Positions 1 to 32,000 of a DNA stretch of 32,000 nt are shown here, piece after piece. How positions within the stretch are numbered: the stretch's first letter is position 1; the number at the start of each line of letters is the position of its first letter. Source of the DNA: Promethearchaeum syntrophicum (GTDB lineage: Archaea > Asgardarchaeota > Lokiarchaeia > Sigyniarchaeales > Promethearchaeaceae); assembly GCF_008000775.2 (NCBI RefSeq), contig NZ_CP042905.2, forward strand, positions 2,550,001 through 2,582,000, written 5' to 3'. The position numbers and the translations under genes were made by a program. Below the pieces are notes generated by a model, which saw only the letters and a list, made by a program, of their open reading frames with translations, searched no databases and had not been told where the DNA came from.

Positions 1-8001: not shown

Positions 8002-9402
8002 ATGTCACAAATTAAAAATGAAACAATAGTATTTTATTTAGATCTTGCAGCGAAAAAGGCAATTTTGTCGAAAAAGGATTTAGAGAAATCTATTTCAAGT
8101 TTCTTGACAGAAAAAAAAAATAAGAACCCAAAAACCGTGTTTAGCATTTTCTATTATAAAGATGACGACACACCTTTTCTAAGTGAAGAAATGCAAGATA
8201 TTAAGGAACTTACAACAATTATTCAAAATGATTGGAAAAATCGGCACGTTGCAGAAAGTAATTTTGAGAATGGATTATTTTATTGTCTTTCATTTCTTGC
8301 AGGAAAAGCAGTGGAAGCTGAAGGAACTTATCGGGTTATTTGTATTTCTGATTTACCAAGTAAAAAAAGTGCAGAATATGCAGAGGCGCTTATGGAATTA
8401 GTGGAAGTAGTCAAAACTTTCCCAACATTTATTGATATAATTCGCGTCGGGAAAGAAGATATGTACCCTGATGATGTTAAACTTCGAATTGTGAGTACAT
8501 TAACTTCAGGTGGTTTATTTTATGTTTCAGGACCAAAGGATTTTAAAGTAACTTTTATGGGATTGGCAAAAAATAAAATACTACCAGATTTACGCGAAGA
8601 AGGGGGTCAAGAAATTGACGAAGATAAAAAAATGTATTATGAAAATCTAGCTAAAGAGTTAGTTGAATTAACAGAGACCGATTTAAAATATTGCATGCTT
8701 TGCTCTAAAGAGGTTTGTGATTTTTGTAATGATCCGCTAGATGTTCTCAAAAAATGCCCAAAATGCAATAAGTCTTTTCATGAATGTTGCGGAGCCTTAT
8801 TTTCTTGGAAATTCAATATTGGATTGAAACACATTTTTAGATGTCCAGAATGTGGCACTATCCTAAAGATGGATGAGACTCTCGTTCACGAAATCAATGG
8901 AGAACCACTAGAAGAAAAAATCTTAACCCAAGAAGAATTAGAAGACTCGGTAAAAGAGGAAACATGGAGTCCAGAAGATTTAGAAGAAAAAGAACCGAAG
9001 ATAGAAAAAGATGACCTTAAAATAGAATACGAGCGTGTTACAGGTAATGAAGCATTTTCAAAAGGGAAAGAAACTAATGAATTTAAAGCATGGAAAAAAG
9101 ATCGAGAGGAATTGACAAAAGAAATGGACGAAATTGAAGAAAAACAAGCAAAGAAAATGGCATATAGACCAATGGGATATTTTGGAGCTAAACCGACAGC
9201 AATAAAAACTAAAAAACCAGTGGAAGCTGAAGAACCAAAGAAAATCGAAGAAAAAAAGAAACCAGCAGGCTCGGCTCTCGCAAGGAGAAGGGCACAAAAA
9301 CGTAATAACGGGGCTGCGAGAAATATTTTGTGTTCAGTATGTGGTAACCGAATTAGGCCGAAAGAGAAATTTTGTCCTAAATGTGGAAGCCCAACCGGCT
9401 AA
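8002..9402 (+). CDS. multidomain protein: N-terminal vWA-like alpha/beta domain, central PHD-type C4HC3 zinc finger, Lys/Glu-rich linker, C-terminal zinc ribbon
   Basis: I prefer ATG 8002, preceded by GAGGGG (7990..7995), over the TTG at 7918. The N-terminus has alternating strand/helix segments (IVFYLDL..., VFSIFYY..., YRVICISDLPS..., FIDIIRVG..., GGLFYV) as in vWA folds, but the MIDAS motif is not conserved. The centre reads CMLC-x17-CPKC-x4-H-x2-C-x17-CPEC. The C-terminus reads CSVCGNRIRPKEKFCPKCG. Confidence 0.7.
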   Translation: MSQIKNETIVFYLDLAAKKAILSKKDLEKSISSFLTEKKNKNPKTVFSIFYYKDDDTPFLSEEMQDIKELTTIIQNDWKNRHVAESNFENGLFYCLSFLAGKAVEAEGTYRVICISDLPSKKSAEYAEALMELVEVVKTFPTFIDIIRVGKEDMYPDDVKLRIVSTLTSGGLFYVSGPKDFKVTFMGLAKNKILPDLREEGGQEIDEDKKMYYENLAKELVELTETDLKYCMLCSKEVCDFCNDPLDVLKKCPKCNKSFHECCGALFSWKFNIGLKHIFRCPECGTILKMDETLVHEINGEPLEEKILTQEELEDSVKEETWSPEDLEEKEPKIEKDDLKIEYERVTGNEAFSKGKETNEFKAWKKDREELTKEMDEIEEKQAKKMAYRPMGYFGAKPTAIKTKKPVEAEEPKKIEEKKKPAGSALARRRAQKRNNGAARNILCSVCGNRIRPKEKFCPKCGSPTG

Positions 9403-9589
9403 AAATTTGGATTATTGAAAAATAATCACTTTTTTGTAATCTACTTTTATTTATTGAAATTTGCCTTAATTTTCATAAAATTATTCATGGTTTACATTAA
9501 AAAACTAACTGAAAAGATATTTAAGATCGAAGTAACGTTATACAATTGAATGATTTTATTAGAGAATAATTTAATACACTATAATCATT

Positions 9590-9883
9590 TTGCTAGTTTT
9601 TATTTTATTTGAGGTGAAGAACATAACAGACAAATTTATCAAAGGTAGAAAGAAGAGAAAAGCTGAATTAAATAAGAATCGGAAGAAAGATATTCAAGAA
9701 TTAGCAGATATCAAAGTGGAATCACGTTCTAATAAACATGATACCGCACCAAATAGGTATAAGAAATATTTAGAAAATAAGAAGAAAATGAAGAGGGCTA
9801 GAGAGTTAGAAAAGAAACAAAAGCCTTATATTTGGAATAAGAAGAAAATGATGAAACGATCGTTAGCGGAAGCTGAAAAATAA
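9590..9883 (+). CDS. possible small, highly basic Lys/Arg-rich protein
   Basis: The ORF has only non-ATG starts (TTG 9590; GTG 9614 lies inside GAGGTGA). The product is strongly Lys-rich (KGRKKRKAELNKNRKK...KKKMKRARELEKKQK). It could be real or an artefact of an A-rich spacer. Confidence 0.3.
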   Translation: MLVFILFEVKNITDKFIKGRKKRKAELNKNRKKDIQELADIKVESRSNKHDTAPNRYKKYLENKKKMKRARELEKKQKPYIWNKKKMMKRSLAEAEK

Positions 9884-9920
9884 CCGATTTTTAATAAAAA
9901 TAAAAAAATTTTTTTTTCTT

Positions 9921-10793
9921 TTAGTTCTGTTCAACTACTATGGAATCAGATTTCCTTTGCTTAAATGCACTATATACAAAGATCGCCGAAGTCATCCATA
10001 AAATATGACCTAAATATAAGAATTCTAATGAAAATTCTTTTAAACTCGGAAAAGCACCTACGAGATATCCCAATAGAGCCCAATAGTAAATTCCTGAAGT
10101 AAATATAATAATGCTCCATCCTAAAAATTTAGCGCGACGTTTAAATTCAATTTCCATTTGAGTCTTTCGGAGTTCAAATAATTGCTTTACCATTAGGATT
10201 GTTGAAAAGCCATATAAGATAATTATTAAAATCATCGCTATACCCCAATCAGACGAAACATGAACTGTGGTTGAGTCAAGTATTTCTATTTTTATTTGGT
10301 CAAGTATTATGAAGACTATAAGCAAAGATATCGCTAGAAGAAGTGAGAAATGTCCCCAAGTTATCTTGAAACCTTTAATAGGTAGAATTTTTTTCTTTGA
10401 ACCAAAAATTTTTCGATTTAAGCTAATACCCGTATTGATTCTTACCGCAGCCATACAATAAAACCAAGCTGTTAAAATGGCTCCAATAATCCCAATATCT
10501 CTGAGAATATTTGCAAAGAATAATGACGGATATTCACTAGTGTAACCTTTTATCGGATCGCCTAGAGTTAATGGTCCTTCTAATGATAAAGGTGCAATTG
10601 CAAAAATAATAGTATCAAGAACCATATACAAAATCCAACCTGCAATACCCATTAAGAAATAAATATGTAAAGAAGGGCGTTTCATTAGTGGAATTCCTTT
10701 ATATTTCTTATTAAGTGAAAATAGAACAATTATATAAAGAAAAACTTCAATAATCTTAGCAGGGAGTAAATAAAGCTGATCTATTTCAATCAT
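9921..10793 (-). CDS. integral membrane protein, about seven predicted TM helices
   Basis: ATG start. I count about seven hydrophobic stretches of ~20 aa by eye. No soluble domain and no recognised family. Confidence 0.6.
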   Translation of the reverse strand: MIEIDQLYLLPAKIIEVFLYIIVLFSLNKKYKGIPLMKRPSLHIYFLMGIAGWILYMVLDTIIFAIAPLSLEGPLTLGDPIKGYTSEYPSLFFANILRDIGIIGAILTAWFYCMAAVRINTGISLNRKIFGSKKKILPIKGFKITWGHFSLLLAISLLIVFIILDQIKIEILDSTTVHVSSDWGIAMILIIILYGFSTILMVKQLFELRKTQMEIEFKRRAKFLGWSIIIFTSGIYYWALLGYLVGAFPSLKEFSLEFLYLGHILWMTSAIFVYSAFKQRKSDSIVVEQN

Positions 10794-10887
10794 AAATTAA
10801 TCATGTGAATTATTACCTTTATGCCTTTTTTGTTAATCTGAAAATTTAATGTCCCTTTAATTCGATGAAAGGTTTTTAAATATACGA

Positions 10888-11820
10888 ATGGATAGGTCAG
10901 ATTTCAAATATTATGGATTACTTGTAATTGCTATGTTTTTCTGGGGATTAAGTTGGCCCCTCTCTCAAATTATGGTCGGACAAGCGACCCCATTCCAAGT
11001 CGGGTTCTTCCGGTTTCTAATCGCGAGTATTGTTTATTTAGTTTTATTATTCAGTACAAATTTTAAAAAAATTCGCACCTATACATGGAAATCGATCCGA
11101 GATTTTACGATATTGGGAATCTTGGGTATATTTGGATACGGTACTTTATTTTTAACAGCAATGACGTTCACCACATCATCTCAAGGTGCTGTGATTGCGG
11201 GAATTCAACCCGCATTATTAGCAATCTCATCCTATTTTATTTTTGGAGAAAAATTGCATCCAAAATGGAGATATTTTGGGATTATTTTAAGTTTTATCGG
11301 AGTAATTATAATAATCGGAGTGCAACCGTTTATAGATTTTAATGTGGATCACTTGATAGGCAATGTTATTGTTTTTATTGCATTTTTATTCTGGTGTGGA
11401 TATACTCTTTATGGAAAAAAAGTCATGAAGAAACATTCTTCTTTAGAAACAACAACATGGAGTTCCTTTACAGGCATGTTAATGTTTGGTATGGCTGCAA
11501 TAATCGAAAACAAATGGATCTTAATAGCCGAAGTATCATGGGATTTTTGGTTAAATATCACCTTATTAGGTCTTTTTACTACGGTGGTTAGCTTCTTCCT
11601 ATATTTTTACGTTATTGGTAAAATTGGGGCGGTTCGGTCTGGAGTTTTTATTAATCTTGTTCCTGTTTTCGGCACTTTGCTTTCGATAGTAATATTGCAT
11701 CAAGAAAATGCAAGTACACTATGGATCGGATTAATTATCATTTCAATGGGAATTTTACTGCTAAATTATCCAAAAGATTTTTCAGTAAAACAAGAAGAAA
11801 ACGGATTAACTAATAAATAA
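10888..11820 (+). CDS. EamA/DMT-superfamily transporter
   Basis: 310 aa with ~10 TM helices arranged as two similar halves. The N-terminus is typical (FFWGLSWPLSQ) and each half is Gly-rich, as in drug/metabolite transporter proteins. Confidence 0.75.
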   Translation: MDRSDFKYYGLLVIAMFFWGLSWPLSQIMVGQATPFQVGFFRFLIASIVYLVLLFSTNFKKIRTYTWKSIRDFTILGILGIFGYGTLFLTAMTFTTSSQGAVIAGIQPALLAISSYFIFGEKLHPKWRYFGIILSFIGVIIIIGVQPFIDFNVDHLIGNVIVFIAFLFWCGYTLYGKKVMKKHSSLETTTWSSFTGMLMFGMAAIIENKWILIAEVSWDFWLNITLLGLFTTVVSFFLYFYVIGKIGAVRSGVFINLVPVFGTLLSIVILHQENASTLWIGLIIISMGILLLNYPKDFSVKQEENGLTNK

Positions 11821-11905
11821 AATTATTTCCTAATTCGATCTTATTTAGAGATATCATTTTTAAATCAATTAGAAAATTAAAAAAAATTTAGTTTTTGATT
11901 AGTAA

Positions 11906-13183
11906 TTACTGCTTAGGTGGTTTTATCACAAAAGTTAAACCTGCAGCAATCAAAGACATAATTCCCATAATAATGAAGAGAACTAAATAACTTCCAAGTG
12001 CATTTACAATAATTTGCACCATCGTTGCACCTAAAAATCCTGCTATTCCATAAGCGGTAAAAACCATTCCATAATTTGGACCTAAATTCTTTGCACCAAA
12101 TAGATCAGTAGTTGCTGTAGGGAATAAACTAAAATTACCACCAAAGCAGAATATAAGGGCACAAGATATAACCCAAAAGAAGAAAGGACTTCCATTAGTT
12201 AAGAAATAAAATAACATTAAAATTCCTTGAGATCCGAACATAATTAACATAGATTTCTTATAATCTAATATATCTGCTAATTTACCCCAGAAAATTCTTC
12301 CTAATCCATTAAATAGTGCCATTATTGAACCTAATAAAACAAAATTAACGGTTCCAATTAGATAGATAAATTCTTCTTCAGCATCAACTGTTTTCGCGAA
12401 ACTTGCATAACTTCCAAGTATCATTAATCCAGAAATTGCAGAGAGGACAAACATACCCCAAAGAATCCAGAAGGCAGGAGTTTTAATTGTTTTATTTCTT
12501 GGTAATTCAATATTAGATGAAATACCTGTTTTTGGTGGTGTTGGAGTCCAACCTTTTGGAACCCATCCCTCAGGAGGATTTTTAAGAGTCAAAGCACCTA
12601 ATACAACCATAATTATGTAAATTATTCCAAGTACAATAAACATAGTAGGAATGCGGGCTGAAGTTTCCGCAACAAAATTTGGATCATTAGTTTCTAGACC
12701 GTTTGGATTAGCTAATGCTTTAATTATAAAATTGAAAACAAATGCTCCTGCTCCAAAACCAGCTACTGCAATACCGTTTATAAGTCCTTTCATATCAAGG
12801 AACCATTTTGCTGCAGTAGCAATTGGGCACACATAAGCGAATCCAATTCCCGCACCAAACAAAATTCCATATGAAAATATCATTCCTAAGAGTGAAGTCA
12901 TTGCAGCAGATAATAATACTCCACCTCCAAGTAAAATCGCACCTAAAATCGCTGTTTTCATAGGACCGATCTTTTGTTGTAATTGACCTGCAAAAATCAT
13001 CGTAATTGCAAAAGATAGTAATCCAACACCGAAAATATAGACAGAAGATGTTTTTAAAACATCTAAATATGGAGTAACGAAAATTGTGGTTGCTCCCCAA
13101 CAATAGATTGTGCCTAATGCTAATTGAATTAAAATAGCACCGATTACAACAATCCATCTGTTCATAACTTTTTCTTCAGACAT
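11906..13183 (-). CDS. MFS transporter (oxalate/formate-antiporter-like subfamily)
   Basis: 425 aa with 12 hydrophobic helices. The N-terminal NRWIVVIGAILIQLALGTIYCWG is characteristic of OFA-type MFS proteins, and there is a central loop between the two halves. Confidence 0.75.
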   Translation of the reverse strand: MSEEKVMNRWIVVIGAILIQLALGTIYCWGATTIFVTPYLDVLKTSSVYIFGVGLLSFAITMIFAGQLQQKIGPMKTAILGAILLGGGVLLSAAMTSLLGMIFSYGILFGAGIGFAYVCPIATAAKWFLDMKGLINGIAVAGFGAGAFVFNFIIKALANPNGLETNDPNFVAETSARIPTMFIVLGIIYIIMVVLGALTLKNPPEGWVPKGWTPTPPKTGISSNIELPRNKTIKTPAFWILWGMFVLSAISGLMILGSYASFAKTVDAEEEFIYLIGTVNFVLLGSIMALFNGLGRIFWGKLADILDYKKSMLIMFGSQGILMLFYFLTNGSPFFFWVISCALIFCFGGNFSLFPTATTDLFGAKNLGPNYGMVFTAYGIAGFLGATMVQIIVNALGSYLVLFIIMGIMSLIAAGLTFVIKPPKQ

Positions 13184-13401
13184 ATTAAACCCTTTTTTTT
13201 TAAATAGATTATTTGTAAATTATTTAAGTGCTTCTTATTTGAAATTTCGATAAAAATCACCTAATAGTTATTTAGTTATGATCCTTTTTATAAAACTTTT
13301 TTTTTCTAGTTTTTCCTCTGAGATCTCAAAATTAAAAAAAAATATACTCATTACAAATTATTGTAAAAATGAATTAAACCTCGCATTTATTTAAACCAAA
13401 T

Positions 13402-15285
13402 TCAGATAGTAAATGCGCGCTCTAATAAACCACTAAACCGTTCAGAAATAGAATAAATATCATTACCATCTTCATATTTTTTAGTGATCATATCAGAACC
13501 GAACGTTTCAATCAGATTATATAATATCATTCCGAGAGCCACTGATCCCATATATCGATTTCGTTTTATTTCTCTAAGTAATTGGCAATCTGGATGCGTA
13601 TTCCTATCCATTAATAGCCTAATTACTTCAAGTTTCACAGGTTCCGCTTGCTGAATATAATGTAAATTCTCGAGTATTGTGATTTCCCGTTGCTCTGGAT
13701 CTTCTTGAATTTCATCAAAATTATCCATTGAAGGGTTAATTTGGGTATCATACAAAGAATCTTGGAGTGAATTATTCCGAGAATTATTTGAGAAAATTTC
13801 TTGTTGTTCATTTTGGAATTTTGCATTTTCTACACTAAAGGGTGATTCACAACTATCTCCAAAATTATTCTGATTATTTTGTGAATATCCGTGCAATCCT
13901 AAATTATTTGATGAAGAATTATATAGCCGTTCCTTTAAGCTCAAACTTTTTCTTTGAAAATTATCCCAAGTAACTTGATTTTGAAAATTTTGTTTTTGCG
14001 GTTGAGCAGATCTAAAAGAATCATTAAAGGTTGGAGTGAATTGTTTTTGTTCATTTTTTTCAAGATATCCCTTTCTTATATTGGAATTTTGATTATAATT
14101 CCCAAATGGATTGATTTGATTAGATGGATTTGAATTTCTGTGTTCATTATAGTGTCCGAATTCTTTTTGAGGAGAAATATCATACTGATTTTCTTTGGAA
14201 GAATAATATTTAGGGTCGGGATTAACGTAATCCTGATTTTGAGCACTGGTAAATAGTGAGGCTGTTTGGTTCCTTGTATTAACCTTTTTGAGCTTGTTTA
14301 ACTGATTTACTTGATCGATTCGGTTCTTTTGAAAATTATTTGGAATTTGAAATCTGTTTTGATTAGCCTTTTGATTGTTTTGGTAAGAGTTTTGTTGTTT
14401 ATGATAATTATTATTCCATCCTTGTTTTTGAACATTATTTGCTCCATTTTCATTATTGGAAAAAAATCTTTTATTTCCTTTAATAGATTCACTCAATGCA
14501 TCTGTGAGAGTTGAGTCATACGGGTTTTTATGATTCATTTGGTATGGATTGATTCCTTCATCAGAACCAAAACTCAAGAATGGTGGAGCTTCCCGCCCTT
14601 GCGGAGGGAGTTTTGGTGGTGGAGGTATAGGATATTTACCTGTATAATTAGGTATTTTTTGATTTGAAATATTTGTGGTTGAATCCACTTCATTTTGGGA
14701 CATATTTTTTCTCAAATTATTGAGAAAACTACTTCCATGTCGATGGGAATTTTCAAATTTATTAGTGTGATATGCTGATTGAGTATTGAATGACTGAGAA
14801 TTTTGAGGATTATTATTTGAAATTCTTTGATTTGGATAGAAATTGTTTGAATTTTGGTTAGGCTCTCCTTGTAAATGTAATAAATGTGGAGGATTTTCAT
14901 TAAATCCATTAGAAAATTGATTTTGAAATTTTGGTTCTTTTTGTCGAGTTTGAATTTTTCTTAACATACTAGTTAAAGCACGGTTGGATTGAATTTTTGG
15001 ATTAAAATTTAACCCTTTCTTTAACATACTTTGGTTAGGATTTGTTGGTTCTTGATTAGAATTGATATGATTGTTCATATTGAATATTGGTTTACTTTGT
15101 GTTCTTATTGATCCTTGATGGTTTACACTATTTCCGTATTTTACCCTTTCTGAATGATTTTTATCGGAAACTAATGATGGATTTTCATGCCTTTCCAGTT
15201 TCCCGTCGGAATTATCAGAAGCAAATAAACGGGCCATCCCCGGTTGTAATTCATCATTTATTCCCTTTGACCATGGTTGTGTCAT
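13402..15285 (-). CDS. Asn/Gln/Ser/Pro-rich low-complexity protein with polyproline tract and a compact C-terminal domain (627 aa)
   Basis: A 1.9-kb frame opens at ATG. About the first 530 aa are dominated by N, Q, S and P (e.g. NQNSNNFYPNQRISNNNPQNSQSFNTQ). PIPPPPKLPPQGREAPPF is encoded at ~14578..14634. The last ~95 aa have ordinary composition (ITILENLHYIQQAEPVKLEVIRLLMDRNTHPDCQLLREIKRNRYMGSVALGMILYNLIETF...). Confidence 0.65.
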   Translation of the reverse strand: MTQPWSKGINDELQPGMARLFASDNSDGKLERHENPSLVSDKNHSERVKYGNSVNHQGSIRTQSKPIFNMNNHINSNQEPTNPNQSMLKKGLNFNPKIQSNRALTSMLRKIQTRQKEPKFQNQFSNGFNENPPHLLHLQGEPNQNSNNFYPNQRISNNNPQNSQSFNTQSAYHTNKFENSHRHGSSFLNNLRKNMSQNEVDSTTNISNQKIPNYTGKYPIPPPPKLPPQGREAPPFLSFGSDEGINPYQMNHKNPYDSTLTDALSESIKGNKRFFSNNENGANNVQKQGWNNNYHKQQNSYQNNQKANQNRFQIPNNFQKNRIDQVNQLNKLKKVNTRNQTASLFTSAQNQDYVNPDPKYYSSKENQYDISPQKEFGHYNEHRNSNPSNQINPFGNYNQNSNIRKGYLEKNEQKQFTPTFNDSFRSAQPQKQNFQNQVTWDNFQRKSLSLKERLYNSSSNNLGLHGYSQNNQNNFGDSCESPFSVENAKFQNEQQEIFSNNSRNNSLQDSLYDTQINPSMDNFDEIQEDPEQREITILENLHYIQQAEPVKLEVIRLLMDRNTHPDCQLLREIKRNRYMGSVALGMILYNLIETFGSDMITKKYEDGNDIYSISERFSGLLERAFTI

Positions 15286-15525
15286 CGATTATCAACGTAT
15301 CCGATTCTTTAGGCACAAATTTCCCTAATCAAATTACATATTATTCTAGGAATATCTACGTAACATCCATCAAGAAAAAAATGAGAAATAATTTCCTCTA
15401 TATTTTTCATCGAGAATAAAAATAGAGCAAAAAATTTTAAATAATGAAAGCCCCATTTAAATTATATTATACAGAAAAACTTTACAAATATATATAAAAA
15501 TGTATAAAAATAAAAGGTGTAAATA

Positions 15526-15792
15526 TTGGCAAAAAAAGAATTGTTTATAAAACGCTGTTATGAGATTGTACAAGAGCTTAAAATTCCTTTAGTTGACGAA
15601 CGGGTCTATTCTAAGGCGGATATTGTTGATGCAAGATACGGAACTACTGTGATTTTTACTTTTGAAGAGGATGAATCTGTCATCAGAGGTTTTCTTGGTT
15701 TAGCTGAATATTATCATACAATCGTTTTGAAAAAACGTGAGTCGTTTTTCATCTCTAATGGGTCATTGCTTTTCAAATTGGTTTCAAAATAG
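15526..15792 (+). CDS. small hypothetical protein (88 aa)
   Basis: TTG start 7 nt downstream of AGGTG (15515..15519). Ordinary amino-acid composition. No motif recognised. Confidence 0.4.
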   Translation: MAKKELFIKRCYEIVQELKIPLVDERVYSKADIVDARYGTTVIFTFEEDESVIRGFLGLAEYYHTIVLKKRESFFISNGSLLFKLVSK

Positions 15793-16023
15793 ATTCATTA
15801 ATTCGGATTTTATATATTATTTTTTTATATTCTCTATTTATTAGGTTTTGGTAGATTTATCTTTTAATAGCATTCCAATGACTTCTAGTGAAGTAAATTT
15901 TTAAATTGTTTATTTAGTTTATAAATAAACAAGACAATTTTTCAATTTAAAGGTAGTTTTGAAAAGTTTTTATCTGTTTATGCAAATATAATTATGTAGT
16001 AATTTTTAGTTGTAGGTGATTAA

Positions 16024-16650
16024 ATGGGAACTTGGTATAATTATAATTGTGGTTCATGTGGAAAGCATTGCCACAAAAAATCAGTTTTAAGATGTAATTT
16101 TTGCAATATACCGATATGCTGGAGTTGCAAAAAGGAAGGACTTTGTCCTGATCATTACCAAAAATTGACTCCACAAGAACGGATGAGCTTAAATTCAACT
16201 CATCTAACCTTTACTTGGATGTTTCGCATTACGGTTTGGACAGGGCTCATAGGAATAATTTTAGCATTTGCAATGTGGTCAGATACAGATTCTACAAGAG
16301 GTTTTCCAATTAAAGGGATTGTATCTGGACTAATAGGTCTCGTATCTTGTTTTTTTTGCTTCAAATCTCCAGGATGGGAAGAAACAAAATTAGATAAGAT
16401 TAGAGCAACCATTAATCAAAGATTAGGAGTTTCTTCTGGGAAAATAAGTGCAGAAACCTTATTAAAAGCTGTTCAAAATTTTTCTGTAGGGTTAAATGTA
16501 GGAACTAAGCCTGTTCAAGATACGAGCATGCCTCCAACTAATTTTAATGATTCTCAGACTTCACAGGTAGATTTTATTATTTGTCCTAATTGCGCAGCTA
16601 AAATGCCAGAAGGCACCACATTTTGTGGAGTTTGTGGAAAGCGCATGTAA
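16024..16650 (+). CDS. membrane protein with N-terminal multi-Cys zinc module and C-terminal zinc ribbon
   Basis: AGGTGA lies 4 nt upstream of the ATG. The N-terminus reads CGSCGKHCH-x6-CNFC-x4-CWSC-x5-CPDH, giving about 10 Cys/His ligands. Two TM helices follow (FTWMFRITVWTGLIGIILAFAMW and GIVSGLIGLVSCFFCF). The C-terminus reads CPNCAAKMPEGTTFCGVCG. Confidence 0.65.
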   Translation: MGTWYNYNCGSCGKHCHKKSVLRCNFCNIPICWSCKKEGLCPDHYQKLTPQERMSLNSTHLTFTWMFRITVWTGLIGIILAFAMWSDTDSTRGFPIKGIVSGLIGLVSCFFCFKSPGWEETKLDKIRATINQRLGVSSGKISAETLLKAVQNFSVGLNVGTKPVQDTSMPPTNFNDSQTSQVDFIICPNCAAKMPEGTTFCGVCGKRM

Positions 16651-16812
16651 AATACTTCAGATATAAATTTTTTTCTTATTGTTTTAATTTAAAAATTGAC
16701 CTATAGGTATAATTTCTTTTTCTTCTAAATTCACATAATTTTAAATTAGGTCATACTGGTCTTGAGAAGATAAATATAAAATTATAGAAAAAAAATAAAA
16801 AAATCTTTAAGT

Positions 16813-17217
16813 TTAGGTGAGAAGCGCCAATAACAAAGGCCAAAATCCTAAAAACACAAAGGATAATATAACAACAATAATCACAATCATTACAACAAAA
16901 ATAAATAACGCAGCTAATGCTCCTAATAATGTTGTATCATGCCTTGCTTTAATTATGAAAAATGTGAGCAGAAGAGAAACTACATTTGCAATCCACACAT
17001 CTGCAAAAAGTCCAACTATAAAGGATAAAACTGTAGTTAGAACGATGATAAATAAGCCCGTGACAAAAACATGTCCTAATTTCGAATCTTCTCCTTTAAC
17101 CGCTTTTATTCCAATTTGTAATGCAACCGTTAGTAAAACGATTATAATTACAAAAATCAAAATCATAATTCCTATATTGCCAAAAAGGGTGATAAAATCC
17201 GCAAGATCTAGTATCAT
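16813..17217 (-). CDS. small integral membrane protein (134 aa, ~4 TM)
   Basis: The ATG-initiated minus-strand reading gives four clean hydrophobic helices. The overlapping plus-strand ORF (16817..17227) gives low-complexity T/I/N/K text and is taken as its shadow. Confidence 0.5.
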   Translation of the reverse strand: MILDLADFITLFGNIGIMILIFVIIIVLLTVALQIGIKAVKGEDSKLGHVFVTGLFIIVLTTVLSFIVGLFADVWIANVVSLLLTFFIIKARHDTTLLGALAALFIFVVMIVIIVVILSFVFLGFWPLLLALLT

Positions 17218-17414
17218 AGTAATTTAAAGATGATTTTTACTATTTAAAAGTATTTTGTATAGGAAGGTTAAAAAAAAAAACGCAACTGCCTCAGTATCTC
17301 TCTTTGTGTCATCGATGTAAATTTAACAATAATTATTAAACTAAATCTCCAACAAATGCCTTATCATCATTGGCGTGATTTTATTTTTTTTTATTTTTAA
17401 ATAATGGATAGGTA

Positions 17415-18902
17415 TCATCCATCGCTATACTGTTCTGCTAGATTTTTAAGATGAGTTTTTGTAAATTCTTCAGATTCTCCCCTTTTCACCCTACTGATAA
17501 AAATTAATGCGATCAATTGCCACATTAAAACATAAAAGAAGAGTTGTCTATATTGGTATCCAGTTCCATAAAGCTGAATTCGTTCAGGAAATACTTGCGT
17601 ATATAAATCAAATTGAAATCCAGCAACGATCGGTGAAATTATTGCTGCAGCTTGTGTAAATAAGTAATATACTCCAGTATAAGCTCCTATTTTTCCTTCA
17701 GGAGCAAGTTGCCAAATTATAACAATTCCATTAATTGAAATCAGTGCAATGAAAAATCCAGCTAAGAAAATACTAATAATTGTTCCAATATAATAACTTG
17801 AAGGATTCAAAAGCCATAAATCAAGATAATGAAGAATTTCAACGGTGAAGGCTAATCCTATTAAACCCAATGTAACAGCATTTTTTCGACCAAATTTATC
17901 AGATAATTTTCCTACAGGATACGCTGAAATTACTAAAGAAATGGGGGCGATCATAAGAACCGTGCTTGCCATACCATCAGTCCAACCTAAATATATAATG
18001 GCAAAGGAACTATAAAATGTCTCTATCGCATTTACACCAAAGCTGCTTGCGAAGAGTGCAAGTAGCATGAATAATGCACTTTTATCTTTATCGGATAGAA
18101 CTGTTTTAAGATATGTGAGTTTGTTTTCTTTTTTACCGATTGGGGACGGATGTTCTCCAAGATTTTCAAAAGTGATGGGATCAATTGAAATTGGAAGTTT
18201 TCCGATTTTGAGAAATTTTTCTCCCGTGGGAGTCTCTTTAATTGAGAAAAATAATATCATTAGCCCAACTAACATTACAACGCTAACAAAATAAAATGAT
18301 CCAATTCTTGCCGCTACTGTTCCTTCATATGTTTCTACATCATAAAATAGATTCATAATTATAGGTCCTGAGTATCCTAAGAGAAAAGCAAAAGCTCCCA
18401 TAATTTGAATAAGTGCATTTCCCGTTGATCTAAGCTTCGGATCCGTAAGGTCTGGCATTAAAGACATCGCAGCACTGCGGTAAAAAGCTAATGAAAGATT
18501 AAAAAACATAATTACCGCAAATAATGCCCAAAAAATTTTCATATGGGGTAAAAGGGAAAAACTAATTGCACCTAATATTATTCCAAGTATCATGTAAGGC
18601 ATTCGTTTACCATGTTTAGAATGCGTATGATCAGAAATAACCCCAAAATAGGGTAAACAGATAACAGCAACAATATTATCAAGAACCATAACCATTCCTA
18701 CAAATGTATCAGCTCCTAACCAACTAATATTCATGTCGGCATAAAATTCTCTTAACATTAACGGCATTATAAAGTTATAATAAGCCCATGCCGCTTGAGA
18801 TGTTAAAAAAGCCAATCCAATTAAGATTGTCCTCTTAATATTGAGTTTACCGGGAACATTAGGTGTCATTCGAGGTTTATATTTTGATTTTGATATGTTC
18901 AT
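17415..18902 (-). CDS. MFS transporter, GPH/sugar-cation-symporter-like
   Basis: 495 aa with 12 TM helices and a long central loop. The loop 2-3 motif SDHTHSKHGKRMPYMILG resembles the D-x-x-G-R-R-(P/x) motif of glycoside-pentoside-hexuronide and sucrose-type carriers. Confidence 0.7.
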   Translation of the reverse strand: MNISKSKYKPRMTPNVPGKLNIKRTILIGLAFLTSQAAWAYYNFIMPLMLREFYADMNISWLGADTFVGMVMVLDNIVAVICLPYFGVISDHTHSKHGKRMPYMILGIILGAISFSLLPHMKIFWALFAVIMFFNLSLAFYRSAAMSLMPDLTDPKLRSTGNALIQIMGAFAFLLGYSGPIIMNLFYDVETYEGTVAARIGSFYFVSVVMLVGLMILFFSIKETPTGEKFLKIGKLPISIDPITFENLGEHPSPIGKKENKLTYLKTVLSDKDKSALFMLLALFASSFGVNAIETFYSSFAIIYLGWTDGMASTVLMIAPISLVISAYPVGKLSDKFGRKNAVTLGLIGLAFTVEILHYLDLWLLNPSSYYIGTIISIFLAGFFIALISINGIVIIWQLAPEGKIGAYTGVYYLFTQAAAIISPIVAGFQFDLYTQVFPERIQLYGTGYQYRQLFFYVLMWQLIALIFISRVKRGESEEFTKTHLKNLAEQYSDG

Positions 18903-18951
18903 CCTTAAGAATCAAATAACTTAAACTGCTTAAAAATTATGTTAAATTGGA

Positions 18952-20034
18952 ATGAAAAAAAAATCTGTGGAGACCAAATCAAAGAAAGTTAAAAGGGCAA
19001 TTAAATTACTCAATATTGAAGCAGAAAATCCCAGTGATAAGCGATTCTTAAAAAAAACTCTCAATACGCCTGGGATTCTAAAAGCTTCTGAGAGATCTCC
19101 TTTGTATGGGTTTAAAAAAATAAGAAATCTACTCCGAGATAGCTTTATGGATCGTATGAAGTATGATACTTTATATAAATATATGACTGAAAAAAAAACC
19201 TTCAAAGACCGCTTAATTTTTATCCGTACTATTAGACAAGGGTTCGGTGCAACCAGGAGAATGCTCTTTTCTCAATACCGTAAATTATCAGAAAATATTC
19301 AAGTCTCCAAAGAAGCTTATACTCACATTAATGGAGTTGAACTATGGAAGGAATTAAATATTTACGCGCAAGAAAAATGGGGAATAAAGAAAATTGGGTT
19401 TACTGAAATTCCACGGGATATTATAATCAAAGGAAACCACATTCTCTATAAATATGCACTAGTTTTTATAATGGAGATGAGAAAAAAACAGATAGATGAT
19501 GCTCCCCATGCCCTAGCAGGATTTGAAACCATAAGAATTTATAATAAACTGGGAAAAGCAGTCTTAGATATTGGATCTTGGTTAAGGAAAAAAGATATAA
19601 GATGTCAACCAAATCATCCTTTAGGGGGATTAGTGTCATATGTGCCTCTTGCGGGAAAAGCAGGATTGGGATGGCAAGGAATGAATGGGTTGTTAATAAC
19701 TCCCGAATTTGGACAACGTCAACGGATAGCCCCTATTTATGTTGAACACCCAATATTTTCATTTACAGATACAAATGCAGAAAATTTCTCTTGGATTGAG
19801 AGGTATTGTGACAATTGTAAGAAATGTATGGAAGAATGCCCTGGAGACGCGATCCAAGAAAGGAAGAAAATATATAATAATGAGATTGAAACGATAGGCA
19901 GGTTAGCTCTTTGTATTGATCCTGTAAAATGTTTTCCTTATTTTAGAAAATTTGAAGGATGTAGTATATGCGTTAAGGTATGCCCTTTTTCAAAAGCTAA
20001 TGGAATTTATCAGATTTTAGAAAAAAAAACATGA
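18952..20034 (+). CDS. 2x[4Fe-4S] protein of the epoxyqueuosine-reductase (QueG) / reductive-dehalogenase superfamily
   Basis: GKAGLGWQGMNGLLITPEFGQRQRIAPIYVEHPI matches the conserved core of QueG/RdhA proteins. CDNCKKCMEECPGDAI is a full CxxCxxCxxxCP motif, and C-x5-C...GCSICVKVCPF supplies the second cluster. The stop codon TGA (20032..20034) lies inside the left terminal repeat of the adjacent IS. Confidence 0.7.
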   Translation: MKKKSVETKSKKVKRAIKLLNIEAENPSDKRFLKKTLNTPGILKASERSPLYGFKKIRNLLRDSFMDRMKYDTLYKYMTEKKTFKDRLIFIRTIRQGFGATRRMLFSQYRKLSENIQVSKEAYTHINGVELWKELNIYAQEKWGIKKIGFTEIPRDIIIKGNHILYKYALVFIMEMRKKQIDDAPHALAGFETIRIYNKLGKAVLDIGSWLRKKDIRCQPNHPLGGLVSYVPLAGKAGLGWQGMNGLLITPEFGQRQRIAPIYVEHPIFSFTDTNAENFSWIERYCDNCKKCMEECPGDAIQERKKIYNNEIETIGRLALCIDPVKCFPYFRKFEGCSICVKVCPFSKANGIYQILEKKT

Positions 20035-20054
20035 GATGACAAGTTAATCTAGGT
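20030..20054. repeat. IS left terminal inverted repeat
   Basis: See the mobile element entry; 23/25 match to the reverse complement of 21814..21838. Confidence 0.8.
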
Positions 20055-21819
20055 GACATTCTTGTCGTCCCTCTTTTTCCAAAGATTCAAAACTAGCCAT
20101 TCATTATATTATATTGTGTACTCCACAGCATCTTCACCCGACTATAGAACCCATTACTTATGTTGGCCCGAGTCCATCTCCCGAGCTTGTCCTATTTGTA
20201 AATCACCCATTGAATTTGCATTTGCGGATAACGGGAAAAAAGTTCATACTCTTGAAGGAATTATACATCAAGTCGTAAATTATTACAAATGCTCTAAAGC
20301 AACGTGCCCTAATTCTTCTTCATACTTCAATCCAATCAGTAGATTCGATTTTGGAAAATCATATTACGGAAAAGATGTCCTGCAATTCATTGCCGATGAG
20401 GTACTCCTCCTCGATCAGACACCTCAACAAATACACAAACGATTAAAAATCAAATATCAACTTAAGGTCAGTTTACGGACAGTTCAGCGGATTTACCGTG
20501 ATATTCTCTTAATAAAGTCAAATTCCATTGATGAAACAACGCGCAACATAATTTCCAAATCAAAAAAAATTCTTCTGGCTATTGATGGGCAAGATCCAGA
20601 TAAAGGACATGACTCCCTATGGCTTTTCACCGACCTCCTCACAAATCGTGTACTTAGGACAGTACTTGTGAAGACTATGCCACATATGAGAATTCACCAA
20701 GAAATTGAAGAGATCAAACAGGACTATGGTGTTCCAATAGTTGGGGTTGTCAGCGACAAGCAAAATAACCTAGTAAAATGTATGCGGGACAAATATCCGG
20801 ACATTCCTCACCAGTTCTGTACTTTTCACTTTTGCCAGCAAATGTGGAAACACCTGGAGATTTTCGATGGAAATCTTTATGGAAAATTGAAAAAAACGCT
20901 CATCAGAGCAGATATTCATATAAGAAACAACTCAAAACCGATAAATTTTGAAGGAAAGGGATTCCTCCCGGTACGGGAAGTTTTTCGTGGGATTGACAGT
21001 GATATTGAACATTTAACTCAAATTAAGTCAACAAAATTCCAATTTCTCCGCGGTTTATGGCTTTTCCGCAATCTGACACGATATACTGTCAAAATGGAGG
21101 TTTATACAACAATCATGGACAAGCAACTCCGCATTGAGAAAATCTTCTGTAAATTTCACGCCAAATTAAAAAAAGTATTGAAAGACACCAGATCACAATT
21201 TTTTGAAACCCTGTTCCTCTATGATTCTTTTAAGTTAATTTACCAACGTCTTTACAGTGAATTGTCTACCCATGCTGACAAGCAGCAAGAGCTTGACAAT
21301 ATTTTTGGTCGACTTTGGGGCTATGTCAGAACTTTAAACCCCGATTTAGAGATGGAAGGATTGAAAATGATTCCCCTGCAATCATCCCATTCTCTCGAAT
21401 CCATCTTGGGTGAATGGGTTAGGTTATGGAATTCGTACTTACCAGGATTATTTTCATATTATGGATTCCCTCGGGATATTCGCACGAATATCCTCCAAGA
21501 ACAAGCCTTTAGTCAACAGAAAGCGAAGTTAGTAAATCGTCTGAAGCGGAAAGATGTTAGCTATTTTATCAAAACACGCGGAGACCTTTATCTTAGGCTT
21601 ATACATTCTTCAGAATCGGAAAAATCTGCTTCTATCGTCAACGAATACTCGGATCACCTGATTCAATCACTACGGAAGGAGTTTCAAAAACGAATTTCTG
21701 AAGAAACATCACATTGGTTAGCAAAAGATAAAGAATTTGCTGGATATGAAGAAGTCCTTCAAGAATACCATCCAAATTGGCGTAAACTCTTACTAAAAAA
21801 GAAGTTACGAGGGACTTAG
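20053..21819 (+). CDS. DDE-type transposase with N-terminal zinc-binding motif (IS256/Mutator-like signature)
   Basis: 588-aa ORF filling the IS. It has CPICKSP...YYKCSKATCPN Cys pairs. Candidate acidic residues are LLAIDGQDP and GVVSDKQNNLVKCMRDKYPDIPHQFCTFH; the S-D...fP...Q-x-C-x-x-H pattern is typical of IS256/MULE transposases. There is no ATG near the 5' end, so the start is uncertain (GTG 20053 or GTG 20116). The stop lies inside the right TIR. Confidence 0.7.
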   Translation: MTFLSSLFFQRFKTSHSLYYIVYSTASSPDYRTHYLCWPESISRACPICKSPIEFAFADNGKKVHTLEGIIHQVVNYYKCSKATCPNSSSYFNPISRFDFGKSYYGKDVLQFIADEVLLLDQTPQQIHKRLKIKYQLKVSLRTVQRIYRDILLIKSNSIDETTRNIISKSKKILLAIDGQDPDKGHDSLWLFTDLLTNRVLRTVLVKTMPHMRIHQEIEEIKQDYGVPIVGVVSDKQNNLVKCMRDKYPDIPHQFCTFHFCQQMWKHLEIFDGNLYGKLKKTLIRADIHIRNNSKPINFEGKGFLPVREVFRGIDSDIEHLTQIKSTKFQFLRGLWLFRNLTRYTVKMEVYTTIMDKQLRIEKIFCKFHAKLKKVLKDTRSQFFETLFLYDSFKLIYQRLYSELSTHADKQQELDNIFGRLWGYVRTLNPDLEMEGLKMIPLQSSHSLESILGEWVRLWNSYLPGLFSYYGFPRDIRTNILQEQAFSQQKAKLVNRLKRKDVSYFIKTRGDLYLRLIHSSESEKSASIVNEYSDHLIQSLRKEFQKRISEETSHWLAKDKEFAGYEEVLQEYHPNWRKLLLKKKLRGT

Positions 21820-21838
21820 ATTAACTTGTCACCTCATG
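21814..21838. repeat. IS right terminal inverted repeat
   Basis: ACTTAGATTAACTTGTCACCTCATG, the inverted copy of 20030..20054. Confidence 0.8.
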
Positions 21839-21891
21839 AAAAAAATGAAAATTTAAATTTAAAAATATTAAATTAGAAAAAATTAGGAAAA

Positions 21892-22818
21892 TTAGGAGAT
21901 TTTCTTTATTATCTCTAAGGCTGCAACAGCTCCATCGCTAGTAGCAGTGACAATCTGCCAGTATAATTTCTCACGTATATCTCCAGCAGCATAAACACCT
22001 TTTACGCTTGTTTCCATGTGTTCATTAGTAATCAGATATCCATATTCATTCTGATTGAATTCTACTGGTCTATTCAATAAAAATTTACTGTTCGGGACCA
22101 TACCAACAAAAATAAATACTCCATCTCGTTCCATTGAAATGGTCTCTTTAGTTTTAAGATTTTCAATTTCAACGATAATACTTTCACCAGTGTTTTTAAA
22201 ACTGCGTGGTTCATGCGACCAGAGAACTTTTACTTTTGGGTTACTTAATACTTTATCTGCGGTGATTTTTTCGGCTTGTAATACATCAAATTGATGAATT
22301 ATTGTAAGGGACTTCACATATCTTAAGAGAAGTAGTGATTCTTCTATTGCACTATTTCCGCCCCCAATTACAAAAATATCCATATCCTTGTAAAATTCCC
22401 CATCACACGTTGCACAATAGCTGATTCCATTTCCTTTATTTTCTACTTCTCCCCTTAAATTTAGTAATCTTGGCGAAGCTCCGGTAGCAATCAATATGTA
22501 ATTTGACGAAAAACGCTCGTCCTCATCTAATTCAACCCATTTGATCTCTTTACTAAAAGAAAAATCAGTAATTTCAACCGCTAATTCAAATTTGGTTCCA
22601 AAACGTTCAGCTTGCTTTTTCATTTTTGTGGCTAGTTCATAACCCGTTATTGGTTCATCAAAACCTGGATAATTTGCAACACTATGGGTCGTAGCAACCT
22701 GTCCACCATGAGTTGATTGATCAATTACTAATGTAGAAAGACCTGCTCGTGCACTGTAAATTGCCGCAGTTAAACCTGCTGGACCTGCTCCAATAATAAT
22801 TAAATCGAATTTTTTCAT
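21892..22818 (-). CDS. trxB: thioredoxin reductase-like flavoprotein (low-Mr TrxR family) lacking the NADPH 2'-phosphate-binding arginines
   Basis: FAD motif DLIIIGAGPAGLTAA, redox-active CATCDG, second Rossmann motif GGGNSAIEE and C-terminal YAAGDI are all present. Where NADPH-dependent enzymes have HRRxxxRA, this protein has HQFDVLQA. I prefer ATG 22818 (MKKFDLIIIG) over GTG 22839. Confidence 0.85.
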   Translation of the reverse strand: MKKFDLIIIGAGPAGLTAAIYSARAGLSTLVIDQSTHGGQVATTHSVANYPGFDEPITGYELATKMKKQAERFGTKFELAVEITDFSFSKEIKWVELDEDERFSSNYILIATGASPRLLNLRGEVENKGNGISYCATCDGEFYKDMDIFVIGGGNSAIEESLLLLRYVKSLTIIHQFDVLQAEKITADKVLSNPKVKVLWSHEPRSFKNTGESIIVEIENLKTKETISMERDGVFIFVGMVPNSKFLLNRPVEFNQNEYGYLITNEHMETSVKGVYAAGDIREKLYWQIVTATSDGAVAALEIIKKIS

Positions 22819-22890
22819 TGTAGTTTCCAAAATTCTCACTGCCTAAATTATTTTATAAATATTAAAATAAAAAAAATATTTCCTTAGCTC

Positions 22891-23235
22891 TTATGCAAAA
22901 ACTTCTTGAATAATTGCTTTTACATCCTTTGCTGACTGAATTGAGGAAGTTGCCTTCACAACTTTTCCATTACGATAGTATATCGTGAACGGTAATCCTC
23001 TAAATTGTCGGGCTTCAGGTAAATTTCGTATAACATCAGCGTCTCGAATATCAAATAGCATATCTCGAAAAGCTATATCTGAATGTTTGTCCTTTAAAGC
23101 ATCCATAATTCCATAAACGGGTACGCACATCGGGCCCATACGGCCGCAAACGACTACTGCTTTCTCATGATTAGCGAGTAATTCTTGATGTTCTTCTTTT
23201 GATTTAATGTGTTCAAGGGGTGTATCTAAGTGCAT
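22891..23235 (-). CDS. thioredoxin-fold protein with non-canonical active-site region (no CxxC)
   Basis: About 114 aa from ATG 23235, with AGAAGGT upstream. The Trx-like layout includes the cis-Pro strand RGLPFTIYYRNGKVV. In place of WCGPC it reads VVCGRMGPMCVP (C-x6-C). It lies 52 bp upstream of the TrxR-like gene on the same strand. Confidence 0.7.
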   Translation of the reverse strand: MHLDTPLEHIKSKEEHQELLANHEKAVVVCGRMGPMCVPVYGIMDALKDKHSDIAFRDMLFDIRDADVIRNLPEARQFRGLPFTIYYRNGKVVKATSSIQSAKDVKAIIQEVFA

Positions 23236-23272
23236 TTTTATATACCTTCTAAAAGTGATTGCGCTTTTTTTT

Positions 23273-23322
23273 TGCACAACCTTAGAATATTAAAGTTAAG
23301 GATATTATTTAAAGGTTGTGCA
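23273..23322. promoter_or_regulatory. perfect 11-bp inverted repeat (TGCACAACCTT-N28-AAGGTTGTGCA) upstream of the trx-like/trxB pair; candidate operator
   Basis: The arms are at 23273..23283 and 23312..23322. The AT-rich 28-bp spacer contains TATA-like text. The element lies 38-87 bp upstream of ATG 23235. Confidence 0.35.
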
Positions 23323-23570
23323 TTTCAACACATACAAGTATAAGATTTTTAAATGTTTTTATAAACTATTTTGGTTATATTCGCCAAAAATTCGCATTTT
23401 TATAAATTATATGATAATTTTTCTACATTTTCGTTATTTTTCTTGCTCGAATCTAAAAAAAATTGCAATTTTTCTAAAGTTTTATAAAAAATAACGTTGA
23501 ACTATATGTATAAATCATACTCTACATATTGATACTTAGACTACATATAATGATTTAGAAGGTAAACTTA

Positions 23571-24974
23571 GTGGCACAAGCGAAAACAACTCCTAAAAAC
23601 TCACAACTGACTGCAAAGAGTTCAATGAAGCCAACGGATACTTTTCCTGAATTTAATTTCGTTTTCAGTTTTTCTCATTTTATCCAAAAATATAAAATCA
23701 ACCGATACTTCAAATATGTTCCCTTTCGAATTTTCCGAGCATTATCAGCAATCATTGGTTTCCAACAAGCGGAGAAAGGACACAGCACTGTATTAAAAAC
23801 TTGGAAATTTTTATTTCCAAAAAAAATCTTAGATAAAGTAAATTTAAAGCGCTGGACAAATTCCTACATCCAGTACAACATTGAACTTTGGTTTGATACT
23901 ACATTCTACCTTACTTGTCGAAATAGAGAAAATGCTGATTTTTTTAATCCAATTGAGGGTTTTAATCACCTCGAAAAAGCTTTACGACAAAAAAAGGGAG
24001 TTTTAGTTCCCACCATCCATTTCGGCGAATTTTTACACACTTTGTATTCATTATTTCACAGAAGAATTATTATCGATGAGGAACCTCAAAAAATCTTAGT
24101 TATCGGATTAGCATCGAAGGAAAATGAATATCTACTCAGAGAATCGTATAAAAGTCTTGATAATTTTGAAGTTCTCATTACAAATGAAATTGGCAAATTA
24201 AAAGAAACTTTGAAAGAATATCTAAGAAAAAATTACGTAGTATTTTTACTCCATGATTATTTTTCCAAAACTCAATTACGCACACCGTTCATTTATAATT
24301 CTCATAATTATAACTTTTCAATTCCAACCCCTCAGATGATATCGCATTTACATCTAAATACCGGTGCGCCTATAGTTCCTGTTGTGGCTCTACCAAGGCA
24401 TAACTTGAAACATTCGTTAGTAAAATTTCTACCTGAAGTTAACCCAATGACTATGAAAATCGCTTCAGAATCAAACACACTACAAAAAGAAATTCTCAAT
24501 TTTCGACGAGGAAATTTAACTAAGAAACAAAAATATGGCCTGATTTCCCTTTTAATCAATCGAGAACTTTACCCGAATTTATTAGAATATCCATTTCTAT
24601 GGCAAGGCGCTTTCTTATTTTTTGAAAGAACTCAATTTAAAATTCATTTGAATGATATTCAGTCTTACAGCCAATTATTAAAAGAAATTTTATCAAAATT
24701 GGATCTTTTGATTCGGGCAACTTATGAGCCAGGACGGGATGATGACAAGATCTTGAAGTTGATTGAAGAGATTGGTTCTGATTTGGAAAGCATTAGACAA
24801 GATTCAGATGATGAGTTACAAATTAATCATAAGTATATAGAATTAGGGCGTTTAAGTGGAAAAAAAGCAATTTTTAAAATAATTTCAATATTAGAACCTT
24901 TTCAAAATTCATTAATCAAGATTAAATACAAGGTAATTAACGAAAAACTTGAATTACTGAAATGTTTTTTTTAA
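23571..24974 (+). CDS. LpxL/HtrB-like (lipid A biosynthesis acyltransferase family, LPLAT superfamily) protein with ~115-aa C-terminal helical extension, paralog A
   Basis: By eye it aligns with E. coli LpxL blocks. [13 protein letters not shown] matches [34 protein letters not shown] matches [47 protein letters not shown] matches [42 protein letters not shown] matches PEQYMWLHRRFK. The start is GTG 23571, with an alternative ATG at MKPTDTF. Confidence 0.5.
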   Translation: [467 protein letters not shown]

Positions 24975-25130
24975 GTTAGTAGATCTTGATTAAGTATATT
25001 CTCATTTCTACATTTTTTATAATTGTAAAAACCTTTTTATTCAACAAAATTTTTCTTGATCATAGAAGAATTCTAGTTTTCTTTCCACTCATAAAAATAT
25101 AGTAATTCTAATATCACGGTCGTTTTTGGA

Positions 25131-26507
25131 ATGCCAGCCACAGAAAGTTTATCAAAAGATAGTTCTATGAGACCTACGCAGACCTTTCCTGAATATAATT
25201 TAATCTTCCGTCTATCACATTTTATTCAGAAGTACAAGATTAACAGATTTTTTGAAAAAGTTCCATTTTTAGGGTTTAAAATGATATCGATTGTGGTCGG
25301 GATTGAACATTCAATCAACGGACATAAACAACTCTCCAAAACCTGGAATTTTTTCTACCCAAAAAGACGGGATTTATATAAACATTGGACAAATTTATTC
25401 ATCCGGTTAAATATTGAACTATGGCTTGATTCTACGTTCTATTTACCTCTTAGAAATCCAACAAATACGGAGTTCTTCAATCCAATAGAAGGATTTTCCC
25501 ATTTGGAAAAAGCAATTAAGAAAAAAAAGGGAGTATTAGTACCCACAATACATCTTGGAGAGTTCTATCATACACTGTTTTCTCTGTTTTATAAAAAAAT
25601 TGAAATTGATGGAAAGAAGCAGAAAATATTACTTGCAATTCTTTCGAGTAAAGAAAATGATTTTCTTTTCAGGGAACAGCTTAAACCAATTAAAAATCTG
25701 GATGTAATACTCACCGATGATTTCACAAGACTAAAAAATACTATTGAAATTCATTTGAAAAGAAACTATACTGTTTTTCTACTTTACGATTATTATTCAG
25801 ACAATCAATTAAGAGTGCCTTTTATTTACAATTCAAATTCATCTGATTTTTTAATTCCTTGCCCTCAAATGATCAATCATTTTCATACAAAATTAGGTAC
25901 TCCTATTGTCCCCGTAATTGCTATTCCTACCAATGAATTAAAACATTCCATTGTCAGATTTCTACCAGAAATTTCAATAGAAAATATGAACCTATCCAAT
26001 GAAACTCAAGTTCTTAAGGAAGATATCATCAATTTTCAAAATGGGTCACTGAATAAGAAACAACAATATGGTTTGCTTTCATTATTATTAAATCGCCAAT
26101 TGTATCCATATGTTTTGAAATACCCTTTTTTATGGCAAAGTTCTTTTTTATTTTTTAAGAGGACTCAATTCCGAATCCAATTAAAAAATATATTTTCATA
26201 TAGAGAATTACTCCAAGTAGTATTAACCAAATTAGAACTTTTCATAAATAAAACATATGAACCTGGGAGGAAAGATGAATTAATTCTTTTAGAACTTCAA
26301 AAAATTTCCAATGATTTGGAAAAGAGGAAGAATGATTCTAAAGATAAACTGCAAATTACTAATAAATATATTGAATTAGGTAGATTAAATGGAAAAGCGA
26401 CCTTCACGAAGGTTATTTCTATTCTAAAAAATTTACAACCAGTAAATACCAATCAAGATTATGATCAAATCTTAGAAAAACTCAATTTGATTTTAAATCA
26501 TTTTTAA
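25131..26507 (+). CDS. LpxL/HtrB-like acyltransferase-family protein, paralog B (tandem duplicate of 23571..24974)
   Basis: Collinear with paralog A over its full length, with roughly half of the residues identical by eye. Shared blocks include TFPE(F/Y)N, SHFIQKYKINR, FFNPIEGF(N/S)HLEKA, KKGVLVPTIH(F/L)GEF, PFIYNS, PIVPV, KH S(L/I)V(K/R)FLPE, YPFLWQ, TYEPGR and NKYIELGRL. Confidence 0.5.
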   Translation: MPATESLSKDSSMRPTQTFPEYNLIFRLSHFIQKYKINRFFEKVPFLGFKMISIVVGIEHSINGHKQLSKTWNFFYPKRRDLYKHWTNLFIRLNIELWLDSTFYLPLRNPTNTEFFNPIEGFSHLEKAIKKKKGVLVPTIHLGEFYHTLFSLFYKKIEIDGKKQKILLAILSSKENDFLFREQLKPIKNLDVILTDDFTRLKNTIEIHLKRNYTVFLLYDYYSDNQLRVPFIYNSNSSDFLIPCPQMINHFHTKLGTPIVPVIAIPTNELKHSIVRFLPEISIENMNLSNETQVLKEDIINFQNGSLNKKQQYGLLSLLLNRQLYPYVLKYPFLWQSSFLFFKRTQFRIQLKNIFSYRELLQVVLTKLELFINKTYEPGRKDELILLELQKISNDLEKRKNDSKDKLQITNKYIELGRLNGKATFTKVISILKNLQPVNTNQDYDQILEKLNLILNHF

Positions 26508-26674
26508 CCAATTATATTCTAACCATTTTTCGATCTTTAATTATCTAAATTTACCATTTTTCGCCCAATTTATCCTAAGTTATTGCTTTTATAATCATTC
26601 TTTATTGTAATATTTTTTACATTACTATCAAAAATTTTATTTATTGTAAAACTATTCTTTATACAGTGAATTTA

Positions 26675-27382
26675 ATGAATAAAGAACCTGAATTAGAACA
26701 AGATGAAAAACTAAAAAAAAAGGTTAATAAAATTTCATTTATTTCGATTTCTGGAATCGTTCAATTTCTAATTCTTTCACTTATTGCCATGCTTTTTTAT
26801 CCAAGAGGGACTCGTGAAGATGAATTATTTGAAGAGTATTCATTTTCTTTTAATAAATTTAGTGATTTAGGTATGTGGGAAACATTTTCGGGTGAATCTA
26901 ATTTAATTTCATTCTTAATTTTTAATATAGGCTTAATTATTCTCGGTTTATCATTAATTCCATATGTGGTTTTTTCAGCCAACTATTTCAGAAGCCAAAA
27001 AATGCCTCGACATTGGGTTTACGTTGGTGAAATTACAGGAATTATCGCTAGCTTAGCATTTGTTGGAGTTGGTTTAACCCCACGTGATTTATTACAGGAC
27101 CTTCATAAAATTGCCGAATATTCCGCATTTCTGACTATATTTATTATGAGTCTAATGTATATGCTTTTCATTTACAAAGTTTCGTATTATCATAATAAAT
27201 ACGCAATCATATATGCCCTATGTGTAGTTTGTCAATTTTTATATTTATTTATTGTTCTTGATATCATTCCAGTTACCCTTGAAATTGATTGCATTTCTCA
27301 AAAACTAATCGTATATCTTCAATTAATTGTGTTTTTAATTCAATCTATTGGAATTTTACACTTGGATAAGGACTTAAATTAA
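26675..27382 (+). CDS. integral membrane protein (~6 TM; DUF998-like pattern)
   Basis: I prefer ATG 26675; the track starts at GTG 26666. Six hydrophobic helices. FSDLGMWETFSGESNLISFLIFNIGLIILGLSL resembles the conserved N-terminal block of DUF998-type membrane proteins, but the match is weak. Confidence 0.5.
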   Translation: MNKEPELEQDEKLKKKVNKISFISISGIVQFLILSLIAMLFYPRGTREDELFEEYSFSFNKFSDLGMWETFSGESNLISFLIFNIGLIILGLSLIPYVVFSANYFRSQKMPRHWVYVGEITGIIASLAFVGVGLTPRDLLQDLHKIAEYSAFLTIFIMSLMYMLFIYKVSYYHNKYAIIYALCVVCQFLYLFIVLDIIPVTLEIDCISQKLIVYLQLIVFLIQSIGILHLDKDLN

Positions 27383-27446
27383 GATTTCTAGATGCTACAA
27401 AATTTTTTTCCTCTCTACTTATTCATTTTTGAATAGCTTTAAATAC

Positions 27447-27491
27447 ATGTGTCAACTTTATTTGACTTAGATGTGTCAACAAAACTTGACA
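27447..27491. promoter_or_regulatory. two tandem 20-bp repeats, ATGTGTCAAC-N5-TTGAC, each containing a GTCAA/TTGAC palindrome; candidate XRE operator pair
   Basis: Repeat 1 is at 27447..27466 (ATGTGTCAACTTTATTTGAC) and repeat 2 at 27471..27490 (ATGTGTCAACAAAACTTGAC), a 24-bp period. Repeat 2 extends to a 6-bp dyad, TGTCAA-N6-TTGACA. The site ends 19 bp upstream of ATG 27510. Confidence 0.4.
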
Positions 27492-27509
27492 TTATCAAAA
27501 AAAAATATT

Positions 27510-28361
27510 ATGGAAAATCGAAAAAAAATGGAAAAAAAAGAACATAGTAGGTTCGGTATTGAACCTAGTTATTTAACAAGCCAAATGATTGGAAGTTTTT
27601 TTGCATCAATCTTCGTTGGATTAGGAATTTATGGTGTCGGGTGGCTTATCGTCTTTATTATTCTGGACGATGGTGGAACACCTCCAATAGTTTTATGGCC
27701 AATAATTTGGGGATTAATTTTTGGATTTGCGTTGATATTATTGACAATGACATTCATATTCGAAGGAATGTACTATAGAAATTTTTCATATGAAATTTCA
27801 GAAAAATTCATAACAATTCGCTATGGTCGTTTGACTCGAACAAAGACAACCATTCCCTTTAGTCGGATACAAAATATTGCTATCCACCAAAACATAAGGG
27901 ATAGATGGTTAAATATCTATACTGTAAAAATAGAAACAGCTGGAAGTTCTGCTGCAATGTCTTCTTCACAGAAAGGTGTAGTACGACCCGAAGGGTATAT
28001 TCCTGCTATTAGAGATCCAAAAGAACTTGAAGGTATGATCAATCGGTTGGTTCATCGATACACGCAAGATATTCCTAAAACAGTTCAAGATAAAGTTTTT
28101 ATGGATAGTAATGTTGCATTTGATGAATTTATAGCATATTTTATTGCAAAAATGCGTGAAAAAGATCAATTAAATACAAAAGTTAAGATATTAAGAGAAA
28201 ATACCGGTTGGAGTCAAGAACAATTGGCAGAAAAACTTGGAGTGTCGCGTACTACTGTAGAATATTTAGAAGCAGGGGAATATGTTCCTTCTTTAACTTT
28301 AGCATTGCGAATTTCACATATCTTTAACGTTTCAATTGAAGATATATTTGAGCTTGAATAA
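27510..28361 (+). CDS. membrane-anchored bacterial-PH (bPH_2/YdbS-like) domain fused to a C-terminal XRE-family HTH
   Basis: I prefer ATG 27510 because the 27471 start would lie inside the repeat element. Two TM helices are followed by the bPH_2 pattern YYRNFSYEISEKFITIRYGRLTRTKTTIPFSRIQNIAIHQNIRDRWLNIYTVKIETAG. The C-terminus is a Cro/C1-type HTH: LRENTGWSQEQLAEKLGVSRTTVEYLEAGEYVPSLTLALRISHIFNVSIEDIFELE. Confidence 0.75.
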   Translation: MENRKKMEKKEHSRFGIEPSYLTSQMIGSFFASIFVGLGIYGVGWLIVFIILDDGGTPPIVLWPIIWGLIFGFALILLTMTFIFEGMYYRNFSYEISEKFITIRYGRLTRTKTTIPFSRIQNIAIHQNIRDRWLNIYTVKIETAGSSAAMSSSQKGVVRPEGYIPAIRDPKELEGMINRLVHRYTQDIPKTVQDKVFMDSNVAFDEFIAYFIAKMREKDQLNTKVKILRENTGWSQEQLAEKLGVSRTTVEYLEAGEYVPSLTLALRISHIFNVSIEDIFELE

Positions 28362-28451
28362 TATTTGAAATCGATTGATAGAATGAAATTTCCAGTATTA
28401 CAATAAATAAATTAGAGTTCAATAAATTGAGAAAGGGGAAAGAGGATACAT

Positions 28452-28646
28452 TTGAAGACAAAAATTCGTGAATTACGTGAAAGTAAGAATATGTCTCAGA
28501 AAGAATTAGGTATACTTGTAGGGGTATCCCGCCAAACAATAAATTACATTGAAATGGGAAAAACATCACCAAAAATAACAGTTGCTCTGAAAATCGCGAA
28601 AATTTTTAACACTCCTGTTGAAAAAATCTTTGAATTAGAAGAATAA
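28452..28646 (+). CDS. stand-alone XRE-family HTH transcriptional regulator (64 aa)
   Basis: TTG start preceded by GAGGA. KIRELRESKNMSQKELGILVGVSRQTINYIEMGKTSPKITVALKIAKIFNTPVEKIFELEE is a complete HTH_3-type domain. It is collinear with the C-terminus of the upstream fusion protein. Confidence 0.75.
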   Translation: MKTKIRELRESKNMSQKELGILVGVSRQTINYIEMGKTSPKITVALKIAKIFNTPVEKIFELEE

Positions 28647-28820
28647 GAAGAAACCATAAGAAATCTACAATCATATGATCCATATGGATCCCATAGGAAA
28701 AAGAGGACTCCCATAATATATATGATGAATATGGTAAATCTAAATAAGGTGAAAATGCATATTTTTTAATATATTGTTAATTTCAACTGAAACTTAAAGG
28801 AATAGTGATAAAAAGTAAAA

Positions 28821-30977
28821 ATGATGCCCAAACCAAGAACAACAATTAGAAATTATAGTCGGAAGAAAGAGAAATTAATTTTTTTCTTTATTCTTTTAAC
28901 TGTTTTTTCAAGTTCCTTAGTTTTTCTGAATGAAAAAGGCACTTCCGAAATCTTACCTGATGGGTCGGTTGACAATTTCAGAAAAAACAATATCTTTCCT
29001 TCTCAAGTCTCTAATGAAATACCCGATATCTCAAATTTAACCCAATTAGAGGATTTTTTGGATTATTACATACCTTTTCTATTAACTGAACTTGATACAA
29101 TGGGAGGTGTGATATCTGTAGTAAAAGATGATACTCTTTTAATTAGTAAAGGATACGGATATTCAGATATTGAGAAGGTTAAACCAGTTGAACCAAATTC
29201 AACTCAATTTCGAGTTGGTTCTGTTTCCAAACTTTTCACATGGACGGGAATAATGCAATTAGTTGAGCAAGATATTTTAGATTTAGATACCGACATAAAT
29301 GATTATTTGAAATCCTTTCAAGTCCCTGAAACATTCTCGGAACCAATCACATTAAAATATCTCTTAACGCATACTGCAGGTTTTGAAGAAACCTATTCTC
29401 CAATAATTTCTGATATCGATCTTTATTCCACCTTAGAAGAAGAATTGAAAACTAAACTACCCCCTCGGATACGCCCACCGGGAATAATGACATCATATTC
29501 AAATTTTGGAACAGCCTTAGCAGGTTTTATTATTGAAGAGACCACTGGAATTAAATATGAAGAATTTATTGAAGAAAATATATTGAAAGTATTGGGTATG
29601 AATCGAAGTTCATTCTATCAACCTTTACCGCTAAATTTGACAGAAGATTCTGGTGTTCCTACTGGATTTTATTATGACAATAATCAATTTTACGAAGGAT
29701 TTTATGAATATATTAGTATCGTTCCTGCGGGCGGAATGAGTACTACCGCAAATGATATGGCAAATTTTATGATAGCAAATCTAAATAATGGGACCTTTAA
29801 ACAAAATCAAATTTTGCAAAATAATACAATTCAAGAAATGCAAAGCGAACAATTCACGACTCATCCCCAATTTCCAGGTATGTGTTATGGATTTTATGAA
29901 TTACCTCATGATTATCTTAGAATAATCGGCCATGGTGGTGACATGGTTTTCTATCACAGCTTAATGTCATTAATTCCTGAAGAAAATTTAGGAATCTTTA
30001 TTTCTTTTAACTCTTTGGATTCTGTCCCAGCTCCTTATGCTTTTCTAAATAATTTACTTAACCGATTTTTTCCCCCCTCAGAAAAAGATCCTATCATTCC
30101 TCTTGATAACCACGAATTCCGGGTAAATTTATATACCGGAATTTATGAATTAACTCGTAGACCTTATTCAACTATTGATAAGATATTACATCGAACCTAT
30201 AGTGAAGATATTTATGAAATTACAGCGAATTCAAATGGAGAATTAAATGTTTTTGGTATTCCTTTTATTGAAATTGAACCTTTTCTTCTGCAAGATACAT
30301 CTGGATATGGTCTTTATTTAGCATTTATTGTTGATGAAGAGGGTAAAATTACTCATTTCTATATGAATGACTCTCCTGTGGTAGCCTTTGAAAAATTAGC
30401 TGATTATGATACAAATTCATTTCAGCTTGGTTTCTTTATTTTTATTTCTTCAATATTTGGATTGAGTATTATTTATTGGTTAAGTAAAGGAATTTTTGAA
30501 CTAATCAAAGAGCGAAAGGAGCGAAAAGAACAAAAATCAAGAGATATAACAAAAGAAACGATTAATCAAAAAAACACATCAAAATCTGATGTTCAGATAT
30601 CTAATGTATTCAAAGAGAAAAATAAACCAAAAATCACTTCCGGTCTTCCTTATTTATTGGTTTTTGCAGAAATCCTCATTAATATAATCTTTGGATTGCT
30701 TTTATTTCCCAATTTGACGACGAGGTTTATTCCAGGATACGATTTTGAGACAAATATAAATAAAATCTTAATAATGCCAATTTTCTTCATAGTAATGGTA
30801 ATTGGGACAATTATTTATGCGGTTTTAGGGTGGTTTGAATTAACAGTTGATAAATCAAAACGAAAATGGTCCCATTGGGATCAAATTCATTATACAATAA
30901 TTGCGATAGCAGGCATTGGATGGATTTGGTTCCTCAATTACTGGAATCTTATAGGCTTATTCTCTGAAGGAATATAA
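28821..30977 (+). CDS. beta-lactamase-fold serine hydrolase (class C / PBP-like) with N-terminal anchor and C-terminal multi-TM region
   Basis: N-terminal TM helix LIFFFILLTVFSSSLVFL. The SxxK motif is in FRVGSVSKLFT, YxN is in SYSNFG, and the HxG box is in IIGHGGD. The C-terminal ~180 aa contain about four TM helices separated by a Lys/Glu-rich loop. Confidence 0.8.
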   Translation: MMPKPRTTIRNYSRKKEKLIFFFILLTVFSSSLVFLNEKGTSEILPDGSVDNFRKNNIFPSQVSNEIPDISNLTQLEDFLDYYIPFLLTELDTMGGVISVVKDDTLLISKGYGYSDIEKVKPVEPNSTQFRVGSVSKLFTWTGIMQLVEQDILDLDTDINDYLKSFQVPETFSEPITLKYLLTHTAGFEETYSPIISDIDLYSTLEEELKTKLPPRIRPPGIMTSYSNFGTALAGFIIEETTGIKYEEFIEENILKVLGMNRSSFYQPLPLNLTEDSGVPTGFYYDNNQFYEGFYEYISIVPAGGMSTTANDMANFMIANLNNGTFKQNQILQNNTIQEMQSEQFTTHPQFPGMCYGFYELPHDYLRIIGHGGDMVFYHSLMSLIPEENLGIFISFNSLDSVPAPYAFLNNLLNRFFPPSEKDPIIPLDNHEFRVNLYTGIYELTRRPYSTIDKILHRTYSEDIYEITANSNGELNVFGIPFIEIEPFLLQDTSGYGLYLAFIVDEEGKITHFYMNDSPVVAFEKLADYDTNSFQLGFFIFISSIFGLSIIYWLSKGIFELIKERKERKEQKSRDITKETINQKNTSKSDVQISNVFKEKNKPKITSGLPYLLVFAEILINIIFGLLLFPNLTTRFIPGYDFETNINKILIMPIFFIVMVIGTIIYAVLGWFELTVDKSKRKWSHWDQIHYTIIAIAGIGWIWFLNYWNLIGLFSEGI

Positions 30978-31074
30978 AATAACCAGCTAAGAATTCTAGA
31001 CTAAATAAATTGAAATTTCATACGTAAACAATTTTTTTTTAAAAGTGTAAAAATAAACGGAAAGGAAAAAAATA

Positions 31075-31872
31075 ATGGAAAATAATGAATCTGTATTGGT
31101 AAATGTCGAATCATTATCAAAATCTTTTGAAAATGTGCAAGCTGTAGATAATCTCTCATTTCAAATTCGAAAAGGAGAAATTTATGGATTGTTAGGACCA
31201 AACGGGGCAGGAAAAACAACCACGATTAAATTAATTTTAGGTTTATTAGAGGCTGATGCTGGAGATATAACAGTTTTAGGTCTTAAACCAGAAAATGATG
31301 AGGTTGAAATTAAGAACCAGATTGGATATGTCTCTGAAGAACCATTAATTTACAAATCTTTGACACCGAAGGAATTATTTAATTTTATTGCTTCTATTCG
31401 TAAATTAGATGGTGCTAAAGTTACAATGAAGTTAGCTGAATATTTAGAAGGTTTGGGTGCAATTGAGTATTATGAACGCTTAATTTCTACTTTATCAAGA
31501 GGAAATAAACAAAAAGTACAAATAATTGCAGCAATTTTACATGATCCAGAAATTCTGATAATGGATGAACCTTTAGCAGGATTAGATGCCAAATCGGTTA
31601 AAGTTGTAAAAGAAATTGTAGATTTACATACTAAAAGAGGAGGATCTGTTCTGTTTTCCACACATATCATGGAAGTCGCTGAAGATATTTGTGATCGCAT
31701 CGGAATTATTAATGAAGGAAAATTAGTTGCAGAAGGTAATTTTGAAGAACTCCGCCAAAAAGCCAATGCTCTTGGAGAAAATGTCGATTTAGAAGACATA
31801 TTCCTAAAACTCACAGAACAAGACGAATCAATAAATGAAATTGTTGAAAAACTCCGAACCACAATGATATGA
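31075..31872 (+). CDS. ABC transporter ATP-binding protein (ABC-2/DrrA-like)
   Basis: Walker A GPNGAGKTTT, Q-loop IGYVSEEP, signature LSRGNKQK, Walker B ILIMDEPLAGLD and H-loop FSTHIM. Confidence 0.9.
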   Translation: MENNESVLVNVESLSKSFENVQAVDNLSFQIRKGEIYGLLGPNGAGKTTTIKLILGLLEADAGDITVLGLKPENDEVEIKNQIGYVSEEPLIYKSLTPKELFNFIASIRKLDGAKVTMKLAEYLEGLGAIEYYERLISTLSRGNKQKVQIIAAILHDPEILIMDEPLAGLDAKSVKVVKEIVDLHTKRGGSVLFSTHIMEVAEDICDRIGIINEGKLVAEGNFEELRQKANALGENVDLEDIFLKLTEQDESINEIVEKLRTTMI

Positions 31873-31882
31873 GGTAAAATAA

Positions 31883-32000
31883 ATGAAAAGTAAAGAACTC
31901 TACAAAATATCGAATTATGTTTATAATGAATCTTTTTTACAATCGCATTTAGATATGTCGGGAGCGAATGTTTCTTCAGTCATGGAAAAAATGGAAAAGA
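31883..32000 (+). CDS. 5' end of an ORF following the ABC ATPase (possible permease partner); truncated by the window
   Basis: GAGGT (31871..31875) lies 7 nt before ATG 31883. The frame is open to the window end (MKSKELYKISNYVYNESFLQSHLDMSGANVSSVMEKMEK). Function is not determinable from 39 aa. Confidence 0.35.
   Translation, partial: MKSKELYKISNYVYNESFLQSHLDMSGANVSSVMEKMEK

Follow-up and report, generated by a model that had tools for sequence, protein, structure and literature searches.

Of all known organisms, the Asgard archaea are the ones most closely related to eukaryotes. Eukaryotes use vWA, RING and zinc-ribbon parts in TFIIH, the proteasome and ubiquitin ligases, and conserved Asgard-only families assembled from such 'eukaryotic' parts are candidate precursors of eukaryotic machinery. 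Among the described systems closest to the family presented here are p44 (GTF2H2/Ssl1) and its paralogue p34/Tfb4, where an intracellular vWA domain is likewise followed by Cys-rich zinc modules that include a RING-like finger. To our knowledge, the TFIIH core is regarded as a eukaryotic invention in all its subunits except the helicases XPB and XPD. The vWA domain of Rpn10 is also among the best structural matches of the protein analysed here (Foldseek E 1.8e-8, TM 0.66-0.74), which, unlike Rpn10, has no UIM motifs. In plant RGLG, a vWA domain followed by a RING makes a working E3; the likeness to our family lies in this order, whereas the copine-type vWA domain and the C-terminal RING-HC of RGLG are points of difference. 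E2-type ubiquitin(-like) conjugating enzymes are present in Asgard and related archaea. Cascades of E1, E2 and RING proteins are known from archaea and were reconstituted (PMC5654768).

As for the zinc domain on its own, the C-terminal RING of Slx1, the RING-like domain of NSE1 and Prok-RING_1 share with the family the C4HC3 order, a cross-braced fold with a central helix (predicted in our case), and mutual fold or profile matches, but they lack the extra CxxC insert and the additional cysteine C262, which together probably bring in a third zinc. PHD fingers (MTF2, WSTF, MLL, DPF3) have the C4HC3 spacing in common with it, as well as aromatic residues ahead of the His and at the second position upstream of ligand 7, and they give weak profile and fold matches. 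Contrary to them, the family has a long predicted helix between ligands 6 and 7 and no chromatin context. No paper describing the family was found in the searchable literature on Asgard archaea and vWA or RING domains.

The window, that is, the whole stretch of DNA analysed here, comprises 32,000 nucleotides from Promethearchaeum syntrophicum and encodes a 466-aa protein which, with high confidence as regards both its domain anatomy and its family assignment, is a member of an Asgard-restricted family. In this family, a RING-type finger is combined with an intracellular vWA domain whose structural type is that of p44, p34 and Rpn10. The best explanation overall, which for us comes close to an even call without quite reaching it, is that of a cytosolic multi-zinc scaffold protein working as a vWA-RING adaptor or in an E3-like manner. 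The features of the locus are the following:

6073..7212, minus strand: eukaryote-like actin gene, downstream of the GTPase gene (Pfam Actin 4.6e-83; PDB actins 2e-73)
7279..7863, minus strand: Rab-like small GTPase gene, divergently transcribed (Pfam Ras 2.4e-44)
7864..8001, no strand: A/T-rich divergent intergenic region of 138 bp, common to the GTPase gene and the coding sequence below
7960-7977, for the plus-strand gene: TATA-like A/T-rich stretch 5' of the ATG, by direct sequence reading
7990-7995, for the plus-strand gene: Shine-Dalgarno-like GAGGGG 5' of the ATG, by direct sequence reading
8002..9402, plus strand: coding sequence of the vWA-RING-linker-zinc-ribbon protein, from the list of open reading frames (ATG start, 466 aa, stop codon at 9400-9402)
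8002..8586, plus strand: vWA domain, residues ~1-195 (AF2 model, Foldseek, hhalign bridge, residue conservation)
8686..8874, plus strand: C4HC3 RING-type zinc domain, residues 229-291 (conservation, domain model, Foldseek, profile matches)
8899..9321, plus strand: Lys/Glu-rich, largely disordered linker, residues about 300-440 (composition, pLDDT, alignment)
9175..9186, plus strand: short motif G-[FY]-F-G within the linker (G392-Y-F394-G395)
9331..9399, plus strand: C-terminal C4 zinc ribbon with C444, C447, C458 and C461 (Pfam Zn_Ribbon_1)

The divergent region between the vWA-RING gene and the GTPase gene has exactly the 138 bp given by the first-pass annotation, an earlier reading of this DNA from its letters, and it also holds an AGGTGA ahead of the TTG with which the minus-strand GTPase gene starts. 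A scan for bacterial-type promoters and terminators stayed at chance level and was uninformative, and the Rfam and tRNA scans gave no matches. The product itself is found, in identical form, in the public protein collection (P0001), together with 97 homologues. A 208-aa zinc-ribbon ORF at 16024 was considered as a paralogue of the 466-aa protein and rejected.

The family is small: a set of 1.84 billion proteins contains 142 clusters of it, and all members that bear a name are Asgard, with record labels from Loki-, Thor-, Hod-, Hermod- and Odinarchaeota. It is deeply conserved across several of these lineages, with invariant surfaces. Genomes carry two paralogues, which are mostly encoded in tandem (62 of the 84 loci) and are dispersed in the Lokiarchaeum-type clade; T1 and T2 share 36% identity and form separate clades. 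The usual neighbour of the tandem pair is a conserved protein of ~660 aa (P661), for which we observed a weak winged-helix signal. A 627-aa ORF in the window was considered as a P661 homologue and rejected, as the two show no similarity.

The N-terminal half of the protein is a true vWA fold, as the first-pass annotation had proposed. In the AF2 model, residues 1-190 form a Rossmann-like beta-alpha-beta arrangement with a pLDDT of ~90. The full model matches vWA domains in Foldseek with E-values from 3e-11 to 5e-7, those of p44/Ssl1, p34/Tfb4 and Rpn10 among them (3e-11 to 3e-8), and Foldseek gives TM values of 0.73-0.75 against the isolated vWA domains of p44 and Rpn10. At the sequence level the signal is faint: Pfam returns no vWA match for the 466-aa protein and only weak VWA matches for five of 48 family members, and a profile restricted to the vWA domain found nothing among PDB sequences at E<=10. 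The homology comes instead through a bridge of Asgard relatives, both sides being Asgard-only. These are the P0301 group (Sigyn-, Hod- and Lokiarchaeota; annotated as 'VWA domain-containing proteins'), with ~400 aa, a vWA domain and two RING-like fingers, and the Helarchaeota protein P0328 (686 aa). Profile-profile comparison of the family alignment A1 with these relatives gives hhalign E-values of 6e-37 and 5.5e-17, over both the vWA domain and the first RING. The bridge relatives are Pfam-positive, with VWA_2 at 7.5e-20, above the VWA_2/VWA thresholds. The sequence-level homology of the family to vWA domains is thus indirect and runs through them.

Relatives and family share the end of the finger, F-R-C-P-x-C-x-x-L-L-[KR]. 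Contrary to the family, however, the relatives pass the Pfam VWA thresholds with an intact, canonical D-x-S-x-S MIDAS (D-I-S-R-S in P0328 and P0315), have, in place of the linker and single ribbon, either another RING-like finger or a long extension at the C-terminus, and adjoin FtsX/ABC-type membrane genes. In the 466-aa protein the MIDAS position reads D14-L-A-A-K18. The degenerate DLAAK motif already noted in the first reading recurs as D-L-A-x-K across the clade; the ACT clade has D-L-A/S-x-K, and T1 has D-L-T-K-D/E. Three elements of the vWA domain, namely D14, E89-N90-G91-L92 and D117-x-P119-S120, do not vary in the 139 sequences. In the clade of the 466-aa protein the MIDAS metal site has decayed, with the surrounding face kept invariant.

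The zinc domain has the spacing C231-x2-C234-x17-C252-x2-C255-x4-H260-x2-C263-x17-C281-x2-C284, as read from the translation, with an aromatic residue (F279) two positions ahead of ligand 7 (C281). This exact spacing had been described before. C231, C234, C252, C255, H260, C281 and C284 proved invariant first in 48 and then in 139 homologues, and C263 is a Cys in all of them except two, where it is a His; since these 139 homologues are at only 30-40% identity, the spacing is not a product of chance. A signature unique to the family, N272-I-G-x-x-x-I-F-R-C-P, is invariant ahead of ligand 7. The domain model (pLDDT 88) shows a first strand at 249-251, a second one at 258-260, a helix spanning 261-270, and a last strand at 278-280, i.e., a beta-beta-alpha-beta order. 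With the 83-residue zinc domain as query, Foldseek ranks RINGs first (TRIM2, FANCL, AO7, Slx1 and NSE1), with weak E-values of 0.009-0.3, and the PHDs of DPF3 and MLL also match, ranked below them. As the stronger fold matches consist entirely of RINGs and PHDs, the model points to a cross-braced domain rather than two separate ribbons, in line with the first reading.

The same reading had called this domain a PHD finger. The C4HC3 ligand spacing and the aromatic residue before ligand 7 do agree with that call: the PHD spacing C-x2-C-x(8-21)-C-x2-4-C-x4-5-H-x2-C-x(12-46)-C-x2-C fits the 466-aa protein, and in the profile search against PDB the PHD of MTF2 (E 0.005), ahead of NSE1 (E 0.02), aligns in the same ligand register. 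The fold does not agree, given the 10-residue helix predicted between ligands 6 and 7. Moreover, RINGs top the fold search, and the Asgard relatives score no lower on zf-RING_2, zf-ANAPC11 and Prok-RING_1 than on PHD (zf-ANAPC11 at 31.5 bits against a cut-off of 25; zf-RING_2 up to 27.0 bits). Pfam gives neither a RING nor a PHD match for the 466-aa protein; among the 48 family members, PHD (PF00628) has no match at E<=1, and the best RING-class scores (zf-RING_2 15.5 bits, zf-RING-like 14.4, Prok-RING_1 E 1e-3) are all below the cut-offs. The predicted ββα topology, the fold matches and the Pfam matches of the relatives thus all speak for a C4HC3 RING rather than a PHD finger. Nor does the view that a C4HC3 finger is essentially eukaryotic stand, because prokaryotic RINGs are reported to have this same ligand order (PMC11354881).

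The earlier description counted eight ligands. All eight are present, but three conserved cysteines had been overlooked: a near-invariant extra CxxC (C239, C242) inside the first x17 loop, and C262, directly before C263. This brings the zinc domain to 10 Cys and 1 His rather than eight ligands. C239, C242 and C262 are lost together in P0059, and C242, D247 and C262 in the P0052/P0062 type, the eight canonical ligands being kept in both cases; D247 aligns with a Cys in the Helarchaeota protein P0328. This pattern of joint loss indicates that C239, C242, D247 and C262 probably form an inserted third zinc site. Some alignments placed the start of the zf-RING_2 register at C239/C242. This register was rejected because the relatives and variants without the insert keep C231/C234, and since the relatives P0270 and P0271 are devoid of the whole insert, C231/C234 is the canonical first pair. 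A single-sequence search against PDB returned only matches to C2H2 arrays, which are spurious and derive from the CxxC spacing.

Two further regions of the first description held up. The linker, taken as residues 301-440, contains 21% Glu and 18% Lys, has a pLDDT mostly below 50 with a few isolated helices in the AF2 model, and is poorly conserved, with many gaps in alignment A1. Within it, G392 and F394 of the short motif are invariant or nearly so in the 139 sequences, in all clades. The C-terminal zinc ribbon is the sole Pfam match of the 466-aa protein (PF13240, Zn_Ribbon_1, residues 444-464, 27.4 bits against a cut-off of 25), and its four cysteines are invariant in all 139 sequences.

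How such a scaffold may work can be outlined from these parts, and an E3 or adaptor mechanism seems to us a serious possibility, albeit one that we would not call probable. The vWA face would hold a protein partner, and the RING would dock a second one, most plausibly an E2-type ubiquitin(-like) conjugating enzyme, which would make the protein an E3-like ligase or a vWA-RING adaptor; a tethered third contact may come from the linker motif together with the ribbon, and the two paralogues may work as a heteromer. RING-E2 interfaces involve a hydrophobic residue before ligand 2, an aromatic residue in the helix and a Pro that follows ligand 7; an Arg or Lys 'linchpin' behind the last ligand is common among active RINGs. 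In the family, position 233, before ligand 2, is hydrophobic in all 139 sequences (F, L or I, with one V); position 267, four after ligand 6, is aromatic (F or Y); and P282, after ligand 7, is present in 57 of 57 T1 sequences. These three, with roles taken from general knowledge of RINGs, are candidate E2-contact residues. The linchpin position, 285, directly after the last ligand, is Gly, Asp or Glu, and thus not basic. Ubiquitin-system genes were not found near any family member at the 84 loci, and ligase activity need not follow from the presence of such a finger, since the RING-like fingers of p44 and NSE1 are mainly interaction modules. If the protein does turn out to be an E3-like adaptor, the archaeal ubiquitin toolkit would extend past the small RING proteins studied so far.

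A different reading would take the family and its Asgard relatives as archaeal counterparts of p44/Ssl1 and p34/Tfb4 in a TFIIH-like scaffold, where vWA-plus-zinc-finger subunits pair with each other and, in transcription or repair, serve as clamps or regulators of an XPD/XPB-type helicase. We regard it as quite unlikely. The p44 resemblance pointed out in the first reading is real at the level of fold, the top ~20 Foldseek matches of the full model being p44/Ssl1 followed by Tfb4/p34 (E 3e-11 to 1e-8), with alignments of 280-360 columns that reach into the zinc region. It does not extend to the sequence: alignments A1 or A3 of the family against p44 give hhalign E-values of 0.013-0.019 with a probability of 2-3%, which is not significant, the comparators being human p44 and a 14-sequence p44 profile that is shallow because the p44 homologue search gave vertebrates only. 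The Rpn10 control is equally weak (hhalign E 0.069), p44 doing no better than it, and hence we make no p44-specific claim for the family. Pfam agrees, with no match to PF04056 (the Ssl1-type vWA) in the 466-aa protein or the 48 members, and none to PF07975 (the TFIIH C1-like C4C4 RING) in the family.

The less derived relatives of ~400 aa are closer to p44. They have its length and domain order, score up to 34.3 bits with Pfam Ssl1 (cut-off 27), touch Pfam Tfb4, and match the p44 profile over 317 columns with an hhalign E of 1.2e-16. However, generic VWA_2/VWA scores lie far above Ssl1 in these proteins (72 against 31 bits), Rpn10 is matched as well (hhalign E 1.2e-8, against 7.8e-12 for the p44 vWA), and their zinc region alone does not match p44 significantly (hhalign E 0.0037, probability 9%). 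Their membrane-gene neighbourhoods also hold no TFIIH-like partners. As for the family itself, its two paralogues per genome are reminiscent of the p44-p34 pair, the winged-helix signal of P661 would suit the same reading, and a C-x2-C-x3-F-[C/H]-x2-C motif is, by eye, common to p44 and the family. On the other hand, the order of the zinc modules differs, with a RING and then a ribbon in the family, and a C4 finger and then a RING-like finger in p44. The family RING is C4HC3 with an inserted putative third site, p44 being C4C4, and the 140-residue disordered linker and terminal ribbon are lacking in p44. The genomic context is not of the TFIIH type either, with no helicase or repair genes near family members at the 84 loci. 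An evolutionary version of the link, which we consider unlikely, would make the family a derived branch of an Asgard-only vWA-RING superfamily, and this superfamily the archaeal stock of p44/Ssl1 and p34/Tfb4, perhaps also of the Rpn10 vWA, with the two paralogues prefiguring the p44-p34 heterodimer. Were it real, there would be an archaeal root for the TFIIH core.

The neighbours of the gene suggest yet another role, in which the protein would regulate the Rab-like GTPase and the actin encoded next to it, or act as their effector, i.e., a Sec23/24-trunk-like or cytoskeleton-associated adaptor co-regulated through the 138-bp divergent promoter. This we likewise hold to be improbable. The adjacent GTPase is Rab-like (best PDB match, the Thorarchaeota Rab 7ezb, 7e-34), and the order orf95, actin, GTPase, divergent vWA-RING gene and orf97 is kept, at 49-83% protein identity, in MAGs of Promethearchaeum, in the two assemblies of Lokiarchaeum ossiferum, in Harpocratesius and in one further MAG. 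The divergent pairing with the GTPase and actin genes described in the first-pass annotation is present here, but it is kept only in the closest clade (Lokiarchaeum/Promethearchaeum/Harpocratesius) and within a longer collinear block. This block also holds an unrelated hydrolase, an MFS transporter and a 627-aa protein, which suggests inherited collinearity rather than an operon. At ~70 other loci the linkage is missing, and tandem family genes lie beside P661, a CDP-alcohol phosphatidyltransferase and a LOR-family gene; in the genomes that do keep the linkage, the sister paralogue (L002/L012) has neither actin nor GTPase nearby. The likeness to the Sec23/24 trunk that had also been proposed fails, as the first 50 Foldseek matches include no Sec23/24 chain, and neither the AF2 model nor Pfam reveals a barrel or a gelsolin domain.

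Finally, a nucleic-acid or chromatin reader, in which the C4HC3 finger would read peptides as a genuine PHD finger does, and RNA or DNA would be bound by the basic tail with its ribbon, is very unlikely, for the agreement of the ligand spacing and the F-H-x2-C motif with the PHD consensus, the first place of the MTF2 PHD among PDB profile matches (followed by the PHDs of WSTF, KDM5 and AIRE), the Pfam PHD match of the relative P0271 (7e-4) and the Arg/Lys-rich tail directly before the ribbon are set against the want of any Pfam PHD match in the family itself, a predicted inter-ligand helix that is a RING feature, the first rank of RINGs in the fold search, and loci where no nucleic-acid-related neighbours were found.

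The probable three-zinc RING variant of the family also makes a clean biochemical target, and orthologues are present in the cultured hosts Lokiarchaeum ossiferum and Promethearchaeum.

The gene analysed here lies in a window of ~30% G+C, where two small open reading frames (ORFs) flank it together with an actin and a GTPase gene:

5741-6028, plus strand: small ORF of 95 aa, flanking the actin/GTPase/vWA-RING block
6073-7212, minus strand: eukaryote-like actin (Pfam Actin, 4.6e-83)
7279-7863, minus strand: Ras/Rab-family GTPase (Pfam Ras, 2.4e-44), with a TTG start preceded by AGGTGA
8002-9402, plus strand: ORF of the vWA-RING protein, 466 aa, with an ATG start
9590-9883, plus strand: small ORF of 97 aa, very rich in Lys and Arg, flanking the same block

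Ahead of the ATG are a GAGGGG element, at a distance of 6 nt, and a TATA-like A/T block at ~30 nt; the start residue is matched by an equivalent start in the aligned homologues, and the same 466-aa product is present in the public protein collection. The gap to the GTPase gene measures 138 bp, as the first-pass annotation had it. Identity to the closest relatives, which come from Promethearchaeum MAGs, is 79-83%; it falls to 54% in Lokiarchaeum ossiferum and 49% in Harpocratesius. The DNA accordingly stems from a Lokiarchaeia-type Asgard archaeon. The protein very probably consists of a vWA domain, a RING-type finger, a linker and a terminal zinc ribbon. The neighbouring GTPase bears an acidic N-terminal extension (MSEEKEKEEKE), and the solved structure closest to it is a Thorarchaeota Rab (7ezb, 7e-34); Sec4 and Rab1 rank lower.

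The central Cys/His spacing read from the sequence is exact (C231-x2-C234-x17-C252-x2-C255-x4-H260-x2-C263-x17-C281-x2-C284), including the aromatic residue F279 two positions before the seventh ligand, C281. All eight ligands are invariant in 139 homologues of 30-40% identity, except for C263, which is His in two of them; given this invariance, the pattern is, judged from the alignment, far beyond chance. The model of residues 222-304 alone (pLDDT 88) contains two short strands; right behind H260/C263 comes a helix (261-270), another strand precedes C281, and a last strand and helix follow. Two independent ribbons do not resemble this prediction, whose better Foldseek matches are all cross-braced fingers. 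RINGs lead the list (TRIM2 at 0.009, FANCL, AO7, Slx1, NSE1 and TRIM23), with PHDs interleaved (DPF3b, MLL1 PHD3, MLL3 PHD6 and BAZ2B); probabilities reach 0.97, yet E-values are no better than 0.009-0.3, a level to be expected of so small a domain. Profile searches against PDB sequences agreed with this, returning the MTF2 PHD (0.005), NSE1 (0.02), RAF1 C1 (0.035) and the WSTF PHD (0.08), and then APC11 and RBX2. The finger had been called PHD-type, and the C4HC3 spacing does agree with that name; however, the fold, the helix 261-270 and the Pfam scores of relatives point to a RING. A helix in this position, between ligands 6 and 7, is characteristic of RINGs, and Slx1 and NSE1 carry C4HC3 RINGs of the same ligand order. 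Relatives pass the zf-ANAPC11 cut-off (31.5 vs 25) and reach 27.0 bits with zf-RING_2, whereas their PHD score is 2.5e-4 at best. A C4HC3 arrangement has also been reported for prokaryotic RINGs (PMC11354881). For these reasons we name the domain, as predicted from model and sequence, a C4HC3 finger of RING type whose spacing resembles that of a PHD.

The eight ligands stood, but the first-pass annotation overlooked a near-invariant CxxC (C239, C242) in the first x17 loop and C262, adjoining C263. These three cysteines are conserved in 135 of the 139 sequences and vanish together in the few exceptions, where the eight canonical ligands remain. This joint loss indicates a probable third zinc site, which covariation would assign to C239, C242, D247 and C262. 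The homologue P0059 lacks all three cysteines; P0052 and P0062 represent a type without C242, D247 and C262, where C263 is changed to His; and a Helarchaeota relative has a Cys opposite D247. The relatives P0270 and P0271 have a plain C4HC3 finger, without C262 and the entire insert. Such insert-lacking relatives, together with the covariation, fix C231/C234 as the canonical first pair, against the alternative ligand register of some zf-RING_2 alignments.

A Pfam scan of the protein gave no vWA match, and a vWA-only profile found nothing among PDB sequences. The AF2 model drew on 48 homologues and has high confidence for residues 1-190 (pLDDT ~90); its Foldseek matches are vWA domains throughout: p44/Ssl1 of TFIIH at the top (E 3e-11), then Tfb4/p34, Rpn10 (1.8e-8), ITIH1 and vWF A1, with TM-scores of 0.73-0.75 against the isolated vWA domains of p44 and Rpn10. 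A RING-domain profile searched against 1.84 billion representatives returned 142 proteins, and some of the weaker matches are Asgard proteins with a Pfam-positive N-terminus (VWA_2 at 7.5e-20, VWA at 1.3e-12) and an intact canonical MIDAS, D-I-S-R-S. Aligned by hhalign, the family profile reached E 5.5e-17 against one such relative and E 6e-37 against an alignment of 21 of them, over 277-290 columns covering both vWA and RING. This sequence bridge settles the vWA assignment, in line with the original reading of the N-terminal half. The degenerate MIDAS string D14-L-A-A-K18 is likewise present; it is D-L-A/S-x-K in this protein's clade and D-L-T-K-D/E in T1, a clade of tandem paralogues. D14, S86, E89-N-G-L and D117-x-P-S are invariant throughout the 139 sequences, and the vWA face is conserved even in clades where metal binding is probably lost.

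The proposed likeness to p44/Ssl1 holds as the best structural match, but direct profile comparison was not significant (E 0.013-0.019), no better than the Rpn10 control (E 0.069). Less derived Asgard relatives (~400-420 aa) have a canonical vWA and two RING-like fingers, with p44-like length and domain order. The precomputed Pfam matches of these proteins, the P0301 group (L085:7001-8257, L086:7001-8251 and L087:7001-8254), include Ssl1 and Tfb4, several passing the Ssl1 cut-off. Such relatives match the p44 profile by hhalign at E 1.2e-16 and the p44 vWA at 7.8e-12. However, generic VWA_2 outscores Ssl1 by far, Rpn10 also matches (1.2e-8), and their zinc region alone compared with p44 was not significant. 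Their neighbours include no helicases but FtsX/ABC-type membrane genes: the group always has a protein of ~1300 aa and an FtsX-domain protein of ~990 aa upstream, and an ABC-2 permease beside it. Because of this, the link to p44 amounts, from these comparisons, to a shared vWA subtype and similar architecture, short of demonstrated orthology. That this Asgard stock represents the archaeal root of p44/p34 is unlikely.

The linker is, as described, rich in Glu and Lys (21% E and 18% K over residues 301-440). Residues ~300-440 show poor conservation and low model confidence, with the exception of a G-[FY]-F-G motif (G392, F394) invariant in every clade. The terminal ribbon (Pfam 27.4 bits, cut-off 25) has a C4 pattern invariant among homologues. 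A 208-aa protein (16024-16650, plus strand), with N-terminal Cys pairs and a zinc ribbon (PF13240, 25.9 bits) at its C-terminus, is unrelated to the vWA-RING protein apart from the ribbon.

The family is conserved, organised in paralogue pairs and taxonomically restricted, all named members being Asgard (Promethearchaeia/Lokiarchaeota, Thor-, Hod-, Hermod-, Odin-, Hel- and Sigynarchaeota). A tandem pair is found in 62 of 84 loci, its members sharing 36% identity and forming two clean clades, T1 and T2. Divergently upstream of the pair, in 54 loci, lies P661, a conserved protein of ~660 aa (for instance L003:2955-4847, minus strand, outside the window) that is a likely functional partner of the family. 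P661 matched no Pfam family; its N-terminus gives a weak winged-helix signal (HxlR/TrmB-like; PDB 7kd3, E 0.03), there is a long coiled coil, and the conserved C-terminal domain bears an invariant 'GFSVxLHxxR' block. Farther out are genes for a CDP-alcohol phosphatidyltransferase and a LOR-family protein. The protein studied here falls in a third clade, with dispersed paralogues: one is always divergent to the Rab-like GTPase and actin, between the two small ORFs, and the other is elsewhere. Both small ORFs are probably real genes, since they are conserved (47-89% identity) across Promethearchaeum, Lokiarchaeum and Harpocratesius loci. The Loki-clade block further retains an unrelated hydrolase, an MFS transporter and a 627-aa protein, so the actin/GTPase adjacency may be inherited collinearity and not an operon. 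The 627-aa ORF (13402-15285, minus strand) is mostly low-complexity and Asn/Gln-rich, and its conservation with Lokiarchaeum ossiferum is limited to the final ~100 residues (46% identity, E 2e-28).

Regarding function, partners would bind to two invariant surfaces, that of the vWA domain and the N-I-G...I-F-R-C-P face of the RING. Of the four features typical of a RING's E2 contact, three are there (position 233 is hydrophobic, 267 is aromatic, and P282 is present); the basic linchpin is missing, position 285 being G/D/E. Archaeal E1/E2/RING cascades are known (PMC5654768). We tentatively propose that the protein works together with its paralogue, as a vWA-RING adaptor or an E3-like scaffold. 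Against the E3-like reading, no ubiquitin genes were found near family members in the 84 loci inspected, and p44 and NSE1 are precedents for non-catalytic RING-like fingers. Architectures combining vWA and RING exist in eukaryotes, and vWA, RING and zinc ribbon are already known kinds of components. New are the Asgard-only family, a RING variant with a unique signature and three zincs, the third putative, the obligate pairing of paralogues and the conserved neighbourhood with P661; a literature search found no paper on any of these.

Across the 32 kb window (1-32000) there are no tRNA genes, nor Rfam families at gathering threshold. Its only G+C-elevated stretch (0.36-0.38 at 20-22 kb) contains a 588-aa ORF (20053-21819, plus strand) with a weak MULE-transposase match (E 1.6e-4), which suggests a mobile-element remnant. 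Finally, a 296-aa fusion (27471-28361, plus strand) combines a PH domain of bacterial type (bPH_2, 7.8e-19) with an HTH_3 DNA-binding domain at the C-terminus, and may have an N-terminal membrane segment.
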